A stretch of DNA of 64,000 nt, from NCBI GenBank assembly GCA_947631745.1, contig CANRMM010000001.1:1367-65366 (forward strand), written 5' to 3'. The notes under the pieces were generated by a model, which saw only the letters and a program-made list of their open reading frames with translations, did no database searches and had not been told where the DNA came from. Positions 1-64,000 of the stretch are shown piece after piece. Within the stretch, counting starts at the first letter, position 1; every line of letters starts with the position of its first letter. Origin of the DNA: an uncultured Clostridia bacterium. GTDB taxonomy: Bacteria; Bacillota; Clostridia; TANB77; CAG-508. Position numbers and translations under genes: made by a program.

Positions 1-310
1 TGAATTTTGAACCATGCTAGAAGAATTGTCAATAACTAAAAATACTTCAACAGGAAGGCGCTCTTGTTCAATACTTTTTTTATTTTTCATTGTTAGTGTA
101 ATTGTTAAAGATTTATCATACTCATCAAATTCAGTTACTTTCTTTTCAAATTCTCCCATGTCACCTATTTCCACATGACAAACATTATCTTCAACTAATT
201 CAAATTTTGTTGCATCTTCTGGTAAAGGATCTACTGCAAATACTTTATTAGAAAATAAAATAACAAATAATAATAAAAAATAAATTGATTTTATAAATTT
301 TTTATTCATT
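1..310 (-). CDS. Secreted vWA-domain protein, N-terminal part; its 3' part lies beyond the window start.
   Basis: Minus-strand translation from ATG at 308-310 gives MNKKFIKSIYFLLLFVILFSNKVFA (signal peptide), then ...EVFLVIDNSSSM, a MIDAS-like DxSxS motif. No stop before position 1. Confidence 0.45.
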
Positions 311-452
311 TACATAATCACCTTTCAAAAATAATACACTTTTGTATTTTATCACATTTTTAGCAAATTTTCAAGTTTTTAAAATAATTTACATAAAAAA
401 TTACAGTTAATGTTTAAGAGTAAAACGTAAGATAAATTTTCTCTCTATTCGT

Positions 453-481
453 TGACAATTCTAAACAATGTTACTATAATA
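453..481 (+). promoter_or_regulatory. Consensus sigma-A promoter TTGACA-17nt-TATAAT with no annotated downstream gene.
   Basis: ttgacaattctaaacaatgttactataat, read directly. Only about 80 nt follow before a T-run and the tRNA terminator region. Confidence 0.4.
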
Positions 482-562
482 ATAGTAGCTTAAGCAAAAA
501 TTCAAATGAAAATGACAATATGTACGAAGGTGTGAATGTCGGTTCATATCTTTTTTTATGCT

Positions 563-591
563 AAAAAAACAGAGCAGGGAGAACTGCTCTG
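563..591 (-). terminator. Rho-independent terminator downstream of tRNA-Gln.
   Basis: 8-bp perfect stem CAGAGCAG/CTGCTCTG followed on the minus strand by a 7-T run. Confidence 0.55.
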
Positions 592-696
592 AAATTACTA
601 TGTAATTTTTTGGTTTTCGTTGTCTTTGTGATATTTTTTCAATTTTCTGGAGTAGAATTCATAATGTGAACTATTTAAGTTCGTATAATGCTCATT

Positions 697-771
697 TGGC
701 TGGGGTACTGTGATTCGAACACAGGAATGTCGGAGTCAGAGTCCGATGCCTTACCGCTTGGCGATACCCCA
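697..771 (-). tRNA. tRNA-Gln (anticodon CTG), 75 nt, CCA encoded.
   Basis: Cloverleaf by eye. Acceptor TGGGGTA/TACCCCA; D-arm GCC-AAGCGGTAA-GGC; anticodon stem TCGGA/TCCGA with loop CTCTGAC; T-arm CTGTG-TTCGAAT-CACAG; discriminator G + CCA. Confidence 0.9.
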
Positions 772-838
772 ATATTTAATTTTCTAAGTATTACCGCATA
801 CTGACGCTGTAACTCACTTCGTTCGAACAGCCTCAGCA

Positions 839-865
839 GCTTGGCGATACCCCAATATTTAATTT
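839..865 (-). repeat. 27-bp direct duplicate of the first 16 nt of tRNA-Gln plus 11 nt of its upstream flank (pseudo-tRNA fragment).
   Basis: gcttggcgataccccaatatttaattt occurs at 756-782 and again at 839-865. The 14-bp gctgtaactcactt is also duplicated (806-819 and 866-879). Confidence 0.6.
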
Positions 866-921
866 GCTGTAACTCACTTATATATAATATCATATTTTTT
901 TCAAAATAACTACTATTTTTA

Positions 922-962
922 TAAAAAATTTAAGCAGAGTAATAATAATCACTTACTCTGCT
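922..962 (-). terminator. Rho-independent terminator of eno.
   Basis: 11-bp perfect inverted repeat AAGCAGAGTAA/TTACTCTGCTT followed by a T-run on the minus strand. Confidence 0.6.
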
Positions 963-983
963 TATTATATTTATAATTTCATT

Positions 984-2291
<1,308 letters not shown>

Positions 2292-2316
2292 TTATCTCTG
2301 TAAGCTTATCATTTTA

Positions 2317-3120
2317 TTATAAATGATTTAATATTTGACTTTTAACTGCTTTCCTTTGAGCTTCAATCTGCTCAACATATGAAAGTTCCTTTTCACGAGG
2401 TTTTTGTTTGATTCTTTTTAATCCTCTTCTTTCCTTTTTAATACAAGTATAACGTTGTTCATCATATTTCTTTCTTTCTTTTTCTTGTTGTTTTTTATTT
2501 TCATCTTGCATTAAAATAAATTCCTCATAAGGTCTTTCTTTATTATAGTCAACTATATTTTTTATTGGTCTTTTATAAATAGGTTCTGAATAGATATCAA
2601 CATCATACATGTCGTCTACCACATTCTCTATTAAATATCTTTCAATTAATTTTTTATCTTTTCGGCAAAAACTATCAATTGGAATATCTAAATATTTATA
2701 TTTCCATATAATATGTCTTTCCACATTTGAATATTTCGAGAGAGATAAATCATCATAATGAAATTCAATTTCAAATTTTAAATTAACTAATTTAATAGTA
2801 ATATTAGTCCATACTCTTGCTCCAGAATCCTTATGCAATCTCCATAGCTCTTTAATAGATTGATATAACCTTCCTACCAATCTAATATATTCTTCTTCAT
2901 TTAATGAAAAACGATTTGGTATTTCATACACATTAATTGGATTCTTTTTCAATATACCACTTGGGAAATAATAAAAGAATAGTTCTCCTGTTTCTATGCT
3001 TAAAGCTTTTTGTGTTACAGAAGCATATAAATAAATTTTTTCCCATTTTTCTGGTATTAAATAAAATAATTGTTTTTGTATATTACTATATATTTTTTTA
3101 ATTTCTGGTGTATTTTCCAT
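2317..3120 (-). CDS. DUF600/YezG-like immunity-protein homolog with a 110-aa Lys/Glu-rich C-terminal tail.
   Basis: N-terminal 150 aa (IPEKWEKIYLYASV...ELFFYYF...YEIP...W-T...KYKY) matches the staphylococcal tandem-hypothetical / B. subtilis YezG immunity family as recalled, not searched. Confidence 0.45.
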   Translation of the reverse strand: MENTPEIKKIYSNIQKQLFYLIPEKWEKIYLYASVTQKALSIETGELFFYYFPSGILKKNPINVYEIPNRFSLNEEEYIRLVGRLYQSIKELWRLHKDSGARVWTNITIKLVNLKFEIEFHYDDLSLSKYSNVERHIIWKYKYLDIPIDSFCRKDKKLIERYLIENVVDDMYDVDIYSEPIYKRPIKNIVDYNKERPYEEFILMQDENKKQQEKERKKYDEQRYTCIKKERRGLKRIKQKPREKELSYVEQIEAQRKAVKSQILNHL

Positions 3121-3136
3121 ATATTCCTCCAGATAA

Positions 3137-4669
3137 TTATGCCCTTTCTATTAAACTTTCTCCAGTCATTTCCTCTGGTTTTTCCAATTCTAATATATCT
3201 AACATAGTTGGCGCCAAATCTGCTAGTTTTCCCTCTTTTAATGTAACATCATCAATTCCTACTAACATTAATGGTACAGGATTTGTTGTATGAGCCGTAT
3301 GTGGCTCTCCTGTCTTATAATCTATCATTTGTTCAGCATTTCCATGATCAGCAGTAATTATTAGAGCACCGTTTTTTTCTTTAATTGCATCTACTACTCT
3401 TTGAACACATTCGTCAATCTTTTCAATTGCTTTTATTGCCGCTTCTAAGCTTCCAGTGTGCCCTACCATATCAGGATTTGCATAATTTAATATAATAACA
3501 TTATATTTTTCAGATTTAATAGCATCTACTACTTTCTGAGTTACTTCTTCAGCACTCATTTCTGGTTGTAAATCATAAGTTTCTACCTTAGGTGATGGTA
3601 TTAATATTCTATCTTCTCCAGGATATTGTTTTTCTTCTCCACCGTTAAAGAAAAATGTAACATGAGCATATTTTTCTGTCTCCGCAATTCTTAGTTGTGT
3701 TAATCCCTGCTTACTAATATATTCTCCAAAAGTATTTTTTAGTTCTTGTGGTTTAAATGCAATATGCACATTTGGAATTGTCTCATCATATTGTTTAAAA
3801 CATACATAATATAGCTCCATTTTTTTAGTTTCAAATTCATTAAAATCTGGATCTACTAATGTCCTTGTAATTTCTCTTGCCCTGTCTGGTCTAAAATTAT
3901 AGAAAATAACAGAGTCGTGATTTTCTATTTTTGCAATTGGCTCATCTTTTACACAAATAACCGTTGGTTCTACAAATTCATCAAATACTTCTTTTTGATA
4001 AGATGCTTCAATTGCTGAAATTGCTGAACTAGCTTTATTTCCTACTCCATTCACTAATGCATCATAAGCTTTTTGAACTCTTTGCCATCTCTTATCTCTA
4101 TCCATACTATAGAATCTGCCTGAAATTGTTGCTATTTTCCCTACACCTTTTTCCTTCATTTTTTCTTCCAATTTAGAAATATAACCTTCAGCAGATGCAG
4201 GTGGCGTATCTCTACCATCTAAGAAACAATGTACATATACATCTTCAAAATCTTTCCTTTTTGCTAACTCCAAAAGAGCATACAAATGACGAATATGGCT
4301 ATGAACCCCTCCATCTGAAAGCAAGCCTAATATATGTAATTTTGAATGATATTTTTTACAATTTTCGATTGCTTCTGTTAGTTCTGATACACTAAAAAAA
4401 TCTCCATCTTCTATTGATTTTGTAATTCTAGTTAAGTCCTGATATACAATTCTTCCAGCACCTATATTTGTATGTCCTACTTCTGAATTTCCCATTTGTC
4501 CTTCTGGTAATCCTACTTGCATACCACTAGTATGAATAATAGTTGTAGGACATGTTTTCATTAGTCTATCAATATTAGGTGTCTTCGCAAGTTTAACTGC
4601 ATTTCCCTTTTCATTCTCATTAATGCCAAATCCATCTAATATCATTAGCATTGTCATTTTTTTGTTCAT
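3137..4669 (-). CDS. gpmI: 2,3-bisphosphoglycerate-independent phosphoglycerate mutase.
   Basis: 510 aa, typical iPGM sequence and operon position. Confidence 0.95.
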
Positions 4670-4689
4670 TTCTCTTACTGCTCCTTTAT

Positions 4690-5445
4690 TTATTCTTTTA
4701 CACTTTCAATTATATTATAAAATTCATCTACTTTTAAACTAGCTCCTCCTATAAGAGCTCCATCAACATCTGAAGTTTCAAATAATTCTTTACTATTAGA
4801 AGATTTTACACTTCCTCCATATTGTATAATAATTTTATCTGCTACATTTTTTCCATATAAATCAGCTATTTCGCTACGGATTGTTTCTGCCATATTATTA
4901 GCATCTTCTGTTGTAGCTGTTTTTCCAGTACCTATTGCCCAAATTGGTTCATAAGCAATAATCAAATTAGAAACTTGATCATCAGTTAAACCTTCTAAAT
5001 CTAACTTCACTTGACTTTTTACAACTTCATCCTGTCTTCCTACCTCACGTTGTTCCAAAGTCTCTCCTACACACAAAATTGGCTTTAGCTCATTTGAAAA
5101 TGCTGTTTTTAATTTTTTATTAACTGTTTCATCTGTTTCATTAAAATATTGTCTTCTCTCTGAATGTCCAATTATAACATATTCTACACCAATTGATTTT
5201 AGCATCTGAGCTGAAACTTCTCCTGTATAAGCACCACTTTGTTCCCAATGCATATTTTGTGCTCCTATTTTAATATTAGTGCCTTGTGCATTCATTAAAG
5301 CATAAAATAAGTCTGTATATGGTACACAAAGAATTATCTCACTATCTTTGTCTTTAACTAAAGGTGTTAATTCTTCTATAAATTTAATGGTAGCATCTGG
5401 AAGCATATTCATCTTCCAGTTGCCCGCTATCACTTTTTTTCTCAT
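4690..5445 (-). CDS. tpiA: Triose-phosphate isomerase.
   Basis: 251 aa. [11 protein letters not shown] and GGASLK motifs. Confidence 0.95.
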
Positions 5446-5475
5446 TTAAAAACTGAATCCTTTCTATATATTTTT

Positions 5476-6738
5476 CTATCTTAAGTGCACATCTTTATCT
5501 TTATTTTCTATTTCATTTTTTTTATCAGAAACTTCCTTTTGAGTATGTTCTTTATCTGTTAAAGCTACTAAACCTGGTAAATTTTTTCCCTCTAATAACT
5601 CTAAAGAAGCTCCTCCTCCTGTTGAAATATGTGTAAATTTATCTGCTAATCCTAATTTTTTAATCGCTGCTACTGAATCTCCACCGCCTACAACTGAAAC
5701 AGAATCTGTATTTGCAATTGCTTCAGCAATTCTTTCTGTTCCAATTGTATATTTTGAGAACTCGCATACTCCTAAAGGTCCATTCCATAAAACAGTTTTT
5801 GCATCTTTCAACTCATTTTGAAATTCCATTACTGTTTTTGGTCCAACATCTAGCCCTTGATATCCTTCTGGTATGCTGTCTACATTCACCATTTTATCTG
5901 GAGTATCATTTGAAAAATCTGTTGTTACATGAACATCTTGTGGAAGTTTTATCTTCACTCCTTCTTGTTCTGCTTTTTTCATAATTTTCTTTGCTTCTTC
6001 TATTTTATCATCTTCACAAATCGAATTACCTATATTATATCCTTTTGCCTTCAAGAAAGTGAATGCCATACCTCCACCTATTAAAATTTCATCTACTTTA
6101 TCAATTAAGTTTTCGATCACACCAATTTTATCAGAAACTTTTGCTCCTCCTAAAATTGCAACAAAAGGTTTCTCTGGACTTTCTAAAACTCCACCTAAAA
6201 GTTCAATTTCTTTTTCCATCAATAACCCTGCAACAGATTCATCAACATGATGTGTTACTCCTTCTGTTGAACTATGTGCTCTATGTGCTGATCCAAAAGC
6301 ATCATTCACATACACACCATCTGAAAGTGATGCAAGTTCTGCAGACAAAGAATCATCATTTTTTTCTTCTCTAGGATCAAATCTTACATTTTCTAATAAT
6401 GCAACTTCTCCATCTTTTAAAGATTCTGTTGTGCTTTGTGCACTACTTCCAGTTATATCTGAAGCAAATTTTACATCTGTATCAAGTAATTCTGTTAGTT
6501 CATCTGCAACTGGCTTTAAAGAATATTTTTCATTTACTTGTCCCTTTGGTCTTCCTAAATGAGAACATAAAATTACCTTTGCACCTTGCTCTCTTAAGTA
6601 TTGAATAGTTGGAAGTGCTGCTGTAATTCTAGTATTATCTGTAATTTTTCCATTTTCATCTAATGGAACATTAAAATCACATCTTACCAATACCTTTTTT
6701 CCTTTTAAATCAATATCTCTAATTGTCTTTTTATTCAT
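5476..6738 (-). CDS. pgk: Phosphoglycerate kinase, with a roughly 25-aa charged C-terminal extension.
   Basis: 420 aa, PGK similarity throughout. Confidence 0.95.
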   Translation of the reverse strand: MNKKTIRDIDLKGKKVLVRCDFNVPLDENGKITDNTRITAALPTIQYLREQGAKVILCSHLGRPKGQVNEKYSLKPVADELTELLDTDVKFASDITGSSAQSTTESLKDGEVALLENVRFDPREEKNDDSLSAELASLSDGVYVNDAFGSAHRAHSSTEGVTHHVDESVAGLLMEKEIELLGGVLESPEKPFVAILGGAKVSDKIGVIENLIDKVDEILIGGGMAFTFLKAKGYNIGNSICEDDKIEEAKKIMKKAEQEGVKIKLPQDVHVTTDFSNDTPDKMVNVDSIPEGYQGLDVGPKTVMEFQNELKDAKTVLWNGPLGVCEFSKYTIGTERIAEAIANTDSVSVVGGGDSVAAIKKLGLADKFTHISTGGGASLELLEGKNLPGLVALTDKEHTQKEVSDKKNEIENKDKDVHLR

Positions 6739-6770
6739 ATTTAACTTCCTTTCAAGTATATAATATACTT

Positions 6771-7796
<1,026 letters not shown>

Positions 7797-7888
7797 CTAT
7801 CGCATCTATATATTTAGTATTACCTAAACATCCTTATTTTATATCAAAAGTAATTACTTTTCAAGTACTTCAGCATATTTTATTGCCA

Positions 7889-7934
7889 CAAAAAAACATT
7901 AGGTTGCTATAAATATAACAACCTAATGTTTTTT
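7889..7934 (-). terminator. Rho-independent terminator (12-bp stem, bidirectional-looking) after ORF 7947..8333.
   Basis: AACATTAGGTTG...CAACCTAATGTT flanked by A-run and T-run. Confidence 0.55.
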
Positions 7935-7946
7935 ATCCACAATTTT

Positions 7947-8333
7947 TTATAATTCTATATTATCTACGATTTCTATTTCTTTGAATAAAAAATTTTTAAC
8001 TTTTTCACCTGTTATTTCATAGAATAAAAAGTCGTGTACTTTTTGACCTGTAATTTCTTGATTCCAAAAATCAGATATTCCTTTAACAATTTTCTCTTGT
8101 TTTGGTGTTAAAGTAATTTCAACTTCTTGGAATAAGAAATTTCTAACTTTTGTCCAGATACTTACTTGTGTTGGCAAACCGTTTACAGCACTATTATTAG
8201 TAGCATAAGATACACCATTATTATTTGTTCCATAAGTTGTTCCTTTACTACCTGTACCATAAGTTGTGCTATTGTTACCTGTACCATAGTTTGTTCCATA
8301 GTTATCTTCCATAACATTTCCTCCTTTGTACAA
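7947..8333 (-). CDS. Hypothetical small repeat protein.
   Basis: 128 aa. N-terminal YGT(G/N) repeats, then three copies of a roughly 13-aa motif (V/K)xNFLF(Q/K)E(V/I)EI. Terminator follows. Confidence 0.5.
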   Translation of the reverse strand: MYKGGNVMEDNYGTNYGTGNNSTTYGTGSKGTTYGTNNNGVSYATNNSAVNGLPTQVSIWTKVRNFLFQEVEITLTPKQEKIVKGISDFWNQEITGQKVHDFLFYEITGEKVKNFLFKEIEIVDNIEL

Positions 8334-8507
8334 TTAACTACCTTTTTCAAGTATATTTATACTACATTTATTTTGATTTAGCAAGCATAGTTTTCTTGTT
8401 TTTTTTGGTTCTATTCGTAAAAAGCCCTATTTTAAAGGCTTTTCTCTGTTTATTACATTTTCATTACAGTTTTATTACAGTATTATGACTTTTGCTAATG
8501 CCACATG

Positions 8508-9062
8508 TCATATTTCCATTTGACTTCCTAAAAAACTAGCTGCAGATTGAACTACTTTTTGTTCTACTTCTGTCATTTTTGTACCTGGATCTTTTGAAAG
8601 TAATATGACACTTCCAATAACATCTCCATCAGAAATAATTGGATATACTACTTGTGAATTAAATTTTCTATCCTTATTATCATTTTTAGTAATTGGTATA
8701 GCAATATCATTATTTTCCTTACTTGTATATTTTTCTTTATCTTCTAATATTCTTTCTAATTCTTCACTAATACCTTGCTCTAAAAATTCTTTCTTAGAAC
8801 CTCCTGAAACAGCTATTACTGTATCTTTATCTGTAATACAAGCTATATGACCCGTTGTTTTTGCTAATGTTTCTGCGTACTCTGTAGCAAACTCAGATAA
8901 TTCACCAATTGGAGAATATTTCTTTAGAATAACCTCTCCTTCTTTATCAGTAAATATTTCAAGTGGATCTCCCTCTTTTATTCTTAATGTTTTTCTAATT
9001 TCTTTTGGAATAACAACTCTACCTAAATCATCAATTCTTCTTACAACACCTGTTGCTTTCAA
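8508..9062 (-). CDS. spoVT: Stage V sporulation protein T (AbrB-type N-domain plus GAF domain).
   Basis: N-terminus MKATGVVRRIDDLGRVVIPKEIRKTLRIKEGDPLEIF is AbrB/SpoVT-like. Length 184 aa. Confidence 0.8.
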   Translation of the reverse strand: MKATGVVRRIDDLGRVVIPKEIRKTLRIKEGDPLEIFTDKEGEVILKKYSPIGELSEFATEYAETLAKTTGHIACITDKDTVIAVSGGSKKEFLEQGISEELERILEDKEKYTSKENNDIAIPITKNDNKDRKFNSQVVYPIISDGDVIGSVILLSKDPGTKMTEVEQKVVQSAASFLGSQMEI

Positions 9063-9158
9063 AACATTCCCTCCTTTTAAACTTTATATTGATATTCTAA
9101 TTTTTTCTTTTATAGTCTTATTATTGTTTTTTTTACTATTTTTATTCATAAATTTTGA

Positions 9159-9200
9159 CAAAAAAATCACCAAAGTAAATCTACATTTTACTTTAGTGAT
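9159..9200 (-). terminator. Rho-independent terminator of the KAP NTPase gene.
   Basis: 14-bp stem ATCACCAAAGTAAA/TTTACTTT(A)GTGAT plus 7-T run on the minus strand. Confidence 0.6.
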
Positions 9201-9210
9201 TCTCTCTAAT

Positions 9211-11196
9211 TTAATATGTTGTTTGTTCAGTTTCTACTTCTCCACTCTGCTTTTTATATTCTTCTATAATTGTACCAAGTTCGTCTGAAAAATTCTGTAA
9301 CATAACCATCTTAATAGTAGGCAATTTTCCATCAAGGTAATCGTCCATAACTTGTTTCAATTTCTTCAAATTTGGCAATTCCAATTGCAAATTCTTTCCG
9401 TTTCTTTTTGCTCTATCTAATAATTTTTCTTTAATTGTCACAATATCCTCATTGCTTGCACAAGATATTCTCTGGAACATTTGAAAAACATCGTAATATT
9501 TGAAAATAGGTAAATCCATACATTCTTTATCAAATTTATCATAGAACATTTCCATCTTCATTGGAATACACTTAAAGATATCTTCAGCCTTTTCCATATA
9601 CATTTTTTCTTTTAATTTTTCATTAATATTATGGAAATGTGTTAAAATTTCATCCATATCTTCTGAATGCTCATTATCTAATGCAATTCTAGACAACTCT
9701 TCTTCAACATTATCACAATAAGAAGATGTAAGAGATGCAATATTCATTCCATTTAAAAATACACTTTTTATTGTTCTCATATCATAGTTAATCAAATCTT
9801 TTCTAATAAAGTAAGCAAAATAAGCAAACAATTTTACAATATTAATTAATTCTAAGCGTCCATTTTTTACATCATCTAATACTTCTTCAATAATACCATT
9901 AAATTGGTCATCTGTAATTTTCCAATACTCTTCTGTAAGAAGTCTTTTATACGCAGGTAACTTATCTGTATCAATAGTATTAATGATAACTTCCATATCT
10001 TCTTTAAATACTTTCATATCAAAAATACGAGTACGTACATAAATTTCAATAAATTTAAAGAAACGATATTCAGCTTTAAAATTATAATAATAGTTATTAT
10101 CAAATTCTTTGATATAAAACTGTCTATTATCCATAAATACCCTTGAAGATACTAAAATAGCTTTATATTCTTCATTATTATTAATGTTAACAAACTTATC
10201 CTTTGTAATTTTTCCGGCTTTAATTTCAAATGAAATAGCAATTGTAAAAATAAGCATTGTTTGTAAAATTCTATTGTTTGTATTAGGATATGCTTTATTA
10301 ACCATATCAAATATCTTTTTAAAATTCGTTAAAGAGTGTTTCAAAATTCTTAAATTTCTTGTTCCACTTTTATTAAATGTAGAAATAATTAAATTTGTAT
10401 TCTCTCTTAAGAAACGAATTAAATCTGGATATTTTTCATAACGCATTAACAAACCATTAATTATATAATTAAACTCTGGTGCATATTCAAAAGTTTCACC
10501 AATTAATTTTTCTTTGATTCTCTCATAATCATTTGCTTTATCAAAAACATACTCAATAGTATCACGAATTCTCTCTACCATTGGTTTATCTGTTTTTTCA
10601 TTTAATTGATTCTGTTTATCTAATAAATATGTTGCAATAAATGTCTTCATTTCCAAATTACTATTTTTTAATTTGGTAGACAACTCTTTTTCATTACATA
10701 TAATAATTGTTTTAATATGATCATGTTCTACAAAGTTATTAATATATCCTAATATGTCGATAACATCTACATTAGCTCTCTCTAAGTCATCAAAACAAAG
10801 CACTTTATCATCAGTTGAGAAAAATTCTGCATAATCAATCCTATCTCCATTTTGGGTTACACCAAAGAAATTAGCCATGTCTAAGCCTGTTTTTGCATAT
10901 TCTGGAATAGTACTAACTCCACTTGCATCCATAAATTTTTTCAAGTTTTTATCCATTAATTGCGTAGTTTCAATAAAGATTTTTTTACTAATTTCCTCTA
11001 AGTTTGAAATACCATACAAAGACATATAAATGGCTGTATACTGTTTTCCATTTAATTGCATAGATTCAATTTTAGGTTTTATCTTATGATTCCAAAAATA
11101 TGTTTTTCCGCTTCCCCATTCACCATTAATCATAATGGCATAATCTGTATAATCAGAACGAATATAATCTAATATGCTTTCTACTAAATCTTCCAT
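9211..11196 (-). CDS. KAP-family P-loop NTPase.
   Basis: 661 aa. Walker A GEWGSGKT near the N-terminus, Walker-B-like hhhDDLER, long alpha-helical C-terminal region. Confidence 0.55.
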   Translation of the reverse strand: MEDLVESILDYIRSDYTDYAIMINGEWGSGKTYFWNHKIKPKIESMQLNGKQYTAIYMSLYGISNLEEISKKIFIETTQLMDKNLKKFMDASGVSTIPEYAKTGLDMANFFGVTQNGDRIDYAEFFSTDDKVLCFDDLERANVDVIDILGYINNFVEHDHIKTIIICNEKELSTKLKNSNLEMKTFIATYLLDKQNQLNEKTDKPMVERIRDTIEYVFDKANDYERIKEKLIGETFEYAPEFNYIINGLLMRYEKYPDLIRFLRENTNLIISTFNKSGTRNLRILKHSLTNFKKIFDMVNKAYPNTNNRILQTMLIFTIAISFEIKAGKITKDKFVNINNNEEYKAILVSSRVFMDNRQFYIKEFDNNYYYNFKAEYRFFKFIEIYVRTRIFDMKVFKEDMEVIINTIDTDKLPAYKRLLTEEYWKITDDQFNGIIEEVLDDVKNGRLELINIVKLFAYFAYFIRKDLINYDMRTIKSVFLNGMNIASLTSSYCDNVEEELSRIALDNEHSEDMDEILTHFHNINEKLKEKMYMEKAEDIFKCIPMKMEMFYDKFDKECMDLPIFKYYDVFQMFQRISCASNEDIVTIKEKLLDRAKRNGKNLQLELPNLKKLKQVMDDYLDGKLPTIKMVMLQNFSDELGTIIEEYKKQSGEVETEQTTY

Positions 11197-11311
11197 ATTT
11201 CATATCCTTTCTTTTGTTTTATCTAACACTCTTATATTTTATCATAAAGTATCTTTTTTCTTCAATGAATTTTTCGTGAATTTTTTTATTTTTTGTCGTA
11301 ATGCTTTTTCA

Positions 11312-11944
11312 TTAGTCTCTTGCTATTGTAAAAATTCCAACTCTCTTTGCACCAGAATCTAATAATATATTTTTGCATTCTTGAGTTGTTGCACCTGTTG
11401 TATAAATATCATCTAAAATAACAATTCTCTTTCCAATTATTTTGTGTATATTCTTTACTATATATACATTTTTAACATTTTTTAATCGTTTTTCTTTTCC
11501 TAATGTACTTTGTGGTTGTGTATTAATTATTTTTTCTATAACATCTGTCTGTATTTCAATCTTTAAATCCTTTGCTACTTTTTTAGCAATTAATTCACTT
11601 TGATTATATCCTCTTTCTCTTTTTCTTTTTGCATGAACAGGAACCGGTAAAATCATATCATATCTCTTAAAAAAATCACAAGCACTTTCACAATTTAAAA
11701 CTAAACAAGAAAATAAATTATATAAATATGCTTTATCATTAAATTTATAAGCAATCATTTTCTGTCTTATTAGCCCTTCATATTTCAATAAATGAAATAT
11801 ATCATTAATCTGTTTATCATTTTGATACATATATTTTTGTAACTCTTCTTCACATTTTTTGCATAAATATCCTTGTCCTAAAATACCACATATTCCGCAA
11901 CTTGATGGAAAAATAAAATCGAGGACAATATTTAAAAAGTTCAT
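11312..11944 (-). CDS. comFC: ComF-family protein (double zinc ribbon plus phosphoribosyltransferase domain).
   Basis: 210 aa. N-terminal CxxC...CxxC, C-terminal VLDDIYTTGAT PRTase motif. Confidence 0.7.
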   Translation of the reverse strand: MNFLNIVLDFIFPSSCGICGILGQGYLCKKCEEELQKYMYQNDKQINDIFHLLKYEGLIRQKMIAYKFNDKAYLYNLFSCLVLNCESACDFFKRYDMILPVPVHAKRKRERGYNQSELIAKKVAKDLKIEIQTDVIEKIINTQPQSTLGKEKRLKNVKNVYIVKNIHKIIGKRIVILDDIYTTGATTQECKNILLDSGAKRVGIFTIARD

Positions 11945-11976
11945 AAAACCTCCTTAATTTGCCCCCGAATATTAAA

Positions 11977-14250
11977 TTAAATACATTGCAATTGATATGC
12001 TAATCCCGTATTTCTTTTTTTATTATCAACATTACGAATCATAAAATTTACAATATTTTTATTTCCTATAATAATAAGAAGTTTCTTAGCTCTTGTCATA
12101 CCTGTATATAGTAGATTTCTCGTTAATAACATCGGTGCAGTTTGACTAATTGGCATAATAACGACATCAAATTCACTACCTTGAGATTTATGCACAGTAA
12201 TAGCATAAGCATGCTCTATTTGTTCCAACTCATTAAATTGATACCATGCTAACTTATCATCATCAAATCGAATTTGCATTTGCTTTTCTTTTTCATTAAT
12301 ATTTTCAATAGTACCAAATTCCCCATTAAAAACGCCACTACCTGTTTCAAAGGTATTTCCATGTTTTTCCCAATACATTTCATAATTGTTTTTTATTTGC
12401 ATAATTCTATCTCCCTCACGGAAAATAGTTTCTCCAAATTTTCTTTCTTTTTTCGTCTCGTCTGCCGGATTTACAGTTTCTTGTAACTGCTTATTTAATT
12501 CTTTTGTTCCTAGTTCACCTTTTTTAGTTGGTGTTATTACTTGTATATTACGTAAAAAGTCATAATCTCCATATTTTTTTAATCTTTCTCCACTTAGTGA
12601 AATTACTTGATATAATATTTTACTTTTATTTCCTTCATCTATATAAAAGAAATCCTCTAGATAATTTTCTTCCATTTCTTCTTTTGAAATAAACCCATCC
12701 CCATCATTTACTCTGTGTGAATTCACTATAATTTTACTTTTAGCAGCCTGTCTAAAAATTTTATTAAGAGTAATTGTTGTAATTGTTTCTGACTCAATAA
12801 TATCTTTTAATACATTTCCAGGTCCCACAGAAGGAAGCTGATTAACATCTCCAACCAGCACTAATTTGGTTCCATTATAAATTGCCTTGCACAAATAATT
12901 CATTAAAAAAATATCTACCATAGACATCTCATCTACAATAATAATATCTGCATCTATAGGAGCAACTGAAAAATCCATATTTACATTTTGAGTATCATCT
13001 GAAACAATACTACCTATTTCTAAAAGCCTATGTAGTGTTTTTGCCTCGCTTCCTGTTGTTTCCGTCATTCGCTTTGCAGCTCTACCTGTAGGAGCACAAA
13101 GAACTGGTTTCATATTATTCTGTTTGTACAATTCTATTATAGTTTTTATAATAGTAGTTTTTCCCGTTCCAGGTCCACCGGTTATAACACACACATTATT
13201 TTCATTTATAGCTTTAATTGCTTCCTTTTGCATATCTGACAATTGAATATTAGACTGCTTTTCAACCAACTCTAATTCGTTCTTAAACCTATCAATATAT
13301 TTAATATTTTTATATCTATCCAATGTTATTAATTTTTCCGCAACTGCTTTTTCAGCCTTATAATATGGCATTAAATAAACCCATTCTTTATCTTCTATAT
13401 CCACAATAACTAGTTCATCTTTTGCTTTCATATTAATTAAAACATTTTCAATATATTCCTCTTCTATATGCAAAAGATTCTTCACGAATTGAATAAGATT
13501 ATCATATAAAACAGAGCAATGACCATTATAAGTAATTAAAACAAGAGCATGCTTTATTCCACTTCTAATACGTTTTTCATTTGTAATATCCATTCCAATA
13601 TCTAATGCCATTTTATCAATTTGACTAAAATCCACTTTATTCACTAAATCAACCAATAAATATGGATTAGCCTGTATTTCTTCCATTGCATTAACACCTA
13701 ATTTTTTATAAATTGTCTCCGCACTTTGTGGTCCTATTCCAAATTTATCTAAGAAACCAACTATTTGCCAAATTTCCCAATTTTCAATAAAGCTTTGTGC
13801 TATTTCAAATGCCCTATCCTTTGTAATTCCTTTAATTTGTGCTAATTTTTCTGGTTCCATTTTAAACACATGAATAGTTTCTTCTCCAAATGTTTCTATA
13901 ATTTTCTTTGCTGTAGATGGTCCTACTCCTTTAATAGTACCATTTGACAAATATCTTTCCAAAGCATCCAAGCTTTGTGGCAATACTTTTTCAAAAGTAT
14001 CTATTTTAAATTGCTCCCCATATTCAGGATGTTCTACCATATTTCCTATTGCCTTAATAGTATCTCCTACATTTATAAATGGAAGATATCCCACAATTGT
14101 AATTTCTTCATTATCTGTTTCAAATTCAGCAATGCAATAACTATTAAGTTCATTTTTATAAATAATTTCCTTTACTTCTCCTGTAATTTCCAAAGTCAAA
14201 AACCTCTCTACTTTTTTCACTATTTTATATGTATTTTTATGATTAATCAA
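11977..14250 (-). CDS. recD2: ATP-dependent RecD-like DNA helicase (RecD2).
   Basis: 757 aa. SF1 helicase motifs GGPGTGKTT and VDEMSMVD; N-terminal HhH region. Confidence 0.85.
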   Translation of the reverse strand: MINHKNTYKIVKKVERFLTLEITGEVKEIIYKNELNSYCIAEFETDNEEITIVGYLPFINVGDTIKAIGNMVEHPEYGEQFKIDTFEKVLPQSLDALERYLSNGTIKGVGPSTAKKIIETFGEETIHVFKMEPEKLAQIKGITKDRAFEIAQSFIENWEIWQIVGFLDKFGIGPQSAETIYKKLGVNAMEEIQANPYLLVDLVNKVDFSQIDKMALDIGMDITNEKRIRSGIKHALVLITYNGHCSVLYDNLIQFVKNLLHIEEEYIENVLINMKAKDELVIVDIEDKEWVYLMPYYKAEKAVAEKLITLDRYKNIKYIDRFKNELELVEKQSNIQLSDMQKEAIKAINENNVCVITGGPGTGKTTIIKTIIELYKQNNMKPVLCAPTGRAAKRMTETTGSEAKTLHRLLEIGSIVSDDTQNVNMDFSVAPIDADIIIVDEMSMVDIFLMNYLCKAIYNGTKLVLVGDVNQLPSVGPGNVLKDIIESETITTITLNKIFRQAAKSKIIVNSHRVNDGDGFISKEEMEENYLEDFFYIDEGNKSKILYQVISLSGERLKKYGDYDFLRNIQVITPTKKGELGTKELNKQLQETVNPADETKKERKFGETIFREGDRIMQIKNNYEMYWEKHGNTFETGSGVFNGEFGTIENINEKEKQMQIRFDDDKLAWYQFNELEQIEHAYAITVHKSQGSEFDVVIMPISQTAPMLLTRNLLYTGMTRAKKLLIIIGNKNIVNFMIRNVDNKKRNTGLAYQLQCI

Positions 14251-14267
14251 GATATTATTAACATAAT

Positions 14268-14296
14268 TTGAAAATTATTACATTTTATGGTATAAT
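14268..14296 (+). promoter_or_regulatory. Sigma-A promoter with extended -10 (TTGAAA-17nt-TGgTATAAT) for the 14445 gene.
   Basis: ttgaaaattattacattttatggtataat, read directly. Confidence 0.55.
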
Positions 14297-14326
14297 ATAA
14301 TGGTGTCAACAGAAATGTTGCATAAA

Positions 14327-14360
14327 AAGAATGTTAAATAACATTCTTTCCCTTTTTTCT
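14327..14360 (+). promoter_or_regulatory. Leader hairpin with downstream T-tract, possibly an attenuator.
   Basis: AAGAATGTT-aaat-AACATTCTT perfect stem followed by tcccttttttct. Lies between the promoter and the RBS of the 14445 gene. Confidence 0.4.
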
Positions 14361-14444
14361 CATACAAGAGGTGGAATTCCTAGCAGTCCCTTTTGTATGT
14401 TTACATATATAACTTTTGGCTCAATGTTTAAGGAGGTTTGTACA

Positions 14445-15662
14445 GTGAAAAACAAATTTCGGAGGCTTATGTGCCTCATCCTGACCCTGACCATGATGCT
14501 GTCCCTTGGGACTAGTGCTCACGCTCTGTCCATTGTGGACGACACCGATTCTGATTCCGATTCCGACATTCCTACTATTGTTGTAGATGGAGAATACACT
14601 ATCATCACCCCTGACTATGTTCTCGTAGATTCTTCTACTGGCGAAATCATATTTTTGGTTTCGTACGAGAATCTCTGCCAATGCATTCCTGTAATTGCCG
14701 AGCTTCCTCGTGATATTTTGGGAGATGCTCCCTACGACTTAGCTTATTGGGCTTCGATTTACGCCAAGGACGTCTATTTTGAAGATGGTTGTCTTTACAT
14801 CATCAATTATGGTAGTACTGATGGAGGTAACCTTTGGGTTCCAGATGATGATCCCTCTGATAATGATTCCAATGATAATAATTCTGATGATGGTGATCTT
14901 TGGATCCCTGATGATGACGACGACACCATTCCTGTTCTTCCGCTCCCTGAGCCGGAAAACAATAGTAACAATGACAGCAATAATAATAGTACTGGAAATG
15001 GTACTAACAATCCAACTAATCGGCCTACTGATGCCGACACATTAGCTGTTGTGTATGTAAATGGAGTACGTGTAACTGGCGTCAACGTTTATGTTAGGAA
15101 CGCCTTCTCAAAGGACAATTCCGGCACAGCATTGATTTTCCTTCCTTCTAATGATATTCCTGCTCTCTTTCCTAAAGAGACAGAAAACACATTTTTCAGT
15201 GAAGGATATGAAGAGTCCCGCCTGGAAGATTGGGCAGAGCGCTATGATTACAAGCTTGTAACCTATGGCAATAACGTTTTTCTAAACAACAACGGAGAGA
15301 CTCCGGGGTTGCTGAGACTAAACGGAACGCAAGTTGACTGTCAGTACTGTAGCGCAACTGTAAAATCTCCTGGTGTCACATTTGTTCCTTTAAAGATAGT
15401 TTCAGAATATTTTGGGTGTGTTACTGAATGGAGTCCTGAATATCCTAAGCGAGTAGTCGTCAGAAGAGATGGCTCAACAATGATACTCTGGATTGGTAAC
15501 ACAACTTATTGGGTTGATGGCACATACAAGCAAATAGAAGTTGCACCTTTCGTACGTAACGATACCACTTTAGTGCCCATTCGCATTATTATTCAAGAAT
15601 TAGGCTATAATGTCAAGTGGTCTGTAGAAGATGGCATCTGCATAGTAGAAATTACAAACTAA
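14445..15662 (+). CDS. Secreted protein with an Asp-rich low-complexity region and a C-terminal copper-amine-oxidase-N-terminal-like domain.
   Basis: GTG start 8 nt after AAGGAGG. Signal peptide KNKFRRLMCLILTLTMMLSLGTSAHA. About 45% GC against a roughly 28% GC background. Confidence 0.6.
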   Translation: MKNKFRRLMCLILTLTMMLSLGTSAHALSIVDDTDSDSDSDIPTIVVDGEYTIITPDYVLVDSSTGEIIFLVSYENLCQCIPVIAELPRDILGDAPYDLAYWASIYAKDVYFEDGCLYIINYGSTDGGNLWVPDDDPSDNDSNDNNSDDGDLWIPDDDDDTIPVLPLPEPENNSNNDSNNNSTGNGTNNPTNRPTDADTLAVVYVNGVRVTGVNVYVRNAFSKDNSGTALIFLPSNDIPALFPKETENTFFSEGYEESRLEDWAERYDYKLVTYGNNVFLNNNGETPGLLRLNGTQVDCQYCSATVKSPGVTFVPLKIVSEYFGCVTEWSPEYPKRVVVRRDGSTMILWIGNTTYWVDGTYKQIEVAPFVRNDTTLVPIRIIIQELGYNVKWSVEDGICIVEITN

Positions 15663-15698
15663 TAATCGTTCGAGCGAATTCCTAAAGAACGATTACTC

Positions 15699-15739
15699 CC
15701 CCTCCAGTCACAATGTGACTGATGGGGGAATTTTTTTAT
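15699..15739 (+). terminator. Rho-independent terminator of the 14445 gene.
   Basis: CCCCCTCCAGTCACA...TGTGACTGATGGGGG followed by aattttttt. Confidence 0.65.
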
Positions 15740-15744
15740 GCTTT

Positions 15745-16098
15745 TTAAGATTTATCTATACTATCCATTAACTCTTTACAATCCTTCCATTGTATTGGCT
15801 TAACACACTCGTATTCTGTGCTGAGTCGATTCAAAATCTTCATTGTATCATCAACAGAATCTAAATCTGTTACAATAATATTTTTTACATATTCTTCTTT
15901 TCCATAAATCAAACGAAATAAAATACTCCTTAAAAAACACTCTATCTTTTCTTCTTGATTTTTAGCAGCAATAATCATATAAATTCCATCTGATTTCAAT
16001 TTTGTATATGTACATATATATATTATATTTTTGATAACCTCAAATAGCCCATACAAGGCCAATACCCAAAAGATTCCATAAATGAAAAAATCCAACAT
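15745..16098 (-). CDS. Hypothetical small membrane protein.
   Basis: 117 aa. N-terminal hydrophobic helix. No recognisable family. Confidence 0.4.
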   Translation of the reverse strand: MLDFFIYGIFWVLALYGLFEVIKNIIYICTYTKLKSDGIYMIIAAKNQEEKIECFLRSILFRLIYGKEEYVKNIIVTDLDSVDDTMKILNRLSTEYECVKPIQWKDCKELMDSIDKS

Positions 16099-16184
16099 AT
16101 TATCCCTTCTTTCAGTATTCCTTTTATATTATATGAACTTTTTTACTTTTTGTGTTAGAAAAATGTATTCATAAAAAATTAGGC

Positions 16185-16212
16185 AAAAAAATAAGAGATT
16201 AAAAAATCTCTC
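16185..16212 (-). terminator. Terminator at the end of the ribosomal-protein cluster (after rplQ).
   Basis: GAGATT/AATCTC stem with T-run on the minus strand. Confidence 0.5.
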
Positions 16213-16239
16213 ATTTTTTCTTTTATACAACTCTTTATA

Positions 16240-16764
16240 TCAAACTAATTCTAATATAACCTTTTCAGCTGCATCTCCTCTTCTTTGTCCAAGTTTTAGG
16301 ATACGTGTATATCCTCCAACTCTCTCTGCATATTTTGGAGCAATATCTTCAAATAATTTTGCAACTAAATCTATATTTTTTCCTTCACTATCTTTAACTT
16401 TATTTAATTTTGTCATAATTTTTCTTCTTGCATTTAATCTTGAAGGCATATCTTTTTGTCTCTTTTCAGTAGTTTCTTCTCTTACTACTCTTAGATATTC
16501 TTTACCATTTTTGCTCTTTACAAGCTCAGTTACTTTATTACCTTTACTATCTAATTTTGCCTTAGAAACTTTAACATCTACTAATTCAAAATTGTCTTTT
16601 TCTTTAATAGCAAGTGCAATAATACTATCAACTATTGCTTTTGTCTCTTTTGCTCTAGCTTCAGTTGTTTCGATTTTTCCATGTAATATTAAGTCTGTAG
16701 CTTGTGATTTTAACATTGCTAATCTAATGTCTGTTGTTCTGCCTAACTTTCTATTTACTGCCAC
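16240..16764 (-). CDS. rplQ: 50S ribosomal protein L17 (long form, 174 aa, with an internal insertion).
   Basis: N-terminus [22 protein letters not shown] and C-terminus [25 protein letters not shown] match L17. Confidence 0.85.
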
Positions 16765-16785
16765 TGTATTTCCCTCCTTAATTTT

Positions 16786-17733
16786 CTATTCTTCATCTCT
16801 TATAAAATCTAAACCTAATAAATGTAGCTTATTAGTTACTTCATCCAATGATTTCTTACCTAAATTTCTTACTTTCATCATATCTGCTATAGTTCTATTT
16901 GTTAAATCTTCAACAGTTGAAATTCCAGCTCTTTTCAAGCAATTGAATGATCTTACTGATAGTTCCAAATCTTCAATTGACATTTCTAGAACTTTTTCTT
17001 TCTTTGTTTCTTCTTTTTCAACCATAACTTGTGTATTCTTTGCAGTTTCTGATAAATCTATAAATAAATCTAAATGTCCCGTCATAACTTTTGCAGCTAA
17101 GCTTAATGCTTCATATGGTTTTAAGCTTCCATCTGTCCAAACTTCAATTGTTAATCTATCATAATCTACTCTTTGACCAACTCTGGTATTTTCTACCGCA
17201 TAGTTTACCTTCTTTACTGGTGTAAAAATTGAATCTATTGGTAATACTCCTAAAGCTTGTTCAGGTTTTTTGTTCTTTTCAGCAGTATTATATCCTCTTC
17301 CCATTTCTGCTGTAAGCTCCATTTTTAAATTTCCGCCTTCTCCAACAGTTGCAATATGTAAATCTGGATTTAATACTTCTACTGTACCATCTGTAATAAT
17401 ATCTCCTGCTTTTACTTCTCCTGGTCCTTTAAAATCTATTCTTAGCATTTTTTCTTCATTTTTATCTAGTTTTAATCTAACACTTTTTAAATTAACAACT
17501 ATTTCTGGAACATCCTCTACTACATCTTTAACTGTAGAAAACTCATGTAGAACTCCATCTATTTTTATGCTTGTAATAGCACTTCCAGGAAGTGATGATA
17601 GCAATATTCTTCTTAATGAATTTCCGATTGTAATACCATATCCTCTTTCTAATGGTTCACAAGCAAATTTTGCATAATTGCCATCCTTGCCAATTTCTAA
17701 GCATTTAATATTTGGTTTTTCAAATTCTATCAT
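16786..17733 (-). CDS. rpoA: DNA-directed RNA polymerase alpha subunit.
   Basis: 315 aa, RpoA similarity. Confidence 0.95.
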
Positions 17734-17774
17734 TTTTACCTCCTAAATTTAGAAACATATCACTTCTCAGCCGA

Positions 17775-18401
17775 TTATTTTGAGTAAAGCTCTACTATTA
17801 AGTGTTCCTCTACTGGTAAGTCAACATCTGCTCTTTCTGCTAATCTTACTACTTTTCCACTTAATTTTTTTGCATCCTTTTCTAACCATTCTGGAACAGG
17901 TCTTGCGCCATTGGCTTCAACATTTACCTTAATTGCTCCATTATCTTTTCTGATTTCTCTTACACTAACAATATCTCCTGCTTTTACTAAATATGATGGA
18001 ATATCTACTTTTTGACCATTTACTTCAAAAGCACCATGTGTAATAAGCATTCTAGCTTGAGCTCTTGAACTTCCATATCCTAATCTATATACTACATTAT
18101 CTAATCTGCTTTCTAGTATTTGAAGTAAAACTTCACCAGTTTTTCCTCTTGTTTTAGAAGCCATATCAAAATATTTTCTAAATTGTTTTTCATTTACACC
18201 ATAAAATGCTTTTGTTTTTTGTTTTTCTCTTAACTGTGTTCCATACTCTGAAAGTTTTTTCTTTTTTTGTCCATTTTGTCCTGGAGCATAGTTTCTTCTT
18301 GAAATACTGCATTTATCTGTGTAACATCTTGTGCCTTTTAAGAACAACTTTTGTCCTTCTCTACGACAAATACGGCATTGTTCGTCTTTATATCTTGCCA
18401 T
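17775..18401 (-). CDS. rpsD: 30S ribosomal protein S4.
   Basis: 208 aa, [23 protein letters not shown]. Confidence 0.95.
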
Positions 18402-18426
18402 TTTAAAATTTCACCTTCCTTAAAAA

Positions 18427-18825
18427 TTATACTCTTCTTCTTTTTGGTGGTCTACAACCATTATGTGGTATTGGAGTTACATCCTTAATACTACTAATTT
18501 CTAATCCTGCTGATTGTAATGACCTAATAGCTGCTTCACGTCCTGAACCTGGACCTTTTACATATACTTCTACTGTTTTTAATCCATGTTCCATAGCTGC
18601 TTTAGCTGCTGTTTCTGCTGCTTCACCAGCTGCAAACGGTGTGCTTTTTCTTGAACCTTTGAATCCTAATTCTCCAGCACTTGCCCAAGATAAAACATTA
18701 CCTTGTGTATCGCTAATTGTAACTATTGTATTATTAAAACTAGAATGAATATGAGCCATTCCTTTTTCAATGTTTTTTCTATCTTTTCTTCTAGTTACTT
18801 TCTTTGTTACATTCTTTGTAGCCAT
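18427..18825 (-). CDS. rpsK: 30S ribosomal protein S11. Start moved to the internal ATG preceded by AAGGAGG.
   Basis: [36 protein letters not shown]... matches S11. Confidence 0.9.
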
Positions 18826-18886
18826 TTTCTTATTTTCCTCCTTTTTGAATTTCAAACCTGTACTTTTATAACCTTTAATTTACTTA

Positions 18887-19258
18887 CTATTTTGCTGCTT
18901 TGCTCTTGCTTACTAATTTTCTTGGTCCTTTTCTTGTACGAGCATTTGTTTTTGTTCTTTGGCCTCTTACTGGAAGACCTTTTCTATGTCTAATTCCTCT
19001 ATAACAACCAATTTCTGTTAATCTTTTAATATTTAAAGCAACTTCTCTACGTAAGTCTCCTTCTACTTTATAACCATCCATAGCTTTTCTAATTGCTTGT
19101 ACTTGGTCATCTGTTAAATCTTTTACTCTAACATCTGGACTTACTTTTGCATCCTTTAATATTTTTTGTGAGCTGGCTAAACCAATACCATAAATGTATG
19201 TTAATCCAACCTCAACTCTTTTTTCTCTAGGTAAATCTACGCCTGCTATACGAGCCAT
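18887..19258 (-). CDS. rpsM: 30S ribosomal protein S13. Start at [10 protein letters not shown].
   Basis: Canonical S13 N-terminus at the internal ATG, preceded by GGAGGTG. Confidence 0.9.
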
Positions 19259-19472
19259 AATTTTCCTTGCACCTCCAATTAATTTTCTTTTTTTAGTTAA
19301 TTTTTGTTTGTACGCCATTAAAGGTGAAATGCATCGGTTAAATACCGATCTTTAAAAACATTACAAACAATATATAAAACACAAATCTGATATATAACCT
19401 TATATATGACCTATCAATCATATATAAAGCTACAGCCGCTAATCTTAAGATTTGTGTTATTACCAATTTTAA

Positions 19473-19586
19473 TTATCCTTGTCTTTGCTTATGTTTTGGG
19501 TTATCACAGATAACTCTAATGACACCTTTTCTTTTTATTACTTTACATTTTTCGCATATTTTCTTTACAGATGGTCTTACTTTCAT
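19473..19586 (-). CDS. rpmJ: 50S ribosomal protein L36.
   Basis: Translates to [37 protein letters not shown]. Below the ORF-track length cutoff. Confidence 0.85.
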
Positions 19587-19630
19587 TTCTTTCACCTCAA
19601 CTTAACTTGTTTTATACTTATATTTGAAGA

Positions 19631-19849
19631 TTATTTTGCTCTCCATGTAATTCTACCACGAGTAAGGTCATAAGGTGATAACTCTACTTTTACCTTATCC
19701 CCTGGAAGAATTTTAATATAATTCATTCTTAATTTTCCAGAGATATGAGCTAATATTTGATGTCCATTTTCTAGCTCAACTTTAAAATTAGTATTAGGTA
19801 AAGTTTCTATAACTGTTCCTTCTACCTCTATAACATCTTCTTTTGACAT
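19631..19849 (-). CDS. infA: Translation initiation factor IF-1.
   Basis: [70 protein letters not shown]. Confidence 0.9.
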
Positions 19850-19911
19850 ATAATCCTCCATATAGACAATTCTCTATTTTAAAACAATATCTTTGATATT
19901 ATACTATAGAA

Positions 19912-20682
19912 TTAAACCAATGTCAATACTTCTGGTTCTTTTTCAGTAATTAAAATCGTATTTTCATAATGTGCAGATAAGCTTCCATCATCTGTTAAAA
20001 TTGTCCACCCATCTTCATCTTGATAGATATCATGTTTTCCTGCTATTACCATTGGTTCAATTGCTAAAGTCATTCCTGGCTCTAGCCTTATGCCTTTACC
20101 AGCTTTTCCATAGTTTGGTATTCCTGGATCTTCATGCATTTCTCTTCCAATACCATGTCCCTGAAATTCTCGAACAACACTATAGCCATTTTTTTCTACA
20201 TATTCTCCTATTGCATGAGAAATATCTCCAATACGATTTCCTGGTTTTGCATATTGAATTCCCTCAAAAAATGCCTGTTTTGTAACTTCTACCAAGTTTT
20301 TAGCCTCTTTTGAAGCATTACCAACAATAAAAGTCCTTGCTGCATCACCATTAAATCCATTTTTACATACAACCAAATCTACACTCACTAAATCTCCATC
20401 ATGAATAATTTTATGGGCAGATGGAATTCCATGAATAACCTCATCATTAATAGAAATGCATAGAGTGGCAGGGAAATTAGGAACTCCCCTCATTCCACTT
20501 GGATAACCTTTTTGTGCAGGTATTCCTCCATTTTCATGAATCACTTTCTCAGCAAACTTATCAAGTTCCAAAGTGGACATACCTGGTTTAATAACTTTTT
20601 CTATTTCTTTATATACTAGGCTTGTAATTCTACAAGCCTCTTTCATCAATTCTATTTCCTTTTTTGATTTTATTGTTACCAA
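19912..20682 (-). CDS. map: Methionine aminopeptidase type I.
   Basis: 256 aa, MetAP similarity. Confidence 0.9.
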   Translation of the reverse strand: MVTIKSKKEIELMKEACRITSLVYKEIEKVIKPGMSTLELDKFAEKVIHENGGIPAQKGYPSGMRGVPNFPATLCISINDEVIHGIPSAHKIIHDGDLVSVDLVVCKNGFNGDAARTFIVGNASKEAKNLVEVTKQAFFEGIQYAKPGNRIGDISHAIGEYVEKNGYSVVREFQGHGIGREMHEDPGIPNYGKAGKGIRLEPGMTLAIEPMVIAGKHDIYQDEDGWTILTDDGSLSAHYENTILITEKEPEVLTLV

Positions 20683-20683
20683 T

Positions 20684-21340
20684 CTAATTACTTCCTTTTA
20701 AATGCTCTTTTATATTATTAACAGCCTCATCCAAATTTTTTGGACAAACAGAATATAATGTATTGTTTCCTTTATAAAAGTCTAATAATTCTTGTGAATT
20801 TTGATGATATACTACCAATCTTTTTCTTACAGTTTCCTCATTATCATCATCTCTTTTTACCAATTTACTACCACAAATATCACAAATTCCTTTTTCCTTT
20901 GGAGGTCTTGTTTCCAAATTATAAATTGCTCCACAAGATTTATTTGAACAAGTTAATCTGCCAGCTAGTCTTTTTACAATTACATCATCAGGCACATTAA
21001 GTTCAATGGCAATTTGAGATTGATTCGGCCTTTTTTCTGTTAAAAATTCTGATAAAGCTTTTGCTTGTACAGCTGTTCTAGCAAATCCATCTAATATTGC
21101 TCCATCCGCTACATCATCTTCAGATAGGCGAGCCTTAATCATTCCCATTGTAACATCATCTGGAACTAATAGTCCTTGCTTCATATATCCTTCAGCTTTT
21201 TTTCCAAGCTCTGTTTGATTACTAATTTGTTCACGGAAAATATCTCCTGTTGACAAATGTTTTAAGTTCATATCTTGAGATAATATTTTTCCAATGGTAC
21301 CCTTCCCAGTACCAGGTGCTCCTAACATTACTATATACAT
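20684..21340 (-). CDS. adk: Adenylate kinase (with zinc lid).
   Basis: GAPGTGKGT P-loop, lid with CxxC...CDICG. Confidence 0.9.
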   Translation of the reverse strand: MYIVMLGAPGTGKGTIGKILSQDMNLKHLSTGDIFREQISNQTELGKKAEGYMKQGLLVPDDVTMGMIKARLSEDDVADGAILDGFARTAVQAKALSEFLTEKRPNQSQIAIELNVPDDVIVKRLAGRLTCSNKSCGAIYNLETRPPKEKGICDICGSKLVKRDDDNEETVRKRLVVYHQNSQELLDFYKGNNTLYSVCPKNLDEAVNNIKEHLKGSN

Positions 21341-21439
21341 AATATTCTTACCTCTCTATATGGTTTTATCTTTAATAATTAAACACAATCAGAGGCAAAC
21401 AGCAATTGATTTTGCCACCTGTCCTCTGATAATTTTATA

Positions 21440-22783
21440 TTATTCTAAGAATCCTTTATAATGTCTCATAACAAGTTGTGACTCTAATTGTTGTACCATT
21501 TCAAGTGCAACACCCACAACAATTAAGATTGAAGTTCCACCAAATGCTAAGTCTAATCCTGGAATGAATCTAACTAGCATTGGAAGAATTGCAATAATGG
21601 CTAAGAATAAACCTCCAAACCAAGTTAATTTTCCAATAATTGATGACAGATAATCTGTTGTTGGTTTACCGGCTCTAATACCTGGTATAAATCCACCATT
21701 TCTCTTAATATTATTTGAAACTTCTGCTGGATTAAATGTAGCATATGTATAGAAGAATGTAAATCCAACAATTAATAGAATATATACTAAAGCATTAGCA
21801 ATTGTGTATCCCATTGGTAATGTTTCAGTTCCTATAGTTGTAGTTGAAGTTGCTATTGAAAATTTATAAATAACTGCCCAAAATCCTGTTTCAGTTGCAA
21901 TATTTGGTGCAAACATTTGAATAATCATTGCTGGGAATGTCATAAATGATGAAGCAAAGATAATAGGCATTACTCCTGCCATAGCAAGTTTTAATGGAAT
22001 ATGTGTATTTTGTGCTCCTACCATTTTTCTTCCTACAACTCTTTTTGAATATTGTACTGGAACTTTTCTTTCAGCTTCTTGTACAAATACAACTCCTGAT
22101 ACCAAAATAATTGCTCCAATAATAATTCCTAATGTCATTAATAATCCTACTGTAAAAGTAGTTCCTGCTGCTCCACTTAATAGGTTCCAGAATGTTCCTA
22201 ATACTTGTGGAAGTCCTGCAATAATACCAACAAAAATAATCATAGAAATACCATTTCCAATTCCTTTGTTAGTGATTTCATCACCTAGCCACATAAGTAA
22301 TGCTGTTCCTGCCATTAATGAAATAACAACTATAAATCCATTTAAGAAACTAGCTTCCATAAATATTCCTGTAGAACTATATGATAAATATAATCCAATT
22401 CCTTCAATTAAAGCTAGTACAACTGTTAAGATTTTAGTATACTTATTTATCTTTCTTCTTCCTTCTTCTCCACCTTCTTTAGTTAATCTTTCCAAAGCAG
22501 GTATAACCATAGCTAATAATTGTATTACGATTGATGCTGTAATATATGGGCTTATTGACATTGCAAAAATAGAAAATCTTGAAAAAGCTCCTCCTGAAAT
22601 CATATCAATAAGTCCTGCCATTCCGTTATTTGAAGTTCTCATATATTCAGCAAGTGTGAATGTATCTACTCCTGGAACTGTTATCCAGCATCCAAATCTA
22701 AAGATAACAATTAATAATAATGTATATAATATTTTCTTTCTAACGTCTGGCGTTTTTAGTGCATTTTTTATTGTTTTAAACAA
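21440..22783 (-). CDS. secY: Preprotein translocase subunit SecY.
   Basis: 447 aa polytopic membrane protein with SecY similarity. Confidence 0.95.
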   Translation of the reverse strand: MFKTIKNALKTPDVRKKILYTLLLIVIFRFGCWITVPGVDTFTLAEYMRTSNNGMAGLIDMISGGAFSRFSIFAMSISPYITASIVIQLLAMVIPALERLTKEGGEEGRRKINKYTKILTVVLALIEGIGLYLSYSSTGIFMEASFLNGFIVVISLMAGTALLMWLGDEITNKGIGNGISMIIFVGIIAGLPQVLGTFWNLLSGAAGTTFTVGLLMTLGIIIGAIILVSGVVFVQEAERKVPVQYSKRVVGRKMVGAQNTHIPLKLAMAGVMPIIFASSFMTFPAMIIQMFAPNIATETGFWAVIYKFSIATSTTTIGTETLPMGYTIANALVYILLIVGFTFFYTYATFNPAEVSNNIKRNGGFIPGIRAGKPTTDYLSSIIGKLTWFGGLFLAIIAILPMLVRFIPGLDLAFGGTSILIVVGVALEMVQQLESQLVMRHYKGFLE

Positions 22784-23218
22784 CTAAATCACCTCTGCCT
22801 TTCCTCCTAAAGCTTCTATTTTTTCTTTAGCAGCTTTAGTAAATCTTACAGCCTTAACTGTTAATTTTTTATCTAATTTACCAGTTGCAAGGATAACGAT
22901 TCCATCGTTTGCTTTGCTGATAATTCTATCTTTAATTAAAGTTTCTGCTGTAACTTCTTCGACTGTTGATTTATTAAGCATTGTTAAAGTTACTTCTGTA
23001 TAATTTCTAGTATTGATATTTGTAAATCCTCTTTTTGGTAATCTTCTATATAATGGTGTTTGACCACCTTCGAATCCACGTCTAACTCCTCCACCAGATC
23101 TTGCTTTTTGACCTTTATGTCCTTTTCCAGAAGTTTTTCCTAAACCTGAACCAATACCACGTCCCACTCTTGTTCTCTTTGTGGCTACCTGTGCTGGTTT
23201 TAATTCGTCTAATTTCAT
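22784..23218 (-). CDS. rplO: 50S ribosomal protein L15.
   Basis: 144 aa, L15 similarity. Confidence 0.9.
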
Positions 23219-23240
23219 TTTGAGTTACACCTCCTTATTA

Positions 23241-23738
23241 TTATAAAATTTCGTCTACTTTTTTTCCTCTTTTTTTAGCAATTTGCTCTGCAGTTTTCAT
23301 TGCCTTTAATCCTTCAAGTGTAGCATATACTACATTTCTTGGATTATTTGTTCCAATAACTTTTGTTCTAATGTCTTTATATCCAGCAAGTTCTAGAACA
23401 GGTCTTACACTACCACCTGCTATAACTCCAGTACCTTCTTCAGCTGGTTTTAATAAAACATTAGCACTACCAAATTTACCAACATATTCATGAGGTATAG
23501 TTGTTCCAACAATAGCAACTTCTATTAAATTTTTCTTAGCTTCTTCTATTGCTTTCTTTATAGCATCTGGAACTTCAGCTGCTTTACCATTACCTACACC
23601 TACATGACCATTTTCATCGCCAACAACAACAACAGCACTAAATCTAAAAGTTCTTCCACCTTTTACAACTTTTGCAACTCTGTTAATTGCTACAACTTTT
23701 TCTTTTAATTCAGATGTATTTTCTGATTGCACTTTCAT
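23241..23738 (-). CDS. rpsE: 30S ribosomal protein S5. Start at the ATG (MKVQSEN...) preceded by AAGGAGG.
   Basis: [26 protein letters not shown]... matches S5. Confidence 0.9.
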
Positions 23739-23820
23739 TTTCCTCCTTATCTTAAACAATGTTTGCAAAAAATCTTACACTTTATTTTTGCTTTACTAAT
23801 GTTTGCAAAAAATCTTAGAT

Positions 23821-23870
23821 TTTTTGCATCTAATATCCGTAAGCTCACTTCGTTCGCACGGCTATTAGAA
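23821..23870 (-). repeat. Stem-loop repeat element, copy B, in the L18-S5 spacer. It includes the rplR stop codon.
   Basis: tttttgcatctaatatCCGTaagctcacttcgttcgcACGGctattagaa. See findings. Confidence 0.5.
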
Positions 23871-24224
23871 TTCCAAGCCACCTTCTCTTGCGGCATCAGC
23901 TAATTCTTGAACAACTCCGTGGTAAATATATCCACCTCTATCAAAAACAACTGATTTTATTTTCTTTTCTCCTGCTCTTTTAGCAATTAAAGCTCCTACT
24001 TCCTTAGCTGCTTCTTTATTAGCATGCTTTGTTTTTACTTCTTTATCTAATGTTGAAGCTTGTGCTAAAGTTTTTCCAGCTACATCATCAATAATTTGTA
24101 CATATAAATTACTATTACTTCTATATACACAAAGTCTTGGAGCTTCTGCTGTTCCAGAAACTTTTCTACGTACTCTTAAATGTCTTCTATCTCTTTCTGC
24201 CTTTCTATCAATTTTTGTAATCAT
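23865..24224 (-). CDS. rplR: 50S ribosomal protein L18.
   Basis: 119 aa, L18 similarity. Confidence 0.9.
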
Positions 24225-24297
24225 TTTTTTCTCCTTTCTAACCAGAGTAACAGCCCTGATTTACTTCAATTACAATTACTTATTTATATTTCAGGTT

Positions 24298-24837
24298 TTA
24301 TTTCTTACCTGCTTTACCTTCCTTACGTCTAATATGCTCTTCTGCATATTTAATACCTTTTCCTCTATATACTTCAGGTGGTCTCTTTGTTCTTACAACA
24401 GCTGCTGTTTGACCAACCAATTCTTTATCAATTCCTCTTACAGTAATGTGGTTAGCGTCTGGAACATCAAAAGTAATACCTGCTGGTGGATCCATCTCTA
24501 CTGTATGTGAATAACCTAAGTTCATTACTAATTTATTTCCCTTCTTTTGAGCTCTATAACCAACACCATTGATTTCTAAATCTCTTTTATATTCATTTAC
24601 AACACCTTGAATCATGTTGTTAATTAATGTTCTTGTTAAACCATGTAAACTTCTATTTCCTGGTTCATCATCTGGTCTCTTTACAGTGATAACATTACCA
24701 TCTAAAGTAACTTCCATGTTTTTATGTAAGTCCTTTTCTAGTGTACCTTTTGGACCTTTTACTGTAATATGATGTCCTTCTATTTTAACTTCTACACCTT
24801 GTGGTACATCAATAGGTTTATTTCCTATTCTTGACAT
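24298..24837 (-). CDS. rplF: 50S ribosomal protein L6.
   Basis: 179 aa, L6 similarity. Confidence 0.9.
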   Translation of the reverse strand: MSRIGNKPIDVPQGVEVKIEGHHITVKGPKGTLEKDLHKNMEVTLDGNVITVKRPDDEPGNRSLHGLTRTLINNMIQGVVNEYKRDLEINGVGYRAQKKGNKLVMNLGYSHTVEMDPPAGITFDVPDANHITVRGIDKELVGQTAAVVRTKRPPEVYRGKGIKYAEEHIRRKEGKAGKK

Positions 24838-24856
24838 CTTGGTTTTCCCTCCTTTT

Positions 24857-25255
24857 CTACCATACGTAAGCTAGAACTTCTCCTCCTAGGCCTTCTGCTC
24901 TTGCTTCTTTGTCTGTTTTTATTCCTTTTGATGTTGAAATAAGTGCAATACCTAAACCATTTAAAACTTGTGGTAATTCATCTTTTGATGCATACACCCT
25001 TAATCCTGGTTTACTAATTCTTTTTAATCCATCAATAACTCTTGCACCTTTTTCATCATATTTTAAAGTGATTCTTAAAATTCCTTGATGAGAATCATCT
25101 ATTTCTTCAAATGATGTAATATATCCTTCTTTAAATAGAATATCAGCAATAGCTTTCTTCATATTTGAAGCAGGTACATCAACTGTTTTATGTTTTGAAC
25201 TATTTGCATTTCTAATTCTTGTTAGCATATCTGCTATTGGATCAGTTGTATTCAA
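24857..25255 (-). CDS. rpsH: 30S ribosomal protein S8.
   Basis: 132 aa, S8 similarity. Confidence 0.9.
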
Positions 25256-25359
25256 ATCTTTTCCCTCCTTTTTAATAATTTGCCATATTAATTTAACTAA
25301 AACTAGTGTATCTTTATGTAGCTTGACAACACAAGACTCTGGTTCTTGTTAAATTAGAT

Positions 25360-25545
25360 TTACCAGCTAGCTTTCTTAACTCCAGGAATTTCTCCCTTAT
25401 GAGCTAATTCTCTAAAGCATACACGGCAAATTCCAAATTTTCTAATATATGCATGTGGTCTTCCACAAATTTTACATCTATTATATTCTCTTGTCTGATA
25501 TTTTTGTGTTCTTTGTTGTTTTACTTTTAAAGATTTTTTAGCCAT
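25360..25545 (-). CDS. rpsZ: 30S ribosomal protein S14 type Z (zinc-binding, 61 aa).
   Basis: [25 protein letters not shown]. Confidence 0.85.
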
Positions 25546-25566
25546 TTTTTTCTCCTTTCATTTTAA

Positions 25567-26106
25567 TTAGTTTTTAAATGGCATTCCTAATAGAGATAAC
25601 AATTCTTTAGCTTCTTCGTCTGTTTTAGCAGTTGTTACAAATATGATATCCATACCTCTAATTTTATCAATTTTGTCATATTCGATTTCTGGGAAAATTA
25701 ATTGTTCTTTAACTCCCATTGAATAATTTCCTCTACCATCAAACGAATTTGTTGAAACTCCTCTAAAATCTCTAACTCTTGGAAGTGCTACATTAAATAA
25801 TTTGTATGCAAAATCATACATTTTATCTTTTCTTAAAGTAACTTTACATCCCATGTTGATTCCTTCTCTTATTTTGAAGGCTGCTATTGCTTTTTTGGCC
25901 TTTGTAATAATTGGTTTTTGACCAGTTATTAAAGTCAAATCATTAATAGCATTTTCCAATGATTTAGGATTATCTTTTGTGTCTCCTAAACCTATATTAA
26001 TAACTATTTTTTCTAGTTTTGGAATTTCCATTACTGATTTATAGTTAAATTTTTTCATTAACGCTGATTTAACTTCTTTTTCATATTGCTCTCTTAATAT
26101 TTCCAT
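25567..26106 (-). CDS. rplE: 50S ribosomal protein L5.
   Basis: 179 aa, L5 similarity. Confidence 0.9.
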
Positions 26107-26133
26107 AAGTCTAAATAGACCTCCTTCCTTCTA

Positions 26134-26442
26134 TTACTTCAATTTTGCTCCGCATTTTTTACAAACACGTACTTTTTCATCTTTCTCTATTTTATATCCA
26201 ACTTTTGTTGCTTTATTGCATTTTGGACATACAACATTTACTTTGCTACTATGAATAGCACATTCAACTGGTATAATACCACTTTCATCGCCTTGTTTTC
26301 TAGCTTTTATATGTTTTTTTCTAGCATTAATGCCTTTTACAATGATTTTTTCTGTTTTTGGTATTACTTCTAAAACTTCACCAGTTTTTCCTTTATCATT
26401 TCCTGATAAAACTTTAACTGTATCTCCCTTTTTGATTCTCAT
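26134..26442 (-). CDS. rplX: 50S ribosomal protein L24 (variant with four Cys).
   Basis: MRIKKGDTVKVLSGNDKGKTGEVLEV..., C-terminal CPKC...CKKC. Confidence 0.85.
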   Translation of the reverse strand: MRIKKGDTVKVLSGNDKGKTGEVLEVIPKTEKIIVKGINARKKHIKARKQGDESGIIPVECAIHSSKVNVVCPKCNKATKVGYKIEKDEKVRVCKKCGAKLK

Positions 26443-26610
26443 TTATTATTTTCACCTCTTTAATCTTAGATTTTATGAACTCTTTTTGATTAGATGCAAC
26501 TACTTGTAGCTTAAAGAAGCTACAACTTCCGTTTCACTTTTTTGAAGCTACGATTAATACTTTGTATTGCTCATCCAGCCTAAGGGCTGTCTTCGCTAAC
26601 AAATTTTAAG

Positions 26611-26675
26611 TTTTCGCATCTTTTATCCGTAACGCTCTAATGTCTACTAGACATTATCGCTAACGGCTTAAAGAA
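26611..26675 (-). repeat. Stem-loop repeat element, copy C, in a 225-nt L14-L24 spacer. It includes the rplN stop codon.
   Basis: ttttcgcatcttttatCCGTaacgctc TAATGTCTA c TAGACATTA tcgctaACGGcttaaagaa. Confidence 0.5.
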
Positions 26676-27036
26676 CTTCTGGGGCAAGTGAAAGAATTTT
26701 CATATAATCTTTTTCTCTTAATTCTCTTGCAACAGGTCCAAATATACGAGTTCCTCTTGGTGTTCCATCTTCTCTTATAATAACAGCTGCATTTTCATCA
26801 AATCTTACATAAGAACCATCTGCTCTTCTAGTAGGTTTCTTTGTTCTTACAACTACAGCTTTTACAACATCACCTTTTTTTACAACGCCACCTGGTGTTG
26901 CAGTTTTAACAGAAGCAACTATGATATCACCGATTCTAGCATATTTTCTATAAGAACCACCTAGACATCTGATACACATAATCTCTTTAGCACCAGTATT
27001 ATCAGCAACTTTTAAAATTGTTTGTTGTTGTACCAT
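26668..27036 (-). CDS. rplN: 50S ribosomal protein L14.
   Basis: 122 aa, L14 similarity. Confidence 0.95.
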
Positions 27037-27057
27037 GATAATATTTCCTCCTTTAAA

Positions 27058-27321
27058 TTATTTGATTTCTGCCTTTTCTAGTATTTCAACAACTCTCCAT
27101 CTCTTATCTCTTGATAGAGGTCTAGTTTCCATTACTTTTACTTTATCACCGATTTGACAAGCATTTTCTTCGTCATGAGCTTTTAACTTATATGTTCTCT
27201 TTTGAACTTTTCCATAAGTTTTATGTTTCTCACTTGTTTGAACAGATACTACAACTGTTTTATCCATTTTATTTGAAGAAACAACGCCTATCATAGTTTT
27301 ACGAAGATTTCTTTCCTCCAT
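27058..27321 (-). CDS. rpsQ: 30S ribosomal protein S17.
   Basis: 87 aa, S17 similarity. Confidence 0.9.
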
Positions 27322-27335
27322 AATTTTTCTCCTTC

Positions 27336-27536
27336 CTATTTATTTTCTGCCATCTTTCTTTCTGTTAATACAGTTTGTATTCTTGCAATATCCTTCTTCA
27401 CTTCTTTTATTTTCATAGGATTATCTAGTCCATGCGTAGCTAGGCTAAATCTTAATTTGAATAATTCAGATTTTAATTCTCCTAATTCCTTTTCTAAATC
27501 TGGTGAAGACATTTCTTTGATTTTATTTATCTTCAT
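27336..27536 (-). CDS. rpmC: 50S ribosomal protein L29.
   Basis: 66 aa, L29 similarity. Confidence 0.85.
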
Positions 27537-27966
27537 CTAATTCACCACCTACTTCAGTTTCCTTCTTTACAAATTTACACTTAACAGATAGTTTATTTGC
27601 AGCTAATCTTAAAGCTTCTCTTGCAACATCTTCTGTAACATCTGCAATTTCAAACATTATTCTGTCTGGCTTTACATTTGCAACCCAGAATTCAACAGCA
27701 CCTTTACCTTTACCCATACGAGTACCAATAGGTTTTCTTGTAATTGGTTTATCTGGGAATATTTTAATCCAAACTTGACCACCTCTTTTGATATAACGTG
27801 TCATAGCAACACGGGCAGCCTCTATTTGATTTGACGTAATTTGTCCAGCTTCAAGAGATTGTAATCCATATTCTCCATCTGTAATTCTGTTTCCTCTTGT
27901 AGCTCTACCTCTATTTCTACCTTTTTGTTGTTTTCTATATTTTGTTCTTTTTGGTATTAATGGCAT
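27523..27966 (-). CDS. rplP: 50S ribosomal protein L16.
   Basis: 147 aa, L16 similarity. Confidence 0.9.
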
Positions 27967-28628
27967 TATTTGTCTCCTCCTTCCACTACATTTTTCTTAG
28001 TTGGAAGAACCTCTCCTTTATATATCCAAACTTTTACACCGATTTTTCCATATGTTGTATCTGCTTCTGCAAATCCATAATCGATATCAGCTCTTAAAGT
28101 TTGAAGAGGTATAGTACCTTCTTTATAAAATTCAGTTCTAGCCATATCTGCTCCACCTAATCTTCCAGATACTGAAGTTTTAATTCCTAATGCACCTGAT
28201 TTCATAGTTTTTTGCATACATTGTTTCATAGCTCTTCTAAAAGAAACTCTCTTCTCTAATTGACCAGCTATATTTTCTGCAACTAATTGAGCATCTGTAT
28301 CAATATTTTTAACCTCAACGATATTTAAGTTAACTTCTTTATTAATCATTTTTTCCAATTCAGCTTTTAAAGTTTCAGCTAAATTTCCACCTTTACCTAT
28401 AACGATACCAGGTTTTGCTGTATAAACATTTACCTTTACAAATTTAGCAGTTCTTTCAATTTCTATTTTAGAAATTCCTGCTAGATATAATTTTTTCTTA
28501 ACATACACACGAATCTTATGATCTTCTACTAGGTAATCACCAAAATCTTTTGAATCTGCATACCATTTTGAATTCCAATCTTTAATAATACCTACTCTTA
28601 ATCCATGTGGATCCATTTTTTGTCCCAT
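27966..28628 (-). CDS. rpsC: 30S ribosomal protein S3.
   Basis: 220 aa with KH domain, S3 similarity. Confidence 0.95.
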
Positions 28629-28657
28629 TTTGTAAATGTCCTCCTTTCTTTCCTCTA

Positions 28658-29008
28658 TTAATCTCTCTCTTTTAATACTATTGTAATATGACTTGTTCTT
28701 TTTCTAACTCTAACAGCACTACCTTTTGCTGCAGGTCTAATTCTCTTTAATGTAGGTCCTTGATTTGCATATATTTCAGACACATATAATTTTTCATGAG
28801 TCATATTATGGTTGTTTTCAGCATTTGCAATAGCTGATTTTAATAACTTTTCAATGATTTCTGATGAAGCTTTTGGAGTATATTTTACAATTGCTAATGC
28901 TTCATCAACATTTTTCCCTTTAATTAAATCTGCTACAATTTTGACTTTTCTACTTGAAATTCTAGCATATTTAAGGGTTGCTTCTGCTCTTGGTATTATC
29001 TCTTCCAT
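28658..29008 (-). CDS. rplV: 50S ribosomal protein L22.
   Basis: 116 aa, L22 similarity. Confidence 0.9.
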
Positions 29009-29045
29009 TTCTTTCCTCCTTGCTATTTTTTAACGATACTACTTC

Positions 29046-29327
29046 TTATTGTTTTGTAGTTGTTGTCTTATCTCCTGAGTGTCCTTTAAATGTTCTAGTA
29101 GGTGCAAATTCACCTAATTTATGTCCTATCATTTCTTCTGAAATATATACAGGCACATGTTTTCTACCATCATGAACAGCGATTGTATGACCAACCATTT
29201 GTGGATATATTGTAGAAGCTCTTGACCAAGTCTTAAGTACTTCTTTTTTTCCACTCTCGTTCATAGCTTCAATTCTTTTTAATAATTCAGGTGCTACATA
29301 TGGTGCCTTTTTAGTTGATCTTGACAT
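29046..29327 (-). CDS. rpsS: 30S ribosomal protein S19.
   Basis: 93 aa, S19 similarity. Confidence 0.95.
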
Positions 29328-29340
29328 TTAGTTTCCCTCC

Positions 29341-30168
29341 TTATTTTCTTCTCTTTACTATAAATTTATTTGTATTTTTATTTTTAGCTCTTGTCTTATA
29401 TCCTAATGCTGGTTTGCCCCAAGGTGTTAATGGTCCTGCGTGTCCTACTGGTGCTCTACCTTCACCACCACCATGAGGGTGATCTACTGGGTTCATTACA
29501 GAACCTCTTACAGTTGGTCTAACTCCTAAATGTCTAGTTCTTCCTGCTTTTCCCAACTTAACATTTTCATGATCTTGATTTCCAACAGTTCCAATTGTTG
29601 CTTTACAAACTGACATTACTAATCTCATTTCTCCTGATGGAAGTCTTACGTGTGCATATTTTCCTTCCTTAGCCATTAATTGTGCTTCCTGTCCAGCTGC
29701 TCTTACTAATTTTGCACCTTGACCTGGATTTATTTCTATATTATGAATCATAGTACCAACTGGTATATTTTCAATTCTCATGCAGTTACCTGGTTTGATA
29801 TCTGCTTTATCACTAGATACTACTTTATCACCATCTTTCAATCCGACTGGTGCTAAGATATATGCTTTTTCACCATCCTCATATTGGATTAATGCAATAT
29901 TACTGCTACGATTTGGATCATATTCAATTCCCATTACAGTAGCTGTCATATCTAATTTATTTCTTTTAAAATCTACAATTCTATATTTTTGTCTATTTCC
30001 TCCACCTTGGTGTCTTACAGTTATTCTACCATAACTATTTCTTCCTGAATTTTTCTTCTTTGTTGCAAGCAATGATTTTTCAGGAGTTTTCTTTGTTACT
30101 TCTTCGTAAGTAGATACTGTCATATTTCTTCTTGATGGAGTATATGCTTTAAAATGTTTCATTCCCAT
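29341..30168 (-). CDS. rplB: 50S ribosomal protein L2.
   Basis: 275 aa, L2 similarity. Confidence 0.95.
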
Positions 30169-30279
30169 TGTTTTATTCTCTCCTTTTTTGGTATTGACGG
30201 ATTCTTTCCTGCTCCGTTTGCAGATATTCTTTATTATCTGGGTTCTTTCCCAATATTTTTATTACAATTCAATACTAAT

Positions 30280-30627
30280 CTATGCTCCCATAAATTCATC
30301 AATTGAATCTTTATATTTCTTTGTTACTTTTGTTTCTTTTCCACCTTTTGACATGTATGTCTTTTCAGATGCGTTTGTATCAATTGTAACAATTGCTTTT
30401 TTCCAGTCAGAAGTTTTTCCAACATTTCTTCCAACCCTTTTTTCTTTTCCTTTTACAGTTACAGTATTTACATTTAATACTTTTACTTCAAAAAGTTTTT
30501 CTACTGCATTTTTTATATCAATCTTTGTAGCCTTTCTGTTTACTTCAAAAGTGTACTTTCCATCTTGAATCCCATCACTACTTTTTTCAGTAATCACTGG
30601 CGCAATAATAACATCTTCTGCAACCAT
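30280..30627 (-). CDS. rplW: 50S ribosomal protein L23 (with a C-terminal extension).
   Basis: 115 aa, L23 core. Confidence 0.85.
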
Positions 30628-31250
30628 TATGCGTACACCTCCTCTAATTTCTTAACAGCATCTAAAGTTACAACAAGATTTTTATATTTTAATAAATCAT
30701 ATACATTCATTGTGTTTACTAGAGTTGTTTTAACTCCTTCAATATTTCTTGCTGATTTTTGTACTGTTTCATTTTTCTCAGGTAAAAGTATTAATGTTTT
30801 TCCTTCTACTTTTAAGTTTGTTAATGCTTTTGCCATTTCCTTTGTCTTAATTTCTTTTAATGTTAAACTATTAACAACTACTAATTCTTTTTCTAATACT
30901 TTTGAGCTTAAGCAAGATTTAATTGCTAATCTCTTTTCTTTCTTATTTACTTGGTATTTATATGAACGAGGTTTTGGTCCTAAAGCAATACCACCTTTAA
31001 TCCATTGTGGAGCTCTTATACTTCCTTGTCTTGCTCTACCTGTTCCTTTTTGTTTCCAAGGTTTTCTTCCACCGCCACGAACTTCAGCTCTAGTTTTTGT
31101 ACTTTGTGTACCTTGTCTTTGATTAGCTAAAAAGTTAACTAAAACACTATGTACTACAGCTTCATTTGGTTCGATACCGAAAATTTCTTCTTTTAAGTTA
31201 ACTGTGTCAACTTTTTTACCTTCCATATCATATACGTCTATTTTAGGCAT
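30627..31250 (-). CDS. rplD: 50S ribosomal protein L4.
   Basis: 207 aa, L4 similarity. Confidence 0.9.
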
Positions 31251-31268
31251 TTCGTTTCTCCTCCCTTT

Positions 31269-31901
31269 CTATTTTGATTTAACACTTGATTTTATTTTTA
31301 GTATTGCACCTTTAGCTCCTGGTACACTACCTCTTACTAATAATACATTTTTATCTAAATCTACTCTAACAACTTCTAGATTTAAAATTGTAATTGTTTG
31401 AACTCCCATGTGACCTGGTAATCTTTTACCTTTATAAACTCTACCTGGTGTTGAAGTTGATCCCATTGAACCTGGTCTTCTGTGATACATAGAACCATGT
31501 CCCATAGGTCCTCTTGTTTGTCCATGACGTTTAATAACACCTTGGAATCCTTTTCCTTTTGAAGTTCCTTGTATATCTACTTTTTCTCCAGCAGTGAAAA
31601 TGTCAGCTTTTAATTCATCACCAACTTTTACTTCTTCTACTGAATCTAATCTAAACTCTCTTAAATATTTCTTAGGTGTAACATTTACTTTTGTAAAATG
31701 TCCTTTTTCTGGTTTATTAACTTTCTTTGCTTTTACTTCTCCAAAACCTAATTGGATTGCATTATAACCATCTGTTTCTTCTGTTTTAACCTGTGATACT
31801 ACACAAGGTCCAGCTTCGATAACTGTTACTGGAATAACTTTTCCTGATTCATCAAAAATTTGAGTCATTCCAATTTTTTTACCAATTAATCCTTTTTTCA
31901 T
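31269..31901 (-). CDS. rplC: 50S ribosomal protein L3.
   Basis: 210 aa, L3 similarity. Confidence 0.95.
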
Positions 31902-31962
31902 TTTTCCTCCTATTGGCTGATATTTTATATTTCATCTATTTTCAAAATGTTATATCAGCATT

Positions 31963-32010
31963 GGTGCTGAGGTTGTTAGGCTCTGCCGTTACAACGTCAG
32001 TATGCAAATG
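31963..32010 (+). repeat. Stem-loop repeat element, copy D, in a 184-nt S10-L3 spacer. Orientation is opposite to copies A-C.
   Basis: gtgctgaggTTGTtaggctctgccgttACAAcgtcagtatgcaaatgc. Flanks match the reverse complement of copy A (794-840). Confidence 0.5.
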
Positions 32011-32085
32011 CCTTAGCATTTGTATTCCTTTTGCATAAGTTGACTGTAAAACTCGATGCTTTTTTTCAAAAGCCTCTCGTTAACA

Positions 32086-32418
32086 CTACAACTTAATCTC
32101 TATATCAACACCTGCTGGCAAATCGATTTTCATCAAACTATCAACAGTTTTTTGTGTTGGATAAAGAATATCAATAACTCTTTTATGTGTTCTCATTTCA
32201 AATTGTTCTCTTGAATCTTTATCTTTATGTGGAGAACGCAAAATTGTTATTATTTCCTTTTGTGTTGGTAATGGAATAGGACCTGAAACCTTTGCTCCTG
32301 TCTTTTTAGCAGTATCTACTATCTTTTCAGCAGACTGTTCTAAAACTACATGATCATAAGCCTTTAATCTTATTCTGATTTTTTCACTTGTTACCGTATT
32401 TTCCTTCTTTGTTGCCAT
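32086..32418 (-). CDS. rpsJ: 30S ribosomal protein S10.
   Basis: 110 aa, [10 protein letters not shown]..., S10 similarity. Confidence 0.9.
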
Positions 32419-32687
32419 TAAAAATTCCCTCCTTAAATATATTTTATTTTAGGTCGGAAGCTATAAACGCATCCTGGTGTTTCTATATTTACCAATATTA
32501 AAACCCAAATTCGCATGAAAAACTTGGGATAAGTCTGCATTTATAATAACCATTTATTCATTAAATAAATGGCTTAACTTACCGCCCTGGTCTTAGCCAC
32601 GACATACTCTGTAAGAGTTCCCTCCATCAAAGCTTAACACTTTGTGTAGCCACATCTTACTTCATCGCTAAATAACATGCTCTCATA

Positions 32688-32715
32688 TTATATAACAATA
32701 AATCAGTAAAGTCAA
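32688..32715 (-). promoter_or_regulatory. Candidate sigma-A promoter of the S10 operon (TTGACT-16nt-TATAAT) with a roughly 270-nt leader.
   Basis: Minus-strand ttgactttactgatttattgttatataat. The long structured leader is consistent with the L4-autoregulated S10 leader (inference). Confidence 0.45.
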
Positions 32716-32880
32716 CTGTTTTGTTCATTTTTATTACACTTTTATGACATTTTTGTAACAATTCTTCTTACAAAGTTAATTTTAAAAATAACATAAAAAA
32801 GAATACCTTATTTGAATATTTAAATCAATTTTCATTTAAAGTATTCTTTTTATTTTTTATTTGTATATTGTACCTATCAG

Positions 32881-33000
32881 ATTTTATTTTCCCTTTTTTT
32901 ATATTTCTTAGGCTTCTAAGTACAACCTATTTAAGTCTGTCCCTCAAGTGACAAAAGTGTCACTTTAAAGAACGTCCCCAAAGTGACAAAGTGACAAATC
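32881..33000 (+). repeat. REP-like repeat, copy 1 (about 120 bp), containing GTGACAaaagTGTCAC.
   Basis: Near-identical to 43240-43385. Shares the GTCCC(C)AAGTGACA...GTGACAAAGTGACAA core with 50703-50766 (reverse) and 51706-51783. Confidence 0.6.
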
Positions 33001-33696
33001 AATAAGTTGTTGTTCTAAGAAACTCATATTGTCTTTATTTTCTTGCAACGTTTCTATAGAAATAGCATTATCTAAATAGAACTCTCCTACTGCCGTTCTT
33101 TGAAGTTCTTTCATAAAACCAACTGTCTCTAACTTCTGTGCAATGTCTTCACATAAACTACGAATATATGTACCTTTTGAACATTTTACTTGAAATTCGA
33201 TTTCTTTTTCCTTTAAATTAATCGCTATCAATTTAATCTCATAAATGTTAATATTTCTAGGTTCTACCGTTACTTTTTCACCTTTTCTTGCATATTCATA
33301 AAGTTTTTTTCCATTTACTTTAATTGCAGAATACATTGGTGGAATCTGTTTCTGTTCTCCTAAAAAAGATTTTAAAACTTTTTTTACATTTTCTTCTGTC
33401 AATTTTTCTTTTATATATTTCTCATTTAATTCTTGTTCTTCTATAATCTTACCTTCCACATCTGCCGTATCTGTTTTTACACCTAACTTAAGTATTACTT
33501 TATATTCCTTATCATGATTTGTTAAATAACTGGAAAGTTTTGTTCCTTTTCCTATTAAAAGAGGAAGGACTCCTGTTGCATTTGGATCCAATGTTCCAGT
33601 ATGTCCCACCTTCTCTTTATATATTTTTTTTACAATAGCTACAATATCATGAGAAGTATATCCTTTTGGTTTATTCACCACTAAGATTCCATCCAT
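32965..33696 (-). CDS. truB: tRNA pseudouridine(55) synthase TruB, C-terminally truncated.
   Basis: 243 aa with the catalytic TruB core. The last 11 codons and the stop lie inside REP-like copy 1. About 50-60 aa short of typical TruB. Confidence 0.8.
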   Translation of the reverse strand: MDGILVVNKPKGYTSHDIVAIVKKIYKEKVGHTGTLDPNATGVLPLLIGKGTKLSSYLTNHDKEYKVILKLGVKTDTADVEGKIIEEQELNEKYIKEKLTEENVKKVLKSFLGEQKQIPPMYSAIKVNGKKLYEYARKGEKVTVEPRNINIYEIKLIAINLKEKEIEFQVKCSKGTYIRSLCEDIAQKLETVGFMKELQRTAVGEFYLDNAISIETLQENKDNMSFLEQQLIDLSLCHFGDVL

Positions 33697-33706
33697 AATC
33701 TTCCCC

Positions 33707-34660
33707 CTATTTTAATTGTGCTCTTACCTGATACAATATTTTTTCTTTAACCTGCTCAATTGTTCCCTGTATTAAGGCTCCTGCTGCACGAATATGTCCG
33801 CCTCCTTCAAAAAACAAACATACATCTGAAACATTTACATATTCATTTGAGCGAAGAGAAACCTTGCATCCTTTATCAGTTTCACGAATGAAAACAGATA
33901 CTTCTACTCCTTCAATATCTCTTCCTATTTCCACAATGCCTTCATGGTCTCCGCTTCCTGCTCCTACCTTTTTTTCATCTTCTTCTGTAATATATGTATA
34001 CGCAACTCTTCCTTCTTCTAATAATTCTAATCTATTTGTAGCAATACGATTCAACTCAAAATTTGGTCTCGTTCTTGTTTGTAATACTTGTTTATATACT
34101 TTTGAAACATTAACTCCTTTATTCAATAGCCAGGCTACAAATTCAAAAGTTTCAGCTGTTACTCCAGAATACTTAAAACCACCTGTGTCAGTAATAATTC
34201 CTGTCAAGATACAAGTTCCAATTTCTTGTGTAATTTCAATTTTAAAATGTTCTAAAATAATAATCATGATTTGTGCACAGGCTGGTGCAGCTGGATTAAC
34301 AAAATTTATGTCACCATACATGGTATTAGTCCCATGGTGATCTATACAAATCTTCATTTTTGCATTCTCAAAATATTCTGAAAATCCATTAAGCATCCTC
34401 ATTGTTGCACAATCTACTGAAATCGCTAAATCATATTTTTCAATAGCAGATTCTTTCTTTATTTCATCAGCCCTTGGCAAGAATTCAAATATTTTCGGAT
34501 ATTCTGGTATAATAATATCTGGATTTTTTCCATAATTTTTTAATGCATTATATAACGCTAATGCAGTTCCTACTGCATCTCCATCTGGATTTTCATGCGT
34601 TAATATAGCTATCGTTTGTGCCTTATTAATTTCTTCTAACATATTATCTAGAGTATTCAT
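33707..34660 (-). CDS. nrnA: DHH/DHHA1 phosphoesterase (NrnA-like oligoribonuclease / pAp phosphatase).
   Basis: 317 aa, DHH motif region, GGGH near the C-terminus. Confidence 0.75.
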   Translation of the reverse strand: MNTLDNMLEEINKAQTIAILTHENPDGDAVGTALALYNALKNYGKNPDIIIPEYPKIFEFLPRADEIKKESAIEKYDLAISVDCATMRMLNGFSEYFENAKMKICIDHHGTNTMYGDINFVNPAAPACAQIMIIILEHFKIEITQEIGTCILTGIITDTGGFKYSGVTAETFEFVAWLLNKGVNVSKVYKQVLQTRTRPNFELNRIATNRLELLEEGRVAYTYITEEDEKKVGAGSGDHEGIVEIGRDIEGVEVSVFIRETDKGCKVSLRSNEYVNVSDVCLFFEGGGHIRAAGALIQGTIEQVKEKILYQVRAQLK

Positions 34661-34698
34661 AAATCTTCTCCTATTCTTTTTTCTATCATGTAAGAATT

Positions 34699-35067
34699 TT
34701 ATTCATCTTTATTTTGTTTATCTTTATTTAATTCCTTTAGTATAGAATCGATTTTTTCTCCATAAGCCAAGGAATCATCCAATTCAAATACTAATTCTGG
34801 TGTAATTCTTAAATTAACTGTTTTAGCAATTTGACTACGAATAAAACCTGAAGAAGTTTGTAAACCCTCCATCGTTTTTTTCATATCCTTTGAATTTAGA
34901 ATACTAACATATACTTTTGCATATTTAAAATCTGGTGTAATCTTAACTCTTGTAACACTTATCATTCCTGTTACATTAGGATTTTTCAATTCATAACTAA
35001 TAATTTGGCTTAATTCTTTTCTTAACTCTTCATTAATTCTATTAAGTCTAGCCTCATTTTTTGGCAT
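34699..35067 (-). CDS. rbfA: Ribosome-binding factor A.
   Basis: 122 aa, RbfA similarity. Confidence 0.9.
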   Translation of the reverse strand: MPKNEARLNRINEELRKELSQIISYELKNPNVTGMISVTRVKITPDFKYAKVYVSILNSKDMKKTMEGLQTSSGFIRSQIAKTVNLRITPELVFELDDSLAYGEKIDSILKELNKDKQNKDE

Positions 35068-35077
35068 AATGCCCTCC

Positions 35078-38077
35078 TTATTTTTTCACTTCTTCCATCA
35101 CGAAGAATTCTAATATATCCAATTCTTTTAAGTCATCATACTTTTCAATTTGCATACCACATTCATAACCTTTTGTCACTTCTTTTACATCATCTTTAAA
35201 TCTCTTTAAAGATACAAGTTTTCCTTCATGAATAACAATATTGTCACGAATGACTCTAACTCCTGCATTTCTTTCTACTCTTCCGTCTAATACATAGCAT
35301 CCTGCAATTGTCCCAACATTTGATACTTTGAAAGTCTGTCTTACTTCTGCATTTCCAATTACGTTTTCCTCAAATACTGGATCTAACATTCCTTTCATAG
35401 CAGCTTCTACATCTTCAATAGCTTGGTAAATAACAGAATACTGCTTAATTTCAACTCCATCTTTTTCTGCCATGTCCTTCGCACTAATATTTGGTCTTAC
35501 ATCAAATGCAATAATAATTGCCTTTGCTGCTTTTGCAAGTTGAACATCAGACTCATTAACAGCTCCAACGGCAGAGTGAATAACTTTTACCTTAACTTCA
35601 TCATTTGATATTTTTTCTAATGATTGTTTTAATGCCTCTGCTGTTCCTTGAACATCTGCTTTTACAATAATTCCTAATTGTTTTAAGTTTTCATTTTCCA
35701 TTTTTTCAAATAAATTGTTAAGAGTAACTTTATTGCCCTCTGTCATTGCCTTTTCTCTTTCTTCACGTTTACGCTTTTCAATTAAATGCTTTGCCATTTT
35801 TTCATCTTTTACTTCATAGAAAGTATCTCCTGCTTCAGGTACATTAGTAAGTCCCATAATTTCAACTGGTGTTGATGGTCCTGCCTTTTTAATCTTCTGA
35901 CCTTTATCATTTCTCATTGCTCTAATTCTACCAATTGAAGTTCCTACAACAATTGTATCTCCTACATCTAGAGTTCCTCTTTGTACTAACATAGATGCAA
36001 TTGGACCCTTTGCCTTATCTAATCTTGCTTCAATAACTGTACCTTTTGCCTGTTTATTTGGATTTGCTTTTAATTCCCTCATGTCTGAAACTAACAATAC
36101 CATCTCTAATAAGTTGTTTATATTAAGTCTTTTCTTAGCAGAAATTGGTACGAAGATAGTATCTCCTCCCCATTCCTCTGGTACTAATTCATATTCCATT
36201 AGTTCTTGCTTAATTTTATCAACATTAGCTCCTGGTAAATCAATTTTATTAATAGCTACAATAATTGGAATTTCAGCAGCCTTAGCATGATTAATTGCTT
36301 CTATTGTTTGAGGCATAACACCATCATCTGCTGCTACAACAAGAATAGCAATATCTGTAATTTGTGCACCTCTTGCTCTCATACTTGTAAACGCCTCATG
36401 TCCCGGTGTATCTAAGAAAGTAATTTCTCTATCATTAACATTTACTTTATAAGCACCTATGTGTTGAGTGATACCTCCCGCTTCACCTTCGATTACATTT
36501 GTACTACGGATTGCATCCAATAAAGAAGTTTTACCATGATCTACGTGTCCCATAACAACAACAACAGGTGGTCTTGGTTGTAATTCCTCTGGTGAATCCT
36601 CTGTCTCATCAAATAAGATATCTTCCTCTTTTACTTCTTCCTTCTTTGTTGCAGTAATACCAAATTCAGATGCAACTAAGTATGCTGTATCAAAATCAAT
36701 TGAATTATTAATAGTTGCCATTATTCCATAGTTAAATAATTTTTTAATAACTTCTGCTGTTGTCTTTTTCATTTCTGCTGCTAAATCTTTTACTGTAATG
36801 TTTTCAGGAATTACAATCTCTTTTAATTCAAAAATTTTCTGTTTATTTCTTTCTTCCTCATTTTTCTGAATTTTTTTCTTGTTTTTCTTTCCTCGTGCAG
36901 TAGTTAAATCATAATATTCAAGCATTCCTCCATCTTGTTCTTCAAACATATTTGACAATCTATCTACCTGCTTTAAATCCTTTAATTTTCCATCATCAAA
37001 TTCTTCAAATCTTCCTGACTTTCTTGATTTAGTAGCTTTTTTGATAGATTTTTGTTCATCATATTTGCTATTTGCCTTCTGTTTTTCCATTACTTTATTT
37101 GAATAGTCTCTTTGCAATTCTTTTTCTACAACTTCTGTAGTCATAATGTTTTTAATATTTTTGTCAATGCCTTTTTCATCTAGTGGTCTATTACGATTAA
37201 ATTCTCTATCTCTATTTCCATTTTGATTATTATATCCATTATTATTGCGATAATTGTTTCTACCATCATTGTTGTTTCTATAATTATTTCCATTCTGATT
37301 ATTACGATAATTACTCCTATTATCCCCATTTTGATTATTTCTATAACCATTATTATTTTGATTACGATAATTATTATTACGATTGTCAAAATTTCTATTG
37401 TCATGATTATGATTATCAAAATTTCGATTTACTTGTTGTTCTCTTGGTCTATAATTATTGGTATTATGAATAACATCATTTTTCTGTTCTTTTTCTTTAA
37501 CAGTATTATTTTCCACTTTTACTTCCGGTGTCATATTTTTTTCTTCTACTTTTACTTCCTCTTTCTTTTCTTCTTTAACTTCCTTTATAGGTTCTTTCTC
37601 TTCTTTTATAACAACTTCTTTCTTTTCTTCTTTTGATTTATCTGATTTTATACCAAAAAGTTCACTAACAGTAAGTGGTTTAGTTTGTTTATTACGATAA
37701 ACAATATTGTAATCCTTACTATTATTTCTCTCTACAAATCCTACATCTTTTCGATTCGTTTCAATCTTTTTCGATGACTCCTGTTTTGTTTTTTCTTCTT
37801 CATCTATAATAACTTCTCTTCGTATAATAACAGGCTTAGACTCCTTTTTTACATTACCTGCATTCTCTTTTTTAACAGTCTCTTTTTCCTTCTGCACTTT
37901 ATCATTTTTATCAAAAGCCTCTTTTATTTTATCTACTTGTTCTTCTTCTATATTACTTAGATGACTTGTTACTGCAATTCCTATTTTTTGAGCCTTTTCT
38001 ATAATTTCCTTACTTGTTACTCCTATTTTTTTTGCTAATTCATGTATTTTCATCTTACCCAATAATTTCACCCCCAT
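35078..38077 (-). CDS. infB: Translation initiation factor IF-2 (999 aa) with an Asn/Tyr/Arg-rich low-complexity insert.
   Basis: G-domain [16 protein letters not shown] and full IF-2 similarity. Confidence 0.95.
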
Positions 38078-38375
38078 TAATAACTTTCTTTATAGCATTA
38101 GAAAAATTTATATCTTTTACTCCTACCACAACCTTGTTTTCTTTACCGATTGCTTTACTCAATTCTTCCATTTTTAAAATTTCTATCACAGGTATCTCCC
38201 TTTCAGTACACACTTTCTTAAAATTATTTTTTGTTCTTTCTGCTGCATCTTCTGCCAGCAATAATAACTTTATCTTCTTTTTTTCTATATCTGTCATACA
38301 GGCTTCTGTTCCAAAAACAATCTTTCCTGCTTTTGTAGCTAATCCTAATAACCCACATATTTTATTTTTTATCAA
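38055..38375 (-). CDS. ylxQ: L7Ae-family RNA-binding protein YlxQ.
   Basis: 106 aa, [17 protein letters not shown] start. Overlaps the infB start. Confidence 0.7.
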
Positions 38376-38626
38376 TTAACACACCTCTCAACTCCTCATA
38401 GATTTCTTCCTCTACTTTCATTTCGAAGCATTTTTCAATTCGTTTTGATTTAATAGCCTTTTCTAAGCATTGAATATCATTACACAAATATGCACCTCTT
38501 CCAGACAATTTACCGGGTTTTATCTATACAAATATTCCCATTTTTATCTTTTACAATTCGAATTAGCTCATTTTTATTTTTCTTTGCATTACATCCTAAA
38601 CAAGTTCTTTGTGGTAAACTTTTCAA
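38362..38626 (-). pseudogene. ylxR: ylxR (DUF448, YlxR-family) with an apparent +1 frameshift.
   Basis: TTG start after AGGAG gives LKSLPQRTCLGCNAKKNKNELIRIVKDKNGNICIDKT, then a stop. The +1 frame continues GKLSGRGAYLCNDIQCLEKAIKSKRIEK... to a stop at 38362. The break is at aaaaCCCGG. Confidence 0.5.
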
Positions 38627-38668
38627 ATGTTTCACTCCTTTTATTTATTGTATTGCTTGTTTTATATA

Positions 38669-39817
38669 TTATTCTTCATTTTCCTCATTTTCTTTCATTT
38701 CTTCATTGTCATTTTGCGCTTTTGATAACATTTCTCTAAATTGTGACTCACTCTTAATATCTATCTTCCAATTTGTTAATCTAGCTGCTAATCTTGCATT
38801 TTGTCCAGCCTTTCCTATAGCTAAAGATAGCTGATCATCTCTTACTATAACTTGTGCAAATTTTTCTTCCTCATGAATATCTACAGCCATAACTTGTGCT
38901 GGAAGCAATGCTGCTGCTATATAAATTGATGGATCTTCAGACCATTCTATAACATCTATCTTTTCTCCACCTAATTCATTAATAATATTTTGAATACGAA
39001 CTCCCTTCTGTCCTACACAAGAACCTACTGGATCAATATTTTCATTTGGAGAATATACTGCTACTTTACTTCTATTTCCTGGATCTCTTGAAACACTTTT
39101 TATTTCAATAACTCCTTCATAAATTTCTGGTATTTCTAATTCGAACAATTTACGAACGAAATCAGGATTTGCCCTTGAAACAATAACTTGTGGTGCTCCT
39201 TTAGCTCCTCTTTCTACATTCATAACATAAGCTCTTATTTTATCATTAACATGATATTTTTCCGTTGGAACTTGTTCTTTTATTGGCATAACACCTTCTA
39301 GTTTTCCCAAATCCATTACAACAATTCCACCATCTGCCTTTTGAATAATTCCAGAAACAATTTCACCTTTTCTTTCATTAAATTCATCAAATAAGAAATT
39401 ACGCGAAGCCTCTCTTATTTTTTGAATAATAACCTGCTTTGCTGTTCCTGCTGCAATTCTTCCAAAATTTCTTGGAACTAATTCTATAGAAACCTTATCT
39501 CCTACTTGAACCTTTGAATCTATTTTTCTTGCATCTGCCAATGTAATTTCTAGATTAATATCTTCTATATCTTCTGGATTCTCTACCACATCTTTTTCTG
39601 CATATAAATGAACTTCACCAGTATCCTTATCCATTGTTACTCTAACATTTTCTTTTGAATCAAAATTTTTCTTATAGGCCGTTACTAAAGCTGCCTCAAT
39701 CGATTCTAACATATATTCTTTTTTTATTCCTTTTTCTTTTTCTATTTCTTCCATTGCCGCAATTAATTCTGTACTATCTATAGCTGGAGCAACTTTCTTA
39801 TCTGATTTTTTCTTCAT
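38669..39817 (-). CDS. nusA: Transcription termination/antitermination factor NusA.
   Basis: 382 aa, S1 and KH domains, NusA similarity. Confidence 0.95.
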   Translation of the reverse strand: MKKKSDKKVAPAIDSTELIAAMEEIEKEKGIKKEYMLESIEAALVTAYKKNFDSKENVRVTMDKDTGEVHLYAEKDVVENPEDIEDINLEITLADARKIDSKVQVGDKVSIELVPRNFGRIAAGTAKQVIIQKIREASRNFLFDEFNERKGEIVSGIIQKADGGIVVMDLGKLEGVMPIKEQVPTEKYHVNDKIRAYVMNVERGAKGAPQVIVSRANPDFVRKLFELEIPEIYEGVIEIKSVSRDPGNRSKVAVYSPNENIDPVGSCVGQKGVRIQNIINELGGEKIDVIEWSEDPSIYIAAALLPAQVMAVDIHEEEKFAQVIVRDDQLSLAIGKAGQNARLAARLTNWKIDIKSESQFREMLSKAQNDNEEMKENEENEE

Positions 39818-39835
39818 TTTTTCTTCATTCCTCCT

Positions 39836-40357
39836 TTATATTTCTTCATCCCAATGATATACTGTTTTCATTAAAGTTATATTTTTTCTATCTATATTAA
39901 TCATTTGTCTATTTTCTAGCTCTAATACAATCTTATCTTCATCAAATTCTTTTAAAATTCCTATAATTTCTTTGCACTTATTTTCTTTTTTATTCTTTTT
40001 ACAATTTTCATCTTGAGCTATTTCAATTTCAATTGGCTTAAATAACCTTACCATCACTTCATTGCCAATATTATCTTTCAAATGTACATCTTTTCTTAAA
40101 ACCTTTTCCAACCCTGTTGAAGATACTTCTAAAAAATACTGTTCTTTAATATAATCTGCTGTATCTAAGATATCATTAATCTCATTATTTACTCTTTCGC
40201 AGTCATCTAAATCAATCACTCCTTCTTCTTTTTCAATGAAGACACGTAAATAGTAATTAGATGACTCCTTTGCATATTGCACATCATATAGTTGATAACC
40301 CAAATTTTCTATAATAGGTTTAATTAACTTTTCTACTCTTTCTTCTATATTAGACAT
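39836..40357 (-). CDS. rimP: Ribosome maturation factor RimP.
   Basis: 173 aa, RimP similarity, first gene of the nusA operon. Confidence 0.85.
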   Translation of the reverse strand: MSNIEERVEKLIKPIIENLGYQLYDVQYAKESSNYYLRVFIEKEEGVIDLDDCERVNNEINDILDTADYIKEQYFLEVSSTGLEKVLRKDVHLKDNIGNEVMVRLFKPIEIEIAQDENCKKNKKENKCKEIIGILKEFDEDKIVLELENRQMINIDRKNITLMKTVYHWDEEI

Positions 40358-40536
40358 TAGTTTTTCCCCTTTTACAAGATAGAAGAGTGGAACTTGTTTC
40401 CACTCTTCTACGTTAATTATTATGCAGTATTATTATACTGCAATATTTTACCAATTGCAAGTATTTTTATGTATTTTCTTTATTTTTACCTTTTCTTTAT
40501 ATATTTATACCTACTGGATTTTACATATCAGTATTT

Positions 40537-41304
40537 TTAATACTCATTATCATGTAGCATCGTTCCATTTGCATAGAAATTATCTAAATCTTCTACATCT
40601 ATTGTATATAAATCTGTTGGCTCACTATTTAAGTTTATATCGATACTTTCTATCTCTTTCCATCCTTCTTCTGTCTTTACTACATCATCATTTTCTAAAT
40701 ATTCATATCCTTCATACCTTGATAATGACTTCCAGCCTTCTTTTGTATATATTGGATGATACATATTTTGTACTAATGTACTTCCGTCTTTAAATTTAAT
40801 TGTCACAATATCTGTTGCATCTTCATGTATATATGTTCCTGTTACTTTTCTTAGTTCATTTCTTTCTGTTTCTTCGTTGTATGCTACTACTGTATCTCCT
40901 ATTTTTAAATCTTCTATTGCTTTTATATGTCCTTCTACGTCTATTAATACTTGTGAACCTGCTACAATACATTTATTGTGTACTAATATACTATCTAATC
41001 CTACAAAGTAGTCGTGATTATCCTCTACTATCAAATTATATACTTTTATTGTTTCATTGTTTTCTATTCTTTCTATCTTAGTTATCTTCTGTTCTACATT
41101 ATTACTATTAATTAATATATCTCCTACTTTCAAATTACCTGCTTCTGTCCATCCTTTACTCATTACATAAAATGGATGATTTGGTGTTACTTCTACATCT
41201 GCATTTTCTGTATATATTTTTAATAGATTTCCGCTATAATTATGAACTAAAGTTTTTAATACTTCTTTTACTTCTATTTCACGTGTGTCATTAACTCCTC
41301 CTCA
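40537..41304 (-). pseudogene. Degenerate tandem Hint (Hedgehog/intein, BIL-like) domain cassette. TGA sits at the Cys1 position of the first Hint domain.
   Basis: Open frame after TGA (41302-41304): GGVNDTREIEV...TPNHPFYV...VYNLIVEDNHDYFVGLDSILVHN-K-CIVAGSQVLIDV...LYTIDVEDLDNFYANGTMLHDNEY-stop. The only in-frame ATG (41163) lacks an RBS. Confidence 0.6.
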
Positions 41305-41329
41305 AATAGTTCAAACCATGGCGAAATCT

Positions 41330-41428
41330 AAAAATATCACCTGATACAACTTCTCTTTCATAATATAGCTGTCAATCTATAGCAAAATTTAAAAATATCA
41401 CCTGATACAACTTCTCTTTCATAATATA
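41330..41428 (-). repeat. Two 38-bp perfect direct repeats (41330-41367 and 41391-41428) straddling the stop codon of ORF 41358..43232.
   Basis: aaaaatatcacctgatacaacttctctttcataatata occurs twice. Copy 1 encodes YYEREVVSGDIF in the ORF frame; copy 2 is in a shifted frame. Confidence 0.6.
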
Positions 41429-43232
41429 ATTCTTCGTTGTCTGCTGACCAAGTTAATCCTTCCCAATCGCATTCATAATAATAACCTCTACCAAAATTAA
41501 CCGACGTTCTTTCTTGTGTAGTCACTTTAACACTTCTAGCATTCAAAGGAACACTAATCTTCTTACTTTCTGGTTCAGAGCTCCAATTAAATGCTCCAGG
41601 TGTAAAAGGAATTGATATTGTTTCACTCGATAATTCACTTCCATCACCATCATACCAAGTCACTAAATATTCAAATGGAGCATAAACAACACTATCCCAG
41701 TCATTATTGTCTTCGGCCCAAAGTCCCCTCGCCAAACCATTCAAAACCTCGCTATACTCACCTTTAATTGGAAACCCTCCATCCCAGGTTCTACGCAATT
41801 CATATTTTTCTCTATATTCTGGACTACACTGTTTCGACCATTTTTCAGCCAAAGGATCGTAAACACTTTTGTAATACAAATCCTCACAAAATGCTTCCAT
41901 AACGAGCGACATCAGCTCGTCACCGGCGTCAGCCCCCTCCTCGATTACATCCATAATATCATAGTATAGTTTGAAATCATGGTAATAATATGCATTATTC
42001 ATACATTTTTGAATGTAATCCTTGGTAAATAATTCGGAATCACCACCATAAGTTACAGTCGTAGCATCTTTAAGGCACGAAACCACATAAGCACTAAAAT
42101 CACCATTGAAATGTTCATTAATAAAATCCTGTTCATGCGAAGAGACGTAATCGTCGACCAAACCTTCCCAACCATCACAGTACTCCCAGTCCAAGTTTAT
42201 TAAATAGTCATCCAAAATAACTTCTCTTTCTATTATAATATATGGCGTTACATCTGCTTCTACCTCCGGTAATTTTTCTCCTTTTGGTATTACTGGTTTT
42301 GGAGTTCCTGTTAACTCTCCTATTCTATTTATTATTATTTCCTTTGCTTCTACATCTCCTTGTGTTACTGTGTATGTATATTCTATTGTTGCTGTTCCGT
42401 TTGGCTCTAATGAATCTATAATAAATTCTCCGTTCTTGCAACTTACCCCTTCACTCATACTTGATACTTTTATTTCTTCATCTCCTGGAAAATATGTTCC
42501 ACTTCCTGCTGTTAGCGTATCTGGTATATGAATATTCTTCATTGTTACTTTGCCTGTATTTTTTACCGTTATTGTCCATTCTATTTCTTCATTCGCTATA
42601 TAATATTCTCCATTTTTTGGAGTTGATGTTACCTCTTTTGTTATCTCAAAATTTGAATTGTCATTTTCTACTATGTTCTTTATTCCATCTACTAATATTC
42701 CTAATTCTCTATTTTCTCTTGTATCTTTTCCATAATACATTACTCTATATGTTTTGCCTTCATCTGTTTCTGCTAACTTTATTGTTTCTTCTGTTTTTGC
42801 TACCTTTGTTATACTTCCTGTCCCTGGTGCTACTTCTTCTAATTTATATACATCTGTACTTCCTTCTCCATTTCCTAATGCTAGCCTTGTTCCTGCTAAT
42901 GTTTCAACATTTATTTTATATACTCCATCTGTTCCTATATCTTCAACTATTCCTCTATCTTGCAAATAATCTATTAAACTTGTTTCCTCTTTTCCAACCC
43001 TTCCTGCCCAGTAATCCGAATATGCCATCTGTATCCTTTCCCACACTGTTGCATGAGTATGCTCTACTTTCCCTCTATCTGCACTTGAAATTAATCCATT
43101 CTCTCCAAATACTGCATTAATACTTATTACTGCCAAAATAATTAATATTACTATTGTTACCACTAATGCTATTAGTGTTATTCCTTTATGCTGTTTCAGC
43201 ACTCCTTTTATTTTCCCTGTTCTTTCTTTCAT
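41358..43232 (-). CDS. Secreted protein with prepilin-like N-terminus, conserved paralogous domain, DUF11-like repeat and a compositionally foreign C-terminal module.
   Basis: 624 aa. KG|ITLIALVVTIVILIILAVISINAVFG. About 160 aa shared with ORF 46127..47371 (about 90% nucleotide identity at the 5' end). TITVKNTGKVTMKNIHIPDTL is a DUF11-like motif. Confidence 0.6.
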   Translation of the reverse strand: MKERTGKIKGVLKQHKGITLIALVVTIVILIILAVISINAVFGENGLISSADRGKVEHTHATVWERIQMAYSDYWAGRVGKEETSLIDYLQDRGIVEDIGTDGVYKINVETLAGTRLALGNGEGSTDVYKLEEVAPGTGSITKVAKTEETIKLAETDEGKTYRVMYYGKDTRENRELGILVDGIKNIVENDNSNFEITKEVTSTPKNGEYYIANEEIEWTITVKNTGKVTMKNIHIPDTLTAGSGTYFPGDEEIKVSSMSEGVSCKNGEFIIDSLEPNGTATIEYTYTVTQGDVEAKEIIINRIGELTGTPKPVIPKGEKLPEVEADVTPYIIIEREVILDDYLINLDWEYCDGWEGLVDDYVSSHEQDFINEHFNGDFSAYVVSCLKDATTVTYGGDSELFTKDYIQKCMNNAYYYHDFKLYYDIMDVIEEGADAGDELMSLVMEAFCEDLYYKSVYDPLAEKWSKQCSPEYREKYELRRTWDGGFPIKGEYSEVLNGLARGLWAEDNNDWDSVVYAPFEYLVTWYDGDGSELSSETISIPFTPGAFNWSSEPESKKISVPLNARSVKVTTQERTSVNFGRGYYYECDWEGLTWSADNEELYYEREVVSGDIFKFCYRLTAIL

Positions 43233-43239
43233 TTATTTT

Positions 43240-43385
43240 CCCCTTTTCTTTTATATTCTTAGTTTTCTAAGTATAACCTATTTAAGTCTACTTATTTAAT
43301 TTTATTCCTTTAAGTCTGTCCCTCAGGTGACAAAAGTGTCACAAATAGGAACGTCCCCCAAGTGACAAAGTAACAAAAATGACAG
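43240..43385 (+). repeat. REP-like repeat, copy 2 (about 145 bp, with an internal tttaagtct duplication).
   Basis: See 32881..33000. Lies between the start of ORF 41358..43232 and mutS2. Confidence 0.6.
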
Positions 43386-43461
43386 GCTACCAAAAATAGT
43401 CTGTCATTGAATATACTAAACAAAAGGCTTTATTGTCCCTTCTTATTTCCATAAAATTACT

Positions 43462-43486
43462 TGTGTGTGTGTGTGTGTGTGTGTGT
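43462..43486. repeat. (TG)12 dinucleotide microsatellite.
   Basis: tgtgtgtgtgtgtgtgtgtgtgtgt, read directly. Intergenic, between divergent genes. Confidence 0.85.
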
Positions 43487-43734
43487 ACTCTCGCAATGGT
43501 TTCAGGTTTTGCCATTTTTTATTATTCCTCTTTCTTTCGTTTATACTTATTTTATACCAATAATATTAACTTTTGTCAACATTGAAATTTATAATATTTT
43601 TTACCCCTGTATACAAGATAATCCTTCTTTTCTTTACAACACTAAAAAGAATACCTTATTAAAATTATGACATTTTCAACAATATTACTATAAAATATGT
43701 TATAATAATATCATTATTTATTTTGGAGGATGTT

Positions 43735-46077
43735 ATGAACACAAAATATCTTGATACTTTAGAATATCATAAAATCATAAATCAAGTCGAAAATTTAGCC
43801 AAAACATATTGTGGTAAAGAAAAAGTTAAAAATTTATCTCCTTGCTTCTCATCAGAAACTGTTCAATATTTACTAAGTCAAACTACTGAAGCAATCAGTC
43901 TAATTTATAGAAAGTCAAATATTCCACTAGCAGAAATTCCTAATATTTCATTATGGATAAAACAATTAGAAAGCTACTCTATTTTGTCTCCTAAAGCTTT
44001 ATTAGAAATTGCTACTATTTTTAAAATTTCAAGAGAAATAAAACAATATTTTTTATCAGATGAGAATTTTGATGTTTCATCTTTCCCTATCTTATATGAC
44101 GATTTTTCTCAATTATATATAAATAAAAATATGGAAGAAAAAATATTTCATATCATAATAGATGAAAATACAATAGCTGATAATGCTTCCACTAAACTTG
44201 CTTCTTTAAGAAAGCAAAGTAAAAAATTAGAACAAGATATTAGAGATAAATTATCTTCTTTAATTCATTCATCTACTTATTCAAAATATATGATGGAAAC
44301 AATTATAACAATTCGTAACAACCGTTATGTAATTCCTGTAAAAGAAGAATATAAAAATAATGTAAAAGGTTTCATCCATGATGTGTCAAGTAGTGGCTCT
44401 ACAGTATTTATTGAACCAATTAATGTTTTCGAACTAAATAATGAAATTTCAAACATAAAAGTTGAAGAAAATAAAGAAATTGAAAGGATTTTACAAGAAC
44501 TATCAAGCGAGCTATATGAATATACTGAAAATTTAATTTCTAACATTAATATCATTGGAGAACTGGATTGTATTTTCGCAAAAGCAAATTATTCCATAAG
44601 CATAGATGGTACAATGCCTAAGATAGATAATATATCTACAAAAAATTCTCAATCTAAAGTAATTCATCTTTTACAAGCCAGACATCCATTAATTGCTAAA
44701 GATACTGTTGTACCAATCGATATATCTGTTGGAGAAAATTATACTTCTTTAGTCATTACTGGGCCTAATACTGGAGGTAAAACAGTAACTCTAAAAACCG
44801 TAGGTCTTTTACTTTTAATGGCTTATACTGGTATATATATACCTTGTAAAGAAAATAGTACCATTCATGTTTTTGATCATATCTTTGCAGACATCGGTGA
44901 TGAACAAAGTATTCAAGAATCATTAAGTACATTTTCTTCTCACATGTCAAATATTATTGAAATTACTGAAGAAGCAAATAATAATAGCTTAATTTTATTA
45001 GATGAATTAGGTTCTGGAACAGATCCTATCGAAGGTGCGAACTTAGCTATCAGTATCTTAGAATATTTTCATCAGTTAGAAACTATTACTATTTGCACAA
45101 CCCACTATCCAGAACTAAAAAATTATTGCTTACTAACAGATGGTTTTGAAAATGCAAGTAGTGAATTTGATATTGAAAAACTACAACCAACCTATAAACT
45201 ATTAATAGGAATTCCCGGTAAAAGTAATGCTTTTGCAATTAGCCAAAAATTAGGTTTGAATAAAGACATATTGCAACGTGCTAATTCTTTAATGAAAAAT
45301 GAAGATATTAGTATTGAAGAACTAATGAAAAGTATATATGATGATAAAATTGCTATTGAACGAGAAAAAGAAAAAATAGAAAAAAATTCGCATCAGCTTG
45401 AACATCTACGAAAATCTTTAGAGCAAGAAAATGAAAATGTAAAAAAACGTGAACAGGAATTAATTGAAAAAGCTAAATTAGAAGCCAGAGATATCGTTCT
45501 ATCTGCAAAAGAAGAAGTTAACGATATTATACATGAAATTAATCAATTAGAAAAAGATTATCAAAATTATGCAGACTATGTAGAAGAAAATGGATTAAAA
45601 AAAGCAAATCAGTTACGTAATCAGCTAAATAGCAAATTACAAGATATTGATACCTTAGGAAATACAGATACTAGATTAAACCTAGAAGTTTTAAAAAATC
45701 TTAACACTAAACAACAAATGAAACAAAACAAATTACCAAAAAATTCAACTCAAGGCAAGGACAAAAATAATATTAAAAGTAATAGTCATTCTAGCATCAA
45801 TTTTATAAAAAACAATAATTACAAATCTCAACATATTTCCTCTGAAATCAATGTAATTGGTATGAATGTAGATGAAGCCACTTTTCTAATTGATAAATAT
45901 TTAGATGATTGCATTATTAGTAAGCTTTCTCCTATTCGTATTGTTCATGGGAAAGGAACTGGAAAGTTAAGACAAGGTATTCATACTTATTTAAAGAAAA
46001 ATCCTCATGTTAAATCATTTCGCCTTGGCACTTTTGGTGAAGGAGAAATGGGTGTTACTGTAGTTGAATTAAAATAG
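43735..46077 (+). CDS. mutS2: Endonuclease MutS2 (MutS domain plus C-terminal Smr domain).
   Basis: Walker A GPNTGGKT. C-terminal Smr (VHGKGTGKLRQG). ATG at 43735 lies 4 nt after GGAGGA. Confidence 0.9.
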   Translation: MNTKYLDTLEYHKIINQVENLAKTYCGKEKVKNLSPCFSSETVQYLLSQTTEAISLIYRKSNIPLAEIPNISLWIKQLESYSILSPKALLEIATIFKISREIKQYFLSDENFDVSSFPILYDDFSQLYINKNMEEKIFHIIIDENTIADNASTKLASLRKQSKKLEQDIRDKLSSLIHSSTYSKYMMETIITIRNNRYVIPVKEEYKNNVKGFIHDVSSSGSTVFIEPINVFELNNEISNIKVEENKEIERILQELSSELYEYTENLISNINIIGELDCIFAKANYSISIDGTMPKIDNISTKNSQSKVIHLLQARHPLIAKDTVVPIDISVGENYTSLVITGPNTGGKTVTLKTVGLLLLMAYTGIYIPCKENSTIHVFDHIFADIGDEQSIQESLSTFSSHMSNIIEITEEANNNSLILLDELGSGTDPIEGANLAISILEYFHQLETITICTTHYPELKNYCLLTDGFENASSEFDIEKLQPTYKLLIGIPGKSNAFAISQKLGLNKDILQRANSLMKNEDISIEELMKSIYDDKIAIEREKEKIEKNSHQLEHLRKSLEQENENVKKREQELIEKAKLEARDIVLSAKEEVNDIIHEINQLEKDYQNYADYVEENGLKKANQLRNQLNSKLQDIDTLGNTDTRLNLEVLKNLNTKQQMKQNKLPKNSTQGKDKNNIKSNSHSSINFIKNNNYKSQHISSEINVIGMNVDEATFLIDKYLDDCIISKLSPIRIVHGKGTGKLRQGIHTYLKKNPHVKSFRLGTFGEGEMGVTVVELK

Positions 46078-46084
46078 TTATGTA

Positions 46085-46122
46085 AAAAAGGAATTTAGTT
46101 TTGCAAAACTAAATTCCTTTTT
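46085..46122. terminator. Bidirectional rho-independent terminator between convergent mutS2 and ORF 46127..47371.
   Basis: 19-bp perfect palindrome AAAAAGGAATTTAGTTTTG/CAAAACTAAATTCCTTTTT. Confidence 0.7.
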
Positions 46123-46126
46123 TACT

Positions 46127-47371
46127 TTATTCAGTCCATATTAAAGGATCTTCCTTTGTTCCCTCTCCTTGTACTCTATCAATAGCTGTTGGATTAACTA
46201 TAAAAATTGGTCTTAACTTATTCGTAGCCACATTGCTTCTATAAAAATTTTTATAATAAAAATTTGAATATATACTAAAGCCAGCAATCGTCTCCGGATT
46301 ATAGGTTCTACTTAGAAAATATTCAAGGCCATAATATTCACCTGCACCAGACGTCTTTTGTGCTCTAGAAGACACCCAATAATTTGATTTACTAGTTGTA
46401 TCGAAAATATCAACTCCCAATGATTTCATATTTTGCATCTGTAAAAAATCAATATTAGAATTGCTATCTACATCTTTAATCATTGTATCACCAACTGTCC
46501 ACTTTCCTGAAGTTGCTTTTTCTGCTAAATTTACTAAATCTTTTGATTCAGAATATGGATCATTTGGCACACTTCCTACACATCTTGCACTAGTTACATA
46601 CATATTATTACTTTCATTTACATATTTTTTTGCCTCATTATTCAATGTTTCTATAGCACTATTATATGATTCTACTGCTAATTGCATTTGTTCTGAAGTT
46701 CCACCCTGAGTTAAATCACAATCATTTCCAATCCCAATGTTTTCTCCTACTACATCTGTTGCTATCATTTGTATTCCATAATTAGTTTTATTTGTTTTAT
46801 TATATTCTTCGTCATACATTACTACGCACTCTATTGTTGTACCATTATATGGCAATTGCACATATTTTCCTACTTTGAATTCACTTGCAGTTTGAGGCAA
46901 ATCTTTTTTCTTATCTCCTTCTAGCACTCCCAAGTTTCTAGGTCCACTTTCTCCATAATAATTTACACTATATGTCTTATCTCCATTTGCTTCTACGGTT
47001 TCTTCTAATTTATATACATCATTTTGGTCATCTGTTCCATTTCCTAATGCTAACTTTGCTCCTGCTAATGCTACTGTGTTTATTTTATATCCTCCATTAC
47101 TGGTCTGTTCTGTTCCTATTATTTCTTTTTCTTGTAAATATGATATTAAATCTTTTTTCTCATTTGCTACTTTCCCTGCCCAGTAATCTGAGTATGCCAT
47201 CTCCATTCTTTCCCATACTGTTGCATGTGTATATTCTACTTCTCCTTTTTCTGTACTTGAAATTAACCCATTTTCTCCAAACACCGCATTAATACTTATT
47301 ACTGCCAAAATTATTAATATCACTATTGTTACAACTAATGCTACTAAGGTTATTCCTTTTTCTCTTTTCAT
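46127..47371 (-). CDS. Secreted protein with prepilin-like N-terminus, paralog of 41358..43232 with an unrelated C-terminal region.
   Basis: 414 aa. MKREKG|ITLVALVVTIVILIILAVISINAVFGENGLISS... RBS AGGAGGA immediately downstream of ppiB. Confidence 0.6.
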   Translation of the reverse strand: MKREKGITLVALVVTIVILIILAVISINAVFGENGLISSTEKGEVEYTHATVWERMEMAYSDYWAGKVANEKKDLISYLQEKEIIGTEQTSNGGYKINTVALAGAKLALGNGTDDQNDVYKLEETVEANGDKTYSVNYYGESGPRNLGVLEGDKKKDLPQTASEFKVGKYVQLPYNGTTIECVVMYDEEYNKTNKTNYGIQMIATDVVGENIGIGNDCDLTQGGTSEQMQLAVESYNSAIETLNNEAKKYVNESNNMYVTSARCVGSVPNDPYSESKDLVNLAEKATSGKWTVGDTMIKDVDSNSNIDFLQMQNMKSLGVDIFDTTSKSNYWVSSRAQKTSGAGEYYGLEYFLSRTYNPETIAGFSIYSNFYYKNFYRSNVATNKLRPIFIVNPTAIDRVQGEGTKEDPLIWTE

Positions 47372-47388
47372 TTGTTATCCTCCTATTT

Positions 47389-48213
47389 TTAATATGACAC
47401 TGTCATATATTGTTGCATCATTTGTTGATACCATGCATTAACATCAAATGGCTCTATTGTTTCTGGAACACCATAATCTATACCATATGTTTCTACAGAT
47501 ATACTTTCAATAACAACATCTTTTTTAGGTTTATCAGATGGAATTTCATTTCCATCATCATCTTTTGGAGCTTCCTCACCCTCTTTTAAATCTTCACTTC
47601 TATAATAAACCTCTACATTTTGAATTTTTTCAATAATATCATATCCTTCAATAACTTTACCAAATCCTGCATAGTTACCATTTAAAAAGTCATCATCTGC
47701 TGTTGTAATAAAGAATTGTGAACCTGCTGAATTGTATCCCTCTTCCGCTAAACTAGTACTTATTGTATTTCCATAATCACCTCTTGCCATTGAAATAACA
47801 CCTTTTTCATGTCTTAGTGTATTTTGAAAATCATTAGCAATAAATTCACCTTTTATATTATATTCTCTATCATCTGCCACATTATCCATAATATCACTTA
47901 GTTTTGGAGAATCATCTCCATTTCCATTTTTCGAACCTCCTTGAATCATAAAATCCGGAATAGTTCTATGGAAAGTTAATCCATCATAATATCCTCTGTT
48001 AGCTAAACGAATAAAATTAGCTACTGTATTTGGTGCCATTTCTGGATACAATTCTATTTTTACTGTACCATAATCCTTTATTTCCATAGTAGCAATTGGA
48101 TGAGGCACATTTAAAGTTGCTTTCTGTACAATTCCATACGTTACAAATCCAATTCCTCCTAATACCAATATAATTGCAATTACTAATATAACTGTTATGA
48201 TTTTCTTTTTCAT
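47389..48213 (-). CDS. ppiB: Membrane-anchored cyclophilin-type peptidyl-prolyl cis-trans isomerase.
   Basis: N-terminal TM helix. Cyclophilin motifs FHRTIPDFMIQGG and FFITT. Confidence 0.85.
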   Translation of the reverse strand: MKKKIITVILVIAIILVLGGIGFVTYGIVQKATLNVPHPIATMEIKDYGTVKIELYPEMAPNTVANFIRLANRGYYDGLTFHRTIPDFMIQGGSKNGNGDDSPKLSDIMDNVADDREYNIKGEFIANDFQNTLRHEKGVISMARGDYGNTISTSLAEEGYNSAGSQFFITTADDDFLNGNYAGFGKVIEGYDIIEKIQNVEVYYRSEDLKEGEEAPKDDDGNEIPSDKPKKDVVIESISVETYGIDYGVPETIEPFDVNAWYQQMMQQYMTVSY

Positions 48214-48235
48214 TTTCTTACCTCTTTCTTTATTA

Positions 48236-49312
48236 TTATAACATTAAATTATCAAATACAAACTGTTCTTGCATTCTTTTTAATGACTGCTTAATTGTCC
48301 TTGCTCTTACTTCTCCAATTCCTTCAACCTCATCCAATTGTGGAATATCAGCAATTAAAATATGTTGAAAAGACTTAAATGATTTTACTAAATTTTCCAC
48401 AATATTACTTGGCATCCTTGGAATCTTACTAAGAACACGATAACCTTTTGTATATACTCCTACTTCATCATAATTATCAAAAGCTTCATAGCCTAATAAA
48501 TTAGCTATTTTATCTGCCTTCATTAGTTCCTCTGGTGTCAGTTTATTAATTTCCTCTAACACCTTTTCAGAAGAGCGTTTTTTGCCTGGAGCAATATAGT
48601 CTTTTATAATCAGCAGTTCTTCTTTTTCTAAATCTCCTACCAATTCATCCAGTTGCATTTCCAAAAGCCTTCCTTCTTCCCCAAGTTCATCGATTGCCCT
48701 ATTAACCTCTTCTACAACCTTCATTACCATTTCTGCTCTTTGAATCGCAATCAAAACATTTTCTAAAGTAACAATATCATTAAATTCATATTCATTTAAA
48801 ATATTTAATTTACTATCAAAAACCTTTTTATACTTTTCAACAGTCTGTAATGCTTGATTTGCCTTTGAAACAACAGCATCAGATTCTTTCAAAACATATC
48901 TTGCATTTCCTCTAAAAATAGTAATCATTCCTCTTCTTTGAGAAATACTAATGACTAATGCTCCTGTTTGCTTTGCAGTACGCTCTGCAGTTCTATGCCT
49001 TGTACCTGTTTCTGTTGTTGAAATTTCTGATGAAGGAATTAATTGTGCATTCGCATAAAGAATTTTTTTCAGATCAGAACTTAAGATAATTGCTCCATCC
49101 ATTTTAGCTAATTCATATAATCGAGAAGACGTATATTCTACATCTAATTTAAAGCCACCATCAACTAAGTCCAAAACTTCTTTTGTATCTCCAATTGTAA
49201 TTAATGCTCCTGTCTTAGCTTTTAAGATATTCTCTAATCCATTTCGAATAGGGGTCCCTGGTGCAATTAATTTCAATGCTTCTGTGATAGAATCATCTTT
49301 ACCGACTGCCAA
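48236..49312 (-). CDS. disA: DNA integrity scanning protein DisA (diadenylate cyclase).
   Basis: 358 aa, DAC domain (DGAIIL...TGTRHR) with a C-terminal HhH region. Adjacent to radA. Confidence 0.85.
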   Translation of the reverse strand: MAVGKDDSITEALKLIAPGTPIRNGLENILKAKTGALITIGDTKEVLDLVDGGFKLDVEYTSSRLYELAKMDGAIILSSDLKKILYANAQLIPSSEISTTETGTRHRTAERTAKQTGALVISISQRRGMITIFRGNARYVLKESDAVVSKANQALQTVEKYKKVFDSKLNILNEYEFNDIVTLENVLIAIQRAEMVMKVVEEVNRAIDELGEEGRLLEMQLDELVGDLEKEELLIIKDYIAPGKKRSSEKVLEEINKLTPEELMKADKIANLLGYEAFDNYDEVGVYTKGYRVLSKIPRMPSNIVENLVKSFKSFQHILIADIPQLDEVEGIGEVRARTIKQSLKRMQEQFVFDNLML

Positions 49313-49325
49313 CTTTGTTCACTCC

Positions 49326-50690
49326 TTATCTAATTCCGAGCGTTCTCATCGCCTCATTAATATTTCTAACGCCTATTATATCTAATTTATAATCATCTTT
49401 CAATAGTTTTTTATTACTTTCTGGTATAATACATTTTTTAAACCCTAATTTTTCCGCTTCTTTAATTCTTTTTTCAATCATATTAACAGCTCTAACCTCT
49501 CCTGTTAAGCCAACTTCACCAATCGCTACTACTTCTTTTGGAATACTAACATTTTTATAACTAGAGCCACAAGCCAAGATAACTCCTAAATCAACCGCAG
49601 GTTCCACAATACGAATACCACTAACAACATTTAAATAAACGTCTTGTCCTCCTAGAGCTAACCCTGCCTTTTTTTCCAAAACTGCAATTAAAACTGCCAA
49701 ACGGTTATAGTCAAAACCATTTGCTGTCCTTTTAGGAATACCAAATACACTTGTTGCAGTTAAAGCTTGTAATTCTATTAAAAGTGGTCTTGTTCCTTCC
49801 ATACTTGCTACAACAACTGACCCTGCGGGATTATCCTCCCTCTCTGAAATCAAAATAGAAGATGGATTCGTAATTTCTACCATACCTTCATTTTTCATTT
49901 CAAACATACCTAATTCATTAGTTGAACCAAATCTATTCTTAACACTTCTTAACATTCTATAAGAAAAATAGCGTTCTCCTTCTATATACAAAACAGTATC
50001 AACCATGTGCTCTAAAACTCTTGGTCCAGCAATATTTCCATCTTTTGTAACATGACCAATAATAATTGTCGTAATATTATTATCCTTGCAAATACGCATA
50101 ATTCTTGCTGTAATCTCTCTTACCTGACTAACTGTACCAGCAGCAGAAGTTATCTCTTCTGAATACATTGTTTGAATAGAATCAATAATAACTAACTTAG
50201 GCTGAACTGATAAAATTGCCTCCTGAATAGCATCTATATCTGTTTCTCCTAAAAACATAATATCATCATTATTAATTCCTAAACGGTCAGCTCTAATTTT
50301 AACTTGCTCTGCCGACTCCTCTCCAGAAACATACAGAACTTTTCCTTCTCCTTGAATTTTATCACAAAGTTGAAGAATTAAAGTAGACTTACCAATACCA
50401 GGTTCTCCACCAACTAATACAAGAGAACCTTTCACTAGTCCACCACCTAAGACTCTATCCAATTCTCCAATACCAGTACTAATGCGAGAAGTATAAATTC
50501 CCTCTACATCTTTCAGCTTTCTTGGCAACACATTTTTCTGCTTACCACTAGGATTATTTGTAGATACCGTATTATTAACCTTCTCTTCATAAAAACTATT
50601 CCATTCATTACATGCAGGACACTTTCCCAGCCATTTAGCCGACTCATATCCACAATTTCCACACACAAACACCGTCTTTACCTTCGCCAT
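49326..50690 (-). CDS. radA: DNA repair protein RadA/Sms.
   Basis: N-terminal Zn ribbon CGNCGYESAKWLGKCPAC, Walker A GEPGIGKST, Lon-like C-terminus. Confidence 0.9.
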   Translation of the reverse strand: MAKVKTVFVCGNCGYESAKWLGKCPACNEWNSFYEEKVNNTVSTNNPSGKQKNVLPRKLKDVEGIYTSRISTGIGELDRVLGGGLVKGSLVLVGGEPGIGKSTLILQLCDKIQGEGKVLYVSGEESAEQVKIRADRLGINNDDIMFLGETDIDAIQEAILSVQPKLVIIDSIQTMYSEEITSAAGTVSQVREITARIMRICKDNNITTIIIGHVTKDGNIAGPRVLEHMVDTVLYIEGERYFSYRMLRSVKNRFGSTNELGMFEMKNEGMVEITNPSSILISEREDNPAGSVVVASMEGTRPLLIELQALTATSVFGIPKRTANGFDYNRLAVLIAVLEKKAGLALGGQDVYLNVVSGIRIVEPAVDLGVILACGSSYKNVSIPKEVVAIGEVGLTGEVRAVNMIEKRIKEAEKLGFKKCIIPESNKKLLKDDYKLDIIGVRNINEAMRTLGIR

Positions 50691-50702
50691 TTTTCCTCCT
50701 TC

Positions 50703-51783
50703 TTGTCACTTTGTCACTTTGGGGACGTTCCTTTTTGTGACACTTTTGTCACTTGTGGGACACTCCTTCATTCTTTAGATATCGCTCTATATATCATCCT
50801 TTTATTAATACCTAAAATTCTAGCTAGTTGTTCTCTATAAATGCCATCTATTTTACTAGCCTCTTTAATAATTTTATCCCTATACTCTGGCTTGTACCTT
50901 TGTATACTTAGTAAATTATCTATATGTAATTTTCTTCTAATTTCTACTATTGCTTCTTCATCATTTAGTCTAGTTATATTTTCAAATTCTTTTTCATCAT
51001 ATTGTTCTTCAATATTACTCATATTATAGTTTTTCCATAGTTCGATTGCTCTTTGCCTATCCAAACTAAAAATAGATAAAATAAATTCAATATCTGTGAT
51101 TTTTTTATTTCCTACATATTCCTGATAACTGCTCCATTGATATGAACTCATTTCACCTATCCCATCTTTTTGAGGATTTCGATGAATATATCTCTGTACA
51201 TTTAACAAGTAGCTCTCACTTTCAACACTTTTGCTATTAAATCTATTAAAAAAAAGATGACCAATCCTATCATATTTTTTATTAAAATATACTGCATAAG
51301 ACGTCGCTAAGCTTTGCATAATTTTAGAAAGCATATTTTCATTATCTTTTATGAGCATATGAACATGATTACCCATTAAAACATAAGCATATAATTGATA
51401 TTTATATTTATCTTTTGTATCTATAATTTTTTCTATAAACTTTTCTCTATCGTCATTATCAAAAAATATTTCTTGACTATTAATTCCTCTGATAATAACA
51501 TGATACACATTTGTAAAAGATTTTTTACTTTTTCTTGAACTACGAGGCATTATACCACCTTTCCTTTCTTTAAGGTTGAATGCCCCCGTATTCAACTTTT
51601 ACATAAATAAAAATATAGCATAAATTTCACAATCATGCTATATTTTTCACAAAATTTATATATATATTTCAAATATATTTCAAATTTTATAATTAATATT
51701 ATTAAGAGTGTCCCCAAAGTGACAGTTTTGTCACTAAAAAGAACGTCCCCAAAGTGACAAAGTGACAACTAAAGTGACAAAAG
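50703..51783 (-). mobile_element. IS200/RAYT-like unit: Y1 HUH transposase gene flanked by inverted copies of the REP-like repeat.
   Basis: Repeat copy 3 (50703-50766, reverse) and copy 4 (51706-51783, forward) bracket ORF 50768..51550. Confidence 0.6.
50768..51550 (-). CDS. Y1 HUH transposase, IS200/IS605-TnpA / REP-associated tyrosine transposase-like, with a C-terminal HTH extension.
   Basis: NVYHVIIRG..., HUH motif GNHVHMLI, catalytic-Tyr motif RYIHRNP. Start taken at MPRSSRK (ATG 51550) after GGAAAGGTGG. Confidence 0.7.
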   Translation of the reverse strand: MPRSSRKSKKSFTNVYHVIIRGINSQEIFFDNDDREKFIEKIIDTKDKYKYQLYAYVLMGNHVHMLIKDNENMLSKIMQSLATSYAVYFNKKYDRIGHLFFNRFNSKSVESESYLLNVQRYIHRNPQKDGIGEMSSYQWSSYQEYVGNKKITDIEFILSIFSLDRQRAIELWKNYNMSNIEEQYDEKEFENITRLNDEEAIVEIRRKLHIDNLLSIQRYKPEYRDKIIKEASKIDGIYREQLARILGINKRMIYRAISKE

Positions 51784-53703
51784 AAACATTGCGTGAGACC
51801 ATGCAAGACCATTTACCCATGATGGAGTCATAGTATTGTTGTCAATTTGTTCTGATAGAAATCCATGCTCATTAGCACTATTTATAACAAAATCTATGCA
51901 TTCCTTAGCTTTCTGTCTTTCTCTATTAGCTTGATAATACATTGCCATCCATAAAGTTGCTATTGGCCAAGGGTCTTTTCCTCCACGATAGTTATCTCCT
52001 TCAAATCTTAAATATCCCCCTGTATAAGTACGCAATGTCATATTAATTCTTTCTACCGTATTTAGTACTTTCTTTTCTTTTGCTCCAAATAATCTAAATG
52101 GTACAACTGTTGCAAGCATACTAATATCTGTTCTTTGATCCTTGCAATTTCTATACAAGCATTTTAATTTTTCATCATACATATTTTTGGATATATATTT
52201 TTTTATTTCTTCTTGATATTTCTCCATTTTAGTTTTTAATTTACTAATTGCTTCTAATTTTAATCTATTATCTTGATATTCTCCTTCTACTTTTTCATAA
52301 ATATTGAGCATCGCTTGAAATGCTGCATAAATACTAGCTAAAGAGTATAAATGAACTCCTTCTTCCATTTCCCACAAGTCGTAACTATCTGGTAGCTTAT
52401 TTCTTTCTTCTGTATGATATGTCATCTCAATTTCATTTTTTACCACATCACTTTTATCATGAATTCCCATAATGTTTTCAATATAAATACATAAGAATTT
52501 TGATGCATTTTCACACATTTTTAATGTATCTTTTAAGAATTTTACGTCATTTATTTCTTGATAATGCTCATATATTCCATAAATAACACTAGCGGTTTCA
52601 TCAATCTGATATCCCCAGCAAGGTGCTAACTTTCCATCTGTATAAAATCTTTGTTCCCACATTCCATTTTTATTTTGAGTATTCTTACAAAATATCTTAT
52701 AGAACTTTTCCGTTTCCTTATACATTTTTATTTTATCTAATCCTTTTGTAACAAACACTGCATCACGTGGCCAGCAATAGGCATACCTGCCACTTTGTTC
52801 TCTATCTTCATCTACTTCAACAGCAGCTGAGATTCCACCAGTATTGCTATTAATTAAAAGTGGAAATAGTAAAATACTTCTTTTATAAATTTTATTATAT
52901 TTTCTATTGTAATCGGTTGTTTCTGCTTTCAATTCTATGTTAATATGGTCTTTCACATATTTTTTCCAGTATTTTTCTACACTTAATTGTTCTTTAGCAA
53001 CATCCATTTTTCGAATATTGCTTACTTGTGCCATGATTTTTTCTCCGTTATTAACTTCTGAAGTAGATATGTATAAAAAGATGTCTAATTCTTTCTTTTC
53101 CCCTGGTCTAAGAAGACCTACATCATAGCTTACACTAGAGTCAGCACTCATTCCTATGTAATCTTTATCTTGGATTACACCACTACCAATACTAGTCTCT
53201 GAATCATTTAACTGATGACTCAAAACATTTCCCTTTGAGAAAATACACATTGTAGATTGATGACTATATTGTTCTAGTACTCCCTCACTCATCTTTGATC
53301 CTACCATATTGTTATAATCAGACAACAATTTAGAATGTACCAAAAAATTAACATTTAAATCAATAGTATTATGATTTTCAAATATATACCTTTTTATCAA
53401 TACATCCTCTTTTAAAGAAACAAAATCTATTTGCTGCACTTTTAATTCAAAATATGTATTTTCAATCTCTGTATGTAATACATTTGTATCCTCTGTATAA
53501 TATTGCTGATATCGATTATTTTGATCCTCATGTAAATAGATCATACAAGAATCATTAATTTTTACTCCTGTATAAAAATAGTCTATAAACTGTCTATAAT
53601 CTGGTGTATCATACATAAGTCTTAGCAATTCTCCATTTCTAGTATAACTAGCCGTAATATTTTTACCACCAATAATGGCATCGTTCATATATTTCTTCTT
53701 CAT
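51769..53703 (-). CDS. Glycoside hydrolase, GH15 (glucoamylase)-like (alpha/alpha)6-barrel family (tentative).
   Basis: 644 aa with a WPRDA-type motif. The last 6 codons and the stop lie within REP-like copy 4. Confidence 0.45.
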   Translation of the reverse strand: MKKKYMNDAIIGGKNITASYTRNGELLRLMYDTPDYRQFIDYFYTGVKINDSCMIYLHEDQNNRYQQYYTEDTNVLHTEIENTYFELKVQQIDFVSLKEDVLIKRYIFENHNTIDLNVNFLVHSKLLSDYNNMVGSKMSEGVLEQYSHQSTMCIFSKGNVLSHQLNDSETSIGSGVIQDKDYIGMSADSSVSYDVGLLRPGEKKELDIFLYISTSEVNNGEKIMAQVSNIRKMDVAKEQLSVEKYWKKYVKDHINIELKAETTDYNRKYNKIYKRSILLFPLLINSNTGGISAAVEVDEDREQSGRYAYCWPRDAVFVTKGLDKIKMYKETEKFYKIFCKNTQNKNGMWEQRFYTDGKLAPCWGYQIDETASVIYGIYEHYQEINDVKFLKDTLKMCENASKFLCIYIENIMGIHDKSDVVKNEIEMTYHTEERNKLPDSYDLWEMEEGVHLYSLASIYAAFQAMLNIYEKVEGEYQDNRLKLEAISKLKTKMEKYQEEIKKYISKNMYDEKLKCLYRNCKDQRTDISMLATVVPFRLFGAKEKKVLNTVERINMTLRTYTGGYLRFEGDNYRGGKDPWPIATLWMAMYYQANRERQKAKECIDFVINSANEHGFLSEQIDNNTMTPSWVNGLAWSHAMFLLSL

Positions 53704-53720
53704 TAGTTTCCCCCTACTTG

Positions 53721-55370
53721 CTACTTATTCTCAACAATTTTCACAATTTGATTTTCTAATTCTTTTAATTTTTCTTTAATTTTCATAATTTCTTCATCAC
53801 TTGTATCATTCATTAGGTATTCTTCTTTTACAATGCTCTCCATATCTTCTATTTCTTCTTTCAACGTCTTCATTCTGTCAAGAACATCTAACCTCAAGTA
53901 TTGTTCTTTTGCATTATCTGTTACAATTCCAGATAACTTAATCTCATCTTTTAGTTCATAAGTTTCTCCATAAGAAGGAATAGTAACTTTGATTCCTGTT
54001 TCTGCTTGGATTTTATCCCTTAAAACAATTTGACCTTCTGGTTCTCCATGAACCAAGAAAATATGTTGTGGTTTTGAAATAAATGAATAAATAAAGTTCA
54101 TTAACCATTCCTGATCTGCATGTCCAGAATATCCTTCAATATATTCTATTCTAGCATTTACTGCAATCTCTTCTCCAAATATTTTTACAGTCTGAGCACC
54201 ATCAACAATTTTTCTTCCCAAAGTTCCCGGAGCCTGATATCCAACAAATAAAATTGTACTATTAGGATTCCATAAATTATGTTTTAAATGATGTTTAATT
54301 CTTCCTACTTCACACATACCACTAGCTGAAATAATAATTGCTGATTCATTCTTTTCATTTAGTTCCTTAGATTCATCTGCTGTTCTAGTAAATTCTAATC
54401 CTGGAAACTCCAATGGATTATCTCCACTCTTTATAATAGCCTGTGTTTCATCATCAAATAAATCCATGTTTTCACGAAATACCTCAGTTGCTGATATAGC
54501 AAGTGGACTATCTACATACACTGGAACCGTCATCAATTTTTGATATTTTTTATAAAAATCATCATCATGTTCTTCATCTTTTATCTTATTTAGCTCATAT
54601 AAAATTTCCTGAGTTCTACCAACAGCAAAAGATGGAATAACAACTGTTCCTCTCTTTTCTAAAGTTTCGTATATAATATTTAAAAATAAATTAGCTTTAT
54701 CATCATTTCTTAAATGAAGTCGATTTCCGTATGTTGATTCCATAACTAAATAATCACAATCATCAATCATCGTTGGTGATGAAAGAAGTGGAATATCGTT
54801 ATTTCCTAAATCTCCTGTAAATACAATTTTCTTTTGAACACCTTGTTCCTTTATCCATACTTCAATAATTGCTGATCCAAGCATGTGTCCAGCATCATTA
54901 AAACGAACATGTATATTTTCACTAATTTCTATTAATTGATCATATTGTACAGGTTGAAAAATTTCCATTGACTTTGCAGCATCTTCAGCCGTATATAATG
55001 GTGGTAATTCTTTTTCTCCCTTTCTCTTTCTCTTTCTATTTCTCCACTCAATTTCTGCTTCTTGAATATGACCACTATCAGGAAGCATAATCGCACATAA
55101 ATCACATGTTGCTTTTGTTGCAATAACAGGATTTCTATATCCTTCATTATATAACTTTGGTATTCTTCCTGAATGATCAATATGAGCATGGGTTAACAAC
55201 ATAAAATCAATTTCATTAACATCAAACAAAAATGGTGCTGCATTCTCTAATTCGTCTACTGCTGAACCCTGATACATTCCACAATCTACCAAAAATTTTT
55301 TTCCAGCTCCTTCTACTAAAAAATTAGAACCAGTTACTGTTTTTGTTGCACCTAAAAAAGTAATTTTCAT
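53721..55370 (-). CDS. MBL-fold beta-CASP RNA-metabolising hydrolase (CPSF/TTHA0252-like) with a C-terminal coiled-coil extension.
   Basis: ITFLGATKTVTGSNFLVE...LVDCGMYQG...HAHIDHSG. 549 aa. Confidence 0.6.
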   Translation of the reverse strand: MKITFLGATKTVTGSNFLVEGAGKKFLVDCGMYQGSAVDELENAAPFLFDVNEIDFMLLTHAHIDHSGRIPKLYNEGYRNPVIATKATCDLCAIMLPDSGHIQEAEIEWRNRKRKRKGEKELPPLYTAEDAAKSMEIFQPVQYDQLIEISENIHVRFNDAGHMLGSAIIEVWIKEQGVQKKIVFTGDLGNNDIPLLSSPTMIDDCDYLVMESTYGNRLHLRNDDKANLFLNIIYETLEKRGTVVIPSFAVGRTQEILYELNKIKDEEHDDDFYKKYQKLMTVPVYVDSPLAISATEVFRENMDLFDDETQAIIKSGDNPLEFPGLEFTRTADESKELNEKNESAIIISASGMCEVGRIKHHLKHNLWNPNSTILFVGYQAPGTLGRKIVDGAQTVKIFGEEIAVNARIEYIEGYSGHADQEWLMNFIYSFISKPQHIFLVHGEPEGQIVLRDKIQAETGIKVTIPSYGETYELKDEIKLSGIVTDNAKEQYLRLDVLDRMKTLKEEIEDMESIVKEEYLMNDTSDEEIMKIKEKLKELENQIVKIVENK

Positions 55371-55382
55371 AAATCCTCCATT

Positions 55383-56909
55383 TTAAACAAATAATTTGAA
55401 TTTTCTTTTTATTTTGATATGACTTACTTCTAATTTTGTCTCCTTTTCTAACATATTCGCATCATAGTATTGTAAATATAAAGTTCCATCTTCATATCTA
55501 CAAGCAATATTTGCCTTTTCCAAATCAATCATTTTTGAATTAAATATTTCTTTTAGCACTTGATAAGTAAGCTCTTGATCCTCACTAAAGTTTTCCCAAA
55601 TTTTATTTTGCTGTGCTTTTTTTATAATTAACTTTATTATAGATTCAAAACTGCTATTAAGTTCCTCCATATCATTTAACTTTTTCTTATCATCTATTGG
55701 AAGAAAACAATAATAACGAAGCCTATAAATCCAATCAACGATGTCATCTCTATCCTCTAATAATTCAATTTCCCTTTCTGCCTTTTTCAATACTAATTTG
55801 CAAAACTTAACAATTAAGTTTTTAATTTTATTTGGCTTTTCTAAATCTAAGTGCTTTAAAAATAGCGCTTCTTTTCTTCTCTTTTCCTTTTCTTTAATAA
55901 ATTCTTTAGGTTCCAAAACTCTATTAAATTCTTTTATTTCTTCTAAAATGCTTTTTCTCTCTTTATCAAGTCTATCTGCTAGATGACTAATACTAAATAT
56001 TTTTTGTTTATTTGGCAATTTTTCATTTCTTTTAGCATACTCTTCTCTTAATAAAGTAGTATTGTTCACAATCCTATCAATATTTTCTATCTGTGCTACT
56101 GCTTCTTTTTTTCTATCTGTTATCGATTTAACAAATAACTCTTTATTTTGAATCAGTTGATATCCTTCATCTTTCTCTTGTTTCATTTTAATCAACTTTT
56201 CAGTTTCTTCTTGCCTCGTTCTTAGATATTCCTTCATAATTACTTCATAGAATGCCATTAGTATTTCTTCTTCGTCTTTAGAATCTTGTAGTTCAAAAAT
56301 ACTTTCTTCCATTTCGTCTTCTACTACAACATCCATATTCATATAATCAATACCAATTCCATAGAGAAATACTAAAGATTGATACACAATATTATATGAA
56401 ATATTTTCAATTTCATTTACGCTAATATCCCAAGACCACCCATTAAAATCACGTATCACTTCTACCTGATTCATATTATTTCCAATTTTCATAGCCTCTT
56501 GAATTGCTTCTTTAACATAAGCATAAGTAGGCTCGTATTCTATATCTTTTTCACCCATATACCATATAGCAGATAATAAAGATTTTTCATTAGGATAACA
56601 CAAAATCTTTCCTTTTTCGACATCTACTATTTCCTTTTGATTATAATCTTGTTCTACATCTGTTTTAATAAATTCAATCTCATAACACTTTTCCTTAATA
56701 ATTTGTAATACATACGGAATAAAGTCTTTTTTCGTAAGAACTTCTACTTTAACTTTTTCATAATCTTTATAAGTTGTTTCTATTTTATACAGCATACTTA
56801 ATAAGATATTTTTCACATCTAGTGAAAATAACTTATTATCTAATATTTTTTCTAACTCATTATTATAATCTTTTATATTCAATTTAGAAAAAATTTTTCG
56901 TGATTCCAT
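55383..56909 (-). CDS. Hypothetical protein, 508 aa, Lys/Glu-rich, no recognised family.
   Basis: Long ORF with coding-like composition, tightly spaced with the neighbouring genes. Confidence 0.4.
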   Translation of the reverse strand: MESRKIFSKLNIKDYNNELEKILDNKLFSLDVKNILLSMLYKIETTYKDYEKVKVEVLTKKDFIPYVLQIIKEKCYEIEFIKTDVEQDYNQKEIVDVEKGKILCYPNEKSLLSAIWYMGEKDIEYEPTYAYVKEAIQEAMKIGNNMNQVEVIRDFNGWSWDISVNEIENISYNIVYQSLVFLYGIGIDYMNMDVVVEDEMEESIFELQDSKDEEEILMAFYEVIMKEYLRTRQEETEKLIKMKQEKDEGYQLIQNKELFVKSITDRKKEAVAQIENIDRIVNNTTLLREEYAKRNEKLPNKQKIFSISHLADRLDKERKSILEEIKEFNRVLEPKEFIKEKEKRRKEALFLKHLDLEKPNKIKNLIVKFCKLVLKKAEREIELLEDRDDIVDWIYRLRYYCFLPIDDKKKLNDMEELNSSFESIIKLIIKKAQQNKIWENFSEDQELTYQVLKEIFNSKMIDLEKANIACRYEDGTLYLQYYDANMLEKETKLEVSHIKIKRKFKLFV

Positions 56910-56938
56910 TCCCTCTCCTCTTTTGTTTTCCTAATAAA

Positions 56939-59422
56939 TTATCCTGCTTCCTGATTATCTGTGCCACTCATTTTTAGTTCTTCCCATCTTTCCTTTGGCA
57001 TCAATACTTCACGAGGTTTACTTCCCTGAAAACCTGAAATAATTCCTCTCTCTTCCATCTGGTCAATAATTCTTCCTGCCCTTGCATAACCTACTTTGAA
57101 TCTTCTTTGAATAAAAGATGTAGATGCTTGTCTAGTTTCCACAACAACATCTATTGCTTCCATTAGCAATGGATCTGTCCCATCATCTTCTTCAACTGCT
57201 TGCTCATCTAATTCTTTATCTGTACTATTATTCTTCTCAATTTGCTCAATAATATCTTCATTATACGTTGTATTACTATTGTTTTTAACAAAATCAACAA
57301 TCTTTTCTACTTCCTTATCAGATACAAAAGCTCCCTGAATTCTTGTAGGTTTTGGTGCACCAGAAGGATAGAATAGCATATCTCCTTTTCCAAGTAACTT
57401 TTCTGCACCAACCATATCCAAAATAGTTCTTGAATCAACTTGTGATGAAACTGCAAATGAGATTCTAGATGGAATATTTGCTTTAATAATACCTGTAATA
57501 ACATCAACAGATGGTCTCTGAGTTGCAATAACAAGGTGCATACCAGCAGCTCTTGCCATTTGAGCTAATCTACAAATAGCATCTTCTACATCCTTTGCTG
57601 CTACCATCATTAAATCTGCCAACTCGTCAATAATAATAACAATTTGAGGTAACTTTCCAGCTCCACCTTCACTATCAATTGCTGCATTATATCCTTTAAT
57701 ATCTCTTACATTTTTATTAGCAAATAAACTATAACGATTTACCATTTCCTGTACTGCCCAAGCTAAAGCTCCAGCTGCCTTTTTAGGATCCGTAACAACA
57801 GGAATTAATAAATGTGGAATACCGTTATACACAGAAAGTTCAACAACTTTTGGATCGACCATAAGAAGTTTTACTTCACTTGGTTTTGCTTTATACATAA
57901 TACTTGTAATTAATGTATTAATACATACACTCTTTCCAGAACCAGTTGCACCAGCAATTAAAACGTGTGGCATTTTTGCAATATCTGTAACAACTTCCTT
58001 ACCACCAACATCCTTTCCCAATGCAAAAGCAAGTTTTGATTTGTGTTCTGAAAAAGCCTCGCAGTCAATAATGTCTCTTAAAGGTACTATCTCATTTTCT
58101 TTATTTGGAACTTCAATTCCAACAGCTTGTTTTCCTGGAATTGGTGCTTCTATACGAATCGTCTCAGCTGCTAAACTTAATGCAATATCATCTGCCAAAT
58201 TTGCAATTTTACTAACTCTTACACCTTCAGCCGGTTTTAATTCATAACGAGTAATTGCTGGACCTACTGAAACATTTTCCACTTTTGCAGAAACTCCAAA
58301 ACTATATAATGTTTTTTGAAGTCTCGTTGCTGTATCTGCTACTGCTTTTTTACTATTTTTAGCTTTTTTCTCTCCCTCGCTCATAAGCTGAATAGGAGGA
58401 AAATCATAATTTTCGTCTTCAACCGTCAAAGTATGCTCTAATTGTAAGACTTGTTTTACTTTTTCTTCTTTTGTCTCTTCTTCTGTCTTAAATAAATTAG
58501 ATTCCAAATAATCTGGATTCATTTCTTCTTTTTCGTTTTTCTCTTCTCTTTCTTCTTTTGGCTCTTTTCCTGATTTTATCTCATTACTTCCTCTTTTTAT
58601 ATTAAACGGAATTAAATCATCAATTGCATAATTAGCTTTTTTATCATTTTTCCCATCTACAGCTTTTTCATCATTTAAATTAATAGTCAACTGATCAGCA
58701 AGTTGTTCAGCCTGCCTTCTTTGCTCTTCTTTTTCTCTTAATCTTTTCTCTTTTTTCGTTTCTTTTGCAATTGGCTTTTCATCTTCATCATCATCAAGTT
58801 CTATACTGCCTATAACTTTTCGATTTGTTCTTCTTTCTTTACGTTCTTCTTCCCTTTCTGCTCTTCTATCTTCTCTATTTTCACGAGCATTTTCCATAAA
58901 TCGTGCAATAATTTCTGCCGGTTGTATTCCAAAAATAAATATAAGAAATAAAATAGCAACTCCAACACATAAAATAGATGTTCCAAATTCTCCTAAAAGT
59001 TTTATTAACGGATATGCCACAATTGTACCAATAGCACCTCCGCCGACATTTTTTTCACCTAAATAATATCCTTGCTCTACCATTTTTGAAAAATCTTCTG
59101 ACACATCTATATTTTCATTAGAAATTTGAAATACGCTAAGTACTGTACAAATACACACAATAAAAATTCCATATTGCACTAATTTTGAAAATAGATAATC
59201 CCTATCTTCATATGCCATATATAAACCAATAAGAAATGTTCCTATTGGTAAAATATATTTAGTAATTCCCATAATGCCTCCTAGCATTGGGCTTAAATGC
59301 TCTCCTATGTATCCTGATTGAGTATAAATAAGAATTGCAAGTAAAATACTAATCAAAAGCATTCCTACTACTGCAACATTGACATCAATTCCTCTTTTTT
59401 TAGACTTCGCTCTCTTTGCCAA
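56939..59422 (-). CDS. ftsK: DNA translocase FtsK/SpoIIIE.
   Basis: 827 aa. N-terminal TM helices, Walker A AGATGSGKS, C-terminal gamma-domain wHTH. Confidence 0.9.
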   Translation of the reverse strand: MAKRAKSKKRGIDVNVAVVGMLLISILLAILIYTQSGYIGEHLSPMLGGIMGITKYILPIGTFLIGLYMAYEDRDYLFSKLVQYGIFIVCICTVLSVFQISNENIDVSEDFSKMVEQGYYLGEKNVGGGAIGTIVAYPLIKLLGEFGTSILCVGVAILFLIFIFGIQPAEIIARFMENARENREDRRAEREEERKERRTNRKVIGSIELDDDEDEKPIAKETKKEKRLREKEEQRRQAEQLADQLTINLNDEKAVDGKNDKKANYAIDDLIPFNIKRGSNEIKSGKEPKEEREEKNEKEEMNPDYLESNLFKTEEETKEEKVKQVLQLEHTLTVEDENYDFPPIQLMSEGEKKAKNSKKAVADTATRLQKTLYSFGVSAKVENVSVGPAITRYELKPAEGVRVSKIANLADDIALSLAAETIRIEAPIPGKQAVGIEVPNKENEIVPLRDIIDCEAFSEHKSKLAFALGKDVGGKEVVTDIAKMPHVLIAGATGSGKSVCINTLITSIMYKAKPSEVKLLMVDPKVVELSVYNGIPHLLIPVVTDPKKAAGALAWAVQEMVNRYSLFANKNVRDIKGYNAAIDSEGGAGKLPQIVIIIDELADLMMVAAKDVEDAICRLAQMARAAGMHLVIATQRPSVDVITGIIKANIPSRISFAVSSQVDSRTILDMVGAEKLLGKGDMLFYPSGAPKPTRIQGAFVSDKEVEKIVDFVKNNSNTTYNEDIIEQIEKNNSTDKELDEQAVEEDDGTDPLLMEAIDVVVETRQASTSFIQRRFKVGYARAGRIIDQMEERGIISGFQGSKPREVLMPKERWEELKMSGTDNQEAG

Positions 59423-59555
59423 GTAAATTCCTCCTTTTGCTTACGTTTCACTTTATATTTTTATTCAATTTTTAGTGATAAAAAATCTCTTTTATTATAT
59501 CATAAGACATCAAAAAAACAACAAAATCTTCTAAGATTTTTGAAAAACAAAACTT

Positions 59556-59606
59556 AAAAATAGAAGTCAGAAATCAATTATTTTATTGATTTTCCTCTGA
59601 CTTCTA
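59556..59606 (-). terminator. Rho-independent terminator after ORF 59626..60063.
   Basis: Roughly 18-bp imperfect stem TAGAAGTCAGAAATCAAT/ATTGATTT(tcc)TCTGACTTCTA plus T-run on the minus strand. Confidence 0.55.
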
Positions 59607-59625
59607 TAATGATTTCTATTACATC

Positions 59626-60063
59626 CTATTTCAATTCTTTTCTGTTATTTTTTATAATTTTTAATGCATCTTCTAATGCAACTTCAATACCAGCCAAAAC
59701 ACCATCAGCGTACTCTTCAGTTCCACTTTTAATTTCTCTTGACATTTCATTTGCAGTTTCTATAATTTCCACTTTTTTTTCATAAGCTTTACGTGTAATT
59801 TCATGTTCATCAATCATAGATATAATTCTGTTTTCGGCCTCTTTTATAATATCATTAGCTTCATTATTTGCTTCTACCAAAATACGTTGTCTTTCTTCTT
59901 TAATCCATTTTGCTTGTTTTAATTCATCTGGTAATTTAAGTCTAACCTCTTTAATTAATTCTAAAACTTCTTCTTTATCAACCACACACTTGTTAGAAAA
60001 AGGAACACTTTTACTTTTTTCTAATATATCTTCTAATGTTTCCAATAAAGTAAATATTTCCAT
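59626..60063 (-). CDS. Hypothetical coiled-coil protein (145 aa).
   Basis: ORF immediately downstream of rsmD, in the place where coaD is usually found. Confidence 0.4.
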   Translation of the reverse strand: MEIFTLLETLEDILEKSKSVPFSNKCVVDKEEVLELIKEVRLKLPDELKQAKWIKEERQRILVEANNEANDIIKEAENRIISMIDEHEITRKAYEKKVEIIETANEMSREIKSGTEEYADGVLAGIEVALEDALKIIKNNRKELK

Positions 60064-60067
60064 AACT

Positions 60068-60628
60068 TTACTCCTTTCGATTTAAGAAAATGAGACTAGC
60101 TCTTCCATATTTTCTTAAATCATAAACGTCTATATCTAACGTTTCTAATTCTTTCAATTCCCTTACTTCATTATCTGTTTCAATAATAATAATTCCATAT
60201 TTTTTTAGTAAGTTCATTGATAAAATTTGTTTTGTAGCCTCCACTGCTATATTTTCTCGATAAGGAGGATCAATATATATGATGTCAAATGATATTTTTT
60301 TATCACTTAGTTCCTTTAAACAATCCTTATAATCTTTTTCAAAAAGAAGTGCCCTATCTAAAAATCTAGTTTTTGTAAGATTATGATATATCATATTAAA
60401 TGCTTGATGCGACTTTTCACAAAAATATGCTTGATGACATCCTCTGCTAATACATTCAATTCCTATTGCACCACTTCCTGCAAATAAATCTAAAACATCA
60501 CTATTCTCTATTTTACTTTGAATGATATTAAATAATGATTCTTTTACACGATCTAATGTAGGTCTCGTTGAAATATCATCGATAGAACTTAATTTTGTTC
60601 CTCTTGCCATTCCACTTATAACTCTCAC
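60068..60628 (-). CDS. rsmD: 16S rRNA (guanine966-N2)-methyltransferase RsmD.
   Basis: 186 aa. SAM motif LDLFAGSGAIGIE and DPPY. Confidence 0.8.
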   Translation of the reverse strand: MRVISGMARGTKLSSIDDISTRPTLDRVKESLFNIIQSKIENSDVLDLFAGSGAIGIECISRGCHQAYFCEKSHQAFNMIYHNLTKTRFLDRALLFEKDYKDCLKELSDKKISFDIIYIDPPYRENIAVEATKQILSMNLLKKYGIIIIETDNEVRELKELETLDIDVYDLRKYGRASLIFLNRKE

Positions 60629-60806
60629 AGCTACCTCTACTTAAAAATTTACTTATATTTTATAATGAATTATCAATATGTCAATAGTATTTACACAATT
60701 GTAATATAGTCTTAATACAATTGTAACACTGTTACTTTTTTGTAACAAACATTTAGTTGTCATAAATTATATACCAAATAATATAAAATGTAAATATTCT
60801 TTCTCC

Positions 60807-60839
60807 AAAAAATACAAGCGACTTTTTTCAAAAGTCGCC
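60807..60839 (-). terminator. Rho-independent terminator of divIVA.
   Basis: GCGACTTTT/AAAAGTCGC stem plus T-run on the minus strand. Confidence 0.6.
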
Positions 60840-60847
60840 TTATATTT

Positions 60848-61297
60848 CTAATCTTTATTTGCTTCTTTTAGTAATTCCAATTGTGATATTAACAATGATT
60901 CCATTTTTGCTTTATACACATCAATTTGCTTTTTCAAATCTTCTAACTCTTTTGTTTTCAATATTATCTGTTGGTCTAATTCAGACGCAGCCCTTCTAGC
61001 CTGTGCCTGCGCTTCTTGTATCATTTGTTCCGATTGCTGTTGTGCTACTTTTTTTATCTCTTCTGCTGTTCCTTGTGCCATTACTAATGTATTTTGAAGA
61101 GTTCCTTCTAATTTTTTATATTTTTCTAAACTTTCTTCAAGTTCCTGTATTTTACTTTTGTCATCATTTGATTCTTTGTACAATTTTTCATAATCTACCG
61201 TTAATTCATCTAAGAATTCGTCAACTTCATCAACGCTATAACCATTCATCATTTGTTTTGCAAATTTCTTATTTTCTATATCCAATGGTGTATACAT
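60848..61297 (-). CDS. divIVA: Cell-division protein DivIVA. Start at MYTPLDIENKKF.
   Basis: N-terminal DivIVA lipid-binding domain motif, then a coiled coil. Confidence 0.85.
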   Translation of the reverse strand: MYTPLDIENKKFAKQMMNGYSVDEVDEFLDELTVDYEKLYKESNDDKSKIQELEESLEKYKKLEGTLQNTLVMAQGTAEEIKKVAQQQSEQMIQEAQAQARRAASELDQQIILKTKELEDLKKQIDVYKAKMESLLISQLELLKEANKD

Positions 61298-61339
61298 AAC
61301 TTCTCCTCCCAAATTTATACATGAACTTTTTTACATCAT

Positions 61340-61825
61340 TTAATTATTATTTCCATTTTTTATCCAAGAAACTGATAATTTATTTTTTATTTCTTCTCTT
61401 GCCATATCATTAGTAATATCATAATTGTATGGTGCAACTAAAAATATAGAATTAGACACTTTTTGTAAATTTCCGTCTAAAGCATGTACCGCTCCACTTA
61501 CAACATCAACTATTCTCCTAGCAATATCCTTATTAACATATTCTAGGTTAACAATAATTGATTTTTTTTCTTTTAATAGAGTACAAATACTCTCTGATTG
61601 CTCAAATGTAGTTGGTTGACATATAACCATTTTAACCTGTTGAGTTTGTGGCATATTTACCACTTTATTGTTCTTTCTTCCCCAAGGTCTTCTTTCTTCC
61701 TCTTCTTCTGTTTCTTGTATATCATCATCATTTGAATAATCTACTTCTTCATTTTCTTCTTCCAAATCTCTTTCAGGTTCTACTCCTAATAGTCCCCATA
61801 CCTTTTCCATAATAGCTCCAGCCAT
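61340..61825 (-). CDS. sepF: Cell-division protein SepF.
   Basis: Acidic N-terminal region, conserved SepF C-terminal domain (VICQPTTFEQSESICTLLKEKKSIIVNLE...). Confidence 0.8.
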   Translation of the reverse strand: MAGAIMEKVWGLLGVEPERDLEEENEEVDYSNDDDIQETEEEEERRPWGRKNNKVVNMPQTQQVKMVICQPTTFEQSESICTLLKEKKSIIVNLEYVNKDIARRIVDVVSGAVHALDGNLQKVSNSIFLVAPYNYDITNDMAREEIKNKLSVSWIKNGNNN

Positions 61826-61968
61826 TCTAATAACCTCCTATAAACTTATTTGTCCTTAGTTTTCTTGCATATAGTATCTAACTTTTTACTTTTCTTGTCA
61901 AGCCCTTTTTTGTTTTGTTACAATTTTTTAACATAAATGTAATATTTCTGTAATATTTTTGTAATATT

Positions 61969-63264
61969 CTATGGACTTTTTAAAATTTCATCATACAAAG
62001 TAAGTCTTCGCTTATATACATCATCATTTGAAGTATATCCCAACTCTTCTAAGTCTTCCGTCGTGTAATTTTTTACAATAGAATATCTTTCATTTGACCT
62101 TAATACTTGTATCAAGATTTTATCTTGATATCCTGCTCTCAATCTAATAACATACGAAACTTGTTTATCACCCTTTTGTTCCGTTACAATAGCTGAATTT
62201 GGTATTTTTTTCCCTGTATCACTCCACCAAATAATTTGAAAAGAAATTTTTCGATAACTAATAAGCTCTTCCACACATCTTTCTATCTCAAATACTATAA
62301 CATACTGGTTGTTTCCTTCATCTGCAATATAAGCAATTTCAGCCGGTATTTCATTTCCACTTGGTAAACGCAATTTTACTCTTGTCCCTATTTTTGCATC
62401 CTTCGCATATTTTGTTCTAATAGCAGTTGCTATATAACATTCATAATTGTCAATTACTTTTCCACTTTCTTCATTAGCAGCAATAATTTGTCCGGTTTTT
62501 AAATTCAATCCTTCTAAAAAGTCTTTTGTTATATATTTAAAGTCTCCTGGTTTCAAAATCTCTTCATATCCATCCACACGGTAAGAAACCATTCCACTAA
62601 TAGGTGATTCTAAATATTCCGCTCCTTCATTTAATTTATTTTCGTACTCTTTTCTTTCATCAACCAATTTTTTTAAATATGAACCTACTGGGCTATATTC
62701 TCCTGCTATTTTAGCTTTTTTTGTAATATAATTATTAATGTCCTTTTTATATTCTTGTATTTTTATTAAATCACTTTCTTGATAAATCATATCTAATCTA
62801 TCTGTTATCTGATCTTCCAGTGCTTTAATATCACCAGGGTATAACTCTTTTAACTCCTTTTCTCCTTCCATAGCTACATCTATTTTTTCATCCAATTCTT
62901 GTATTTTTTTAATAAGATTTTCTTCTCCATTAGAATAATATCGAAAAATAGGTTCTCCCTTAGCTACTCTCTCTCCTTCCGTCTTTATCTGAGACATTCC
63001 GTTCTTATAATTTTCACCTTTGATAACAGTCTCATCTCTAATAATATATCCCACTGCACTTTCTTCTTGATATATTTTTCCCTGTTCTACCAAAAAAGTA
63101 TCTGTTGGATTTTGAAATAATTGAATCATTAATTGTAAAATATAAATTAAGATGCATGCCAAAATAAGCATAACAAAAAATTTTCTATGCTTTAAAAGAA
63201 TCTGTTTGATTTTACTATTAGATTTTTTATTTTTCTTCACATTCACTTTTGTTTCTTTTTTCAC
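61969..63264 (-). CDS. Membrane-anchored coiled-coil protein, HlyD-like (tentative).
   Basis: 431 aa, single N-terminal TM helix, coiled coil, beta-rich C-terminus. Start overlaps the miaA stop. Confidence 0.35.
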   Translation of the reverse strand: MKKETKVNVKKNKKSNSKIKQILLKHRKFFVMLILACILIYILQLMIQLFQNPTDTFLVEQGKIYQEESAVGYIIRDETVIKGENYKNGMSQIKTEGERVAKGEPIFRYYSNGEENLIKKIQELDEKIDVAMEGEKELKELYPGDIKALEDQITDRLDMIYQESDLIKIQEYKKDINNYITKKAKIAGEYSPVGSYLKKLVDERKEYENKLNEGAEYLESPISGMVSYRVDGYEEILKPGDFKYITKDFLEGLNLKTGQIIAANEESGKVIDNYECYIATAIRTKYAKDAKIGTRVKLRLPSGNEIPAEIAYIADEGNNQYVIVFEIERCVEELISYRKISFQIIWWSDTGKKIPNSAIVTEQKGDKQVSYVIRLRAGYQDKILIQVLRSNERYSIVKNYTTEDLEELGYTSNDDVYKRRLTLYDEILKSP

Positions 63265-64000
63265 CTTTTATTATATTCCTCCAAAATAATGTTAATATTA
63301 TTTTGTATATTATCTAATCCATCTAGCCATATAATATTTTCATATCTCCTAAACCATGTCATTTGCCTTTTAGCATATCTTCTTGATTCTTGTTTAATTT
63401 TATCTACCATTTCCTCTTCTGTACAATTTCCATTAAAGAAATCTACTACTTCTTTGTATCCTAATCCCTGCATAGCAGTTGGATATTGACTATATTTTTC
63501 GCAAAGTAATTGAACTTCCTTTACCAATCCATTTTGCATCATAATATCAACTCTTTTGTTAATTCTATCATACAAAATCTCACGGTTCATTTGAATTCCA
63601 AATAATATATATTCATACTTTGGACCTATTTTTCTAGATTCTATTTCTTGTTCAGTTTTTGTTTTTCCAGTTGCCTTATAAATCTCTAAAATACGAAAAA
63701 TTCTTTTTTTATCATTTCTACTAATTTTATGAGTTGCCTCACTATCAATTTTTTCCGCTTCCTCATATAAATAATCAAGCCCTTTTTCTAAAGCAATTTT
63801 TTCCAATTCTTCTCTATATTGCAAATTAACCTCTATATCATTATAATCAATCCCATAAATTAATGAATTAATATATAAACCTGTTCCGCCTACCACAATT
63901 GGTACCTTATTTTCTTGAAAAATAGTATCAATTGCATCTATTGCATCTTTTTTATAGTTTGCCACGCTATATCGTTCTGAAGGAGAAATACAATCAATTA
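63261..64000 (-). CDS. miaA: tRNA dimethylallyltransferase MiaA. The 5' part lies beyond the window end.
   Basis: KVPIVVGGTGLYINSLIYG and downstream MiaA similarity. The frame stays open to position 64000; the P-loop region is not in the window. Confidence 0.8.
   Translation of the reverse strand, partial: IDCISPSERYSVANYKKDAIDAIDTIFQENKVPIVVGGTGLYINSLIYGIDYNDIEVNLQYREELEKIALEKGLDYLYEEAEKIDSEATHKISRNDKKRIFRILEIYKATGKTKTEQEIESRKIGPKYEYILFGIQMNREILYDRINKRVDIMMQNGLVKEVQLLCEKYSQYPTAMQGLGYKEVVDFFNGNCTEEEMVDKIKQESRRYAKRQMTWFRRYENIIWLDGLDNIQNNINIILEEYNKR

Follow-up and report, generated by a model that had tools for sequence, protein, structure and literature searches.

Background

The systems closest to the locus studied here are the TIRYT transposases and the TIRtrons described by Di Nocera et al. 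(2013; PMC3733652), for which the TIR consensus GGGGWSAS was given. In the scheme of Quentin et al. (2018; PMC6006769) these proteins constitute subclass 2.1 of the TnpA_Y1 transposases, which is equated with RAYT group 1 and carries an HTH tail; Y---NP is the signature of class 2 TnpA_Y1, and REP-like secondary structure was not found near subclass 2.1 genes in that study. RAYT group 1 as delimited by Bertels et al. (2017; PMC5581495) occurs in Clostridia, with flanking 16-mers that number about 12 per replicon. Subclass 2.1/RAYT group 1 is very large, yet its function is untried, and its connection with repeats, where discussed, was said to be weak or absent; we found no biochemical or expression work on members of subclass 2.1 in the literature.

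We analysed a 64-kb stretch of DNA from an uncultured Clostridia bacterium (its full length is called the window below), in which a Y1 gene stands between inverted repeats (Table 1). Our preferred reading, to which we give a probability of roughly 0.78, is that the locus is a TIRtron, i.e. a vertically inherited RAYT-family Y1 HUH transposase with its cognate repeat (TIRYT). On the basis of shared features we assign the protein to class 2 TnpA_Y1, subclass 2.1, which is RAYT group 1 or TIRYT of the other authors.

Table 1. Features of the Y1 locus and of the repeat family in the window
Feature	Position	Strand	Remarks
Y1 HUH tyrosine transposase-like gene	50768..51550	-	260 aa
Repeat copy C	50703..50769	-	downstream of Y1 gene; inverted relative to copy D
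Repeat copy D	51702..51783	+	upstream of Y1 gene
Repeat copy A	32931..32996	+	solo copy
Repeat copy B	43310..43385	+	solo copy
GTGACA-N4-TGTCAC palindrome	50737..50752	.	6-bp hairpin in copy C; repeat family D3
Counterpart of the GTGACA hairpin in copy D	51719-51734		
Spacer from Y1 start codon to copy D	51551..51701	-	

The Y1 protein

The product of the Y1 gene contains the motifs YHVIIRG, GNHVHMLI and RYIHRNP and consists of an N-terminal HUH/Y1 domain (residues ~1-145) and a C-terminal helical HTH tail (~146-260). Its HUH motif is H62-V-H64 and its Tyr motif Y121-IHR-N125-P126, and the Tyr helix is followed by a serine motif, W139-S-S-Y142. Among 36 homologues H17, H64, Y121, N125 and P126 are invariant, and H62 is conserved in at least 90%. 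The Pfam family Y1_Tnp ("Transposase IS200 like") matches the protein with E 3.4e-15. In NCBIfam the best model is REP_Tyr_transpos, whose 57.7 bits place it ahead of the IS200 equivalog model (20.4 bits against a cut-off of 55 bits) yet below its own equivalog cut-off of 80 bits, which is in keeping with a divergent subclass and not with the E. coli-type equivalog. A PHROGs search gave no match.

The AlphaFold (AF2) model of the protein (pLDDT 86) has E. coli TnpA_REP, 4ER8, as its top PDB match (E 8.6e-7, rmsd 2.4 Å), which outranks the IS608 and ISDra2 transposases. A search of the PDB with the single sequence gave no match; a profile search of PDB sequences reached 4ER8 at E 0.015, and in the profile alignment H62/H64 correspond to H59/H61, and Y121/N125 to Y115/N119, of that structure. 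The preliminary description had recognised the hallmarks of a Y1 HUH transposase in this open reading frame, and the Pfam match, the 4ER8 fold and the aligned HUH and Tyr residues bear it out: fold and catalytic motifs are established. It had also given the protein an HTH tail of about 150 aa, of which the presence is confirmed and the length is not, as the tail comprises about 115-135 aa. This tail is confidently helical in the model (pLDDT 81-94) and has no significant match among PDB folds. HTH_23 matches the tails weakly in 14 of the 36 homologues and HTH_28 in 11 (E <= 0.1, best ~3e-5, all under Pfam's own cut-offs); Bac_DnaA_C matches none of them.

The repeat and its copies in the window

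The repeat is about 60 nt long and reads (T)AAGG-TG-TGTCCC-N3-[GTGACA-N4-TGTCAC]-AAAAAGGAAC-GTCCCC-AAA-GTGACAAA. It holds two direct GTCCC-N3-arm units, the first of which is closed as a short hairpin, and ends on the outer side with TTTGTCACTTTGGGGACG. The inner end of copy D is GGGGACAC, where orthologous loci have GGGACAC or GGGACAG. In the window, GTCCCCAAAGTGACA occurs seven times at up to 2 mismatches against 0.05 expected (0 of 100 shuffles had as many), always within copies A, B, C and D, and an nhmmer profile of 38 copies, applied to the window at E<=1, added none to these four.

A repeat search returned the inverted arms around the gene as 50703-50765 and 51706-51768, i.e. 63 nt with 87% complementarity, separated by 940 nt. 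The flanking inverted repeats, the GTGACA palindrome (which forms a hairpin in copies C and D) and the contact of the repeat with the radA ribosome-binding site had all been pointed out in the preliminary description, and all three hold. The outer end of copy C, GTGACAAAGTGACAA, adjoins the Shine-Dalgarno sequence of radA, the minus strand at this junction reading ...GTGACAAGAAGGAGGAAAAATG, and its inner end, AAGGAGTGTCCC, falls on the Y1 stop codon. On the other side, the outer end of copy D overlaps the final codons and the stop of a GH15 gene (51769-53703, minus strand).

Copies A and B, which carry no gene between them and a partner, had been taken for longer versions of 120-145 bp. As copies of the repeat they stand; their greater length does not, since the extra 55-70 nt (32883-32938 and 43232-43289, 88% identical) are common to A and B only and lie outside the repeat family. 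Copy A seems to have arisen by segmental duplication of the region around copy B and not by transposition. The truB reading frame takes its last 10 codons and its stop from the outer end of copy A (...LSLCHFGDVL and stop), and the inner end of copy B faces the start of a pilin-like gene (41358-43232, minus strand).

The spacer upstream of the Y1 gene has hairpins of its own. An AT-rich 12-bp hairpin at 51609-51646 looks like the terminator of the GH15 gene and is present in seven of nine loci compared (it is missing in L046 and L050). A second one lies at 51575-51596, with a GTTGAAT/ATTCAAC stem and a GGGGGCAT loop; apart from the window, only L007 and L024 have this stem intact. A GGGGCA-like motif is seen again in most Y1-carrying loci.

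In an alignment of 44 copies five inner stem pairs of the repeat hairpin are almost invariant, and covariation is therefore confined to the outer pair; the covariation score of 0.080 was matched by 24 of 500 shuffles and beaten by one slid control. No Rfam family reached its gathering score on the repeat copies. Several other identities of the element were considered and rejected: a RAGATH-25 match on copy D (19 bits, E 0.08) was not reproduced in other copies, the direct GTGACA repeats are, compared by eye, unlike the CtsR operator (GGTCAAA-N3-GGTCAAA) or CIRCE, and a GTG start within the element is in frame with the downstream ORF in 9 of about 20 cases, a share that does not clearly exceed the one third expected. 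A promoter role was likewise dismissed, promoter-like matches being at chance (8 versus 8.8 expected).

On the model of E. coli TnpA_REP and IS608 TnpA, the Y1 protein would act on single-stranded DNA, where it would recognise the hairpin together with GTCCC, and Y121 would cut and rejoin the DNA with a metal ion held by H62, H64 and N125. Catalysis, the choice of strand, the place of the cut and any activity at the present day are inferred. The HTH tail probably contributes binding of double-stranded DNA.

Dispersal of the repeat in related genomes

The repeat has four sites in the window and also occurs beyond it: a search of related Clostridia MAGs with its exact terminal 21-mer gave 28 loci, spread over about 11 of these genomes, and three of them have seven to eight occurrences each. 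A contig scan with AACGTCCCCMAAGTGACAAAGT among GTDB representatives, a set without the species of the window, gave no match. The best-sampled related MAGs have at least 8-11 copies, and about 45 full copies lie in the 294 kb of the 28 loci. They take the form of singlets scattered among short intergenic spacers, of gene-less inverted doublets, and of doublets that enclose the Y1 gene, singlets being commoner than doublets. Inverted pairs, about which the preliminary description had asked, therefore exist both with the gene inside and without it. The Y1 gene is present in only 3 of the 28 loci, each time bracketed by the repeat; its inverted architecture and the dispersal of the repeat are established by these data.

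Gene-less doublets (in L018, L021, L026, L041 and L013) have their inner ends facing, as does the pair around the Y1 gene, and form a non-coding palindrome of about 125-130 nt, which resembles a REPIN and can close as a hairpin of about 60 bp. For two of them, from L041 and L026, folding gave -56 and -32 kcal/mol (z -15 and -10); matches of doublets to miRNA precursors were discarded, as they arise only from the long-hairpin shape. That the occupancy of sites differs between species is established: the doublets of L026, L036 and L021 occupy sites that are empty in the window, such as the 10-nt infB-rbfA spacer, in a comparison without an outgroup that does not assign the direction, insertion or deletion. 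Under the TIRtron reading such doublets may be moved or maintained in trans by the Y1 protein, while the Y1 gene itself would remain fixed upstream of radA.

Non-coding elements of this length, bounded by TIRs, could also be MITEs moved by an unrelated DDE transposase, the association with Y1 being incidental. The retention of repeats in a relative whose locus has no Y1 gene any more fits such an origin. We nevertheless hold it to be scarcely credible: target-site duplications were not seen, by eye, at five doublets, every Y1 orthologue examined has its own version of the repeat around it with arms that follow the protein, and a non-exhaustive inspection of the loci found no DDE transposase gene adjoining a copy.

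The relative in question is the close relative Lapin-016 bin4, which has lost the Y1 gene at the locus and keeps at least 8 well-conserved repeat copies, so that persistence of the repeat is not visibly dependent on the gene. This genome may carry a Y1 copy elsewhere. The retention of repeats in it speaks against the TIRtron reading, as do the low copy number, the RAYT equivalog score under its cut-off, covariation confined to one stem pair, filled and empty sites of unassigned direction and the probable duplication behind copy A.

The position of the copies relative to genes can be interpreted in more than one way. In about 17-20 of 44 copies the outer end adjoins the Shine-Dalgarno sequence of a co-oriented gene, 9-28 nt before the start codon (radA, disA, dnaK, rbfA and serS-like genes are among them), and the copy upstream of dnaK is retained in four species (L029, L031, L033, L038). 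On the one hand, the repeats might be primarily cis-regulatory or structural elements of the host, either operators to which the HTH tail binds or RNA hairpins situated in 5' UTRs and in the spacers of operons, and the Y1-HTH protein a fully domesticated DNA-binding factor that mobilises nothing. Besides the packing against Shine-Dalgarno sequences and the constancy of the dnaK copy, this is favoured by inner stem bases that are conserved as sequence and not by covariation, by the fixation of the gene beside radA over deep divergence, and by the repeats that outlast the Y1 gene in Lapin-016 bin4. However, catalytic HUH, Tyr and Asn residues that are universal or almost so among 36 homologues would not be expected in a pure DNA binder. 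The neighbouring genes vary by species and form no obvious regulon, sites differ in occupancy between species, many copies adjoin stop codons instead of start codons, and neither the promoter-like matches nor Rfam indicate a regulatory element. The packing against Shine-Dalgarno sequences would be produced equally by insertions that survive in spacers of 10-60 nt. We consider a primarily regulatory or structural role in the host unlikely.

On the other hand, the 60-nt element could have been co-opted by the host, with the Y1-HTH protein binding its sites as ssDNA or dsDNA, coupling the state of replication or repair to expression and doing more than mobilise DNA. Selection or target choice would then set the outer end right at the Shine-Dalgarno sequences and stops of housekeeping and stress genes (radA, disA, dnaK/grpE, rbfA), and Y1-HTH would have been fixed upstream of the radA-disA DNA-repair operon throughout the history of the clade. 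This is a speculative proposal to which we attach little probability.

Inheritance of the gene and its repeats

The genomic context of the gene agrees with descent along with the chromosome. Orthologues at 73, 62, 53, 52 and 49% identity all lie between GH15 and radA, and the order GH15-Y1-radA-disA is kept, with flanking repeats that bear GTCCC, down to 49% identity. The identity of Y1 declines in step with those of RadA, DisA and GH15. The same neighbours were found at all 10 places listed for P0011 (25 contigs read), and on five of the six contigs that carry the gene of the window protein, the sixth being the ~1-kb contig L002. The window and each set of loci from a related genome contain a single Y1 copy. 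The gene is vertically inherited, single-copy and chromosomal.

The flanking repeats change together with the protein. Each Y1 orthologue examined (8 species, down to 42% identity) lies between repeats of a version peculiar to it, with hairpin arms such as TGCCA/TGGCA in L007, CTGACA/TGTCAG in L050 and TTGGGA/TCCCAA in L046; the terminal arm shifts with the hairpin arms in L050 and L046 and remains GTGACA in L007. Even a homologue of 42% identity in another gene context has a 65-nt TIR that is 95% complementary and contains GGTCCC. The gene co-evolves with its flanking repeats, in that the arms change with the protein.

These data also bear on whether the segment 50703-51783 is an ordinary autonomous insertion sequence of the IS200/IS605 type that happens to be present here in one copy. 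The name of the Pfam family is in line with this, and among the 120 best homologues there are 42 for which the sole source is a contig of about 0.8-1.3 kb, a length that fits the gene with its flanks, like collapsed repeats; contig L002 breaks exactly within the flanking repeats. Such short contigs, however, arise because the flanking repeats are multi-copy, not the gene. With an IS200 equivalog score far under its cut-off, a Tyr motif of the form Y---NP (class 2) and not Y---Q (class 1), a single gene copy in constant surroundings, and ends that are inverted repeats, where IS200/IS605 elements have asymmetric left and right ends, we judge an insertion sequence to be very improbable. Plasmids rarely carry relatives of the protein: 28 of 72,556 records do so, and these relatives are distant, below 41% identity throughout.

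Significance

A profile of the Y1 protein matches 53,098 clusters when public data are grouped at 50% identity. Within this large group the present clade is a compact case, with one fixed gene and a 60-nt cognate element that has GTCCC and hairpin arms tracking the protein. It also offers gene-less doublets, sites that are filled or empty between species, and a relative with natural loss of the gene, whereby the idea of RAYTs as "domesticated transposases" becomes open to biochemical and comparative tests in Firmicutes. The locus adds an example to a known, barely studied class of domesticated transposases, and leaves knowledge in kind unchanged.

Comparison with known systems

An earlier interpretation of the locus as a REP/REPIN-RAYT arrangement, described far less in Clostridia than in Proteobacteria, is correct in its RAYT-like part and in the statement on Clostridia, but not as regards classical high-copy GTAG-REPs. 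Given the low copy number, the non-GTAG repeats and the HTH tail, that interpretation is supported but refined, and because the group has already been reported from Clostridia, the case is not new in kind.

IS200/IS605 transposases (IS608, ISDra2) share the HUH/Y1 fold with the protein described here and, presumably, hairpin-guided cleavage and rejoining of ssDNA in the absence of target duplication. In contrast to them, our locus has Y---NP instead of Y---Q, ends that are inverted, no tnpB partner and no multiple copies, and its chromosomal position is fixed and syntenic.

The likeness to classical REP/REPIN-RAYT systems (4ER8; Pseudomonas RAYT groups 2 and 3) is closer. The nearest solved fold is 4ER8, a gene present once and inherited vertically lies between inverted hairpin repeats, inverted doublets without the gene close into long hairpins with the same arms as the repeats that flank it, and repeats are kept at orthologous sites. 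However, the motif 5' of the hairpin is GTAG in classical REPs and GTCCC here, where GTAG is absent, and the REP unit is a palindrome of 20-40 nt, compared to a bipartite unit of about 60 nt with a 6-bp hairpin. Classical REPs have tens to hundreds of copies, mostly as doublets, whereas we found about ten per genome, with singlets prevailing. REPs are situated mainly downstream of genes; the copies described here lie mostly before starts or flush with stops, in very short spacers. The C-terminal HTH domain is an addition not found in classical REPIN-RAYT systems, and the protein stays below the RAYT equivalog cut-off.

The best agreement is with TIRYT, subclass 2.1 or RAYT group 1, which has the Y---NP Y1 protein, the serine motif past the catalytic helix and a tail of the HTH_23/HTH_28 type. 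TIRYT genes likewise lie within inverted repeats of about 60 nt that contain GGGGWSAS (here GGGGACAC), and are accompanied by a moderate repeat family of singles and dimers, with few copies of the gene. Published TIRYT cases are mostly from Proteobacteria and Acidobacteria, whereas ours belongs to an uncultured, low-GC gut clade of Clostridia. While Quentin et al. found no REP-like secondary structure in the vicinity of subclass 2.1 genes, each TIR here carries a short hairpin, the arms of which vary between orthologues, and a terminal copy of its 5' arm.

Repeat copies in the window

The Y1 gene, which encodes 260 aa, lies between a GH15 gene and radA (see table). As the preliminary description had proposed, it is enclosed by two inverted repeat arms, and two further copies stand alone. 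The 15-mer GTCCCCAAAGTGACA, with up to two mismatches, has seven occurrences in the window where 0.05 are expected, always within one of the four copies A, B, C and D, and a profile from 38 copies found no fifth copy there. The greater length ascribed to the solo copies A and B turned out to be a 58-nt stretch common to these two alone. At B it includes the ribosome-binding site and the ATG start of a pilin-like gene; at A both are decayed, with ATC replacing ATG, and the next gene, rpsJ, follows only after about 460 nt. Because this stretch with its decayed start is common to A and B only, copy A appears to have arisen by partial duplication of the region around copy B.

Copy B contains an internal 28-nt duplication beginning with TTTAAGTCT, and the spacer that separates this copy from mutS2 includes a (GT)n microsatellite of about 9 units. 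At the corresponding position the relative Lapin-016 lacks about 3.2 kb that include copy B and also encode the pilin-like protein (624 aa, prepilin-type N-terminus, CLIPPER domains); paralogues of it in L032 and L039, as well as a fragment in the window, are likewise found beside repeat copies. Around copy A, truB is followed by a spacer of about 550 nt and the S10 operon (rpsJ, rplC, rplD), and the usual ribF-rpsO-pnp genes are absent; this unusual order suggests a rearrangement in a small genome. A 58-aa ORF is a by-product of copy D. The Rfam model RAGATH-25 matched the core of copy D (19 bits against a gathering score of 49, E 0.08), which we treated as chance, the match being absent from copies in three related loci; no Rfam family fits the repeat.

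Coordinates of the features in the window and in related Clostridia loci
Feature	Window (strand)	Related locus	Remark
Copy A	32931-32996 (+)		solo
Copy B	43310-43385 (+)		solo
Copy C	50703-50769 (-)		downstream of Y1 gene, adjoins radA Shine-Dalgarno
Copy D	51702-51783 (+)		upstream of Y1 gene, inverted relative to C
Inverted arms	50703-50765 / 51706-51768		63 nt, 87% complementary, 940 nt apart
58-nt stretch at A and B	32883-32938 / 43232-43289		88% identical, beside inner ends
Y1 gene	50768-51550 (-)
GH15 gene	51769-53703 (-)
truB end in copy A	32965-32996		LSLCHFGDVL, then stop
GH15 end in copy D	51769-51783		LSL, then stop
AT-rich hairpin, T run	51609-51646		12 bp
Second hairpin	51575-51596		loop GGGGGCAT
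D-Y1 spacer counterparts		L007 5880-5960; L013 2110-2190
Y1 region, Lapin-016	50691-51790	L015 6589-6760	syntenic
3.2-kb stretch	40469-43720	L015 815-897	absent in L015
Pilin-like gene	41358-43232 (-)
Pilin-like fragment	near 46985-47382
truB to S10 operon	32086-33696
(GT)n microsatellite	43463-43480
58-aa ORF	51592-51768
RAGATH-25 match	51713-51757		rejected
Doublet site	about 4669-4720	L026 3559-3684	empty in window
Doublet site	20699-20771	L036 1047-1249	empty in window; junction AAA/AGGAAG directly at Shine-Dalgarno
Doublet site, 10-nt infB-rbfA spacer	35070-35078	L021 4319-4445	empty in window
grpE between inverted copies		L029 2962-3655; L033 316-1007

Identity of the Y1 protein

The protein carries the motifs VYHVIIRG, GNHVHMLI and RYIHRNP and matches Pfam Y1_Tnp (E 3.4e-15), and its proposed identity as a Y1/RAYT transposase is supported. 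The best NCBIfam model is the REP-associated tyrosine transposase (57.7 bits, below the 80-bit equivalog cut-off), against 20 bits for the IS200 model. In an alignment of 36 homologues H17, N61, H64, Y121, H123, N125 and P126 are invariant, and H62 and a W-S-S-Y motif (139-142) are invariant or at least 90% conserved. Among PDB structures the AlphaFold model (pLDDT 86) is closest to 4ER8, the REP-associated transposase of E. coli (E 8.6e-7, rmsd 2.4 A), followed by the IS608 and ISDra2 transposases. A profile alignment places H62/H64 on H59/H61 of 4ER8 and Y121/N125 on Y115/N119, of which N119 is a metal ligand (Quentin et al., PMC6006769); by analogy with solved relatives, Y121 would perform hairpin-guided single-strand cleavage and rejoining. 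The signature Y---NP denotes class 2 (TnpA_REP), as opposed to Y---Q in IS200 (PMC6006769). The last 115 residues are confidently predicted as helical and have no significant match among solved structures; many homologues show weak HTH_23/HTH_28 matches in this C-terminal part.

With clustering at 50% identity, the 36-homologue profile finds 53,098 clusters at E<=1e-3; at E<=1e-30 the number is 5,164, and among the best 150 the match is mostly near full-length. The few relatives on plasmids are distant ones. Among the best 120 homologues 42 are known from contigs of 0.8-1.3 kb only, and contig L002 breaks inside the repeats flanking Y1, both of which are consistent with many genomes in which the flanks, rather than the gene, are repeated.

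The repeat family in related Clostridia

The repeat extends well beyond the four sites: the exact terminal 21-mer GAACGTCCCYAAAGTGACAAA occurs in 28 loci from about 11 Clostridia MAGs (species representatives), with 7-8 exact copies apiece in three of them. By profile, 294 kb of this 28-locus set contain about 45 full copies, and related genomes carry at least 8-11 each. The consensus, TAAGGTnTGTCCC-N3-nTGACA-N4-TGTCAC-AAAAAGGAAC-GTCCCY-AAA-GTGACAAA, holds two direct GTCCC-N3-arm units, 35 nt apart, the first of which is closed into a 6-bp hairpin. In 44 aligned copies only the outer stem pair covaries (G-C to C-G, U-G or U-A in 11 sequences) and the five inner pairs are nearly invariant; the structural argument therefore leans mainly on the comparison of orthologues.

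Three forms exist: singlets; inverted doublets, with AAGG "inner" ends face to face across 8-10 nt (L013, L018, L021, L026, L041) or with longer spacers (L023/L037, L036); and doublets enclosing the Y1 gene (window, L007, L017, L024, L040). The two doublets that were folded, L041 and L026, give hairpins of about 60 bp, at -56 and -32 kcal/mol respectively, with z of -15 and -10; singlets fold no better than shuffled sequence. The doublet hairpins match the REPIN picture, but copies are far fewer here.

Three doublet-bearing sites of relatives are collinear with empty sites in the window, and no target-site duplications are visible at them. Insertion in the relatives or precise loss in the window lineage, unpolarised for want of an outgroup, would either way imply mobility. 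Other copies are old; the one upstream of dnaK is common to four species. In two species grpE, like the Y1 gene, is flanked by inverted copies, one of which adjoins the dnaK Shine-Dalgarno sequence with its outer end.

About 30 of 44 copies have their outer (GTGACAAA) end at most 28 nt from an ORF boundary; this end adjoins the Shine-Dalgarno of a co-oriented gene in about 17-20 and touches or overlaps a stop codon in about 13. The outer ends of A and D supply the final codons and the stop of truB and GH15, respectively, and of seven orthologous loci examined five retain the GH15 overlap (L013 and L046 do not). This placement could reflect a target preference, or simply survival where genes are dense and spacers measure 10-60 nt. 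In the element, promoter-like matches stay at chance level. Between D and the Y1 start, an AT-rich hairpin with a T run, present in seven of nine loci compared, probably serves as terminator of GH15; the GGGGCA motif of a second hairpin recurs down to the 49-53% orthologues.

Inheritance of gene and repeat

Of the genomes found, the rabbit-gut MAG Lapin-016 bin4 is closest to the uncultured Clostridia bacterium of low GC content that carries the window; its locus L015 shows synteny with the window, at 77-85% nucleotide identity (RadA 94% identical). The Y1 gene is missing there together with its 5' hairpin and the downstream repeat, and the upstream repeat is retained, as is the AT-rich hairpin; at least eight copies occur elsewhere in this possibly incomplete MAG, which would represent a natural case of Y1 gene loss. 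Around a 62% Y1 orthologue all 10 places shown agree (FtsK, hypothetical gene, RNase J-like, GH15, Y1, RadA, DisA, PPIase, MutS2), and orthologues of 53% and 49% keep the position GH15-Y1-radA. Y1 identity declines in the same order as that of RadA, DisA and GH15, and drops faster.

Each orthologue is surrounded by its own repeat version: GTCCC and the general layout are constant and the hairpin arms vary, from GTGACA/TGTCAC in the window to TGCCA/TGGCA in L007 (terminal arm still GTGACA), CTGACA/TGTCAG in L050 and TTGGGA/TCCCAA in L046 (terminal arm altered in parallel in both). In another gene context, a 42% homologue is flanked by a TIR of 65 nt that is built on GGTCCCAAATGTGCA and shows 95% complementarity.

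Comparison with known systems

The preliminary reading as a REP/REPIN-RAYT arrangement is supported for a RAYT with inverted repeats, but not for a classical GTAG REPIN: the locus is best read as the TIR-flanked, HTH-tailed RAYT subclass, here with a low copy number of the repeat. Di Nocera et al. (PMC3733652) described RAYT-like genes with long flanking TIRs instead of GTAG REPs, as TIRtrons encoding TIRYTs; their moderately abundant TIR families occur as singles, dimers or clusters, have GGGGWSAS in common, compared with GGGGACAC at the inner end here, and in some cases contain self-complementary tracts. In TnpA_Y1 subclass 2.1, whose defining features are a serine motif and an HTH at the C-terminus (HTH_23, HTH_28 or DnaA_C-like), fall 20 of 26 TIRYTs and 291 of 292 RAYT group 1 sequences, and Quentin et al. 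found no REP-like structures beside its genes (PMC6006769). Bertels et al. (PMC5581495) report RAYT group 1 from Clostridia and give about 12 copies per replicon for the flanking 16-mers. Because all these published features fit, the present case is best placed, by shared features, with TIRYT / subclass 2.1 / RAYT group 1. To this picture it adds a TIR with an internal hairpin and conserved GTCCC motif that tracks the protein across a clade, a Y1 gene fixed beside radA throughout that clade, and repeat sites that are filled in some species and empty in others.
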